DNA from: Selaginella moellendorffii
Lineage: Eukaryota > Plantae > Lycopodiophyta
Reading direction: 5' to 3'
Length of the DNA: 64,000 bases
NCBI RefSeq assembly: GCF_000143415.4
Contig: NW_003314300.1
Coordinates: forward strand, 1,409,014-1,473,013
Shown here: positions 1 to 64,000 of the stretch, piece by piece
Position numbering within the stretch: position 1 is the stretch's first letter
Layout of the letters: the number at the start of each line of letters is the position of its first letter
Made by a program: the position numbers and the translations under genes
The notes under the pieces: generated by a model
Database searches by the model: none
What the model was told of the DNA's origin: nothing
What the model saw: the letters and a program-made list of their open reading frames with translations, nothing else

Positions 1-1598
1 CATCAATAGCATCACCCCATGCAGCAGCATAAGGAGATTTCTTAGCTTGTGCAAGCGTAACAGGAATCTTCACCTCTGCTGCTGTGAATATAGCCATTTG
101 ACTCTGATGTAAGAAGCTCTAGCAGCTGCTCGTGCTCGCTTCTCAGCTTGCTCTCACTGATAAGCTCCACCCTTCGCTGTATAGGTTAAAGGGCGACCAG
201 AGCAGCTCAAAACCTGGATAAGATCAGGATCTCGGTGATGCACGGGTTCAGGAACCATATCCTCAGGTTCAGGTATATTGTGCTCGGGCTCAGGATCAGG
301 AACCACCTCAGGAACGTGATCAGGCTCTGGAGCTCGTGTCACAGCAGAGGTTGAAGCCCCCCCTGCAGCTGGAGCATAAGCACAGCCAAGTCGAGGTAGA
401 GGATCATCCTCCTCATCTTCCCATGGATGAAAGAAAACAGGCTGTGAGCTCGCCCTTACTTTCTCCACAAAGAAAACCTGTAGAACTCCTGGATCCTTGT
501 GACGTTGAAAATACACATAAGATTCATCAAAGATGACATCTCAACTCACAAACTCTTTTCCCGAGTCTAGATGAAGGAGTCGGTATCCTCGCTGCTCATC
601 ACTATAGCCCATAAATACACACTTCTTGGATTTAACATCCAATGTCCTGCGTAGTTCATTAGGAACATGAGAAAAAGCTAAACAGCCAAACTGCCATAAG
701 ATATCCATGTGTGGACGTTGCCCAGTCCAAGCCTCTGGTATCTGAACCTGATATCAAAGCAATAGGTTATATTTTTTTTTGGCACGAGCAGTGCCATAGA
801 TGCTAAGACAGGATGGCGTTGTCTTCTTCCTCCAGAGACATGGAGCAGTTCGATGAGACAAATTTCCTTGCCTGGAAAGAATGTGCACAGTTCTGGTTTA
901 TGAGGTGGGGATTTTGGTTTGTGGTATCTGGATTGAGAAAATGCCCATCCAAGGATGATGATGACACAAATCCATACAACGAGTTAATGCACATGCTCGT
1001 GTGGCTGCTGCTATAGACTGTATAGCTCACTGTAACAAAGAATCACGTCCACCATCTTCTTGAAAGTCCACTCCCATAATTTCACAAATTGACTTCCAAT
1101 TCTCAGCAGAACTCTTCTCCACATTCATGTGGACACTGTAGAGAGGGCCAAGTCCTCCTCCTAATGCTCCATTTGCCCTAGCATCCAGGTCTTTCCACTT
1201 GTTGTATGGATCTGTATCATCATTGTCCTTAGACGGGCATTTTCTCAATCTAGATACCATAGGTTAGAATCCCCACCTCATAAACCAGAACTATGCACAT
1301 TCTTTCCAGGCAAGATGATTCATCCTATCGAACTGCTTGGAGGAAAAAAATGATGCCATCCTGTCCTAGCATCTATGGCACTGCTTGTGCCAAAAAAAAA
1401 AAAAAATCTAACCTATTGCTTTGATACCATGATGAGAGAAGCCAAGCCTCATGGCCTAGCACTCTATAGAGAATGAGAACACTCCCCGAACAATCCCCTA
1501 GGATGGATTTCACACAGGATGGGAAAGAAAACTAAGAAAGCCCTAAACTGAAGGAATGCAACTCAAGCCAGGTGGCTGTACGCCACGTGGCTCTAACA
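1..1598 (-). mobile_element. Degenerate, rearranged Ty1/Copia LTR retrotransposon (5' LTR, PBS, gag start, integrase end/RT start; runs off the left edge)
   Basis: On the minus strand: LTR TGTTAGAG...CATCA at 1598-1430, directly followed by a tRNA-Met-type PBS TGGTATCAAAGC (1429-1418). A gag N-terminus follows (ORF 1027-1260). Pol remnants read AFSHVP..LDVKSKKCVFMGY..DVIFDES and IPVTLAQAKKSPYAAAWGDAID. Confidence 0.8.
749..1429. repeat. Inverted repeat (~230 bp arms, 749-983 and 1198-1429) of the Copia PBS/gag start
   Basis: 749-983 aligns to the reverse complement of 1198-1429. Both encode VS.LRKCPSKD.DDT.PYN (ORFs 813+ and 1027-). Confidence 0.9.
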
Positions 1599-1764
1599 CA
1601 GAAGCTGGAACAAATGAAAAACCCCTAATGGGAATGAAACTTATAAGAATGTAAGCTTTCAGAACAAAGAAGTAAAATCTCCATCACTTGCATCACTTGC
1701 GATAAGTTTTATCTTGCCCAGCTTCTTTCTTCTCCTGCCTGCTTACGTGTTCCTTGATGTCCTC

Positions 1765-2250
1765 TCAGATTTGATCGCAGTTGTCACAGAACCAGGGGCA
1801 GGAGCTCTCCCTGGGAGCTTACTCCAACACACTCGCAATGAAACCTTACGATGTCACAATCCCTGTAGCAGCACGTGATTACCTTGCCTCGAGCACTCTC
1901 CCGTTTCTTGCAAGTACAGATGGTGCAATACAGAGCCGCATCCACAAGTGGAGACTCGATGTCTGCACGGTTTGCAGCCAGCTGCTAGTCGAGCTTACAC
2001 AAGACGTGTTGTTGAAGGTCAAACTGGTCGAATGTAAAGCTCGAGCCCTCCGGCAAGTCCATAGAGAAGTAATGAGCTGGGAACGTGTAGACGAAGCCCT
2101 GGGAACTTCGAGAAGAGTCAGTTCCAAATTGGATCTCACGCTCCAAGTCAAAATCCACAGACCTCCATCTGAACAGTATCTCCCGCTTTTTGTTGACTAC
2201 CACGAGAAGCAAGTCTTTGAAGACCTTAGACTCACTATATGATGGCCCGA
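1765..2250 (-). pseudogene. 5'-truncated Uma2-like nuclease C-terminus fused to a PHD finger (one stop, one frameshift)
   Basis: EIQFG..FVYTFP..F...F.FD.F.LQQHVL aligns to the C-terminus of ORF 2503-3243. In frame past TAG (1985-1987) it reads QLAANRADIESPLVDAALYCTICTCKKRESARGKVITCCYRDCDIVRFHCECVGV..., then a 1-nt shift in the run at 1795-1798 gives WFCDNC. Confidence 0.75.
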
Positions 2251-2256
2251 GGTTGT

Positions 2257-2280
2257 TTAGGGTTTAGGGTTTAGGGTTTA
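2257..2280. repeat. Short plant telomere-motif array (TTTAGGG)x3 / telo-box
   Basis: Direct sequence ttagggtttagggtttagggttta. A similar (CCCTAAA)x3 lies at 5600-5620. Confidence 0.85.
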
Positions 2281-2502
2281 AACCTTAAACCCCCCCCAAA
2301 GATTTCCTGTGGCCGGGATCAATCCAAAGAGCGTTACATGCCTGAATATGCATCGAAGAATTTCCCACTTCTAAGAGTCGACGAATTCTCCTTCATGACA
2401 GCTAATTTGGCACTGACATTGTAACAATGATATGAATTCTCCCCTCTGGAATGTGCCATTCCCCTTGATTCGAACTTTAGGGCAAGCGATTTGTAGCGTT
2501 TC

Positions 2503-3243
2503 ATGGACGCTTTATCGAAGCAAGCGATTGCCGCCTACAGCAGAGGGCAGCGGGGGCCATTTCTCGTGGCCACAAATGTCCCATGGGTGGTGTACGACGC
2601 CTGGATGTGTAGCTGCGACTCGACTTGGAGGCTAGAGTACAGGAGGGGTGAGGTTTTGGCCTATGGGGATCCGTCAATAGTCCACAGCACCGTGTCATCT
2701 GCGCTAGAGCGCTCCATCATCTTTCACATCCTCCAGATTCCGGGCATTGGGCTAGCCTCTCTTCCACAAATGATCACTGGCGCTGGAGCGTCTCGCCTGC
2801 GGACCATCTCTGGCGACAAGGAGCCGGACGCTTGCTTCTTCTCTGGGTCGTCGCTTGCGCAGCCAGCGCGGGCGGTGTTGGAGGTGGCGTACAAGAACGA
2901 GCCACTGGAAGTTTTAAGGGAGGTTTTGGATCTGTGGGTGGAGTCGGGCTGCTTGGTGGCGATCGGGGTGAAGATTGCGCGGCCTGGTGACGACTTTACG
3001 TTTGTAGCCAGGGAGAGAGGCAACGATGGGATGGAGATCCAGTTTGGGCCCGAGTTTTGCAATGAGCAGAATCGAGAGCGCTTTGTGGTGAAGTTTCCAG
3101 TGTCGTCTTTCACTGCTGATGTGAAGGGTGACTACTACGTTGAGTTTGATCTGTTTTGGTTGCAGCAGTATATATTTCGTATGATCGAGCAAGAGCGTCA
3201 AGCTTTTGAGCAGAGCGTGGAGAGTCTCTGCTGTAAATCCTAG
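2503..3243 (+). CDS. Uma2-like PD-(D/E)xK restriction-endonuclease-fold protein, intronless, 246 aa
   Basis: Intact ORF with Uma2-type motif order: DPS..H...S, G.SR.RT..GDKEPDACF, AVLEVAYKNE.L..L. Two paralogous remnants flank it. Confidence 0.75.
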   Translation: MDALSKQAIAAYSRGQRGPFLVATNVPWVVYDAWMCSCDSTWRLEYRRGEVLAYGDPSIVHSTVSSALERSIIFHILQIPGIGLASLPQMITGAGASRLRTISGDKEPDACFFSGSSLAQPARAVLEVAYKNEPLEVLREVLDLWVESGCLVAIGVKIARPGDDFTFVARERGNDGMEIQFGPEFCNEQNRERFVVKFPVSSFTADVKGDYYVEFDLFWLQQYIFRMIEQERQAFEQSVESLCCKS

Positions 3244-4463
3244 AAAAAAGTAAGATCGAGCAAAAATATCTTAGCAATATGAATTTCATGGTGTCGCTGC
3301 TGCAAGAGAGGAAAGAGGATATGTTGCTCTGGCACGACAGAGATTTGTGGCATGGAGAAGAACTAGGAATTGTCGAGGGAGCAAAACCCAACTGAGCTTT
3401 GTGTCTACGTTCCAAACAAAAAGAACGACTGCCACCGGTGGGTCCTGGGCTGGATCACCTCGCCTCCAGCACAAGGTTGGCTCGCGGCTGCAGAGTAGTA
3501 CTCTTAGATAATGGTAAGCTCCTGCTTTTGCTTTTCCCAGTTAGATCGTGTTTTCTCCGTTGTTTGGTACGACCAAGTTCACACGGCAGTCCACTTGCTC
3601 CATGTTCTCTCCAAGGTCGTCCATAAATCTGCTTCTGGAACCCGCCCTCCTCTGAGATCGTCTCCGCAGCAAATGCCCGCCTGCGGCATTCACAGTCCAC
3701 CGAGGGGTCGCACCCAAAGCCACAATCCCTACTATCCTCCATTTGCAACGAGGTTGACTAATGCTTGCGTTTGCGTCAGGTCCTTTTACAACAAGTGACA
3801 ATCTTTCGTTTGAGCCTTTGATGGAGTTACTATCCTACGCGAGGAATAAAAGACCAAACGTTCTATTGCTGGTTATATAGATGGATATTCATGTGTTCTA
3901 CTCTCTCTTTTGCTAGATGGGACCATTTGTTGATGCCGAGCATCCACACGTCAAGCAGGGAATCACTGATAGAGTTGGTAGAGTATTTCACTCCTTGATG
4001 CTCGATTTCCAGCCGGGAAGGGGATTGATACGCACCTAAACAGAAAAAAAAAAATCACTAAAAATTGGGAAACAAGGATGATCCTAACACTCTCCTGGCC
4101 CTGGAAAAGAGGCACCATCCCCATCTGATGCTCGCCTGGGAAAGACCAAAGATTAAGAAAGAGCAAAGGCACAGTCCAGACCTGCTTGCGCGACTCCATG
4201 TCGGAGAGATCGATCGAGATGACACACGGCTGACCAAATGCTCCCGCAAAGAGGCTCTGCATTGCTGCTGCCCTCTCGTGCCCTTGCTCTTTCGCGCTCT
4301 AGCTCACAGAAATAGAGAATATTCGAAGCATCTAGGGCTAATGTGCTTTATCATGTACGTCCATGCCAGATCACAACATTAAGGTTTGTCTTTCTAGGAA
4401 GAAGTACAGAGTTTCACTCTTTGATCATATCTAGTCTCCACCACCTCTGCATGGCACGAATTT

Positions 4464-5600
4464 TCAGTGTATTTTGAGTCCTTGCCTTGTTTTGTACCAC
4501 TTCCACATTATCTGTTGACAGTAGAAGATGATGTCATCAAGTGGTTCATGGTCCGCAAACCCAGCACAATCCAAATAGTACCATCCAACCTTACACTGCA
4601 AAAACCAAAGAATTAGTTCTAGTGATTATAATGAAAATTTACCTTGGCATTGTCACAGAGAATCATTTTTCTCCCATAGTCTCAACAAAGCCTGTCATTG
4701 ATCTCAGGGTTCATTGGCAATCTGTCAACAACAATCCTGTTCCCCTGGTACTCTTTGAAGAGCACAGTCATAATGTGCTTTTGGAGTTCGTGGAGATCAC
4801 ACTCCACGAGAAAGTCATGCTTCGGCTCAACATTTGCAAACAACCAGCTCAATGGGAACTTCAAATGGAATTTGTCCTTATTATCCTCAGAGCACACCTT
4901 CGGACTAAAATCAATGTCTTTGCGCTTTTTACTAACTTCTTTCTAGAAGCAGTTGAACTTGACATGTAGAGCATATGAGGTTTTCTTTGACTCAGTATAT
5001 TCCCATCTTTTGACCTCTGCTTTGAGTGTTTTCACATCTTCATTTTTGTATGCAACCTCGATGGCACACTTTGGGTACTTTGTATAATCAATACTTAAAA
5101 AGGAAGCATTTGATTCTTTGCAAGATCCATTTGCTAACTTGAAAGTGGTGCTACCCGTAACAAATACCAATTCACGAAACCTTGGCACATCCTTTGCTGG
5201 AAAGTGAGTCGCAAAGAAGTTAGCCATTTGTTCTGCCACTTCTAGAACAAACCATGACGCTGTCACCTCATGCAAACTGGAAGGGTCACCAAAGAGATAA
5301 ACTGTCCCAAACTCTCCTCCCTCGAGCTCATAAAAGAATCCCAATCTCCAACAAGTTTCCATTGAAAGAGACTAGATTTCCCAAGAGCTGTAAGACACAA
5401 TCTCTGCAATGACAAAGGGCCCATGGCCAACCCCTGACACACTTACTTCTAGGTACCTTGCAACTGTGTGCTTGAATCCTTCATTTAGTCGCTTCAATTC
5501 CTGTTTCGCCTCCACTTTCTTATTGTCTTCAAGCTTGAAGCTGCTGAGAAGCTGGACAATCTGCTTTTCTTCTACCTCTAAGCTTTTCCTCTTTTCTAGC
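4464..5600 (-). pseudogene. Decayed coiled-coil + Uma2-like nuclease + PHD finger gene
   Basis: One frame through stops at ~5373, 4943 and 4682: GHGPFVIAEIVSYSSW..TCWRL..FGDPSSLH..KESNASF..AIEVAYKNE..DLHELQKHI..LC*DYGRKMILCDNAK. After a GT-AG intron (4642-4596) it continues CKVGWYYLDCAGF..IFYC. Confidence 0.75.
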
Positions 5601-5817
5601 CCTAAACCCTAAACCCTAAACACACGCCATTTCCCACTGTGCAATAACTCTTCAAACCCTAATGTGCATGTGTCACTGCTGATATACGTGTACGAATTAA
5701 TATTGAGAATATCAACGCCATTCCGTCAACGGAGAAGATTGGGAAAAGTAAACAGGATGGTGATGAACGACACAGGTGATGATGAGTAGCAATCGGTTGC
5801 AATACGTCGACTGTGCC

Positions 5818-6279
5818 TCAAAGACGATTTCTTTGGCGGAGCTCGGAGAAGAGCGAAGCTATGTTGGTTATATCGGCTGGCGAGTGAGGGAATTCCAAGT
5901 CCACGTCCATGCCATCAAACCTGGAAAGTGATCACACAAAGTTAGATCTATTGTTCCAAGAACTCCGGAAGATAGTGTTAACTTACCCATAACTTCGTGC
6001 CAAGGCAATGCTACTCCGCACAAATTCGCCCCTGCGGGAACTGTTGCTCGCCCTCTGCGAGAAGAACGTCGTGTTGGACCCGGTGCCACCTATCGAGAGG
6101 AGGGTCTTGATGAGCGGATTCTTGCTCTTGACCAGGCCCGTACACTGTCGCGCAATATCGATGTTCTCCACCGGGATTTCCACCCGGAAAGTTGTGCTGT
6201 TGACACTCGCGAACGCGAAGCAGAGGTGCGTGTACACGTCTGTGCTGAGATCCGATGCTCTTGAAGACTTGAAGTTCTC
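5818..6279 (-). pseudogene. GH18 (class V) chitinase N-terminal fragment
   Basis: YTHLCFAFA..KTLLSIGG..SSIALARSYG, intron 5986-5921, then FDGMDVDLEFP (DxxDxDxE catalytic motif). Stop at 5818-5820; no signal peptide. Confidence 0.85.
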
Positions 6280-7200
6280 ACCACGGACAGGCGCTCCATC
6301 CATGATTTCGAACTTTGCAAGTGTTTCACTTTTGTTGTAAGCGTTGGCACCTGAGCCGGTCGACTCGCACTTTCTAATCTCGATCTCCATATGCTTTATC
6401 TTGATGCGGACCAGAAGAAAGTAAATCTTCCCGACGATTACATCCTTTAAGTGGAATCTGGCACAGAAAAAGCACTCACGCTCAGTTGACACAAAGCGTG
6501 TTTCCACGTATTCGAAACGCACTTGCTCTTACTGTACTCGAATTCGATATGCAAGCAATCCTCGATGCCGACCTCCATCTACAAAGAGAAAAACCTTTTT
6601 TAAAAAGAAAACTATCGATGTTTTCACCTTGATACTGTTGTTCACGTCGGGGTGCACTAGAAGTTTTCGAACCTGGTAAAAACAAAGCACATAAGAGCGA
6701 TGAATGTTTCTCCACAAGTATCTCATTACCCAGTATTCCACAATCTTAGGTACGTAGCTGCGAGTTATAGTCACCTTAAGAACATATCTGGCAAAACAAT
6801 CCATTACAAAAAAATATCCAAGCCGTGAATGTATACCTGAGCCTCACGTTGACACCATTGTTACGAGTGATATTGCATTTCCACTGACGAAAACTCGAAA
6901 GGATAGATTTTCCTCTCGTGAATCACACCCGGAACATCGAGCTCCCTCACTGTAGAACACGAAACGGAAGTATCAGATGACAATCTAGAGCAAAAAACAA
7001 ACTCACACACCCAAGGAAGTGAAGTCGTAGAAATGCCCTCGGTCCAAGTAAAACTTTGGCAATCCACAAACCAAAATCAGCGAAACAAAAGAAACGCAAA
7101 AACTAACGCACCTATTTGGCCATTCACGGTTTCTCAATGTGTATAGCTAGAGGATTACTGCCAGTTTCTAGGAGCAGGGGCGAGGGTTATACTGATTCCC
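6280..7200 (-). pseudogene. VPS26: VPS26 (retromer subunit) partial pseudogene
   Basis: Exons VRELDVPG..YPFEFSSVEM, NGVNVRLR/YVLKVTI, MEVGIEDCLHIEFEYSKSK and FHLKDVIVGKIYFLLVRIKIK..DGAPVRG. Frameshift/stop at ~6861; the 3' exons are replaced by chitinase sequence. The 5' limit is approximate. Confidence 0.85.
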
Positions 7201-7834
7201 TCCACACGCGACGTGTTTCACGATCGAATTTTTCCTCAGGTACTCTCACCGATGAGTTTCTCAATCTCTTAACTTTTTTTTTTCCTGCTGGCAGCCTCCT
7301 TTTAATAGTTTCATGTTTGAAGATTCATCCCAGCAGGTAGCTAAAAAATCTGTTTTCTCGGACTAAGTGTTGGTCGCATTTCCAGATATCTCTACTGCCG
7401 AATCCAAGTGTGTTTCGCCTGGATGAGGTATCCATTGGATATCAGAAGTTTCCCTTTTCCTCTTTGGAGATCCAAGCCATTATCTCGGACATCCTTGGAC
7501 ACCTTATATCTTTGCAGCTGTGACGAGGTCCTGAATCTTGCGGCTATACTGCTAATGCAGTGAACTGCAAAAGCCTTTGATTGAGCAGCGACAAGAAGAT
7601 TGTCGAGCTCCTGTACGTGAGCATGCTCGGGAGTCTATTATCATGCTTCTTCTGGAGGAATTAAAAACAAATTGAAGTAAGCGTTCTCTGGAAGTAAGCG
7701 TTTAGCAGTAACTCACACCACTGTTCAAGCTTGGAAGAAACAAAAAGCTATGCTTGTTAGTTTAGCTTACCGCTTCTCTCGTCTTACCGGAGAGCAGCTT
7801 TGCTATTTACCACATTGTAGCGTTGGAGTTTTCG

Positions 7835-10070
7835 CTACAGCTCGTCTCTATCAGGGGGTGATGATGTAGAGCTCGTTTTGGTTTTGGTGTGCTGTGTCGT
7901 TGGCATTGCAAAAGGAATGGCTGCGTGTTTCTTCACAAACTGGACCAGGCCTTTTAAGTTTGTCTTTGCGTGAGCGGTGATCTGTGGCAAGGAGTTACAC
8001 CGAGTTTTTGAAAGGGAACTGGACTTACAGGTTGGTTTTTGTGGCCCGCGGGGTAGAACAAAAATGCTGGATAAGTCGTCACCTATCAAGGAGAAAAACA
8101 AAGTTGAGAAACGGGAATAGGCTACACTTTGAAAATATTACCTCTAACTTGGGGTGCTCATTTGAAGATGTGTCAATCTGCGCTATGACAAGGGATGGAA
8201 TGCCTTTGAAAAACGTCCCGAGTTTAGCTACTGTTTTGTTGGCTGTCTCGCACATTCCGCACCATGGGCTAGTTATCTGTGATCGAAAGCATGAGCCTCT
8301 TAGACAAAAGAGTGGACGTAAAAATAAGAAAACATCCAACCTGGAGAAAGACGTCTTTGGAATCATCAAGAACAATCTTCTCGAACGTTTTCCCAACTAC
8401 AATTCGTAGATCTCCCTCGTCCTGCACAAATCCACGACCGTCAAGACAACCAAGACTAAAGTCTTAGTACCTTGGAAGGGATAGGCTCTGATTTATAGTG
8501 TTGTGTAAGATCTCCAGACAACAAATTCTGGCAGAAAGCCTGGACATACAATGCTGTTGGAAATGCAACACTTCGTGAATATACTATTATTACGAACCAG
8601 AATGTTCTGCAGATTGATATCTTCCTCCAGAAGAAATTTTTGGCCATTGTCATAGTTGAAGGCAACGATCTGTTGTACGGCCGTATTAGATACAATGTGA
8701 AATGACAAAACGACATCAAAACTCACAACAGGCTTCTCAGGTTGAACCCCGTACATCGAGAGAAATGGCATTGCAAAGTCCATGTCACTGTTTTCTACCA
8801 CGAGAAAGATCAACTGCGAAAGGATAAGCTAGCTCTCAAGAACTTTTTAACAGACTCAAAGCACAGTACCTTGCCCTTGAATGCCATTGCAGCTTCCTCA
8901 AACAGAGGCAACACAGTTTTCACGTCGATTTCATTTGCAAACAGTAACACCTGCACAGGGATTTGAAAATGACACACAAAGAAAAAAAACAATCAAACCT
9001 GAAGCTTAAGAGGACTGGAGTTTATTCTGGCAGCATTCTTAGACGTCATCCTTACAACGACAGGGAACTTGTTGAGCTCGACAAAATCCAGGAGATTTTG
9101 TGCACTAAAAGTCCCATCTGAAACAAGCATTTGTCTCGATTGAGAATGAAGATTGAGAATTGGTCTTACCGAAAGGAACATAAAACTCGGGCTCATTCTT
9201 CTGTATCCACACCATCGGTGGTTTACGAATACTCGAATGAAAAGTCTGCGCCACATTGAGGCTGTTTGTTTGGATAAACGGTGTGCCAACTTCCTGCTTT
9301 GCAGCTTCGATAAAGCTCTTGTAGTCATCTCCCTGGACAAAACTTGATAAATCCAGCAAACTACGTAAGCAGGAGGACAAAGCTCACCTCAAATTTGTCG
9401 AAAAATCCGGCCACAATGACAGAACTATTCGCGAGAAAATTTTCCGCGTCTTTCGTTGAGACCACTGTAGAGGCTGGCGAGCCAGTTTTCTTTCTCACCC
9501 AGTCGATAATCTCCTCCCTGGTCAGAAAAATCTCTTTTTAGTTTAGAGCATGAAAGAGGAAGAACCAAAAGAACGAGAAAGAGGAAAATTTACCGACTTA
9601 GAGTCACCTCCCGTGTATGCTTGCTGGACAGATCCATTGACTAAGAAGAGCACTGTCGGGAATCCCTTGATATTATAGAGCTTGGCGGTCTTTGGATTCG
9701 CAATGGCATCGATCTTGGCAAAGAGAATGCCGCCATTGCCATCGCCATAGCCAGCAAGATCCAATGCTGCTGCTGCGAATTCCGGCAGCAGCGCCGCGCT
9801 CCTGCTACACCAGCTCGCGTACCCTAGAAGAAGAACATACTCCCGCGACGAAATCACGCGCGGCGCGCTCTCATCTGTGAGATCGGCCACGAAATTCATA
9901 GACACATCGCTCCTGGGGCCTTCCACTGTGTCGAGATCCTCGTCTTCCAGATCCAAATCCTCTTCCTCTAGAGCATCGCGATCGACGCTCTCCAAGCCGT
10001 GAATCCCAAGCGGCAATAGGAGTAGCAACAGCAGCACAGAGAGAAGCCATAGCGCCCGGAGAAGCTGCAT
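7835..10070 (-). CDS. Protein disulfide isomerase-like (PDIL1-5/1-6 type), multi-exon
   Basis: Signal peptide, acidic tract, a-domain WCSRS, b/b' exons, a'-domain WCGMC, C-terminal RDEL ER-retention signal; GT-AG introns. Confidence 0.92.
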
Positions 10071-10281
10071 TGCCCTGGATCGACCAAATGAAAAACCTCC
10101 AACGATACTACTAGAATATACGCTATTTTTTTAAATTTTATTCACGAACCAAGGGACTATTCCAAGAATATTCCATGGCATGTTAGCGTTCCTGCACACA
10201 AAAATCCTCGGAAAATCAGCCAGAAAATTAAGACTGTTAATATCAATGTAAACAGTATATTATCAAATCAAATCTCAGAGA

Positions 10282-10745
10282 ATGTTATATGTATTTGCTC
10301 TTCTGGTGTTCATTTTAGTTTTGGCAATTCAACAAGCAAATGCAGTAAGTATAATTATAAGAAATTTGCTTTTGTATTTAACTTTGGGTTTGTGTGTCTT
10401 GTGTGGAAGGCTTGTGGTGGATTAGGGATGTGCTCAAACTTAATGATGAGCACGTATTATGATGATAACTTGATAGCAACCTGCGGGGCCAAATCTGTTT
10501 CTGCTGTTATCAGCACTTGCATTGCCAACATGAATGGAACTTTGGTGGTTGCTCCCTTCGGTAGATATCGTGCTTCTTGCACAGGGCCTGTGTATCTCAC
10601 AGGAACTAAAATACAAGTTGGTCAATGCAAGAAAATAAATGGAGAAAAAGTCACTAGTACTTCCCTCGATTTAGCCCAAATAATGAGCTATAACATATAT
10701 TATGGTTTATATTTTTGTAACTGCAAGCTAGAAATACCTGGGTAG
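10282..10745 (+). CDS. Secreted cyanovirin-N homology (CVNH) lectin-like protein, 2 exons
   Basis: Exon 1 is the signal peptide MLYVFALLVFILVLAIQQANA, followed by a GTAAGT intron. Exon 2 has LIATC..CIANMNGTL..GRYRASC..GQCKKINGEKVTSTSLDL, matching the CVNH two-repeat pattern. Confidence 0.7.
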
Positions 10746-12273
10746 AAACTATAATATTCAGCAGAACTTCATTGGACAAGTTTATTACTAATGGTAGAAT
10801 TTTATTTCATATATATGTGTGTGTGTACATATACATATATACATAGGCACACTAAAACATTTTCATTAATTTGAGATATCAATATGAGTTCAAACTAAAG
10901 GTTGATTGTCTGTAAGAACTTATTATAAATTATTTATTTTATTTTATTTTAAATTAACAAAATTTAAATAGAAAAAATAATTAGATATAAAAAAGTAAAT
11001 GATTGATATGTTGAGCATGTCTTTGGTGGATTCTTAAGGAGTTCATTTTTAAAAAAAATTGCTATGCATTGCATGTAGCAATGCTTGGTTTGCTTAATGG
11101 TAGTTTTATTATTACTTATTAATCTAATTGATCAAATAAAGTTTATAATTATAAGCATGTTTGTAATTTATAAACACAAGATTAATCTTATTGCATATCA
11201 ACCATTAAATGATAGAATAAAAAAGAATATACTAGAAAGGGTTTAGGAAAGTTTATAAATTATAAACATGTTTATAAATTATAAATACCAGATTAATCTA
11301 AATGAATACCAACCGTTAGATAGTAGAATATCCTAGAATATCCAAGCATATTCTAGGTATATTCACTACCATCCCAGTCCCCCTATAGGTTTGCTTAAGC
11401 AAACCAAAAACCTTAAAACAAATAGGTTTATTCAAAGGGTATAGTCTTTCAAAGTATATATAGTTTATTAGGTATTCAATTTTATTTAGTTTATTTTATT
11501 ATAATTTAGGTGATATTGTGAGTGCATAAAATATGAAAAGGGAATACAAAAAATGAATTAACCTAAAAACTCTAATTTATATATAGAAACAAATGATTCA
11601 AATTGAAACCAATGTGACAACTACTAAAATCCCACTATGCTAATATTAGTATACGGCATCGTAGCCATACATTTAAACTTCACATCATCCCCTCCTCTTG
11701 GAATAATGAAAGGCCATCAAGGTTCTCTTATAAATGGGCTAAGATCTAAAGGAATATCAAGAGGAGGTATCAATAGATTTGTAAATGGTATCAATTGTTA
11801 TTAATCCCTTTGTATGAAGCATTTCAACTGTTGCACATGTATAATTTCTAGAGGATTGGTCTACTAGATGTCATATTAAACTTTATAAATTTGTGGTTTA
11901 ACTTGCTATAACACCCAATATAGTCTTTGTCAAGACCCCTGACAAGATCAAGACTGGAAAATGCAAAAAGACAAAGAGAAAAGCTAGTGGAAACAAAGAA
12001 AAGGCCTTAGACTGGCGTTGATTCAGATTGTGGAGAAATGGAACAAGGCTAACCTATATATACTATAGGTTGATGAAGCTCCACCACTCTTGGATCGAGG
12101 ACGGCCTAAATATAGCTGAGGTCGAGGAGGCGCCACATCATCATCAGGAATGTGGCTCGAGACTCAGGAATCGGGAAGTGTCTCGAGAGTCAGGAATGTG
12201 GTCTGCAGGTCAGGAATCCGGCGAGAGTTAGGAATGTGGCAAGAATTGGGGGATTCCTGACAGCACCCCCTCC

Positions 12274-15200
12274 TCAAGAACGAGTGGAACGAGGATGTGA
12301 ATGAGAACGAAGAGGAGGATGAGATGAGTGGCGAGGGATGGGAGATGGAGAAAAAGAATGAGGACTGGGACGAAAAGGATAGCGGCAATGGAAGTCCTGA
12401 ACAAGGTCAGGAGAATGAATCAGGTTGTCTGCAGGTTCCCAAGTGCGTTCCTCAGGTCCGTAACCCTTCCAGTCCACCAGATAGTAGAGTTTAGACCGTG
12501 AAATCTTGGAATCAAGGATGTCCTGAACCTCATACTCAGACCCATCCTCGAGCTGCACTGGTGGAGGCGGAGGAATGACCCGATTTGGAATAGGACTGGG
12601 AATATAAGGCTCAAGGAGAGAGGAGTGAAAAACGGGGTGAATTTGATATGAGGAGGGAAGTGCAAGGCGATAAATGACAGGATTAATGATGGCAATGATA
12701 GAGAAAGGACCAAGGCGTTTGAAATCGAGTTTTGGACAGGGCCTAGTGGTGGAGATATTTCGCCTGAGGAACCAGACTTTATCCCCGATATTGTAAGGGG
12801 GACAATCCTGACGATGGACATTGGCAAATGTTTTATGAGATTCCTGAGCACGATGGAGGTGGAAGGAGATGGAGTTGTGGATTTCCTGGAGGTTGGAGAT
12901 AAATGCCTCAGAGCGGGGATTTGAACGAGAGGATTCAGATGGAGAAGGAAGTGAGAGATTGAATCGGGGATTTCGGCCAGAGTTCGCAAAGAAGGGGGAA
13001 ACTCGAAGAGAGGAGTGAACAGAGTTGTTATAGGAGAACTCAGCAAGGGGAAGGATATCGAACCAGTTATCCTGATGATAGTTGATGAAGCACCTCAAGA
13101 ATTGTTCCAACGTCTGAATCGTTCACTCGGACTGCACATCAGTTTGAGGATGATATGCCGAAGAGAGGTTGGCCTTCACTCCAAGCAGCTGCAAAAACCG
13201 TTGCCAGAAATGAGAGATGAGCTGAGGCCCCCGATCCGAAACCACATCTGTAGGAATCCCATGAAGTCGGAAAATTTCCCTGAATACCAGTTTTGCCATG
13301 TCCTCGCCCGAAAACTCCTTGGTACATGGCAAGAAGTGCGCCATCTTTGTGAAGCGATCCACCATGACTAAAATGCTGTTGAAGCCTCCAGAACTCGGAA
13401 GATCACTCAAGAAATCCATGGAGATGGATTCCCAAGGACTTGAAGGGACCGGAAGGGAACGAAGCAAACCTGAAGGAAGGTGGCGAGGTACCTTATTCCG
13501 GACACAAGTGTCATAGGAGGTAACAAAAGCTTTGATGTATGTGAGGCCACCAAAAGTCCCGTGCAACTAGCTCATAGGTTTTCGCAATGCCGAAGTGACC
13601 AGCAGTCGGGCTATCGTGGCACGCCATCAGGACCAACCTTCGAGCATCACCTTCAGGAACGTAAAGCTGCTCCCCACGGTACAATAAGCCATCTAAGAAC
13701 TCGAACTCGTCAAATCGCCGGCAGTCGGGAATCACTGGGTGTCCAGCCTGAAGATGGGGGAAAATGTCGCTAGCGAGATCATCGGATTGAAGATCGTTTT
13801 TGATTGCATCCATCAAGGAGGAGTCCTGAGGGGCCAGGGAAATTGCCATAACTTGAAGCCGATCAGGACTGAGGATAACTTGATCCTGTTGATCGAAGGC
13901 AGGATTACCAGGCCTGAGACTGAGATAGGAGTGCCTTGAAAGAGCATCAGGAAGGCCTTGAAACTTTCCAGGTCTGTACTTGATAACAAAGTCAAACCGA
14001 CTCAGGAATTGTGCCCACCTTGCTTGACGACGGCTTAAAACTCGGGAAGTGGCAAAGTACTCGAGATTTTTGTGATCCGTCCAAACTGTTGTTTGATGGC
14101 TCGCCCCCTCCAAGAAACGGCGCCACTCTCCAAAGGAATCCACGATGGCAAGGAGCTCCTTGTCGTGGATTTCGTAACTGATCTCCGCAGGCTGGAATTT
14201 CCGAGAATGGAAAGCAACCGGATGAAGTTCGTGATCCGCTCCGAGTTGAGACAGCACAGCACCAATGGCAAAGTCGGAGGCATCAGCCTCGATGAAGAAA
14301 GGTTGTGAGGAATCAGCATGGATCAAGATAGGAGCAGAACTGAAGGCTGCCTTGAGTGTGTTGAAGGCCTGCTGGGCAGCAGCAGACCAAGAGAAGGGAA
14401 CATCCTTGCGAGTGAGATGTGTGAGAGGAAGGACAATATCAGAGTAGTGATTAATGAATTTGCGGTAGAAGTTGGCGAAGCCAAGGAAAACCTGAATGTC
14501 CGACATTGATTGTGGAGGCTCCCATTCGAGAATAGTCTTGACTTTGGCAGGATCCATCGTGATACCCTCAGGAGTGACAATGTACCCAAGGAACTCCACA
14601 GACTGCTGATCAAAGGAACATTTCTCAAGCTTCGCGTATAGGCCGTGTTCTCGCAGCTTCGCTAGCACCTTGCGAACATGTTCGTCATGCTCCTCCTGAG
14701 TTTTTGAGTAGATGAGGATGTCATCGAGGTAGACGATCACCATCTGATCAAGAAACTCCCGAAAGACGTCGTTCGCCATGTGTTGGAAAACTACTGGAGC
14801 ATTTGTCAAGCCAAATGGCATGACAATGTACTCGAAGTGGCCATAGCGGGTTCGGAACGCAGTCTTCCATTCATCACCAGGCCAGATCCGGATCAGGTTG
14901 TATGCTCCACGGAGGTCGATCTTGGTGAAGAAGCGGGCACCGCCGAGGCGTTCCAACAGGTCCGAGATCAGGGGCAGCGGATAACGGTTCCGAACAGTCA
15001 CCTTGTTCAAACCTCGGTAGTCGATGACTAGCCGCAAGCTCCCATCCTTCTTCTTGACAAAGAAGATAGGCGCTCCAGCCGGGGACTGCGAATGCTGAAT
15101 GTAGTCTGAGGCAAGGTTCTCATCCACGTACTCTTTGAGGGCCTTAAGCTCGGACGGAGATAACCTATAGATAGGCCCCCACGGAGGTGACGCTCCTTTC

Positions 15201-16024
15201 TGTAAATCAATGGGACAATCATAAGGCCGATGAACAGGCAGTACACTAGCTTTTTTCTTGTCAAACACATCCCCAAAATCATGATACTTCTTAGGAAGAC
15301 TGACAGGAGAAACATGCAAAGCAAAAAGAAAAAGAGGTTCTTCATGAAGGAGTTCTTTCATAGTGATTGTGGAGATAGGAGGAGGCGTACGACTAAATGG
15401 AATGATGAGACGAGGATACGGTCCAGTGGAAGATGGAAGAGAGGAAAAAGAAGAGGGTGAAAACTTTATAGAGTCAGGAACAGAACCCCGATTTGAGTTT
15501 AGGGAACTTTTCCTGATTCGGACTCGATGAACAGCAGGGGAAGCCGTGGGAGAGATGAGCTGTAATTCCTTCCAACAGATCTGAGGCTGATGTAGTTGGA
15601 ACCAAGGAAGACCGAGAACCACAGAGGAGGACTTGTTGTTGATGATGTTGAAGGCGATATCGGTGACGGTGGACCTGATGTGTACTCGAACGGGCAACGT
15701 TTCCCTAAGTCCAGAAGATGGAGACACAAAATGCCCGCCGATGCCTTCAACCCTCAAATCCCGTATGGTAGGAGAAAGAGGAACGTGATGTCGGGCAGCA
15801 AAGTCCGTGTCCATGAAGCAGGAAGTTGCACCCGAGTCCAGTAACGCCAGAGCCTTGAGTCCTGATTGTCCGGTGAAAGAAAGGAGACATGGGATGCGAA
15901 AGTTGCGGGAATTGGTGGTGGCTTTGATGAAAGGTGGTGAGGAGCTTGATAAAGAAGAAAAGTGATTTTTATTCGGGGAGTCCAAACAGACAGCTCCTAC
16001 TCTGTTTGGACAAGGTCGTTTCCC
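12274..16024 (-). pseudogene. Pol (protease, RT, RNase H, integrase, chromodomain), disrupted by one frameshift (~13540) and one in-frame TGA (13123)
   Basis: LLDSGAT, YLDDILI, DASDFAIG, GHFG, WESISMDF, GPF and EYEVQDILDS..YLVDWKGYGPEERTWEP motifs across ORFs 13511-16090, 13123-13566 and 12274-13110. Confidence 0.93.
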
Positions 16025-16968
16025 GACTGCAATAGAGGTGGACTTTGAGGCAGAGTGAACTCGAGCAGTCGAGGAGGCTTCTTGGGACATACAGTTGCTT
16101 TGTGATTAGGATCAGCACAATAGAGGCAAAGATTATGAGATATTCGACGTTGCTTCTCAGCAGGACTCAACTTCCCTCTAATGAGTCGGGGAGTACCAGA
16201 AATATCCATCGGAACCGGAGCAGTAGGTTCAGGAGTATGCCCCGAAGACTCAAACTGGGATTCCTGAGTTTGGGACGGAAAAACAGCGGCGCGGCGACTT
16301 TCCTGATGACGTTCAAAGAGACGATTGTCACATCGAACAGCTTTGTTGATGGCATCCGACAGGTCCTTGGGATCCTCCATGGTGAGCAACAAATCCTTGA
16401 CACCGTTGTTGAGGCTGAAACGAAATTGGTCAATTAGGGCCCGCTCATCCCACTGAGTGTCCAAAGCAAGGAGTTGGAACTCTGCAGCATAGATCAAGGC
16501 AGGACGAGACCCCTGAGAGAGACGTCTCATCTTTGTGGTAGCAGCCCGAACCCGATCCGTCTCGCCAAAACATGCTTCGAGCTTCTCTTTGAACAATTGA
16601 AGATCCATCAGCTCTAGAACCACGACCCCTTTCATGCTCTTCTCCAGAAGAGGAGAAAACCATGACAAAGCTGCACCTTCGAGCAACGTCCCAATCGCGC
16701 CGATTTGAGACTCGGGAGTAGGGTACCGCCGATGTTGAAGTGTGAAGATCGACTCCATCTGGTTCAAGAATCCGCGAAGCTCCGAACGCTTGCCTGAAAG
16801 TTTCGCCGGGAAGCTCACCTTCGGTTCAAGAACTTTGCTGGATCCTTGAGCCGAAAGTGAAACAAGCTCCTGCTGCATGCGAAGAAGGGTCGCCTTCAGC
16901 TCGGTATTCTCAGACTGGATTTTTGCAAGGACTTCAGCAAAGAAATCAAGATGGCTTGGAGACTCCAT
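15997..16968 (-). CDS. Retrotransposon Gag with C-terminal CCHC knuckle
   Basis: MESPSHL..GAALSWF..YAAEFQ..LCLYCADPNHKATVCP. Confidence 0.9.
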   Translation of the reverse strand: MESPSHLDFFAEVLAKIQSENTELKATLLRMQQELVSLSAQGSSKVLEPKVSFPAKLSGKRSELRGFLNQMESIFTLQHRRYPTPESQIGAIGTLLEGAALSWFSPLLEKSMKGVVVLELMDLQLFKEKLEACFGETDRVRAATTKMRRLSQGSRPALIYAAEFQLLALDTQWDERALIDQFRFSLNNGVKDLLLTMEDPKDLSDAINKAVRCDNRLFERHQESRRAAVFPSQTQESQFESSGHTPEPTAPVPMDISGTPRLIRGKLSPAEKQRRISHNLCLYCADPNHKATVCPKKPPRLLEFTLPQSPPLLQSGNDLVQTE

Positions 16969-18770
16969 TGGCAAGAAGAAAGAAAAAAGGGGGAAAAAAA
17001 GGCAAAGGTAATCAAACAATCAAAACGAGCTAAATCAAAAAACGAAAAAACACAATCTGAATCAAACTGTCAAGACCCCTAACAAGATCAAGACTGGAAA
17101 ATGCAAAAAGACAAAGAGAAAAGCTAGTGGAAACAAAGAAGAGGCCTTAGACTGGCGTTGATTCAGATTGTGGAGAAATGGAACAAGGCTAACCTATATA
17201 TACTATAGGTTGATGAAGCTCCACCACTCTTGGATCGAGGACGGCCTAAATATAGCTGAGGTCGAGGAGGCACCACATCATCATCAGGAATGTGGCTCGA
17301 GACTCAGGAATCGGGAAGTGTCTCGAGAGTCAGGAATGTGGTCTGCAGGTCAGGAATCCGGCGAGAGTCAGGAATGTGGCAAGAATTGGGGGATTCCTGA
17401 CAGTCTTTTCCAATGAGCAAGAAGCCCCTTAGATAAACTACATATCATAAAATAAGGAAAATCCAAGTCATTTATTTTATACTCCGTAGATGGATGATGA
17501 TAGAAGTTGTAGTGCCATTGTCCTACTTGTACATGGCCTAAGTGTTCAATAGATTTTACTTGGACAAGTGGAAGAATGTTTGTCAAATACTAATCCCATG
17601 ACTTAGCATTAGTAGCTCGTGGCAACTGTGAAAGTAAATCTAACTCCGTTGGTAATATTGGATCATGACCATATAAAAGTTTATATAGTGAAGCACTAAC
17701 AAAATTCTACACCTCTATGACATATACATATCAAAAAGACGATAAATAAACATCTCAATTTGAATGTTGAAAGTTTACGTACTTCACGATCACCATTTTG
17801 AAAGTCCAAATGAGCCGTTTCATTAAACCATTTAACTGTGAATAATAAACACTCGTGAAAGTGTGGTGTATCCCCAACCAAAACATCACCATATTTAAGT
17901 TGATGGCATTTAATTTTATGGGATATTTTCCATGACTAATTGCTAATAATAAATATATTATTATTGTTTTTGACTACTTGACTTATGGATGGAAGTTTGT
18001 GCTTTGCTAGCTTATTTGCAATTTGCTATTAGATACTTCCTCCTTAATCGAGTGGTGTTCTAACATTCTTATCTGAAATAGATTCTTTCAGATAATGGTC
18101 TTGTATTTATGGATGAGGTATTTCATGTTTTGATGTCTCGATTGGGGATACATTACACTTTCACAAGTGTTTATCATCTATGGTTTGGTAGACCACATAT
18201 ATTTTACCATTAATAGTGTGGTTTGGCAAAGTGGTGTATTTTATTTAGGTATAAATATATATCTAGCTATAAATATATATGGTATATCATACAGGGTGAA
18301 AAAAACCTGTTGAACATAAAGGTAGTTAGATGAAGTGAACAATCTAATGACAGAATAACTTGTTTTGTCAAGATTTTCTAGATAGTGTGGTATATTTAAA
18401 TAAAAATAATATCACTTTTTAAATTTACTGTGTAATAAAAGTTACAAAATAGAACACAATTGTTTACCTTACAATTCATAAACACTTTGCAGAATTTGAT
18501 GGTAATTTGTTTTATTTTCATATATTATATATCTACCAAAAATTCCACTAAATTGCAAGAAGAAGAAAAAATACTAACTAAATGTGGCAAGACTTTGGTG
18601 TAATGGTTTTCAATTTATATAGTACTTTAGTCTAACTTAAGAGGAATATTTTATATGAGTGAACAAACTTGGCAGTTTTGATAGCCAACATTTATCTAAA
18701 AGTGGAGTATAATTCTCCACAAATCAAAGACTATTGGTAAGTTTCAAGATGGATAGTTTCATTTGTTTCT

Positions 18771-19898
18771 TTATAATTCAGTCCTTTGGAGAACAAGCAA
18801 TATAACTTCAAAGGGAATGGTCAAGGTCGTGATCTTTGCCACCATTCTCTTAAACATGAGCTCAACCAATTCTTCGTTGCCAATGTGCTGCCCAATTGCA
18901 CGCCCTAACACTGCTTTCCACTTCTTCACTACTGCAGTAGCATTCCAGGATTTGGGATCTGGCTGAGGATATGTGAAATTTGCTGAGTAAATCACTTTGA
19001 AATACTCCTTTACTGGTTCTAGTGCTTCCTGGATTTCTTCCATGCTGCGAACATATATTGGGAGATTGAAGGTGTCCAAACTTTCCTGGCTCAAGAGCTC
19101 CTAAACAAAATTTGACGGTCAAATATTGACCGAGAAAGTCAACTCACCTCTTGTATGAGATCCTTCCATGATGCTTCAAGGGCAAGAGTAAGATCAACTG
19201 TGATCAACTCTTGAGTGAGTCGAATGGGAAACATGGTAACAAGGATGCCTCCACTCACAACTTCTTGAGCTCGGTGCTGGAGAAAGTTTGAGAAATCATC
19301 GCTAGCTTGCCGAGCAAAGGCCTCGAGTGCTGCTGGTGGAGAGAACCGATCGATAACCATGGTATCTTTGTTCCAGGCTGTGGAGTTTCTATCAATGATT
19401 TCATCGGGAATCTAACAAGAGACGAGCGTGATTAGCTTGAGCTTTGAAAGAACGAGGTGTTACCTTGGAGATGTAGTGCAATGCATGGCTTGTCATTGCA
19501 AAGTGGATGGAGGAGCGAGGAAAGAGTCTGTGATAGAATGATCCGGGAACTCCACTGAAGAAGTATGGCTCGCCTTGGAGATGTGGAACTTTAGAAAAGA
19601 GCGTGTTGAAGTCATTGGCAGTGGTATCCGAGAAAATGGCTTGGATTTCCAAAGACGAAGAAGAAGAAAAGGGAAGCTTTTGATCTCTCAGCTGGATGAT
19701 CTCTCGAGCGACAAAGTCTATGGCGTGGATTGTGTTTGAGCAGCCCAAGTCCGCAATTCTGATCACTTTCAAGGATGGATCAAGCAAGAGTGTATTGTTT
19801 GCCATGATTTCCTTGATTGTGGGCTGGACATTCTTGAAGCTCTGAGCCTGAAGGGATGAATTCTGATGGTAACTATCCTCTCCTAAGCCGCCTTGCAT
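18771..19898 (-). CDS. SABATH-family SAM-dependent carboxyl methyltransferase, 3 exons
   Basis: MQGGLGEDSYHQNS, IADLGCS, NDFNTLF, GVPGSFYHRLFP, ALHYISK/IP, DFSNFLQHRAQEV, LDTFNLPIY. Confidence 0.93.
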
Positions 19899-20289
19899 CC
19901 TCTTTAGTCTTGATGCACAACTTGAATTACAACTTCACTACATAGAAAGATTCTTTATAAATGAAACGAACACACTTGTATGCTTGGCAAAGGAAGAGTG
20001 ATCGAAATCATTTAGGAAACATTGAACGTGTGCTCATCAGGATTGAATCGACTTCTTAGTGGGCCACAAAAGTCACAGATTCCTCGTTTCAGAAAAACTC
20101 AATTGGTATCTTTTGGAGTTTTGGTTTTCAAGATATCCATCCAGATTCCAGCCATCTCTATCACACTAGAATTCACACCATTTTCACTTCCTCTGAAGAA
20201 GAGTAACATCACACAGAGTCCTGAGTTTGGGCAACATTCTCTCAAACATGAGCTCCACCAGCAATGTGCTGCTCAACAGAATGCTTGGC

Positions 20290-21020
20290 TACAGCTTTCA
20301 CCTATTTGAAGCCGCGAAGATGCATGGGAAAGTTTCAACTCTCCAAAATAACGTTGACTCGGTCACACAAATTCTTACCATCGTTGACTGATGTGATGGT
20401 GTGGTGGGACTTATAGAAACATCAAAAGATGCCTTTCTCGGTGGTCGACAAAGTTGGAGATATCATCCCTGGTTTGCTGAGCAAAGATCTCGATTGGCGG
20501 GGAGAATCCGATTGACGTTTTGTTCCAGGCTCCAGAGTTCTTATCCATGACTTCATCAGGAATCTAGCAGGAGATCATACGGAAGCGCGGGATAACGAAG
20601 GATAAGTTGACATTCCTCTGATTTATTCATTTCCGAATGAAAAACTATTATATTGTGAAAAGTTCAATCCATATAAAATTTGCAACTTTTTAAAGAAAAT
20701 GACTTGGATTTCCAAAGAAGAAAAAGAAGAACAAGGAAGCTTTTGATCTCGATCTCTTGAGCAACGAAGTCAATAGCAGTTTTGAGCAGCCCCACAGCAA
20801 TTCTGATCACTTTCAAGGATGAAAAGATGCTGACCGGATGCATGGATCAAGCAGCTGTTCACACTGCCAAGATATCGAAAAAATGGGCTGGAGAAACACA
20901 AGATGATCATTTTTCCAATTGACTTCGAATGAGAAATCTTCCAGGAAAGACTGATCCTACAAATACAGTAAAAAGACAAAGCCAAGGCTTATCTACAACT
21001 CACCTAAGAGCCCTCCATTT
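20290..21020 (-). pseudogene. Degenerate SABATH paralog
   Basis: 20515-20570 and 20700-20830 align to 19365-19420 and 19635-19780, with indels and stops. Confidence 0.65.
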
Positions 21021-21101
21021 TTCTTGTGAACGTTTCGATATAAATCTTGGAAGGACAAAGCCAAAACCAAGGTAAGTGAAAGAAAGGTGGTGTGTAAGAA
21101 A

Positions 21102-21386
21102 ATGGCTGGCCTGATCTTCTTCGTCAAGGTGTCGTTTCTTCTCTTGGCGCTGCTGGTCGTGGCGGGAGGGGCTTGCACTGATCCCGATCTTCCAGAGAAA
21201 TCTCTCCCTTGCATCGATGACGGCAAAGCTCTCGATTCTCCAACCAGTCAGTGCTGCGTCGCCGTGAGAAGCCTCAGCCTGGATTGCTTTTGTAGCTTGC
21301 TCGAAGGGACAGTCATGGCCCAGAGAGTGAAGACGTATATCGCTGCTTGCAGCCTGGTCGTTCCACCGGGCTTTGCATGCACTTGA
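21102..21386 (+). CDS. Non-specific lipid transfer protein / 8-cysteine-motif protein
   Basis: Signal peptide followed by the C-C-CC-CXC-C-C pattern. Confidence 0.85.
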   Translation: MAGLIFFVKVSFLLLALLVVAGGACTDPDLPEKSLPCIDDGKALDSPTSQCCVAVRSLSLDCFCSLLEGTVMAQRVKTYIAACSLVVPPGFACT

Positions 21387-21448
21387 TCTAAACAACTATC
21401 TTGTAAGTTTTGGAGAACAAAAATGCTTACGTTTTTTTTTTTTGAGAT

Positions 21449-23619
21449 TTATTTCGTGACTTTCATTCTTTCCGGGAGTTGGATCCCAGCTCTATGGATC
21501 AGCTCCTGGGCAGCCTGAGCCGCAGTCTTGAGAATTGTGGCCTGGAAAAAGTGTGTAGGATTTCTGTAAGTTAATACAAATGAAATACCTCTTCGATTGT
21601 TAGTATCTTTCGGTCACGCATTATCCAGACACCGTCACAGATCACTGACTCAATGTTCTCGCTCCTCATCGAGTAAACAAGGCTCGAAATCCTGAAAAAC
21701 GAGAGAGATAAAAAGAGCCTTTGAGCTTGAGGAAATCTGACGAGTTTCTTACGGATCGTGGAGAGGCACCATCGACCACGTCTGTGGATTGATCACTACA
21801 AAATCAGCCTGTGAACATCGTCAGAGCTAATTCACAAGAAAAAAAAAAAGTTTTAAGTGCAACCTTTTTGTGGACTTCTATAGAGCCGATTTCATTGTCC
21901 CACAGGACGGATTTGGCTCCGTTGATGGTAGCCATTTCTAAAACCGTCTCCGCTGGCAATGCAGTGGGATCAGTTGTTCCTCTGGTGTGAGCCAGCTTTC
22001 CTTTGTTTATCAAGGACGCTAAGTACATCTCGTCCACTGCAAAAATCGCCAATGACATCAGTGCCAATCAAGTCAAGTAGCACAACAACCGATACAAACC
22101 CATGCTCATTCTGTTGTTTGAGGGAGCACCGTCTGTTCCAATGGAGACACAAACACCTTGCTCTAGCATTTCTTGAACGGGACAAAATCCTAGCATGCGC
22201 ATAGCGGAAGCAGGACAATGTGACACTTTAACTCCGGATTTTGCCATCATTTTGACCTGTACAAGAGCACACAGTTTTGTTTCCAGCACTCGAAAATTTC
22301 AAACCTGCACACATACCTCTCCCTCGTTGATCCATACCGAATGTGCAGCCAAGAGATTTTCTCCAAGAACGCCAATCCTGTCCAAATGGGTGACCGTGCC
22401 GTTCTCTACGCCCCTTGTCTTGATAACGTACTCGTTTTCGTAAGGAATCTCTGAAACATGCTGTGCACGGCCATACTTGAATCACCAAAAGGAACAAAAT
22501 GACAGTTTTCTATACCATGTGTATTCCAGTGTTATACTTGTCGGCAGCTTCTTTAGTACGCAGCAGCAATGCATCGGTAGCGTTCATAATCTGTCGTAAA
22601 CCAAACCACACACGTATACGCCCCCCAGCACTACCATTTAAACTCTTGTATAGCTCTTCCTGGGCCTGTGTAAGTCCAGAAGAAAATCATTCCAACGAAA
22701 TAAGCTTGAAAGCTCGAGTTTGCAAACCGTGAGACAGGAGTCAGTTGTCTCGGTTGCCCACGAGCTCGGCAAGCCTTCCCCAGAGTCCATCGTTGAGCGT
22801 GTCAAGCACGCACGAATTCCCAGAAGCTCTACTGCTCGAGCCATGGCCGGTACATGCTGTCCGCCAGCTTCAGCGAAGCAAGTTACCTGACAAAACAACA
22901 CGCAAAGTTCTCTTGTAAGAGATCAAAGCTAAAAGAAGGACGCGAAGCCTGTAAGAGATCGAAGAAGTTTGATAAACAGCAAAGAAGCATATAAACAATC
23001 CAAACCAAAAAAAAGAGAGAACAATGTGAAAGATCACAAAGAAAAAGAAAGAATGCCTAGAAAGTGATTGATCGCATCAAAGAACAAGAAGAACAAGCTC
23101 GTGAATTAAGCCAAAAACATGGGAGGAAGAAACAAGGGGCAAAGCAAACCCAAAGAAAGAAGATTTCACTTACGCCAGATCGAATGAGTTCTATCCCACA
23201 GAGCAAAGTGGAGAGAAAAGAATCGCTGTCCGTCATGCTCGATTCGTATGGCCAGATGCGCTTGTGGAGCCAGGTGAGAAGATCGACATCATCGGCAATT
23301 CCCCGGCCGAGCTGCTGCGATGTGTGTACGTGAGTGTTGATGAGCCCTGGCCGATCCCATCCGGCCGCGAAAATTTTGAGAAACCGAGAGAAAAATGGAG
23401 CTCACCAGGTATGATCAAACGACCAGAGAGATCGACAATGTCGTCCGCACCACTCGCAAAATCGGCCAGAATCGCCTGATCCTCACCAACAGCAATAATC
23501 CTGTCACCGCGCATCGCCAAGCCGCCGCAAGCGTATACATTTCGATCGCCGTCCATGGTGACGACGATCGCGCCATGGAGCACTGTCAAGCGATCGATCT
23601 TCTCAGTGGGAAGCGCCAT
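21449..23619 (-). CDS. Metal-dependent amidohydrolase (MTA/SAH-deaminase / chlorohydrolase-like), multi-exon
   Basis: PGLINTHVHTSQQLGRG, IWPYES, HVSE, HSVW, HCPASAMR, GTDGAPSNN, MATINGAK motifs; ends ..ERMKVTK*. Confidence 0.9.
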
Positions 23620-23689
23620 AGCTTAAGCTAAAGAAGAACCCTATAATGCGCATCTATTTTATTCTCCTTTTGGCCTTTACCTCTACTTT

Positions 23690-24030
23690 TAGGGCTCTTC
23701 CTTTACCTTGAGGGTTCTTCCCTTAACTCTGTTTTTAGGGTTCTCCCAGGCGGATGCTCCGGCAATGGCCGCGGCATCCTGGACTAGAGCGCGATTGATC
23801 GCTGCCGGGAAGCTCGAAGGACAATGCAGGGAGGAAGAGCCTTGGCGAGGGAGCTCCAGGAGTTTCTCAAGCCAGGGATGAGCCGTTCGATGTGGATTCC
23901 TATCAGCACGTCTTGCAGCTGTGCACGCGGCTGCGCGCCATGGCCGAGCGATTCGTCGGAACGATCTCGTCTTCATGTTTGGCAATCCGGGGGATTCGAT
24001 GGCGCGATCATGCGTCTCCTCACCGCGATC
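23690..24030 (+). pseudogene. Deleted duplicate of the 5' end of the PPR gene at 34709
   Basis: Colinear blocks shared with 34644-35125 (gactagagcgcgattgatcgctgccgggaagctcgaag; ttcgatgtggattcctatcagcacgtcttgcagctgtgcacgcgg), with multiple deletions. Confidence 0.85.
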
Positions 24031-24343
24031 AAACGTCTTTAGCTGATTTGGTTCTGCCGCCATAGGAATGAACTTCAGCAGCAACTCCATTGTAAGTCCC
24101 AAAGGAGAGTCCGACGCTGCCGTAGCCACCAAGTCCGTCAAGGATATCAGAGCTTCATCGTATTGGTGCTGCCGGCGGAGATAGCTTGCCAGTATTTTCC
24201 CCACGCAAGGTAGAAGAAGCAAGACGAGGAGGATTTGGAGTTCTTGGCCAAGGTTTGTTCTAGCACGATTCTTTCGTTTGGGTCAAGCTTGTGTTCTTTG
24301 ATCGTAGATTCGTGAGATTTTTTATTCGAGAGATCCACAAACA

Positions 24344-25170
24344 ATGCAGTCGCTCCAAGACCGAGCGTCGGCGTTGAATGGAGTGAGTCAAGACGATGAT
24401 GCATTCGAGATTGATGAGATCAATCTCGACAAGAAGCTGGGACACGAGACCTTTGTCAAGCTCTCCACGAATTTTTACAGCAGGTGAGTGTCCTAAAATC
24501 TTCCTAGAGATTGAGCTCTTTCAAGACGAGAGATGGAGTTGTGCGAGCGATGAGCTCACCACTAGTTTTCTTATCAATTTGGAAAGTTCCTGCTAGCGAA
24601 AAGTCATAGTTATAGAGCTTTTAGAGCACACCAAGTTCCTAGCTTGACAAGAGGAAGTTCCTCTTTGACAATTTTGGTGGTGGATCCACAGGGTCTATGC
24701 CCATGATATCCAGAGAATGGGAGGCCCTCCATTATATTCTCGCCGCAAAGGTTTGCAATGCGTTCTTTTTCCTCCCTTTTCCTCGTTTATTTTCTTCTCT
24801 TGAGTCGTTCTCTTGTTCTTTCCTTCTCCGCTTCCTCTCTTTCTTTCATCTTCCTTGACTTTTCCATCGTTCTCATTTTGTTTTAGCATTTGAGTTTTTT
24901 TTTTAATTTTCTCACGACCAAACTTACAGGACATCCTGCTTTGATCGGCCGCCATGGACTGTATCCAGTGACCGAGCGAGAGCGGAAAGATGGATCAAGC
25001 ATATGATCGCAGCTCTCGACAGCGTGGAAGAAATCTGCGGATTCAAAGAAACGAATGCTCAAGTTTTTCTGGTAAAAACAATCTCCGTAGGTAGACCAAA
25101 GTATGTGATCCTTATGTTTTTTTTTCTTCCAGGCACACTGAGTTTTTTCCGTTGGCTAATCGCCGAGGAT
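24344..25170 (+). pseudogene. GLB3: Truncated (2-on-2) hemoglobin GLB3 pseudogene
   Basis: Spliced: MQSLQDRASALNGV..AFEIDE.NL..KLG.ETFVKLSTNFYSR/VYAHDIQRMGGPPLYSRRK/GHPALIGRH..; ~25-codon deletion in exon 2 and frameshifts in exon 3. Confidence 0.88.
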
Positions 25171-25428
25171 AAAGAACAGGTTTTCTTTATAAACTCGGGG
25201 CTAACGAGCCATTGTTTTACATCTGTTCTTCTCTACAGTAGAACACCGGGCACCGGGAATCAATGAATGAAGAAGTGATTTACTTGCCAAACGACAGGGA
25301 AAGTCGTGCCACTCGTGGGATTCAACTTCAGAGGAACTTGTGTTGAGGCCAGAGTTCAGAGGAACTTGCGTTGACGCCAGAGAAAGAGGGGCTCTCAGCA
25401 ACAGTGTTTTCGCGATCGTTCAACCAGT

Positions 25429-25767
25429 ATGGCGATCGACGAGCTCAAAGTTTCTTGCAGGAGGCCTCATATTGTAGCGGTGGCTCATCTCTCGCAGGGT
25501 CACATTAGTTCTCTCATTCACTTCTGCCTCAAGCTCGCTCACCACGGGATCCTGGTAACGTTCGTGACGATCCACGTCGACGGGCTTCTGGGAATGGGGC
25601 AAAGGAAAGATCCAGAGGTTCCAGAGCAGTGGAAGAACAACTTTAACTTCGAGCGCCTCGAGCTGGAGCTCCCGAAAGGGACGGGTGGATTTGCCAAGTT
25701 CTTCGCGATGATCGAAGAGCTCGGAGGCCCTTTCGAGGAGCTCCACTCTCGAGAAGAGATACCAAAG
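25429..25767 (+). pseudogene. Family-1 UDP-glycosyltransferase N-terminal fragment
   Basis: RPHIVAVAHLSQGHISSLIHFCLKLAHHGILVTFV; ends at a GTAAGT donor, with no PSPG box downstream. Confidence 0.8.
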
Positions 25768-25829
25768 GTAAGTTGTACTTGGCATCTTAATTAGGTTTCT
25801 ACATGAGGGGTTAAAAGTTTAGGGCATTC

Positions 25830-27167
25830 ATGGAGAGAGCAGAGGCTGCGAGGAAACGGCGGCGCGTAGCCGGGTATGATACAGGGGAATCCTGGCAGCA
25901 GATCAAGGCGCTAAATTGCAAGGATCTACTCAATCCCAACCAGGTGACCATAGTTCCTTGCATGGGCACTTGTAATCGAGGCTCTTTTCTTTTCGTGGGG
26001 TCACCGGACATGGATGAATTGCTGTGGCACTGCCTGTCTCTCGAACCCGGGCAAGAGCTTGTTGTTGTCGGTCCCAAGGGCACCGGCAAAAGCTGCCGGT
26101 TAAGGGCAATGGCTGCCGCGCTCTATGCGCGTGGTCCGGAGAAAAGTGTGATCGTTTGCGTGTGGAACTTGGAGAGGGCCAGCTCGCCGACTGTGTTGCT
26201 GCGATGGCTACTTGATGGGCTATGCTTTGCATACTCGGGCGCGGACGAGCACAAGCCGGTTCTCGAGGCTCTCGAGGCTCTCTGGAGGGTGGGCGTGAGC
26301 GTAGCGAGGCTTCAAGAGTTTCTCAGGGAGAGGGCAGCCGCTGGTGACGATTTTACATTCGTTGCTGACGGTGCGGAGGCTCTGGGTACTCGCGATTACA
26401 GGGGCATAAAAAAAGTGGACTGTAAAGAGATGAAAGATACCTTGTTGACGCTCGAAGCCATCGTTTCTCCTTACAAAATCGTGTGGGGCGTGTCCCCGGA
26501 AGCGCGCCAGGCAGAGGCTGCCGACTCGGAGCGAGTAGCGATCTATTGTGTTGGAGGTTTTACCAAGGTTTGGTCGTTTCTATACTTCTCGTGCTCGTCA
26601 ACTAAATCCCGGCTGCAGGAACAAAGAGAGGTGTTTCTTCGTCACTCCATGCTGGGAGCCGTCGTAACTGGTGATATGCAGCGGACCAAGGACATGGATT
26701 TGTTGGCTGGTTTCCATCCCCAGTTTCTGGATGAGCTGGATGGGGCTTGCATGGAGATAGCTCGGATCAAGCAGGCAGGCGGACGCAAATCAAGACTGTT
26801 GTGGGGCGACACCGTGAGACTTGCTCCACCAGTTGAGTTGGAGCCACATGAAGTCTCTTTACTTTTGAAAGATGAGGAAGATTGGCAGAGGGTGCTCCTG
26901 GAGTTTATCAACGGACGAACAATGTCTTTCATCCGCAGATCAGTGCGAGAAGTCGTCCGAATATTGGACAATGCAGAAGTTATATGCAACTTCCATCAGA
27001 AAACGCAAACGATAGATAAGGATCCAAGGTACTCCATATCAAAGCACGAGTTCTGCTCCTGTTTTGTGGAGCAGATCTACATGGAGGAGTTTCAAAAGGC
27101 ACGAAGCTGTCGTCAGCAGGAGCATGCAGCATGGTGGAATACGTGTGACTGGCCAACAAGATTTTAA
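25830..27167 (+). CDS. P-loop NTPase resembling Crinkler/CR-protein NTPase domains; probably 3'-truncated
   Basis: Walker A VVVGPKGTGKS and Walker B-like FTFVADG. Likely in-frame intron at 26568-26619. Sequence turns abruptly AT-rich after ~27200. Confidence 0.6.
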   Translation: MERAEAARKRRRVAGYDTGESWQQIKALNCKDLLNPNQVTIVPCMGTCNRGSFLFVGSPDMDELLWHCLSLEPGQELVVVGPKGTGKSCRLRAMAAALYARGPEKSVIVCVWNLERASSPTVLLRWLLDGLCFAYSGADEHKPVLEALEALWRVGVSVARLQEFLRERAAAGDDFTFVADGAEALGTRDYRGIKKVDCKEMKDTLLTLEAIVSPYKIVWGVSPEARQAEAADSERVAIYCVGGFTKVWSFLYFSCSSTKSRLQEQREVFLRHSMLGAVVTGDMQRTKDMDLLAGFHPQFLDELDGACMEIARIKQAGGRKSRLLWGDTVRLAPPVELEPHEVSLLLKDEEDWQRVLLEFINGRTMSFIRRSVREVVRILDNAEVICNFHQKTQTIDKDPRYSISKHEFCSCFVEQIYMEEFQKARSCRQQEHAAWWNTCDWPTRF

Positions 27168-28609
27168 GGCAAGAACTCTAGTGCATGATGGAGGAATGTA
27201 TTTGCTAGAAGAGCTTTTTAAAATAAATAGTGTAAGGTTTGTAAATACATATAAGTAATACATTAATTATAGTATTAAAGCATATGAATTATCCATTTGG
27301 GACTGAATTTAGTCCGTCCATTCTTGTATATAAATAGGGGTTTAAACCCCAATTATTCTTATATCCCTACATGTGTAAATTTAAAATTTTAAATACAACT
27401 TTCTAAACAGGTTTCCAAACAATTGTGAAACCACTCATTTGGGAATAAATGAAAAATAAATAATAATATAAATTGTTATATAAAATTTTAAATTTGCATT
27501 TGGAAAATTGAGAAAACAAATAACAAGCCAAAATAGATCCGCAAGGAAAACAGGTAGTACCAATAGAAAAGAGAACAAAATCCCTTAACAGCTGTTTAGG
27601 CTGAATCTAAACTTTTGAAAAAGTTAAAATTCATGATCTGCAAATGATACAATTAGATTATATTAAAAGGTTTTTGCCGGTAATAGCCAAAAACCAAAAT
27701 TCAAGTGGAAAACACCCATTCGAGAAAGAATGATGTTTATGTGAAATTGGATATAGTAATTTTTCTAAACTCTACTAATTTTTTAGCGTTCTATATTTAA
27801 AAATTGCTTTGAAAAATAGAAGAAAATTTTAAATTTTACTTTCTGTATAGTAAGATTTTTGGATAGAGACAAATATTATTTAGATTGAGTATTTCTTCAG
27901 TAACTATATTACTACCATTTTCTTGTGTAGCGGAAGAGCACTTCTGGTATGTAAAAATTTGAACACACTTGCGAGTTTATACCCTCTTGTATTTCCTCAA
28001 TTAGGCTGTTTTTGATGCCTTAGCTTACTTTGCTTTCTCTTTTGTCTTCAAACATGAAATATACTTATCATTAGTAAGAGATGCCCCATAAGGCAACCAA
28101 GACAAATTGTTATCACTCATGAGTTTTTGATTAATGCATGATAAACATTATCTATCACTATAGATGGCAAAACTATCTTCTCCTTCAATGATCAAGTTCT
28201 CAACATCTTCTCCCAAGCTCGTGGCAAAAAAAATGCCTTCAAGATGTCATTCTCACTATTGAGATTTGCATGCAAACAAATAAAAAAGGTGAGAGCTTTT
28301 TTTGGTATGTGATTAAAAGTATTTTCCACATTTCCAAAGGCCCCTGTGACATGGGACTCACTATCCATTGTTGTTAGATGCATAGGATATTATCTCAACT
28401 ACAAAGTTTTTTTTGGTAACATGGCCTCATTCATAGCTTTGCACGCACTTTTGTAGGAGTAGAAGAAGAATTGAATATGGGAGATTTAGGTGGGATTGTT
28501 TTCAAGTAGAAAGCATAAGTGTAATCTATGGACTTCTATTGCGAATGTGATTTCGGGTATCAAAAGTTACTTATTGGCCAGTCCTTACAGATATTCTTTT
28601 CTTATTGCC

Positions 28610-29146
28610 ATAGGGAAAGGGCCTATGAATAAGAGTGCACCCCTTTTTCTAATCGATTAAGAGTATTGGGATACTTGAGGTTAAGTGTCCTTGGGTTTGA
28701 ATAGTACTAAGCTGGGTGACTTCCTGGGAAGTCCAAACTCAGGAGCTTACATTTGGATTCAGAGGGGTCTTGAGTTCGACTCTGTTGGTTGGCTAAGGGA
28801 ATCACACCACATGTTGATTGACATCTGGCAAGGGTCTAATATGGCTTGACCTGAGGGGTAAGGTGTCAAAAGAGTAGGGCTCTCGAGAGAGTTGTGGCTC
28901 TCAACTTCTATTTGTGAAGGTGTGAACTTGCAATGAAGCGTGATAGATTGTAAGCAACCAAAGGGAATGATTCAAGAGATGATCTATAGGGGTTCAAATA
29001 TAGAGGGAAAAGGCCCATGAATAAGAGTGCACCTTTTTTTTTTCTAATCAGTTAAGGGTCTTGGGATACTTAGGGTTAAACATCCTTGGGTTTGAATAAT
29101 ATTGGGCTGGGTGATCTCTTGGGAAGTTCAAACTCAGGAGGTTACA
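28610..29146 (+). mobile_element. Cassandra-like TRIM with 5S rRNA-derived LTR segments
   Basis: Direct repeats end TTACA (28751 and 29146). Degenerate PBS TGGATTCAGAGG at 28754; ~110-bp internal region; PPT GAGGGGTAAGG + TG at 28864. 28680-28734 and 29075-29128 resemble the 5S rRNA internal control region. The left boundary is uncertain. Confidence 0.75.
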
Positions 29147-30200
29147 AGAAATTGGTGCTCTTGCTAGTGCCTTTGCAACTGCTGTTGGATACTTCCTCCT
29201 CAATCGAGTGGTGTTTCAATATTCTTGTCCAAAGCGGATTCTTTCGGATAATGGTCCCACATTTATGGCTGAGGCATTTCATGTTTTGACGTCTTGGTTG
29301 GGGATACACTACACTTTCACGAGTGCTTATCATCCACAATCAAACGGTTTGGTGGAATGACTCATTCGCACATTCAAAAGAATGATCGTGAAGTACGTGA
29401 ACTTTCAGCATTCAAATTGGGATGGTTATTTGCTATCTCTTCAGTATGTATATGTCACAAGGGTGCTATTGGTGCTTCACCATATAAACTTTTATATGGT
29501 TATGATCCACTATTATTAATGGAGTTGGGTTTACCTTCACAATTGCCATGAGCTGCCGATGTTAAGTCGTGGAATCAGTATTTAATGAGCATTCTTTCAT
29601 TTGTCCAAGCATAGTCTATTGAACACTTAGGCCGCGTACAAGTGGGACAACAACGACACTACAACTCCTATCATCATCCACCTGTGGAGTATAAAGTGGA
29701 TAATTTAGTGTTAGTTTGTTTTTCCCATCTTACGGTACGTGGTTTATCTAAGGGGTTCCTTGCTCAGTGGAAAGAACTATATTAGGTGTTATGGCAAGTT
29801 GGACCGTAAGTTTATGAAGTTTGGCATGATGTCCAGTAGGCCAAACCTCCAAAAATTGTGCATGTGCAACAATTGAAACACTTCATACAAAGGGATCAGG
29901 AACAACTAAGACTACATACAAATCCACTGATGCCTCCTCTTAACATTCCTCTAGATTTTAGCCCATTTACAAGAGAACCCTAATGGTCTTTCATTATTCC
30001 AAGAGGAGGGGATGATGTGAGGTCCAAGTGTATGGCTACAATGCCATATATTAATATTAGCATAGTGGGATTTTGGTAGCCGTTGGATTGGTTTCAATCT
30101 AGACCACTTGCTCTTATATATACACTAAGGTTTTTGGGCTAATTGATATAGATATTTTCTATATTCCTTTTATATATTCCAAGCACTCATAAAGCTAAAT
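29147..30200 (+). mobile_element. Degenerate Gypsy integrase end + PPT + 3' LTR
   Basis: ILSDNG and GASPYKLLYGYDP remnants; PPT aagaggagggga at 30001 followed by TG. Same family as 11500-18190 and ~59490-59630. Confidence 0.7.
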
Positions 30201-30981
30201 AAACATTATACAGAAATAATATGGAAAGAGATTTACCTCAACAACCAAATTTTATATAAACATCATTCTTACCCAAATAAGAGTTCTCCAATAGCTTATT
30301 CTTTGTTGTTCTCTTAATTGTTTTGCAACATTATATTTGAGAAATGACCCCATGTCCCATAAAGACTAAAACAACATTAAGAGTGCATTCTCAAAGAAAT
30401 TAATGAAATTACAAGCACGAACACATGAATGCCTGGTGTTGATATTGGGTCATTAGCCTCTTAGGAGACTCTATCACGAAACTTAGAGCCACCTATTACA
30501 CTCTGTGACATGCAAAACTATTATGGAACACTCCACCACTAAGATGACTTTAGTGCCAAAACAATGCTTGATTGCAATGTAACTCTAACTTGTAGATTCA
30601 AATGAAGTGTGAACATCTTCCAACTCATAGTCAGAATGTGTTACCCTGCCTCCTAGACGGGACAAATATGCTAGCCCATCTTTAAAAAAGTTCTAATTCT
30701 ACCATAGAGACTAAAAGAATGCTACAAACCTTCTCTAGATCTAGTGTTAGAAAGAAAATATATAATTCCCCTACACATGCCACATAAAATCACTTTCATT
30801 AAGGATGATTGAACTGAGCAGAGGAATGAAATACTACAAAATGTAGAGAATCCTTGTGGAATAAGAGGATGAGCCTCAAGAGTCGATGCAGCCGGCCTTC
30901 GAAGCAAGCACGACGTACATGGTGGATTTATGATGGATTTATGACGTATAATTTATTGATTGGTAAGGCTCTTTCTTTACA

Positions 30982-33900
30982 CCTCCTGTTAAACACCATC
31001 CTGATTCACTCTCTCTCCGCTTACCTGGCGATGACGTGGCATAGCCCTCTTTGTTTTATCTCCAGTGCACTCCCTCTCCCGTCCGTCGCCGCTGCGCACT
31101 CCCGCCCGCAGCTATCGCCTGCCTGCGGCTCCTGCCCGTCCGCTCGCCCTCACGGCTCCTGCCCGCACTCCCACCCGCCCCCGCACGTCCGCCCGCGCCC
31201 AGCGTGTGCCCTAAAATTACTTCCACGTGGCCACAGCCCCAACACTTAGCCAAATTTCAATCAGCGTGCCCTAGTCCACCCATTCACACCGGATGGTTGC
31301 CCCATAATTGACCTAAAAACGTTTCTGTTTCTTTTATGATCAAGCATGGCAGCAGCACATCAATTTCCAGAGGTAAGCAATCAATTCAATTTCATATTGA
31401 TTCAAGAAAATCATTTAGGATCCCCCATGGCTTGATGAGGTGCAAAAATTCCATGAAAAGGATTATTTTTGTGTAGATGATTTAGATTAGAATTTGTCTA
31501 AATCAAATGAAACTATAGCTCCTATTGTGTATATATTACAGAAGGATGTGAACAAATTTCTAGATGGTGAGAGGAGAAGGGGTGATGGAGTCGATTTTTC
31601 GCGATTTTCTAACAAAAATCGTGATCCTGGAGATTTGAAACGACCCAAAAACACAAGCTTTTTATCATTAATCAGGTATATCTTTTTAACAAAATATAAT
31701 TACTAACTTCTTGATATAGGTATTGGTATGAATATGGAAAACAAGATGCTCGTGAAACATCCTCTATTATGATTGCTGAATCTACACCAAAGTCAGGACA
31801 TGGAAGTAGACCGGGTCGAAGTTCTAATAAGCGGGGCTGCCTTTGCAATTTTTTGGTCAAACAGTTTTACAAATGGCCTGATTATGTTCAAATTACATAT
31901 TATCATAGAGAGCATTGTGATAAGAATGGGATTCCTTGTCATAGTCAACTTGATCCGACTGGAGGAAAGCCATTATTTCCTCAGAAGCTTTCAGCAGATA
32001 TTCGACATTGGGTGATTCATATGATTCAGCAGGATTTCACATCAAATCAGATTTATAATGAGCATATACAGATTGTGGGAAGGAACAAGTCAGCTGGTGA
32101 ACCTCCTCATCGAGATGATTTTCTAACTATGCAGGATATCAACAATTTGCATAGGAAGTATTCGCTTTCAACTTATCGATTACATGAGAATGACGCATAG
32201 AGTGTACGTATTTGGAAGAACACAAATCCCGAGAAAGTATTTTTCTATCAGGAAGGTGATCGAGGTAAATATTGTTTTACTATTGGGATCCAGACAACTT
32301 GGCAACTACAAAAGATGGTGAACTTTTCAAATAATAATTTATTGAGTCTTGATGCAACTTTTGGAACTAATCACTATAAGGTAAAATTTTCATTCAGTTT
32401 TAAGTAATTAATACTTAATAATTTACAGTTCCCGTTATACACCATGCTTGCTTTTGATTATCATGGAAATGGTATTCCAATTGCATGAGTTTTAACTTCT
32501 AGTGAAAAAGGAGAACATATGAAGAATTGGATGATAGCTCTTAAAAAGCGAGTTTTAGAACACATGCCAAATTGAAAACCATGGGTGATAATGATTGATG
32601 ATGCTGAAGCAGAGATTAATGCTATAAGGTAATTGATTTGATATGAAATAATTTAATTGTTTTCTTCTATATAGAGCTACATTTGATTATCAAATTCTAT
32701 TATGTATTTGGCATGTAAGGAGGAATTGGCTCAAATATATTATTCGTAAGGTGAAATCTTGGGATATTAGGATGGAAATATGGAAATGCCTCCAAAATAT
32801 TATGTATCATTCAATTCATGCAGCTTTTCATGATGATAATATTATGCGAGCTGAGATTAAACAACTTATTGAACATTTTGAGGTGAATTTTCAAAATGAA
32901 GTAGCCTTTATCAAGTATTTTCAAGATGAATGGAAGGACAAAGTTGGTAAGTGAATCAATAATTTAATTTTTATAATTTATTTTAATTTATATTTGATAG
33001 ATATGTGGGTTGTTGCTGCTCAAAATTTGCCTCATGCTAACAAGGAGATAAATAATTCGATTGAGGCATTCCATGCAAATATGAAAGCTATACTCTCGTC
33101 CGAAAAAAAACATGCTCGCAATCGAAGGATGGATTGGGCAATTCATCAACTTACTACTAAGGTTCATGTGAGGTACTGGTTTACTAGTTATTGCAAAGAT
33201 CATGGTTTTATCCGAAACCATGCATATGAAAAACTAATCGATAGTGCGATTGTTAAAGCAAGAAATATTAACAACTCTCAAGTAAAATTCGATAAGGACA
33301 ATACTCACAAATCCTATGTACAATCCTCTTGAGATCCAATTATATAGTATTTTGTTGTCAGAGGTGAAGGACACAGTGATTGGGCTTTTTTGACTTGGTG
33401 TAATTATCCGTGGGCAACCAAAGGAAACTTTTGCAAACATCAAGCAAAAGTTATCATGTTAAAACAAGGAGAAAAATTAATTGGACTACAACTAGTTATG
33501 AGGTTCAACCATCACAATCGTATGCAATCTTAGAACCTGGGCTAGATGATTTATTTTATCGTCATCAAGATTTTGAAGCACTTGACTTGGAAGCTATGAC
33601 AGAGGTAATTCACTTATAAATTAAAATTTTGAAATACTTATAAAAATTTGAGCAGGAAAACATCCATCAAGATGTTTATTATGAGCAAGAAATTCAGTTG
33701 GAGACTACATTAGAGGTAAACTAACATATTTTATATACTAATATATATGAATATTGAGCAGGAAGATATCCATCAAAATATACAGCATCAACAAGAAATT
33801 TAGCTAAGGACTATTATAGAGGTAATTTACACTAAGTAAATTTTAAATATTGATATGAACTTTAAACAGGAAGATATCACTCCATCAAAAGTTACAAAAG

Positions 33901-34643
33901 CAACATTACAACAAAAGATGATGGATATCTTACAAGATTTTCCTGATGAAAAAGTTTTTTTATCTATGGTTGACAACGATTTAGAAATGATATAGCAGAA
34001 GGTTGCAACTTTTAAAGCTAGGCCAGCATCTTGCAACAGAATTTCAACAGCGTGTTGATAGTTATAATACATCCTTGAAGCGAGCAAAACCTTTGGTGGA
34101 AAGAATTACAGGCAAAAGAAAAGCTTCGAGTAGTCCAGAAGTAACCCCTTTTACTAGGCAGAGGAAAACAAGAAAGAAAAGCTCTTTAAACGAAAAACTC
34201 AATCTTAGCAAAGAATAAATAAAAAAACAAACTCTTTATATACTTACATTGCATATATTTAAATTAGTGAGAAGATTTCATAAGTTTACCACTCCTAATG
34301 GTCATCCATGACACTCATTGGGCACGTAAAGCACGTAGAAAGGCGTCCACGCGCGCGCTGATTGAAATTTGGCTAAGTGTTGGGGCTGTGGCCACGTGGA
34401 AGTAATTTTAGGGCGCACGCTGGGCGCGGGCGGACGTGCGGGGGCGGGTGGGAGTGCGGGCGGGAGCCGTGAGGGCGAGCGGGCGGGCGGGAGCCGCGGG
34501 CGGGCGATAGCCGCGGGCGGGAGTGCGCAGCGGCGACGGACGGGAGAGGGAGTGCGCTGGAGATAAAACAAAAAGGAGGGCTGTGCCACGTCATCGCCAG
34601 GTAAGCGGAGAGAGAGTGAATCAGGATGGTGTTTAACGGGAGG
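30982..34643 (+). mobile_element. Mutator-like (MULE) DNA transposon with ~290-bp GC-rich TIRs and a decayed transposase
   Basis: TIRs at 30982-~31270 and ~34355-34643. TSD CTTTCTTTAC at 30971-30980 and 34644-34653. Transposase remnants KRGCLCNF..H, LDATFGTN..K/FPLYT..D.HGNGIP, MIDDAEAE, LCIWHVRRNW, NNSIEAFH, with several stops. Confidence 0.92.
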
Positions 34644-34708
34644 CTTTCTTTACCCTTACGGTTCTTCTTTTAACTCTGTTTTTAGGGTTCTTCCGCAGGG
34701 ATTATAGG

Positions 34709-36067
34709 ATGCTCCGGCGATGGGCCGCAGCCGCGGCATCCAGGACTAGAGCGCGATTGATCGCTGCCGGGAAGCTCGAAGAAGACGAGGAGGATGACGA
34801 TGCAGGGAATGCGCGGAAGAAGAGCCGTGGCGAGGAATTCCGGGAGCTTCAGGAGTTTCTCAGGATCATCGATGCCAGGGACGAGCCATTCGATGTGGAT
34901 TCCTATCAGCACGTCTTGCAGCTGTGCACGCGGCTGCGCGCCATGGCCGAGGGCGCCAGGGTCCACGATCACATCCGGCGGAGCCGGATGGAGGCCGAGC
35001 GGTTCGTCGGCAACGATCTCGTCTTCATGTACGCGGCATTTGGCAATCCAGGCGAGGCACGCCGGATCTTCGATGGCCTCGGCAGCCACAACATCCTCTC
35101 CTTCACCGCGATCATGCGCGCCTATGTCACGGCCGGGGATCCAGACGAGGCGCTCAAGATTCTCCACCTCGCGCGGCTCAAGGCGTTCAAGGCCGATCCG
35201 CCGATGCTCGCCATGGCCGTGGAGGCCGCTGGGATGAAGCGCGATCTCTCCCTGGGGCGATTCTTCCACGACACGATCCGGCGCTGCGGGTATGATCTTG
35301 ACGCCGGGGTTGCGATCTCGCTCATCGGGATGTATTCCAATTGCGGCGAGATCGAGGCCGCCGTCCAGGCGTTCGATCGCGTCAAGAGATTTTACAGGGT
35401 CTTGGTGTGGAACGCTTGCCTCGAGGCGTTTGCCAAGAACGGGGATCTATCGCGGGCGCTGGGGATGTTTCGAGTGATGATCTTGGAGGGAATGCCGCTT
35501 AATCCTTCAAGCTTCCGGATTGCGCTTGGAATCTGCCGCAGCGCGGAGGATTTGTCGATCGGGAGGTTGATCCACTCGTGCGCTAGCAGCAGCAGCCGTG
35601 ATCTCCGCCTCGATCTGGCAGTGGAGCTCGTGAGGATGTATGGAATTCGCTGTGGATCTCTCGACGAAGCGGTGGAAATCTTCCAGAGGATCCATAAGAA
35701 GGATCTCCAGGCCTGGAACGCGATGAACCGGGCTTATCTCACGCACGGCCACCGGATCAAGGCGCTCGAGGGATTCACGCGGATGTGCTTGAGCAAGATC
35801 GTCCCGGACAGAGAGAGTTTCCTCCTGGCGCTGGATTCCAGCCCCGGGCTCAAGGATTGCAAGATGATCCACGCGTTGCTGGTGAGGAACCGGGTGGAAA
35901 TCTCCGACGCCATCCGCGAGAAGCTGGTTGCCGCGTATGGATCGAGCCGGCCGGGGCGAGATGGGCAGAGGGCGATGGCGAAGATCCACGAGAGAATCCT
36001 TGGCTGGGACAGGGAGAAGCGCGAGGAGGAGAGCTACGTCTTTAGCTTCTTCGACTTCCAGGACTAA
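34709..36067 (+). CDS. PLS-type PPR protein without E/DYW domain (452 aa)
   Basis: Repeated motifs GNDLVFMY..G...ARRIFD, SLIGMYSNCG..AVQAFD, WNA; Arg/Ala-rich N-terminus. Confidence 0.88.
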   Translation: MLRRWAAAAASRTRARLIAAGKLEEDEEDDDAGNARKKSRGEEFRELQEFLRIIDARDEPFDVDSYQHVLQLCTRLRAMAEGARVHDHIRRSRMEAERFVGNDLVFMYAAFGNPGEARRIFDGLGSHNILSFTAIMRAYVTAGDPDEALKILHLARLKAFKADPPMLAMAVEAAGMKRDLSLGRFFHDTIRRCGYDLDAGVAISLIGMYSNCGEIEAAVQAFDRVKRFYRVLVWNACLEAFAKNGDLSRALGMFRVMILEGMPLNPSSFRIALGICRSAEDLSIGRLIHSCASSSSRDLRLDLAVELVRMYGIRCGSLDEAVEIFQRIHKKDLQAWNAMNRAYLTHGHRIKALEGFTRMCLSKIVPDRESFLLALDSSPGLKDCKMIHALLVRNRVEISDAIREKLVAAYGSSRPGRDGQRAMAKIHERILGWDREKREEESYVFSFFDFQD

Positions 36068-36144
36068 GTCTCGGGCGGTCAGGGGTTCGAATCGCCAGGA
36101 GCGGGGCCAGGGTTTATGAAGAACCCTAAGGGTTTTTCCTCGCG

Positions 36145-38306
36145 ATGAAACGAGCGCGATCGATTGCTGCTGGGCTGCTGGGTAAGATCACGAGACTCCA
36201 ATTGGGCTGCATTGTTACTGATTCCTCTTTCCAGGGCGATTTCTCCGGCAGTGCCAGCAGCAGCAGGGATCGAGAGGGGTCTCGACTAGGCCAGAAATTC
36301 TCTCTAGTCCACCGATCTCGACTTTTCTTCCTGGAGTGAAGTATGGCACCGCGAATGTCCTGGCGGAGCAGTACAGGATCCAGTCCCAGATCGCGGGAAG
36401 CAAGCTGGATCATCTGGGTGATCGACTGGAGGCGTTTCTTCGAGCTCCAAGCAGCGATGTGGTCTCCTGGACGAAAATTCTGGCGGCTTGCAACGAGCAC
36501 AGGGACTACATTGGAGCTCTGGACCTCTTCGATCGGATGCGCGAGCAAGGCGTGGTGCCGGACAGGATTTGCTTTGTGACGGTGCTTGACTCGGTGATCG
36601 GGCTGGGAGATATCGCGCAGGGGAAGAGAATCCACTCGATGGTACTGGATCGCGAGCTCGAGAGAGATTCGATGATCGGGACCGCGGTGGTGAAGATGTA
36701 CGCCAGGATCGGAAGCATCCAGGACGCTTGCCGGGCGTTTGATCGGATCGACCAGCCGGGAGTGGCGGCATGGACTGTTCTAATTGGAGCTTACTGCCGG
36801 CTGGGGAGCTTCAACAGCGTGATGCAAATCCTGGAGAGGATGGAAGCCGAGGGAGTGAAGCCCAACGAGGTGACGTTCATCACCATCCTGGATACTTGCA
36901 AGAACCTCGCGCTGGAAGATGGCAAGAAGATCCAGGCGCTGGCGAGCGAGCAGCAGCAGCGCAGCCTAGACGCCAGCGCCAGGATCGGCACTGCAGTGAT
37001 CGGGATGTTCTCGCGGTTCTCGAGCATGATCCTGGCGAGGGAGGCGTTCGACAAGATCTCGCAGAAGAGCGTCGCGGCGTACACTGCGATGATCGCCGGC
37101 TACGCGAACAACAAGCAGCCGAGGGAGGCGCTGGCGATCTTCCAGGAGATGATCCGGAGGAGGGTGGCGGCGGACAATCTCGTTCTCGCGGTGGCGATCA
37201 GCGCCTGCGCGAGCATCCCCGATCTGGAGGAAGGGAAAGCTCTTCACTGCTCGGCGATGGATCTTGGCCTCCACCGCGACGACGTTGTGAGGACCGCGCT
37301 GGTGGACATGTACTCGCGGTGTGGATCCATGGAGGACGCGAGCGCGGTGTTTGGCGAGATCGAGAGGCCGGATACAATAGCGTGGTCGGCGATGATCGCC
37401 GCGCTGGGGCGGCACGGCGATCCTCGCGGCGCGGTGGCGATGGCGGCGAGGATGCAGCAGGATGGGTGGCGGCCCACCGGCGCGACGATGGTGGGCGTGC
37501 TGGCGGCGTGCGCGCACGCCGGGATGATGGAGGAGGCGGTGAAGTTCTTCGTGGATATGGCGGTGGATCACGGGCTGGCGCGCGAGAGGGAGCACTTTGG
37601 CTGCCTGGCGGACGCGCTGGGGAGGAGAGGAGAGCTCGCGCTGGCGGAGGAGCTCATCCGGGCGATGGCGGCGGAGGAGTGGGACGAGAGGATCTGGCAC
37701 TCGCTGCTGGGGAATTGCCGGAGCTACAACGACATGGAGCGCGCGAATCGCTGCGCGGACGTGATCATGCGGCTGGATCCAAAGACTGATCCTCTGGGCG
37801 TTGGCGGGATGATCACTGGCGGAAGAGCTCCCGCGAGGTGGGAGGATGCCAAGCGAGTGAGGAAGCTCATCGCGGCGAGGGCGATCAAGAAGGAGCCCGG
37901 GAAGAGCATGATCAGCGTCAAGAACAACGTTCGTGGCTTCGTCGCGGGCGATCGATCGCATCCTCACACCAAGGAAACGTATGAGGAGGTCCACAGGCTC
38001 ACCGATCTGATCAAGAAGGAGGGATACATCCCCGACACGAGGTATGTTCTTCACGATGTTCCGGAGGATCAGAAGGAGAGATTGCTGTGGTATCACTCCG
38101 AGAGGCTGGCGATCGCGTATGGCTCGATCACGACGCCGCCAGGGACGGCGCTGAGGATCATCAAGAACTTGCGAGTTTGCGGCGATTGTCACACTGCGAC
38201 GAAGCTCTTTGCGAAAGTGATGCAGCGGGAGATCATCGTGAGGGATAACAGGAGGTTTCATCACTTTGCAAAGGATGGCACGTGTTCTTGTGGAGATTAT
38301 TGGTAG
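36145..38306 (+). CDS. PPR-DYW organellar RNA editing factor (exon 1 36145-36181, exon 2 36235-38306)
   Basis: [13 protein letters not shown] splices in frame to ORF 36336-38306. PLS repeats, HSERLA, CGDCH, terminal DYW. Confidence 0.93.
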
Positions 38307-38434
38307 CCTAAAGGTTATAAGATCTTTCTATTTGAAACTCCCACCTAGGGTATATCTTTATCGCATAAACCCTAAAACGCCGCGTTCCAGGGTTTTAGGC
38401 GAGGGTTTTAGTCGCGAGAGAGGGCGCCCGGGCA

Positions 38435-41001
38435 ATGAGGCAGGCGCGCGGCGCGATCAGGGCTGGCTTGCGAGGTATGTGCGCCGCTAGAGCTTGTAGC
38501 GCATTATCCAGGTTTTCTTGCCGGGATTGTGATGGAAATAGGCGGTGCGGGCAATGCCTGCTGCTGCCAGGGTCGATTGGCATGGATTTCGAGGTCTAGA
38601 GGATGGCCAGTGTCGCATTCTAGCGGAATGAAGCAGCATTTGCTTGTAGATCTTCCATTTCTAGCGTTTCTTACCGTGGGCACACGGATTTCCTTTGCTT
38701 GCTCTACTATTTTGATTTCCTTTGCTTGCTCTACCACTTTGATTTCCTTGCGTGCTCTACCATTTTGATTTCCTTTGCTTGCCCGTTTTGATTTCGTTTG
38801 CTTGCTCTACCATTTTGATTCTGTGCTACCATCTTCTAGAAGTTCTCTAGATTTTTCAAGTTCTAAACGTTGGTGTTCTTCGTTTGGATTTTCCAGGATG
38901 GCGCCAGTGTATGCAAGTCCAATCTCCATTCCAGCAGACGATCAGGCAGGCCAGCGCCGTGGCTGTTCCAGCCTACACTCCTCCGCCCTTGCCGACCGTC
39001 AGGCAAGTCAGTGGAGTGCCGCCGCCAGTTTACACTCCACACACGGCTCCCATTCCTCCGGGGATGTGGGGGAAGTTCTTCATCATCCCCCGGCACATCT
39101 CCGAGGAGCCCGCGGGTCGCAAGCTTGCAGAACTTGGAAGTAAGATCGACGCGTTCTTAAAACTTCCCAACAAGGACGTTGCGGCCTGGGCACAGATTCT
39201 AGCAGCTTGCACCGAGCACCAGGAATACGTTGACACTCTCGACCTCTTCTACTACATGAGGAGAGAGTCCGTGGTTCCGGACAAGGCTTCTCTGCTCGCT
39301 GCAATGGAAGCTGCGGTGGGACTGGGTGATGGCGCGGAGGCGAGAAAAGTCCACTCGCTCCTCGTCGATGGTGGTTTCGACTCGGATCCAGAAGTCAAGT
39401 TTGCGGTGATGAGAATGTATGCAAAAGTTGGCAGCATCCAGGAGGCATGCAATGCTTTCGACAAGATCGAGAATCCAGACGTGAAGGCTTGGACGACGAT
39501 GCTCGAGGCCTACTGCCGGCTCGGGAAGTATAACGCGGTGCTCCAGATCTTAGATGTGATGGCCAAGGAAGGAGCGCCGCCGGACGAGGATACTTACGTT
39601 CTCGTCGCTCAGAAATCCAGGAACATTACAGTGGATGAAGCCAAGAAGCTCCAGAGGCTAGTCGAGGAGAAGATTGGGCTGAGCGCCAAAGTCGGGACCG
39701 CGATCATCAACATGTTCGCGGAGAAGTTTGGAAGTATGATCCTTGCTCGGGTGTGCTACGACGCGATCGAGGACAAGAAGGTGTCCGTGTTCTCGGCAAT
39801 GATGAAGGGATACCTGGCTCTCAACCAGTATAGGGACGCGATCGACATTGCTCACGACATGCTGGAAAAGGGGGTGGAGCCTGACGTGTTCGCTCTCGGC
39901 TATGGCCTCACGGCCTGTGCCGGAGCGCGAGAGGTGGAAGAAGGCAAAGCTCTGCACTACACGGCTATGGAGTACGACAAGCACGAGGACATCTTCGTGA
40001 AGAACGCGATGGTTAACATGTACTCTCGCTGCGACTGCCTGGACGAGACCAAGTTGGCGTTTGAATCATCGGAAGAGCACGACGTCGCGGCCTGGTCCGC
40101 GATGATTGGAATCCTGGGAATGAAGGACGAGAGCGATCGAGCGCTCAAGCTGGCCAGGATGATGCAGCAGGACGGGGTGATGCCGGACAAAGTTACGTTC
40201 GTGGACATCCTCACGGCGTGTGCTTACGGTGGTCACCTCCAGGAAGCTGGCCGCTACTTCAAGGACATGAAGTTCGACTATGGACTGGTCCCGGAGATGG
40301 AGCACTACGTCGCTCTGGTGGACACGGTTGCGAGGAAAGGCTACCTCCAGGAGGCCGAAGACCTGATCCGGATGGTGCCGCTCCAGGTGAACGAGATCAT
40401 CTGGTTCGCGCTGCTCGAGTGCTGCAAGTCCCAGAACGATGCTCCGCGGACGCAGCGCGTGGGCGAGATCATCATGAAGATCAACAACAAGCTTGATCCG
40501 CTGGGAACCGGAGCTCACAGGGTGGCGGCGAGATGGGAGGAGGCCAAGCGCGTGAGGAAGCTCATGACGGACAGGGGGATCAAGAAAGAGCCCGGCAAGA
40601 GTATGATCAGCATCAAGAACACGGTGCATGGGTTCGTGGCCGGCGATCGCTCGCACCCGCACACGAGGGAGATTTACGCCGAGGTGGACAGGATCACCGC
40701 GCTGATCAAGAAGGATGGATACATCCCCGACACGAGATACGTTCTTCACGACGTTCCAGAGGACAAGAAGGAGAGGCTGCTGTGGTACCACAGCGAGAGG
40801 CTGGCGATGGCTTACGGACACATGAACACGCCGCCGGGGCAGCCACTGAGAGTGATCAAGAACTTGCGAGTGTGTGGAGACTGCCACACCGCGTCCAAGC
40901 TCTACGCCAAGGTTATGCAACGAGAGATCATCGTGCGAGATAACCGGCGGTTCCACCACTTTGCCAAGGATGGGACGTGCTCCTGCGGTGACTACTGGTG
41001 A
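38435..41001 (+). CDS. PPR-DYW organellar RNA editing factor (exon 1 38435-38474, exon 2 38897-41001)
   Basis: MRQARGAIRAGLRG splices in frame (phase 1) to ORF 38884-41001. PLS repeats, HSERLA, CGDCH, DYW. Confidence 0.93.
38686..38830. repeat. Intronic minisatellite, ~27-bp unit (tttgatttcctttgcttgctctacca), 5-6 copies
   Basis: Visible tandem copies in intron 1 of the third PPR gene. Confidence 0.85.
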
Positions 41002-41343
41002 TCCATGGATCAACTTCGTCCAAGACTGTAGGTAAAAGTCTCTCTTTTCTTCGTTGTTCTTGACATATTCATTCGCTTTCTTCTAACTTCGCGTCTTTTT
41101 GTTTCGCAGTAAGGCAATTCTGCGCTAGCTCGCAATAAACTGGCCAGTGATAGAGAGCTTTCATAGAGAGACTTTAGCTAGTTATAGTACTGTGTAGGAA
41201 AACAGGACTTAAATTCAAAGTGGTGTTTTTTCAGGTAAGTTGATGGTCGCTCATGTCAAAACGCTCAAGAGCTTGAGTTTTCCCGAGAGGATGTGATGGT
41301 GCTTGCTACTGAGAGTTTTGAGATTTTCCTCATACTTGTTTTC

Positions 41344-42409
41344 TTACCGGCGCTTCTTGCTCTTGGGCTTTTTGGAGCTGGAAGGAGCCACCATCAGGTA
41401 CACGAAGATCCCCACGATGGAAAGCACCGACACAAGAGGGCCGTATTTCAACGCGATGTTCTGGACGGGAAGAAGTAAGGTGTTAGAAAAGCTCCAGAGG
41501 AACGGAAGAAATCTACCTTGATCTGCGTGTGAGATTGTTGTACGGGAGACAATCGCAAGTAAGCAGTACTTTAGTAGCAGAGGACGAGGACCAGAAAAGC
41601 TTTAAAAACTTACGAAATCGTATTTGATCCCACTTGGTTTGTCGGAGAGAGTGTCCAGCGGCGGCAGTGGAGTAGACCATGCTTCCTGATTGATTGATCA
41701 TCACAATGTACAAACCATCACGACGACGAAAATTCCAAGACAACGAATGCTCTCGAAGTTATCATCTCTAGAACACGTACCTGTAGCGCTGATTTGGCCG
41801 CCACGCGATACTTCACGACCGCGGGAGCGGCTTGGAACGAACCCTTGGTTTTGGGCTCCAAGACAAACGAATGCTGCAGGGACTTTCCACTGCAAAACAG
41901 TGTAAGTTCCACAAAAGACTTCCAAGAAAAACCATTGAAACTTACACTTCTAGCTTCTCCCATGCTGTGGATGTGTCCCCGGACACGACATTGAAGTAAG
42001 AACTGGGCCACGAATCGTCGATCAAGCTCACATCATACGCTGTGCTGCAAACATTCCAATCGTAAGAATTTGGATAGCGATCAAACTCTATCCCAGGGCA
42101 GAGAATTTCTATCAATCAGTGCAAGAAAGCAACAAAGTCATGCAATTCAATCCAGCCAGATCGAAAATATTGCTCAAAGTCGAGCAATCCCAGGCCGATT
42201 CCTCCAACCTAGCTCAAGATTTTTCTTACTTACGTGGATCCCGCGTTGTGAACGACGAGCGAGACAGTGATGCGCTCCGATCCAGGCTTCAATCGCTTGA
42301 TCTGCACCTCCTTGTGCAGGAGAAGGAACGCACCACTGCCGGCATCCGCGAGCGCTCCCACGGCGCCGAGTAGCGCCACGAATGCGAAGACGAGCGCCGC
42401 TCCAGCCAT
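41344..42409 (-). CDS. SSR2: Translocon-associated protein beta (TRAP-beta), multi-exon
   Basis: Signal peptide, FLLLHK..RLKPGSERITVSL.VHNAGS/TAYDVSL.DDSWP, HSFVLEPK, C-terminal TM followed by KKPKSKKRR*. Confidence 0.9.
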
Positions 42410-43329
42410 AGCTTAGCTCGTCACAGTCAACAAACCCCTAAACTCTCTCGGAGCCCTAAGAACTGCCGGGATCCCAGCCGTTCGCTATTCAACGCTCAGG
42501 ATTGGGCTTCCGTTAAGTCTATTTTATGTTTAATCTTAAATAAAACACCCCTCCAATTTTCCCGGACTCCGATTTTAGATACTTGGAGACACGGACGGCT
42601 GCGATCTGCCCATCCGCGCATCTGGCTGACACGTGTCAGTTACCAACGTTAATGTTTGTGCCCGCTCGGGCAGCCCAGGGCGTGGGAGGAGATTTTTGAC
42701 GGGTTCTTTTATTTTACGGGCAGCGCGGGCAGCTTCGTCTTCCTCCTCCCGGCTATGGCGTCGCGGGCCTTGTAGCTCAAATCCTCCCTTTTCTCCCCAT
42801 CCGCGCGTTAGATCTCGGTTTTTTCCTCGCATTTGGCAGCTCGGGAGGCCGCGAGTGGTAGGGTTTAGTGAGGGTTTTGCTTCGGCGGCTATGGCTACAC
42901 TGGATTGCTACTCTTCGTCTTCTCTTTGTTCCTCGTCGTCTTTGTTCCTCTTCGTGGCTTCGTGTTTCCTTGCTGAATGGCGCTTGAATTGAAAGACTGT
43001 TTCTCTCCTGACGATCCCGGTTCTTTGCAGGCCAGAAAGAAAAACATTCCTTCCTTAGATCTCTCTTTTGTGTTCTTCTAGCAGCGATTCGTTTCCATGG
43101 CGCTGGTTGGAAAGAGGCTTCTGGAGCTCCGAGGCATCGATGGAACAAGGTACTGTAATTTCTTCTTCCCAGATCTTCTCTAAACGATTCTTTTCCAGTT
43201 TTCCAGCGGCAATCTTCTCCTCGCTTCCAGGTGAGTTTGATAGAATAGATCAAAGCTTTGGTTTCTATGATCGTTCTTACATAAGAAACTGTGACCATGA
43301 GAATTTTTTATGCCTTTCTTTCCAGATGA

Positions 43330-43885
43330 CGATACTAGCATGGGTCCAGACATATCCGAGGTATCAGTCTATCCATCTATCCTTGAGTTCTTTAGCGATT
43401 TAACAACGATTTCTTCTTTGATTCTTCCCAGGAGGAACCATCTCTTTCATCATCGAAGCTAACGGAGGACAACGATGGAGAAGAACAGGTAATCCACAGT
43501 ATCGGGCTCTCGATTTGATTTAACTTTGATCGGTTCATAGACTGGATCCGAGTGTGAGGTGACCCAAAAGGACGACGAGGACGATCACAGCGACGAGGAC
43601 GAAGACAATGGCGGGCGCGAGAGCTCGGACGTGGACGACGGTGGCAAGAACGACGACGACGAGGATGGCGGCGGCGGCGGCGGCGGCGATGGCGAGGAGG
43701 AAGCCGGAGGGGGCGACGATCCAAGCTACGAGGAAGAGGAAGGAGAAGAGGACGAGGAAGAAGAAGTGGAGGAGGACGATGGGGATGAGCCCTACGAGGA
43801 GGAGGAAGATGACGAGGAAGACGAAGAAGACGAGGAAGATAACAATGACGAAGACGAGGAGCCTCCCAAGAAGCGAAAGAAGTGA
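43330..43885 (+). CDS. Highly acidic D/E-rich protein with C-terminal NLS (PPKKRKK); 5' exons unresolved
   Basis: ORF 43559-43885 preceded by small GT-AG-bounded exons between ~43030 and 43540. Confidence 0.65.
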
Positions 43886-44242
43886 AACGGGCAAAAAGGA
43901 GTTTAGGGTTCTTCTTTTTAAGAGACAATTTGATTTTAGGGTTTCTTAGCGAATATTATCAAGAATATGCTTTTAAAAATTTTGCCCAAACCCTAAGTAA
44001 ACTTTCTCTTTAGCAAGAAAAGTTGACATTTGACAACGTCTTGACAGCTTATTATTTAGGCCTCGTTTCACACTAAAAAATATGCTTAAGATTGGTAGGT
44101 GACGGCACTTTGACCGAAACCATTATCAACGGTGGCGATGCGTGGGAGGCCGACGGCCAGGATGCGCCCTTGGACAACACTATAAAAGCTTTCGGCTGGG
44201 GGGGCGAGCGAGAAGAATAATCCCGAGAGAGAGAGAGAGGAG

Positions 44243-45918
44243 ATGGGCAGCCTAGAATCGCCAAGAACAGCGCACGGATGGGCCGCGCACGACGGCTCCG
44301 GCATTCTCTCGCCATACGAATTCCCTCTCAGGTTTTCTTCCTTCCATTTCCCTGTCGAGCGCGAGTGGATCGAATTGGCGAGATGAGAATTTCGTGCTCT
44401 TGCAGGGAAGTGGATCCCGATAACGTGGAGATTAAAGTACTCTACTGTGGAATCTGCCACACCGATCTCCACCAGCTCAAGAACGACTATGGAATGTCGC
44501 GATACCCAATGGTTGCCGGGTATGAAATCCTCTTTCTATCGAATTCCTTGCGAGAACTGATCGATCGATGGAATTGGGTTTGATTCCAGGCACGAAGTGG
44601 TGGGAACCGTGACGAAAGTCGGTGCCGGCGTGGAGAGATTCAAGGTGGGCGATTGCGTCGGCGTTGGATGCATCGTTGGTTCTTGCCAGGATTGCAATGC
44701 TTGCACCGGGGATATGGAGCAGTACTGCTCGAAAAAGCGATGGACCTACAACGATGTCTTCCCCGATGGCGAGCCAACTCAGGGTGGATTTGCCGATATC
44801 ATGGTTGTCGATCAAAGGCAAGAAGATAATCCCTCCTTTTCCTTCCAAGTTCTTCCCAGGCTTTTCCAGCGAAAGAGTTCTCCAAGTTTCCTCCGACAAA
44901 GTTCTAAGTGACAAAGATTCGCTCGAAAGTCTTCCAAGTTCTTGGCACGTCGCCGCTGCCAAGTTTTCCCAAAAGTTCTTCATGTCGAGATCCATATTCT
45001 CGTCTCCACTTTCATCCCCTGTCTCTTTCACTGTTCTTGAGCTCCATAGCTTTTTCCTGCGAACTCTTCTCGTTCCTGACCAGGAGCCATCTTTTCTTTC
45101 CAGATTCGTGGTGACCATTCCAGAGGGACTGGCACTCGACGCCGCAGCTCCGCTTCTCTGTGCCGGGATCACGGTCTACAGCCCGATGAAGCACTTTGGA
45201 ATGACCGAGCCTGGAAAGAAGTGTGGTATCCTCGGTCTCGGCGGTGTCGGGCATATGGGAGTCAAGTTCGCCAAGGCATTCGGCCTCCACGTTACGGTCA
45301 TTAGCACTTCTCGCAGCAAAGAGAAGGAGGCCCGAGAAGTTCTGGGAGCGGACGACTTCTTGGTCAGCACTGATCCGGAGCAAATGGCAGTAAGTTTTCT
45401 CGTCTCGTCTGGCTCGAATTCTTTTCTTGTCTCTGCTGCTTCCCTGTCTTTGATGCTTACCTCTTTCTCTGGATGTTTGTATTTACGATCAGGCTGCTGC
45501 TCAATCCCTGGATTATATCCTCGACACCATTCCAGCTCCTCATCCGCTGGATATGTACTTGCCTCTGTTGGGAATGAATGGCAAGTTCATTCTCCTTGGA
45601 GTTGCTCCGGCACCTCTACAGTTCGTGGCTCCTAATATCCTCCTGGGTAAGAACGAGAGAAAAGTTTAAATGGTTTGAGAGAGACAAGAAACTTACTTGT
45701 GGCTTTTGTGTCCAGGACGACGTATGATCGCCGGGAGCTTTATCGGCAGCATGAAGGAGACGCAAGAGATGCTGGAGTTTAGCGCCGAGAAGAAGATCGA
45801 GTGTATGATCGAGACGGTAACTTTCGACTACATCAACGAGGCGATGAAGCGGCTGGAAAAGAACGACGTCAGATACCGATTCGTGATAGACGTAGAAAAG
45901 TCGAACAAGAGCGCGTGA
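44243..45918 (+). CDS. CAD: Cinnamyl alcohol dehydrogenase, 6 exons
   Basis: MGSLE start, CGICHTD, GHEVVG, structural-Zn cysteines, [15 protein letters not shown]. Confidence 0.95.
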
Positions 45919-46448
45919 AAACAGTCACACAAAGAATGAAAACAGAGATACACACACACACATACACACAGTTACCATGGACAAGGAAACAAGAGGGTGG
46001 TGTTTCAATTCAACGACGACCGAGTTATAGTATCTTACTGTACATCGATCGATCTGTTTGGAATAAATCCAAGAAACTAGTCTGGAATTCAAGGAATTAA
46101 AGAAAAAAAGAGTCAATATCCACAGGCTGGTGAGCGGCACACAAGCAGAGTCACAGGACGGGAAGGTGTGAAGACAACCCAACACTCTTTGTTGGAAAAT
46201 GACAGCACGTCTCAGTCAAGCCACGAAAGCACGACTCCTCCAAACTAGACCTTAACCACGCAAAATGCAAAGATAATGAAAACTAGTTCGTACCTTGAGG
46301 ACCCGTTCTGAAAGGCGATCATGCGCTCACGCTCGCTTCTGAGTGGAGCAAAGTGCGTTACACTAAAAGATTCAGGGCCCAGTGATGAAAGCTGAAAGGT
46401 ATACCTTATTTATATTCGCAGTCGTGTGTCGTGTGTCGGTAGCTACAC

Positions 46449-47696
46449 TCATTCTTTGGCCTTTTCACTGCTGTCTACGACCTCGTCTCTCTTGTTCTTC
46501 TTTATCTTGTGCAAGAACTTCTCGTCCCATGTCTCAAACTCGTTGTTTGTAGCTTCATGTTCGAAGTCTTCTGGCTTTTCCGCATGCTGCAAGTGACGAG
46601 CAAGATGTTGTTTAGGCAAGGCGAAGAGAATTTAGAACAAAAGAAGAAGCAGAAGACATTTTTGTGACTAGCTTCTGAAAAGTTCTTACGGCGGATTGCT
46701 CGGCGAGATTTTGTAGCCTCGAGAGAAGTCCAGTGCCCCGGTCCCGCAGCTCTTTTATTCTGGTTTTCTCAAACAGCATCCTTGTGATGTTCTCCTTTAT
46801 TTGCGCTTCTTCCAAGCTTTGGTTGTTCACAGCAATCTCAAGCTGGAGCCCATGGAGAGAAAATATCAAGCTCTTTTGTCAAAAAAGAAAGGATAAAAAC
46901 GACAGCCGACTGACCTGGACATGGAGTATACATGCGAGTACACTAGCTAAGGGTAACCAGCTATCATCTGTCGACAAAGACATCCCACTCCTGCATCGTT
47001 TTCAATCACAAGTCAGCGAAGTAAACTAAGGATAGGTTCTCACTTGAGGTAGGGAGCAAGATAAACTATCGAGAAGATGAGATATTTTCGTTTGCTTGTA
47101 TCAAGCCACGCAAATACCCATGCCTAGTAACAAGACAGTTAAGTTCATAGTAAGAAAAGAAGAACTTCCTAAGTTCGATAAAGAAAAACAAAGAACGAAC
47201 AAAAGAGATTACCAGCCAGTCGAACAAAGGAATGAAACTTATAATCCCCATTGCTGCGTAGCGAACGTCGTCTGGACCAAAAACACTGCCATCGGGCTTG
47301 GTTTGTCCACTTGGTAGAACCAAAGAGCTCAAAACACAAGCACCGATTGCCACTGCGTAGGGAGCGTCCTCTTGTAAAACAGCCTTCCATTGTGCCTTGT
47401 CTACGTTTTTCTTCCATGTAGAACTAGAAGAACGAACAAAGAAAAAGATCAAGCTCTTAGTCCTTAGAAATCGAAGAAAAATCCTACCTTAGATTGCTTA
47501 GATTGTGCAGAGGACGAGCTTGGATTCCTGTTCTAAGAGATTTAACTCCTCGCGCTGCGAAATATTGCTCTTATTTCAAGCGAAGCGATCGAACGATCGA
47601 CGGAGGATTGCAAATGCGGCGAGAGAAATCTTGCTTACCCGATAGGTTAGAGCAGACGAGATGCCGCGATGGCGTCGCGAGGAAAGAGCTCGCCAT
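46449..47696 (-). CDS. Uncharacterised, probably plastid-targeted membrane protein, multi-exon
   Basis: Ser/Arg-rich N-terminus MASSFLATPSRHL; hydrophobic exons DVRYAAMGIISFIPLFDWL/AWVFAWLDT and WLPLASVLACILHVQ/LE; ends ..WDEKFLHK..AKE*. Confidence 0.75.
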
Positions 47697-47804
47697 CTCT
47701 CCCTCCTCGTCCTCCCGCGACCTAAAAAACAAAATCACTGTGCTCCACTGGTCGTGCGTTCGATACTCTTCCCCAGCAAATATTTCGAGTGAGTTTTAGG
47801 GTTT

Positions 47805-50800
47805 ATGCCAATGGCGCCTAAGCAGAGAGGCGTGGCACTGGTGCGTTTGTCTGCAGAGGAAGAGAAGGCGCTCTCTCGGATCGTCGGTAATGTCGCCTCG
47901 AAATCAAGCTCCAGCGGCGGCGAGATCGTCGATAAGAAGCAGGCTGTGAAGAAGCTGAGGAAGATTTATGATAGTCTAGGGAATGAGGGATTCACTGCTG
48001 AGCAGATCGAGCTTGCTCTAGCCGCCATTCCGCTGGTAAGCTGAGAAAACTTTTCAATTTTTTCTGAAAATTTGTGACCTTTTCCAGAGCAACGTTACAT
48101 TGGAGACCGCATTGGATTGGCTTTGTCTTAATATTCACCCGAATGAGCTGCCTCTAAAGTTTAGTACCGGATTCTCTGTAGATGATAAAGGTCGAGCCTT
48201 TCAAATTTTCTTTGCCTTGTCGAGCTAAATGCGTTTTCTCCAGGGGGTTCTATCCAGGTTTTGGCATCATCTCAAGGCGATTCAAGTAAATCCTCCGAAA
48301 GCATCAGAGAAAAGAGCGATTTTACAGATCTCTTGCAACTTAATGCGAAGGAGAAGCGAAAAACCTCAGAGAACGATGCTGACAAAGATTGGATACGGCA
48401 ATATGTTGCTCAACAAGAGGAGGTACGTTAAGAGATCGTTTTTGTGAATGCGTTTAAGCTGTGACTTCAGGAGAAAGAAGACGACAGTCAGAGCGATCTT
48501 TCAGACTGGGAGGTACTTCTTGAGTGTTTTGCCTGTCTTTCTAATTGTTGAAAGAACAGGAGCGCGTGGATGGCAAGTTTTCCCGACATAGAGTAAGTGC
48601 TTTTTACGTGTAACAGCGTCTAATATATTTATCACGTAGAACGATCCACTTGATTCAGCAGAGAAAATTGCACTGGCATTTGTATCTGCAAAACAAGCTG
48701 CATCAGAAGCCAAGGCGAGAGGAGACAAGCAACGTCAGAGCGAGGCAGGGAAGACCATTAGAGATCTCAAGGAGAAAATGCTTTCACTTGGTATGAGGTT
48801 TTACGCACGAATACTGCTGACGATCTTCCTCTCAGGGCTAAATGAAGACGATTTAGTTTCTTCTGTGGAGGCTCGAACGGCTTCAAGTGATCAACCGATC
48901 GAGGATGAAGTGACTTCAGTTGGCCAACCGAGCGAGGATCAAGCGGCTGCAAGTGTTCAACCGAGCGAGGATCAAGTTGCTCCGATTGCTACTATTGATC
49001 AAGAAAGCTCGCTTGTGGACGCTGGCCGTGATTCTGAGAATAAGCAACAGCTGACGGAACATTCTGATGATAAAGCTGTGGAAGACGAGGAAAATCTAGG
49101 TGGAATGTTTGACGAAGAATCTGCGCAAGCTGTGAGCATTCCTCAGACGCTGCTCAAATTGCAAAAGAAAGAGGAGATCAAACCCTGGGGAATGAAAGAC
49201 TCCCGTGGTGACAAAAGCAAACGTAAAAAGGTAAGAACATACGTTCTCCTTTTTTTACTCACGGTGTTTCTCTGTTAAAGGCAGTTAATGAACCACAGAA
49301 ATTTCCACGAGCAATTCTTCAACAATATTGCCAGAAAAATGGATGGGAAGCTCCTAAGTTTGAAAAGCTTGCTGCTCAACAAGGTGCTTACAACTATGCG
49401 ATAACGGTATTCCGTCCAAGAGTGGGACGTGGAAAACAAAAGAAAGGCGGCGGTCCAGTAACGTTTAGTTTTCCAGACGCGGATCTTTTCAGCACAGTTT
49501 CGGTTTGTTTTTCACTTCTTCTCAGTAGACCTGCAACTATTTATGGTGTTCGCTGTCTCGTTCAGGAGGCACAAGATGCTGTGGCCACTTGGAGCTTGTT
49601 TTCATTATTTCCCGAAGCACCTATCTACCTTGAGTTGGTAGAACCTTTTCGATCAATGTGGCTACGTTGGCATGAGCAAGGTGCAAGTTTCTTATGTCCT
49701 TCCATTTCCGTGAATTATATCTACGTTTTATGTGCAGGGAAAATGGCAACGGAAGGCAGCACTGAAACTAGAGATGATTTTATCAGCTCTCTTCTTGAGT
49801 CTGAAAGACCAAGAGTTTCTCCTGACGAGGCTGTACGTACTCCGGAGAGCACTTCAAAACCTTTCCAACCGCCTGTCATCGTTCGTGAGCGCAAGAGTTT
49901 CAGGCAGACAAGTAAGTCCATGTTACCAAGAGGATCTGGCTAACGCGCGAGTCCTTGCAGATCATGACGCTGTCAGCAGTCATCTGAAGCTCATTCAGGA
50001 AAGAAAATTGAAAGACAAAAAATATCAGGTACAGGTAGCTGTTTATGTGCCTCAATGAAATTGGTTCTGTGGTGAAAGGCAATGCTGTCTGCGCGTCATT
50101 CACTACCTATAGCGTCAGTTAAAGAAACAATTCTCCAACACTTGGTTACGAGCAATGTTCTCGTAGTGAGCGGTGAAACGGGAAGTGGGAAAACCACTCA
50201 GGTAATGACTTCAATTTGTAAGATAAAGAGTTTATGCCTTTTTGGTACAGGTGCCACAGTACATCTTGGATGATATGATCGCTGCTGGTCACGGTAGCTC
50301 ATGTAAAATCATCTGCACACAACCTCGTCGAATTGCTGTAAGGTTTTGTGTTCTTGTTAAGCTATAGAGCTGATAAATGCGTTTGTGTTTGTTTACCAGG
50401 CTATTTCCGTTTCTGAACGAGTGGCAAGTGAGCGATGCGAGGCAGGACCCGGGGAAGCAGGAAGTACAGTGGGATATCAAGTTCGTCTGGATGCCTCATG
50501 GTAACTTTGTTTGATATGATTTCTGCTGGAACGACATGCCTTTCAGGACTGATGACACACGCCTTTTCTTTTGCACAACGGGTATATTGCTTCGGCGGCT
50601 TGCGGTAAGTCTGCGTCGTTCATGGGGAGTTTCTAACTCCGTTAAGAGTTCTAGAGTGACCCAGACCTTTGTGATGTTTCACACGTTGTTGTCGACGAGG
50701 TGCACGAACGGACGGTTTTGGTACGTGTCTTATGGAAGTTCCTCATTGTGATAGCTGTGTTTTGGTTTCAGGGTGATTTTTTAATCAGTCTGTTGCGAGA

Positions 50801-53800
50801 CTTAGTGGCAAAGAGAAACGAGGACAAAATGAACCCACTTAAAGTGATCCTTATGTTAGTGTACACTGCGTCATTAGAGACATTAACATTCTTTTTTCTC
50901 TTGATGCAGGTCTGCGACACTGGATGCTGACAGATTTTCTCAGTACTTTGGAGGTTGTCCTGTGGTGGTTGCCACAGGGCGCACTTATCCTGTGCAGACC
51001 TTCTACTTGGAGGATATATACGAGCAACTGGAATATCGTCTCTCATCTGATAATCCAGCAGCATTGCAGAATTATTCATCACATGATAAGGTTCATAAAA
51101 CAGTGTAAGCAGTGTTTGGCTAATCTTATTCTGCAGAGGGCCTCTCAAAATGTGGTTGACAAGAATAGAGGACGGCAAGATTTGGCCCGCATGGGATGGG
51201 GTGATGACCAGATACTTGAAAGCAGGCCGGTCAATCCCCTCTACGAAGAATCACTTTATCGCAAGTATTCCGAAAACACTCGGAAAAATCTGGTATGGTG
51301 TTTGTTCTCTCTATCTCTCTCTCTGATTTTACCTGCATTAGGCGAACGTCAATGAGGACGTGATTGATTATGAGCTTCTCGAAGATCTGATCATGCATAT
51401 AAATGAGACGGGAGATCCTGGTGCCCTTTTAGTGTTTCTTCCGGTGAGTCCACCTGGTTTCTTACCGTCTCTAATTTATTCTTTGTTGTTTTGATGATAG
51501 GGAATGCCTGAAATACTTCAGTTACTTGATCGTTTAATGGTACTGAAAACATTCAGTGGTCCTGCAGCAGAGTGGCTTTTGCCGTTGCATTCCTCGGTTG
51601 CTCCAGCAGACCAGCGAAAAGTTTTTCAAGTGCCTCCACGTGGAATTCGCAAAGTAAGAAACCGTTTTGTCCTGCAAGTTACCGTGTCATTCTAACAATT
51701 GCATTGTAGATTGTACTGGCCACGAATATTGCAGAAACAAGTGTGACAATTGAAGACGTTGTTCACGTCATAGATTGTGGAAAGCACAAAGAAAATCGTT
51801 TTGAACCCCGACGGGTAATACCTGGCACCAGTGATAAGTCTCATACTGATATAGCATTTGTAGAGAATGTCGCGCATGATGGAGGCCTGGATATCACAAG
51901 CAAATGCGCGGCAGCGCAGAGGACGAGCCGGACGAGTGAAAGCTGGGAACTGCTACTGTTTCTACACAGAGAGTCGTTTCGATAAACTTATGCGTCCATT
52001 TCAGGTAATGCAATTTTTCTTTGACCCTCTGTTATTTGATGCGAGCACTTCAGCTGCCGGAGATGCTCCGTGTTCCTTTGGTGGAACTCTGTTTGCAAAT
52101 CAAGCTTCTTTCTGTGGAAAACGTGGCTTCATTTCTTGAGAAGGTATGTGTCGTTCATTTACAGAACAACCTAATCTGGTGCCAACAGGCTTTGGATCCA
52201 CCCAAGACTGAAGCTGTCGAAAGTGCACTGTCCATTCTTCGTGAGGTAGACGAATGTCTCATATTTTTAAGCATGTATTGATCTGATACGCAGGTTGGAG
52301 CGCTCACCGAAGAAGAATATCTTACTCCACTAGGCAGTCATTTAGCAGCACTCCCGGTAGACGTACACATTGGCAAGGTAGCAGCACTGTTACGTCGTTT
52401 CTCACTGAACTAACTTTACTTCCATGTAGATGTTGCTGTATGGCGCACTCCTTGGCTGTCTAAGTCCAGTTTTAACCATAGCTGCTTATTTGAGTCACAA
52501 GTCACCTTTCGTCGCCCCTCTTGGTCAGGTAATCCATTCCACAAATCATTTGTATGCCAGCTGACCCCCTCCACGCACAGAGAGATGCTGCTGAACGAGC
52601 TAAACACGCATTTGGTGACTCAGCAGCGGAGAAAAGTACTATCGCGTCTGGTAGACAGTCTGATCACCTGGTCATTGTAGCGGCTTATGAAAACTGGAGA
52701 CGGCTGGTTACTCAGGTTTTAGCTTTCTAAATCTTCCTTTGTCTCATCAGACTTGCTTACAGGGAGGCGCAAGGGCTGCAAGACAGTTTTGTGATGCGAG
52801 CTTTTTAAGTATGCCCGTGCTAAACATGCTGAGGTAGCTCTAATCTTTTAAGAAAAATTGATAAACTACTGGCATCGTTTTGTGCAGGGAAATGCGACTG
52901 CAGTTTGCCAAGCTTCTGAAAGACATTGGCTTCATTTCCAAGGTTCCGGCTTTTCAAGTTTCTTATCATTGCAACTCGTTTTCTCAGGGCGATAACCGGG
53001 CTGCGGACATTGATAAGTGCCTGGACGAGATAAACCAGCCGTTCAACCAGAATGCTCAATCTGCATCAGTCATCAAGGTTCTAGTAGCACCATTTCTTTT
53101 TCCATAAGCTCTGGAAGTTTTTGGCAGGCTGTTCTTTGTGCGGGACTCTATCCCAATGTGGCAACGATGATGGAGGAAAGTGTCAAGGCGGGACACGCAA
53201 ACGCCCTCAATCAACGCGCTGGCCTGGCGTCGGAAAAGAATCCGCGGTGGACCGATGGCCGCCGTGAAGTCTACGTTCATCCTTCCTCCATAAACTCTAA
53301 AGTGAAAGAGTTTCAGCACCCGTTCTTGGTGTTCCACGAAAAGGCAAGTCCCTCCCCTTTTTTTTGTCCAATTTCTCCGTGACAAGATCACGCATTGCTT
53401 CTTCATTGCAGGTGGAAACAAGTAGAGTTTATTTGCGAGACACAACTGTTCTCTCTCCCTTTGCGCTTCTCCTCTTTGGTGGCTCCATCAAAGTCCAACA
53501 CCAGGTATTGCAGGGATGGAAATATTCGCATGTAATCTCTTACTGGGTTTAAATCACAGGTTGGATATGCGACTGTTGATGACTGGATGAAGATCGACGT
53601 TCCAGCGCGAACTGCTGTGCTCTTCAAAGAGCTGCGGTCTTCACTGGATTTGCTACTCAGCGAGCTGACCAAATCACCTCAGGAAAGAACCTTTTGATGC
53701 TTCTAGCTTTTTTCCACATTGTCCTTTTGATTCCTCTATCTTACGATCACTAGATCTCTTTCTTTGCAGGGATTGTCATCAGCTCGTGGAAAAGAAGTAG

Positions 53801-53841
53801 TAAACTCGGTGCTCAAACTTCTCGTTTTAGTGGAGCAGTGA
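47805..53841 (+). CDS. DExH-box RNA helicase (DHX29/DHX57-like, plant DExH4/7 type), many exons
   Basis: [46 protein letters not shown]2/OB-fold region with VHPSS; N-terminal ALDWLCLN and dsRBD-like exon. Confidence 0.93.
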
Positions 53842-54541
53842 TCAGGTTTAATTATAACTAAACTCGAATTATAAACAAAAGGAACAAAGTTTAGACCCTC
53901 CTTTTACCAGGTAGTTCTGAGATAGAAATATTCGCATGTAAGGGTTTAAATCCTGAGCTCTATCTTTATCCAGTCATCCAGGAAAGAACCTTTTGATGCT
54001 TCTTCTCCACAATCTTTTTTGGTTCCTCGACCATATCAATTAGCAGAATTGATTAATTAATTAATTACAGCTTAAATTTAAGATATTTTCTTAATTAGAG
54101 CCAGTTTGTATTCCCTTGTTTTTTTTAATCCTCCACCATGATTCCAGAATCGTCCGGACTATCTATGGCCCTTTTTTGGGCATACACAGTAACAATTATG
54201 CACTAATTTACATACCACTTTATTGAATAAAGTTTAATAGTATTACTCATATGAAATTTTTGATTATTATAATAATAATGGGAGAATAAAGTTCACTCCG
54301 CAATGTGTGGATAGGCTCTCCATCCTTCCAAATCGTCTGTGATATCAACATGTATATTTGCTGCAAGTGGTATGGGACCTCTAGGAAATGCTTTACTTTA
54401 GAAAGAGATTCCATCTTGTAGGGTTATATATTGTCAGGGACCTCCACATTTTCTCTGTCAATCGATTGAACCAATATAAAGACCAGACCATGGCGAAGCA
54501 ATTCACAAACGATTCTCCAACAGCCGACCTCATTTTTAAAC

Positions 54542-55209
54542 ATGGCTCTCTTCCTTCCTTCCTACATTGAGATCTACAACAACACGTCAGATGTCTACAT
54601 GGTCCAAGTGGAGGAAGACAAAATTTTCTTCAAATATGCCAAGTGGGTAGTAACAGCCTTTGCTGTGATCTCCACCATAGTTGCCACTGCTGGAGCAGCA
54701 TCTCCTTTGGTAGCCGTTCTAGTAGCAAATGGAGTTGTAGAAGTGGTTGGGCTCTCCACTGCAGCACTCCTTGCAATTACTTCAGCAGCTGCAACCATTT
54801 CTGGGATTTCATATGCTAGTACTGCAGCTGGTTGGGCATTGAGCACTGTCATCTTCTTCCAGGACAAGTTAAGAGATGAAGGCTACGTTAAGATTTTTCC
54901 AGGTATATTCTATTCCTTGCAATCAATCTAAGTACCTCACAAATGGACATTATTTTAGGTGAAAAACATAAGTTCCAGGTGATTGGGAATGGACCATTTG
55001 GCTGGAGGCAAGCCAGTTGTCGCAGGATCCGTGTCAACCCTTATAACAAAGAAGAGGTGGTCATGGACACAGTTTATATGAGGCCAATCTTTTCAGGGGC
55101 TTTGCCATTCACTACCCGTGAGCATAACATCCAATACTGGATTGATAAATGGGGGCACGAAGACTATACTGTAATGCGTTTAAGCCAGGAGAGTCGTAAA
55201 GCTATTTGA
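54542..55209 (+). CDS. Orphan ~200-aa protein with a long central Ala/Gly/Thr-rich hydrophobic hairpin (2 exons, intron 54903-54958)
   Basis: ORFs 54542-54931 and 54943-55209 join in frame via a GT-AG intron (..GYVKIFP/GEKHKF..MRPIFSGA..IQYWIDKWG). Confidence 0.75.
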
Positions 55210-56079
55210 TCGCCTGTGACCTCAGATGAAGAGTACTATTACTAGTATATTATTTATTATTTAGTAGTAACAGATAGAACATAACACTCACCGGCACGGC
55301 AGGAAGATCGACCCCACGCCCAGCCCAAGGGAAGAGGACAGTTGCATACTTGAATCATGCTCATGGGAGGTTGTGTAAGACCATTGTAAATAATATATGA
55401 ATGAATGAAGTAAGGGCAATATTCATTCATTAGCTGTTTACACGGTCTTCCAAAGAGCATGAAACTTCTCTCTTCATGATATGTTTGTGCCCAAGCTCCA
55501 CTCCCCATAAATCCAGAGCGAGAAGCAACTCCATTGCCACTTAATGGAAACTATTGTGGTGGAGCTGACACACAAGTCGCCCACATTCTTGCGAAGAAGC
55601 AGTCGTGGCCGCAAGACTCTATAGCATCATCGAGCAGGATCAATGCCAAGGCCAATCCGAGTGAACATATCGTAATCAACGGCACTGCCATCCTCTACTT
55701 CTTGACCATCACGAGCCGCACGAGCTCCTTTGCCACGTGGAGGCCCGCCGAGCCCAAAAAATTTACAGTATGAAGACGTGAACAAAAAAAATCCTAGAGC
55801 TCTCGGAGGTGAGCCTGGCTCACCCCTCACTTGGAGCACAATGCCAGCATTCGCATTTCTGGGACAACAAGATCACAGCGCGAAGCACAACAGCGCCACT
55901 GCTCGAACACAAATCTGGTGCCAATCTCAGGAGATTTCAGATCGCCGCAGCTTCAAAGGCTTCAAGAACAATGGAGTCTTCTCCCAATTCAGTCCCGCCT
56001 GGCTGTGTAGGGATCAATCCTATAGCTGAGCGCCGCAGCGAAACCAGCTGCAGCTCGCGGATTTGTTTTCATGTTTCCT

Positions 56080-59000
56080 TTGGTGCAGGTGATCTTGGAT
56101 GATATGATCGCTGCCGGTCAAGGTAGCTCATGTAAGATCGTCTGCACACAACCTCGTCGAATTGCTGTAAGGTTTTGGGTTCTTGTTAATCTACAGAACT
56201 CATAAATGCGTTCTTTTACGGGGAAGCAGATATCAAGTTCGTTTGGATGCTTCATGGTAACTTTGTTTGATATGAATTGGCCTGGAACGACATCCCTTTC
56301 AGGACTGATGACACACACTTTTTCTTCTGGCATATTGCTTCGGAGGCTTGCGGTACGTTTGCGTCGTTCATGGGGAATTCCTAAGCTTTCTTAGAGTGAC
56401 CCAGGTTGTTACGAACGGACGGTTTTGGTACGTGGATGTTCCTCATTGTTAAACCTGTGTGGGGTGATTTTTTAATCAGTCTGTTGCGAGACTTAGTGGC
56501 AAAGAGAAACAAGGACAAAATGAACCCACTTAAAAGTGATTCTTATGTTAGAGACATTTTCTAGTCCTGTGGTGGCTGCCACGGGCCGCACTTATCCTCT
56601 GCAGACCTTCTATTTGTCATCTAGCAGCATTGCAAAATTATTCATCACATGATAAGGTTCATAAAAACAATGTAAGCAGTGTTTGGCTAATCTTATTCTG
56701 CAGAGGGCCTCTCAAAATGTGTGACAAGAATAGAGGACGGCAAGATTGGGATGGGGTGATGAACAGATCAGTCAATCCTCTCTATAAAGAATCACTTTAT
56801 CGCAACTATTCTGAAAACACTCGGAAAAGTCTGGTATGGTGTTATCTCTCTCTCTCTGATTTTATCTGCATTAGGTCTAAAATTTCCTTTTCAAGATGCT
56901 TAGCACTGGGCATGTGGGTATTTTCTTTGTGCTTTCGACAATCTACTTGTTTCTGCAATTGTTTGTGGCCAATAATCTAGAATGACAGATGGTAACTTGC
57001 AGAACTGAAAGCCAATCACCATTGAGTGTTTTGGGTACCATTAAACGATCGAATAACTGAAGTATTTTAGGCATTCCCTATCATCAAAACAGCAAAGAAT
57101 GGTAAGAAACCAGGTGGACTTACCGGAAGAAACACTAAAAGGGCACCAGGATATCCCGTCTCATTTGTATGCATTATCAGATATTTGAGAAGCTCATGGA
57201 TATCACAAACAAATGTGCGGCAGCGCAGAGGACGAGCCGGACGAGTGAAAGTTGGGAACTGCTACTGTTTGTACACAGAGAATCGTTTCAATGAACTCAT
57301 GTGTTCATTTCAGGTGATGGAGTTTTTCTTTGACTCTGTTCTTTGATTCGAGTACTTCAGCTGCCGGAGATGCTCCGTGCTCCTTTGGTAGAACTCTGTT
57401 TGCAAATCAAGCTTCTTTCTGGTGGAGAACTTGAGAAGGTATGCGTCGTTGCTTTCACAGAAGAATCTTATGTAATGTCACAACAGGCGTTGGATCCATG
57501 CAAGACCGAAGCTGTGGAGAGTGCACTGTCCATTCTTCGCGAGGTACACAAATCTCTCATACTTTTAAGCATGTATGGAGCGCTCACACAAGAAGAATAT
57601 CTAGATATTCTTCTTCCGTGAGCATCTACATGGAAGTAACGTTATTTTCCATTAGGCAGTCATTTAGCAGCACTCCCAATGGACATACACATTGGCAAGC
57701 TAGCAACACTGCTAAACCGGTTGTTTCTCATTGAACTAACCTTACTTCCATGTAGATGATGATGTATGGTGCACGGCTCATTTCTCAGGGTTTAGCGTTC
57801 TACGTCTCCTCTTGCAGGGAGGAGCAAGGGCTGCAAGACAGTTTTGTGATGCGAGCTTTTTAAGTATGCCCGTGCTCAACTAGCTCGAATCGTTTAAGGA
57901 AAATTGATAAACTGGCATCGAAATGCGACTGTAGTTTGCCAAGCTTCTCAGAGACATTGGCTTCATTTCCAAGGTTCCAGCTTTCAACCTTTCTTTGCTT
58001 GCTTTCCAGCTTTCATGTCATGCCTAGACCTTGAGGTCACTGCTGTTAGCATGTTGGGCCAAGGACGAGCTTCTAATAGCACCATTTTCCTTCCATAAGC
58101 TCTAAATTTCTGGCAGGCTAACATTCTTCTGTGTGGCAACGATGATGGAGAAGAGTGTCACCAACGCCCTGAATCAACGGTGTGGCCTCGGAAAAGAATC
58201 CGCCAGAGTGAAAGAGTTTCAGCATTTCCTCGAAAAGGTAAAGTCCCTCTCCTTTTTCTCTGTGACAAGATCATGCATTGCTCCTCCATCGCAGGTGGAA
58301 AGAAGGTCGGTCTATTTGCGAGACCTCTCTCTTTGGGCTTCTCCTTTTCGGTTGCTCCATCAGGCTGTCTCTCTCCCAGTGTAACAATCATTGATATTGG
58401 ATGGAGCAAGTGAGGAGGAAGAAACACTATGGATGAAATGCAATAAAGTGATGATCACACAACAAGCCTTTTCCTGGTGTGATTTTACCAGCAAGACATT
58501 ACATGGATAAAATAGTGGTCTGAAGTTACACATTTAGGGCCTATGAATTCTACGTCCGATCATTGAGAGGAGCAAGAGATTGCACGAACTATTGCGGATT
58601 ATCAAATCTCCCCACATAGCCCGCCATAGCCACACGAAATTTGTGATGAAATTGGAAGGGCAGGCAAAAGAAAAGAACGTTTCGAATCACGATTGAAAGT
58701 ATGTTCATCTTTCGGGAACATGCCTTAAATTGCTTGGAAGAACTTGAAGGATTGGACTGCTCCCGGCGGTGCCTGGCTTCCCGTTCAGCCAGACTTGTGG
58801 GAGGGAATCAAGGGCGCTGAGGAGAAGCAGGAGGCCAAGGGGTGGTGGAGTGGGCATGGATTCGAGGACGGAGGGAGTTTTATAAGATCTGTAAGTTTCT
58901 GGCAGGCTGTTCTTTGCGGGATTCTATCCCAATGATGGAGGAAAGTGTCAAGGCGGGACATGCCAACAGGCGTCGAAAAAGAATCTGCAGTGGATCGATG

Positions 59001-59220
59001 CAGATTAAGTTCTGGGTTTACGTCAAGAGATAGACTCAAAGACTTGCAGAGATCACACATTGTTTCTTTATTGAGGTGGAGGTTTATTTGCGAGACACAA
59101 CTGTTCTCTCGCTTTGCACTTCTCTTCGGAGAGTCCAACACCAGGTATCAAGCTGAGATAGCATCTCTCCCATATTTTTCTTTTGATTCCTCTCTTTGCC
59201 TCTAACTAGATCTCTTCTTT
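56080..59220 (+). pseudogene. Fragmented tandem duplicate of the DExH helicase gene
   Basis: Colinear with 50245-53760 including intron sequence, with many deletions. Contains an inverted block (57040-57197 = reverse complement of 51370-51540) and a repeated terminal block (58880-59220). Confidence 0.92.
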
Positions 59221-60711
59221 AAAAGAATTTTGTGGAAAAAAGTAAACTCGTTTATTTAATAAGAAAATGTAAGATATTTTCTTTTACTTATCATTCATGC
59301 ACTAAAAAGATTGAGGCTAAAAAATTATAAATGAACAAACTTGTCTTTTGAGCGTTTATATAGTTATTATCCATTACTAGAAAGTTAATATTACAGTTAT
59401 TTTGAAATAATAATAGTAAAACTAAATGTGTAATAAAAGTCAAACTTTTAAAAAGTTAAAAATTTAGAAATAAAATATGTTATTATAGTAATGTGTGACG
59501 TACTATGGCTATGATGTTGTATACTATTATTAGTGTGTGGGATTTTAGTAGTCAATCTGATTGGTTTTAATTCAAATCACTCGCTTCTATATAATCAAAT
59601 ATGCAGATTTTTATATTTTATGCATTCACATTGGTGGAAATGAAAGGTAGTTCTGATTATCCTTGAAAAGTGCTTGGATTTATGTTTTTGGTTTAGATAT
59701 AACTTTTGCATCATTTAAATCTTTATTCTTTAAATAATTTTTCATTTTCTTCTCTTTTTTTTTACTTCTTATCATTTATTTTCATGGTAGAGTAATAGGT
59801 TCCTCCTCTTTTGATTCTAGAACATCAATTCATGCAATTTCTTAATGCTATAAAATTACAATTAAACAATCAAACTCAAATGATAGTGGCATTTATGGTG
59901 TGTGACGTAGCTCCTCCTACTTTTGTTACCAATCCTTGTATTTGGCTAGAATTGTTTTATTAGAATCCTTGGGATGATATATACCATAAATTTGATCATT
60001 TTACAATGATTACTACCTATCATTTTTAAAATGATATATAGTGTTTGCATGAGTTTCCCACATATCCCTAAAAAATAGCATTGTAGTGGTACAATAATTT
60101 GAGCATAGCAATTCATATGGATTGGAGCCTTTTTCTAGACATTTTTAAGTGTACATTTGGATATATTGATGATTACAATAATGCCTCTAACAATCGTATT
60201 ATTTTTGTCAAAAATTATTTGAGTTAATAATGCAATTTGATGTTCACTTCCAAGAGCCTTTTACTTCATGTGGAGTTATATATATTAGAGTACATCAAAT
60301 TAAAATTTATATGATCAATGCTTCATTAAGATCTTGTAAGACTCATACATGCACTAGCTCTAACCACCTTTAATGATGTTTTTTTATTGGCACAATGGTA
60401 TAAGGTATCACTATGTATTTTAACTCTATTTCTTGTGGGAAATGATCTTATTTCAATGGAAGTTGACATTACTACTGCCCATGTTCAAGGACAAGGCTAA
60501 GGACTTAGTTTTGGTTGTGATGTTCATTATTGAGTGTGTGATGAGGTTAGTTATATGTACCAATATAATTGATGTTTTCCAAGTTGGCATCCTCCATTTC
60601 ATAGATAAATTCATTACTATCAACAATGTCTTATTAGTGTTGTTGTAATAAAAGGTCTTGATATAAAGATTTTTCCAAAAACCAAGAGTAACATAAATAG
60701 TGGAAGAAAAG

Positions 60712-61370
60712 TGTAGCACACTCTATCTCTCTTCCCTTAAGCCAACTGGAAAAGGGGCAATTGCTTCATAAAAAAGCCCTTAGTGGCTATTTTATCCCCA
60801 TTTATCCCCCAAGGTTCCAAAGATCCACGGTGACAGTATTTCCAAATCTCATCCCATAATCACATGCATTACACTCACCCCCCCTTTAAAGATGTCAATG
60901 TCTTCATTGACAATTGACTAACAACCCCTACTAAGCTAAGGGGAACCAACACTTCCATTTCCACACTAAATCTATGAATCCTTCCATTATATAGATTAGC
61001 TATTCCATATGAGGCAACTAGTCATCCACCCATACCGCAGTCCCACAGTGGATACCTTCATTTGGGATGCCCCACAAGAGGAAGGACGTATACATGGATG
61101 CCCAATACGTATGATTTTCAAATTTAGGGGTAAGAATATACCATGTTCAAGGGTATATTATATTTTAGGTAGCCATTAATCAATGGGAATCAAACCTATG
61201 CCATTTTCTCTGATACTAATTGTAGCACATCTTATCTCTTTCCCTTTAAGCCAATTGGAAAAGGGGCAATTGCTTGATGAGAGAGCCTTTAGTGGCTATT
61301 ATCCCCCAAAGTTCCAAGGATCTACATTGACAGTATCTCCAAATCTCATCCCATGATCACATGCGCTATA
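60712..61370 (-). mobile_element. TRIM (miniature non-autonomous LTR element)
   Basis: ~150-160-bp direct repeats at 60712-60873 and 61221-61370 starting TGTAGCACA. PBS-like TAGTATCAGAG on the minus strand (61218-61208), PPT at 60874-60885, near-TSD AAAAG/AAAGG. Confidence 0.82.
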
Positions 61371-61949
61371 AAAGGTGAAGAAGTATGAAATAAGGGGGAG
61401 AAAAATTTAAATTTATATTTAACATAATTATATTACAACTAATCTATACTAAGGATGGTCAAAAGTTTGACTTGGTACCCCTTGCAATAATGAAGCCTTG
61501 AGATGGCCTACAAGGATAACTAAGTTTGTTTTGTACCGTACATATAGATAGGTACAACTATTTCTATAGAAAATGAAAACTAGCTTTGCCACATGACGTA
61601 AATAGAGATGTCAATGTGGCAAAAAATTGAGCAATAGAAGATAAACTTAAGCTTGTATTAACTAATATAGAGAAAATAATGTGAAACCTTTTATTATAAA
61701 AATGTGTTTGGAAAGTAAATATTTGATGAACTGATGCTAAGTGAACCCCTTAATAGTACTTCTGAAAAAAGGATTGAAGGGTTATTAACTTATTTGCACA
61801 AAGATCCACTATTCCTTTCACTTTTGTTTTATTTCTATGCTTTAACTCTACTTCCATCACTTTTATCTCGTTATTACTTGTTAATATGCTTCTTTCTAGC
61901 TCTTCTATTCACACTTCAAATCCCTTAAACAGTCTTTACATTGTAAAAT

Positions 61950-62530
61950 ATTAACCAACTCAAAAAAAAAGAGTATATTGTTCTCTTCAACATTGACTTG
62001 TTATTTAGGGCCAAGATTGCAATATATCATCATTTTCCAACTAGGGATGCTCTTCTAACTAAGGTTCCTATTCAACGTCAATCACTGAAAGATATCAAAA
62101 TTTTACATACAACATCAAGGACATGTTGGAGGAAGGGTGTTATTCAAAAGTCATAGAATTCTTGGGCATGTAAGCCTTATCTGTAACAAAGTTTGATAAG
62201 AGTATTCAATTTTGCAACAACTATCATTTGTTAACAAAGTAATTATCCCAAATATGTATTCACTTCCTCACATTGCTAATCTCTTGAAGTATATTGGAAA
62301 AAGTCATTAATTCACCAAATTAAATTTTACTTCCAGATGTTGATAGCCAAGGAAAATGTTCTCAAGATTCTTTTTCATACACTATTTGGTTTGTATGAGT
62401 TCCTAGTGGTGTAATTTAGGTTGAACAATATTTCAATAACTTTGTAGTGAATGATAGATGGGGTTTTTTATGATATACCAAAGGTGACTATTGACTTTCT
62501 TGATAATGTCTTAATCTACTCAGAGAAAAC
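61950..62530 (+). mobile_element. Highly degenerate Gypsy reverse transcriptase remnant
   Basis: Remnants FTKLN, YEFLVV*F.LNN and FLDNVLIYSE with many stops. Confidence 0.6.
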
Positions 62531-64000
62531 ATGAAAGGATAAATTAATTTCTATTTTTTGTGATAAAGTAATTTGTGCAATAAATGAGATAATCCCATAT
62601 AAATAATAAAATTTAAAATATCTTATATATATTAATAAGAGTAATATAAAATATACATAACTATGCTATATTAAGAAAAATAAAAAACATATGAAAATGT
62701 ATCATACTTTAAACATAAATATTGTTTGCTTTATTATATCTATATCTTAACTTTGAAGAATGCCCCATTTTTTTGGCCTTTTAAAGGGTTGTGTTATATG
62801 AGATCTACCTTTCACCTTAAAATCTTATTAATTCATATTACAAAATATAGTTATAGTTTAATGATAGTTAATTTAATAGTTGACATAATAGAAACAATAA
62901 TAATACATGAATCTACTAAAATTGACTCCTTGATGCACTATTTATGTTCAACTGTTTCTCTCTAAGTATGATTTGAACTCTTAAGAAACTTATACTTTTA
63001 TAAAACAATTTACTTTAATTTTGAAAAATTCTTTTCCATTTTAGTCTTTCTTTTAAAATACTTAATAATAAATAGTTTATTATCCATTTTGGAATTTATT
63101 TTTGATTCTATGATATTAAAATGCAAACTCTACATTATCATCTGATTTCTGTAGGCTAAAAAAAAACTTTTATTCATCAATGAAGATTAAGAATGTACAA
63201 AGCTAGAGCAAGGACCCATAATTAGAAAGATATTGTTTCTAGAATTTTAAAATTGTTACATTCTTCATATAAGTTGCTGTAATAAGAGTTATTGTGTCTA
63301 TGTAGGAAAGATTAACTACTTGATAGGTTGTGAAGATGCTATGTCTCAAAAGAGGTTGATTATATTCATGACCTTGCCTCAGTGAAATAACCTACTCAAC
63401 TACTCAAGTCAAGGTAACTAAAGATCAAGAGCTTGGACTCACAAGCTAAGTTTGATAAAACTTCAAGGCTTATGGGTTATTGATTGATATACTACTAGAA
63501 AATCAAGAAAAATATAAATAAATAATATATTTTTTTTTAAATTAGTTTTTTAATTTGTAGTTTATTATAAAGGAGCAAAATTAACAAACTTTATAATTTA
63601 TTTGTAAGTAAATTTCAGTTAAGACTTGCTTAAATATTTTTCTCAAATTGATCTATAAAGTATTGTTATTTATAATATTAAATGTTATTATGTAAACCTT
63701 GTAAGTAGCAAAATATATATAGCTAAGATATTGACATATTCAAGTATTCTTATTTTGAGTATAAAAACTAATAAATAATGACATTTGGAATTCATTTTCT
63801 TAAGAAATCCAATCTATACTTATGTTAAGATTGTGTTTACTGCCTATAAATTATTGAAAATATCAGTTACTAACAACCATAGTCATTTAATGTATTTCAA
63901 GCTTCTGTATTTAATTTTTTTGTTTACTTACTGCTATGCACAACCTCAAATTAGATGGATTGAAGGGCTTGCCATTTTGGTAATTGACATATATTAGGAC

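Follow-up and report, generated by a model that had tools for sequence, protein, structure and literature searches.

Does this locus of Selaginella moellendorffii encode a histone-mark-guided nuclease system, as an earlier note on the DNA claimed, and is the union of a nuclease fold with a PHD finger real? The locus holds three Uma2/DUF820-like PD-(D/E)xK paralogs within 4 kb, in the orientation −, +, −. Using the middle open reading frame (ORF; copy 2) as a tblastn query against the window (the whole 64-kb stretch of DNA that was analysed), we recovered copy 3 at 5425–4742 (−; E = 1.3e-22, 29% identity to copy 2) and copy 1 at 2137–1952 (−; E = 4e-4 against copy 2 and 1e-8 against paralog P0005), confirming the alternating trio in less than 4 kb described earlier; no fourth family copy was found across the 64 kb. 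The fusion is real, and the locus is made up of one live nuclease-fold gene between two dead relatives that formerly carried a PHD.

To our knowledge, no function has been demonstrated for Uma2/DUF820, a large bacterial family whose eukaryotic branches have received almost no study. The AlphaFold model of copy 2 (pLDDT 92.5), which begins with an additional helix and ends with a long one, matched Uma2 structures at Foldseek ranks 1–7 (1wdj, 3ot2, 6okh and 9y1l; probability 1.0, E = 2e-6 to 3e-3, target-normalised TM 0.53–0.69). Its nearest Atlas folds were fungal Uma2-like proteins (TM 0.70–0.77 over 204–229 residues), and 23% of the members of one neighbouring cluster carried PF05685. The Pfam Uma2 model (PF05685) itself scored copy 2 at 13.8 bits (E = 0.04), below the 27-bit gathering score, matched 3 of 27 aligned relatives (best E, 6.9e-4) and gave no match to the pieces of copy 1 or copy 3; a family-alignment profile found no match among PDB sequences. 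The assignment to the family therefore depends on fold and motifs: the expected likeness to Uma2 was borne out by the structural model, but not by the Pfam profile. In the alignment of copy 2 with its relatives, K106-x-P108-D109 hardly varies and E127 and E133 do not vary at all, with the copy-3 lineage departing from this pattern. The copies probably belong to a small branch, found in eukaryotes, of the restriction-endonuclease-like Uma2/DUF820 family. This branch is present in Selaginella and Adiantum ferns, includes unlabelled transcript-derived sequences and has distant fungal kin. No Crinkler-type N-terminal header or ubiquitin-like domain was found; copies 2 and 3 begin with a short helix only. 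Separately, the model of a distant Selaginella paralog (P0018) has a start that looks ubiquitin-like by eye; the same gene model merges unrelated C-terminal domains.

Copy 2 (2503–3243, +) is an intact ORF of 246 amino acids that carries no PHD and is 100% identical to the C-terminal 246 amino acids of SELMODRAFT_418792. It keeps the motifs GDPS-x-VH, KEPD (D109) and LEVAYKNE (E127, E133), so that fold and acidic motifs agree with its previous description as an intact PD-(D/E)xK frame. Judged by dN/dS (0.22–0.44 against paralogs), copy 2 is under purifying selection. It is also weakly transcribed: low-depth RNA contigs and reads cover 2398–3307, one RNA-type contig beginning at 2398, at a depth of at most 4, which is thin evidence. 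Expression was seen for copy 2 alone among the three copies, and this sole live gene of the trio has no PHD. With its metal-binding Asp and Glu, the protein would most likely be a free-standing Mg-dependent nuclease or a nucleic-acid-binding protein.

The current gene models at the locus are wrong. An antisense ORF of 153 amino acids opposite copy 1 (1781–2242, +) is used by SELMODRAFT_418792 as the N terminus of copy 2 and supplies the first 127 residues of P0001; SELMODRAFT_431954 likewise takes in an antisense ORF. No read or contig lies over 1700–2397 and the ORF has no Pfam match; it is probably spurious. A third model, SELMODRAFT_430862, fuses a repeat array with a pseudogene.

Copy 3 (4467–5630, −) retains a full-length Uma2-like domain followed by an ING-type PHD, and is dead. 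Downstream of its ATG (5630–5628), the start frame is broken by an inverted TG(TTTAGGG)3 repeat of plant telomere type (5600–5622, −), which replaces codons 4–12; at this site the 1.4-kb, 80% identical paralog on an unlinked scaffold (L001) and the twin locus L003 carry ordinary coding sequence (MACVC(V/A)SDVVAR...). In-frame stops follow at 5374–5372 (at a Trp codon), 4945–4943 and 4684–4682, the last inside the first Cys pair and beside a 5-codon deletion. The PHD is encoded by two exons (approximately 4699–4643 and 4595–4470) on either side of a 47-nt GT..AG intron that lies within it (4642–4596), and ends at a terminal stop (4469–4467). Three zinc ligands are lost: a stop stands in for the second Cys, Tyr occupies the position of the His, and the last Cys is missing. 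The copy-3 paralogs between them keep every ligand position. In the nuclease domain, the catalytic Asp is replaced by Asn (KESN), and the lineage as a whole reads KESN, KEPN or KELN. The earlier note had read both flanking copies through stops, one frameshift and one intron. This reading holds, but copy 3 has more defects than were listed (the disrupted start frame, the lost zinc ligands and the Asn), and of the nuclease domain copy 1 proved to retain no more than the C-terminal third, which is without catalytic motifs.

PHD fingers of the ING family read H3K4me3. When read with X at its breaks, the L001 paralog of copy 3 matched the whole Pfam PHD model (PF00628) at 34.1 bits (cut-off, 24 bits), compared with 21.5 bits for the L003 version and 15.2 bits for copy 3 of the window; the cut-off is thus reached by the lineage but by neither window copy, copy 1 giving no match. 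The best PDB sequence matches of the copy-3-lineage PHD were ING1, png2, ING3, YNG2 and ING4 (E = 9e-6 to 1e-3), with the Tyr, Met and Trp of the ING cage in alignment. These matches support the assignment of the copy-3 module as an ING-type PHD, and the extinct fused proteins would have docked through it on methylated histone H3 tails.

Copy 1 (1765–2215, −) comprises the last third of the nuclease fold (2179–1988), an in-frame TAG (1987–1985) followed by the linker, and a PHD-like C4HC3 module (1927–1802) whose last Cys pair (WFCDNC, 1797–1777) is displaced by a frameshift at approximately 1801–1798; a stop lies at 1767–1765. The N-terminal two thirds of the nuclease domain are missing. All eight zinc ligands are present, split by the frameshift; at L003, the equivalent piece is an uninterrupted ORF of 162 amino acids (L003:5857-6342, −) with 7 of the 8 ligands, which scores a weak 11.7 bits on Pfam PHD. 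The language-model neighbours of the copy 1 module were all PHD clusters (score 0.89, a lead only), and an AlphaFold model from a 7-row alignment was unusable (pLDDT 46). The cage Trp is Arg in copy 1 and is also missing from Selaginella LOC112342307, so a preference for H3K4me3 cannot be assumed for either. The claim that both flanking copies join a nuclease to an ING-type PHD therefore stands for the copy-3 lineage, whereas the PHD call for copy 1 is weak. A second telomere-type arm, TG(TTTAGGG)3 at 2254–2276 (+), marks the place where copy 1 is truncated, on the upstream side of copy 2, and forms a perfect 23-nt inverted repeat with its counterpart in copy 3 (expected number of chance matches, 0); L003 has (TTTAGGG)2 at the equivalent junction. 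Copy 1 is probably a 3′ stump, truncated at this telomere-type repeat and subsequently duplicated together with copy 2.

Could copies 1 and 3 still function as fused genes, their stops bypassed by read-through, editing or alternative splicing? Two of the three copy 3 stops are TAG, and the stop at 5374 falls on a conserved Trp codon. This TAG is common to the window and L001, and L003 reads TGG, a distribution that needs parallel mutation or gene conversion. A bypass would, however, have to cope with two kinds of stop codon, with frameshifts, a broken start frame, PHD deletions and lost zinc ligands, and with the loss of two thirds of the domain from copy 1; in addition, two deep RNA runs and two contig sets contained no reads on either copy. 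We regard this reading as barely credible.

The fusion could also be illusory, with an ING-like PHD exon adjoining nuclease relics by chance or local shuffling. To read the window fusions one must indeed pass stops, a frameshift or an intron, and the interval does hold fragments of unrelated genes. Among them, in the stretch that separates copies 2 and 3, is a piece of a gene for DNA polymerase alpha subunit B (3743–3976, +; two exons, 45-nt intron) that lies outside the nuclease family and is 90% identical to L003:1287-1540, within a gene with OB_DPOA2 and DNA_pol_E_B domains. RNA reads on this fragment fit only partly and continue into unlike sequence, and thus come from a real gene elsewhere. 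PHD remnants, however, follow the nuclease domain on its 3′ side in at least four lineages, namely copy 1, copy 3, LOC112342307 (an intact nuclease gene with the remnant directly after it) and two Adiantum fern genes (P0010 and P0013, with the remnant right 3′ of their stop codons); no such remnant was seen downstream of P0007, P0005, P0006, P0003, P0012 or the fern P0015. Order, strand and linker length are common to copy 1, copy 3 with its two paralogs, LOC112342307 and the two fern genes, and at L003 a single unbroken ORF runs through the copy 1 nuclease tail, linker and PHD. Moreover, the three copy-3-type sequences have pairwise dN/dS values of 0.33–0.42 (Fisher p ≤3.5e-5), indicating that this lineage was under purifying selection and that the fused form evolved for long as a protein-coding gene. 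A chance juxtaposition is therefore very improbable.

These data support the earlier suggestion that the fusion is long-standing and did not arise by accident. Phylogeny, which we tried as an arbiter between a single gain and an ancestral fusion, gave a polytomy, and a single PHD-bearing clade was not rejected by an AU test (p = 0.37). A fusion ancestral to the whole plant family is thus not established, but a fusion shared by lycophyte and fern members is. Every readable PHD-bearing copy is broken, and the lesions differ from copy to copy among the PHD-bearing paralogs. From these sequences, we infer at least one old lineage in vascular plants with an N-terminal helix, a Uma2-like domain, a linker of approximately 25 residues and a C-terminal ING-type PHD, which would have been maintained for long and then have decayed repeatedly. 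Within it, the copy-3 lineage appears to have exchanged the catalytic Asp for Asn while still under selection, which makes a chromatin binder with a disabled nuclease fold a likelier role for it than a cutter guided to chromatin.

A further explanation is that the family serves a mobile or selfish element, as its cargo or its enzyme, and that the broken copies are dead insertions derived from an intact nuclease–PHD master copy in the genome. Such an element would fit a family scattered over at least ten loci of a single genome, with many copies broken, the patchy occurrence in a lycophyte, ferns and fungi, the 80% identity of the 1.4-kb unit on unlinked scaffolds, the occurrence of the copy 1 stump with copy 2 as a co-duplicated pair at three or more loci, and the fragments of other genes in the same interval. 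The homology of the 1.4-kb unit nevertheless ends approximately 45 nt before the ATG and approximately 170 nt after the stop, at ends from which terminal inverted repeats, target-site duplications and a poly(A) tail are all absent; the shared termini that the earlier note had suggested looking for were not found in copy 3 and L001. The copies are linked to no transposase or reverse transcriptase, their surroundings change from locus to locus and consist of ordinary plant genes, and the intron is retained, so the copies are not retrocopies; a dN/dS below 1 among the copies is as compatible with host genes as with elements. The only inverted repeat near the copies is the telomere-type pair, which we rejected as transposon ends because it is missing from the paralogs, the copy 3 arm being a window-specific replacement in the coding start through which paralog homology runs. 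An element origin is thus improbable. A copia integrase fragment at 541–708 was also observed, separate from the nuclease copies.

We consider it likely overall that the Selaginella genes belong to a eukaryotic Uma2 branch whose fused form decayed, leaving copy 2 as the only live gene of the trio. The proposed histone-mark-guided nuclease system is non-functional at this locus, where both fused copies are untranscribed pseudogenes, the live gene has no PHD and the copy-3 lineage has no catalytic Asp; the fused genes are fossils. We also looked for intact fusions. An exhaustive phmmer search with copy 2 against 1.84 billion representatives returned 38 matches, 37 of which are family members, none with a PHD; the remaining match (P0033) is a TPR-repeat protein that aligns over a short stretch only and was rejected. 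A family-profile search gave seven matches, again none with a PHD, and a word-based search with a copy-3-type ORF gave nothing. The intact fused homolog called for in the earlier note was missing among the protein matches, but gene models that end at the first break would hide fused proteins, which makes these searches weak evidence against fusions. Intact fused genes may exist in plant genomes beyond protein searches. If Uma2-like–ING-PHD proteins persist intact in lycophytes or ferns, which is conceivable though unlikely, they would form an undescribed class of nuclease-fold proteins tethered to a chromatin mark, either H3K4me3-guided cutters, in the service of genome defence or of selfish elements, or, in forms without the Asp, readers of chromatin derived from an inactive nuclease. 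The literature searched held no paper joining Uma2 or DUF820, or Crinkler restriction-endonuclease domains, with a PHD, and the architecture appears to be undescribed. A Uma2 fold that was joined to an ING-type reader, selected in early vascular plants and lost repeatedly points to a chromatin-linked role, and the natural series of fused forms, fused forms with a dead active site and forms that lost the PHD could be used for probing the function of the fold.

Among known systems, Uma2/DUF820/TT1808 proteins (PF05685, COG4636) share with the Selaginella copies the restriction-endonuclease-like fold, the motif order (helix His/Glu, PD, E-V-x-x) and the format of small solo proteins; nuclease activity has been predicted for them (PMC3424549, PMC2701414). 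The Uma2 proteins of cyanobacteria form paralog cassettes, a tendency common to the bacterial family and the Selaginella copies (PMC2701414), and copy 2 may be likened to these solo proteins. In contrast to the bacterial proteins, the Selaginella proteins are eukaryotic and approximately 60 residues longer, with the additional N-terminal and long C-terminal helices, and some plant members have introns and a C-terminal PHD, features unreported for Uma2 in the literature searched. The closest predicted structures, uncharacterised fungal ‘restriction endonuclease domain-containing’ proteins of Mucoromycota, Ascomycota and Mycena, are of similar length, and those from Mycena are weak sequence matches to the family; the fungal matches that were read have no PHD and fall outside the vascular-plant group, on a long branch. 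The PHD of the copy-3 lineage follows the ING pattern (Y-C-x-C ... M-I-x-C-D-N-x2-C-x3-W-[YF]-H-x2-C-x-G) but, unlike that of ING1–5, Yng1/2 and Png2, is joined to a nuclease fold, without the ING N-terminal domain, and was damaged in every copy read. FAN1, which combines a UBZ with a VRR-NUC PD-(D/E)xK domain, follows a similar design principle, a nuclease fold plus a small zinc reader of a chromatin-borne mark, although its nuclease family, reader and mark are different and the plant fused lineage is without the catalytic Asp.

The C-terminal 246 residues of Selaginella moellendorffii SELMODRAFT_418792 are 100% identical to the middle open reading frame, copy 2 (2503–3243, plus strand), which marks the window as nuclear DNA of a lycophyte. 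A tblastn search with copy 2 against the whole window gave two further matches beside it, both on the minus strand: copy 3 at 5425–4742 (29% identity, E = 1.3e-22, with internal stops) and copy 1 at 2137–1952 (64 residues, E = 4e-4, rising to 1e-8 with paralog P0005 as query). The three paralogs in less than 4 kb and in alternating orientation (−, +, −) that the earlier note described are therefore real. With 12 other family members as queries, the 64-kb window yielded no additional copy.

Copy 2 scored 13.8 bits against Pfam Uma2 (PF05685; cut-off, 27), which matched 3 of 27 aligned relatives (best E = 6.9e-4), and a profile search with the family found no match among PDB sequences. The AlphaFold model of copy 2, based on the 27-sequence alignment, had a mean pLDDT of 92.5, and Foldseek against the PDB ranked the solved Uma2/DUF820 proteins 1wdj, 3ot2, 6okh and 9y1l first (probability 1.0; target-normalised TM 0.53–0.69). 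The closest ESM Atlas models were fungal hypothetical proteins (TM 0.70–0.77), one such cluster being partly annotated as Uma2. Residues W42, H61, E127 and E133 are invariant in the family alignment and GD (55–56), K106, P108 and D109 are near-invariant, which yields the PD...E-V-x-x arrangement expected of such a fold. Because of this fold and motif evidence, the family is assigned as Uma2-like, with the Pfam score below its cut-off. The proposal that the middle copy is an intact frame (246 aa) of PD-(D/E)xK-type fold stands.

Copy 2 is the sole intact gene of the three (dN/dS of 0.22–0.44 against paralogs). Contigs from a probable RNA run lie over it at 2398–2735, 2818–2984 and 2989–3254 (0–1 differences), and a few reads from a stranded RNA-seq run have the sense of a plus-strand transcript, with a putative start at about 2398; 1700–2397 had no coverage in the same RNA data. 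The annotated 127-residue N terminus of SELMODRAFT_418792 is an open reading frame antisense to copy 1 (1781–2242, plus strand) and is unsupported; the N terminus of SELMODRAFT_431954 has the same source, and both models look wrong, as does SELMODRAFT_430862 (1242 aa), in which a tandem-repeat array is joined to a copy-3-type pseudogene with stops skipped (these remarks cover proteins P0001, P0002 and P0011). A distant Selaginella paralog, SELMODRAFT_403728 (P0018), has a ubiquitin-like stretch (by eye), then the Uma2-like domain and a long unrelated C-terminal extension, and could be a further family fusion or a merged gene model.

Copy 3, a minus-strand relic made up of a Uma2-like domain and a PHD finger, has its ATG at 5630 and its final stop at 4469–4467. 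Its start frame is broken at 5622–5600 by a TG(TTTAGGG)3 block where two paralogs have coding sequence; in-frame stops lie at 5374–5372 (at a conserved Trp codon), 4945–4943 and 4684–4682, followed by a 47-nt GT..AG intron (4642–4596), placed after CDNxK in the PHD, and the last exon (4595–4470). The KEPD motif of the family reads KESN here, with Asn for the catalytic Asp. Copy 1 is a stump, also on the minus strand, in which homology begins near 2215–2179, some 160 residues into the domain of 246, and which ends upstream at a telomere-type repeat (2254–2276). It carries an in-frame TAG (1987–1985), a Cys/His module (1927–1802), a frameshift (near 1801–1798) and a last Cys pair, WFCDNC (1797–1777). 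Copies 1 and 3 had zero coverage in all four RNA runs, and the alternative that they are functional through stop bypass is close to refuted.

On the window pieces, PF00628 scored 15.2 bits for copy 3 and did not match copy 1. The copy-3-type sequence of another Selaginella locus, L001, scored 34.1 bits across the full model (X at breaks), and that of L003, the twin of this interval, 21.5 bits with the intron removed; these paralog scores settle the copy 3 module as a predicted PHD finger. The first matches to the L003 module among PDB sequences (phmmer) were ING1, png2, ING3, YNG2 and ING4, and its alignments to ING-family PHDs retain Tyr, Met and Trp, which in ING proteins make up the cage for H3K4me3. 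The PHD identity of copy 1 is weaker: its module has correct C4HC3 spacing and reaches 11.7 bits in L003, with Arg at the cage Trp position; structure prediction gave no usable fold (pLDDT 46), and its language-model neighbours, all PHD clusters (score 0.89), are a lead only. The claimed read-through of both flanking copies into a PHD thus holds for copy 3 and less firmly for copy 1.

L003 4134–13397 is a second version of window 61–8567 (84–94% identity) with the same three copies, and its copy-1 stump is one unbroken 162-aa frame from nuclease tail through linker to PHD. At the three loci of the copy-3 type (window, L001 and L003), PHD position and intron are the same and the lesions differ. 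LOC112342307 (P0009), an otherwise intact RefSeq gene, is followed by a PHD remnant (L004:5100–5249) that has a stop at the second Cys and lies in a different frame from the last annotated exon, and decayed PHD pieces (CxCxxC, WCHFDCVGL and MCETC) lie directly 3′ of each stop codon in the Adiantum capillus-veneris genes P0010 and P0013. Pairwise comparison of the three copy-3-type sequences gave dS of 0.27–0.38 and dN/dS of 0.33–0.42 (Fisher p ≤ 3.5e-5); most divergence therefore arose under purifying selection on the fused protein, and the breaks came later in each copy. Several lines of sequence evidence say that the fusion is an architecture, and chance adjoining of nuclease and PHD parts is close to refuted.

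No PHD remnants were seen after family members P0007, P0005, P0006, P0003 and P0012 or fern paralog P0015. The vascular-plant sequences form a polytomy in the maximum-likelihood tree, and the AU test left a single clade of PHD-linked members unrejected (p = 0.37). The fusion is therefore common to lycophyte and fern members, and we do not claim ancestry to the whole plant family; of the suggestion of an ancestral architecture rather than an accident, the part that survives is that the fusion is no accident. An intact fused homolog was sought and none was found among the 38 matches of an exhaustive search or in two word-based searches. In agreement with the earlier note, which knew of no Uma2–PHD protein in plants, the literature searched held no publication that joins Uma2/DUF820 and a PHD finger. 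The nuclease–PHD combination is real, builds on a known fold and is apparently undescribed; this locus keeps it only in fossil form, next to a single live paralog that has no PHD.

The main rival is a mobile-element origin of the family. In its favour, the copies are many, dispersed and decayed, a 1.4-kb unit is common to different scaffolds and the surroundings are mosaic; however, a poly(A) tail, target-site duplications and terminal repeats are all absent from this unit, no transposase is linked and the intron is kept. A decayed copy-1-like stump (L007 3404–3623, minus strand) lies head-to-head upstream of SELMODRAFT_415380 (P0003), so the joint duplication of stump and copy 2 reached at least three loci. 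Between the window and L003 intervals divergence is very uneven: dS is 0.055 for copy 2 and 0.375 for copy 3, with flanks 84–94% identical, a pattern that points to a mosaic history, or to conversion of the copy 2 gene, more than to simple allelic haplotypes.

The window also holds a perfect 23-nt inverted TG(TTTAGGG)3 pair of plant telomere type (2254–2276 and 5600–5622, 3.3 kb apart). One arm is located where copy 1 was truncated, and L003 has it as (TTTAGGG)2; the second arm, specific to the window, takes the place of codons 4–12 of copy 3. At each of the three copy-3-type loci, a telobox-like TTAGGGTT precedes the ATG by about 30 nt. These repeats may stem from gene conversion, from break healing or from a promoter telobox. 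Pieces of the neighbouring gene for DNA polymerase alpha subunit B are scattered across the interval (3743–3976, plus strand; 3978–4379; 7122–8072) and are fitted only in part by RNA reads of the real gene; the 3978–4379 piece draws opposite-strand reads from some source gene. A Ty1/copia-type integrase fragment (541–708, minus strand; SH3_retrovirus, E = 3e-18) adjoins an inverted-repeat structure at 741–1437 (141 nt; 844–984 and 1197–1337). Flanking ordinary plant genes at 5983–6522 (minus strand) and 8000–9340 resemble VPS26, GH18 chitinase and protein disulfide isomerase exons by eye; the matching L003 neighbour carries thioredoxin domains.

Beyond the observed homology, fold, motif conservation, domain order, lesions, selection and expression, the predicted PHD of the fused proteins may have served as a tether to methylated H3 tails. 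The catalytic Asp is replaced by Asn in each of the three copy-3-type sequences, whose dN/dS is still well below 1, and this lineage probably acted without cutting, which argues against the mark-guided nuclease proposed in the earlier note for the very lineage with the most ING-like PHD. The relatives of copy 2 may be small metal-dependent nucleases or nucleic-acid binders. In this they would parallel the cyanobacterial solo Uma2 proteins, which likewise form paralog cassettes and for which a role as stand-alone toxins has been considered (PMC2701414; PMC3424549).
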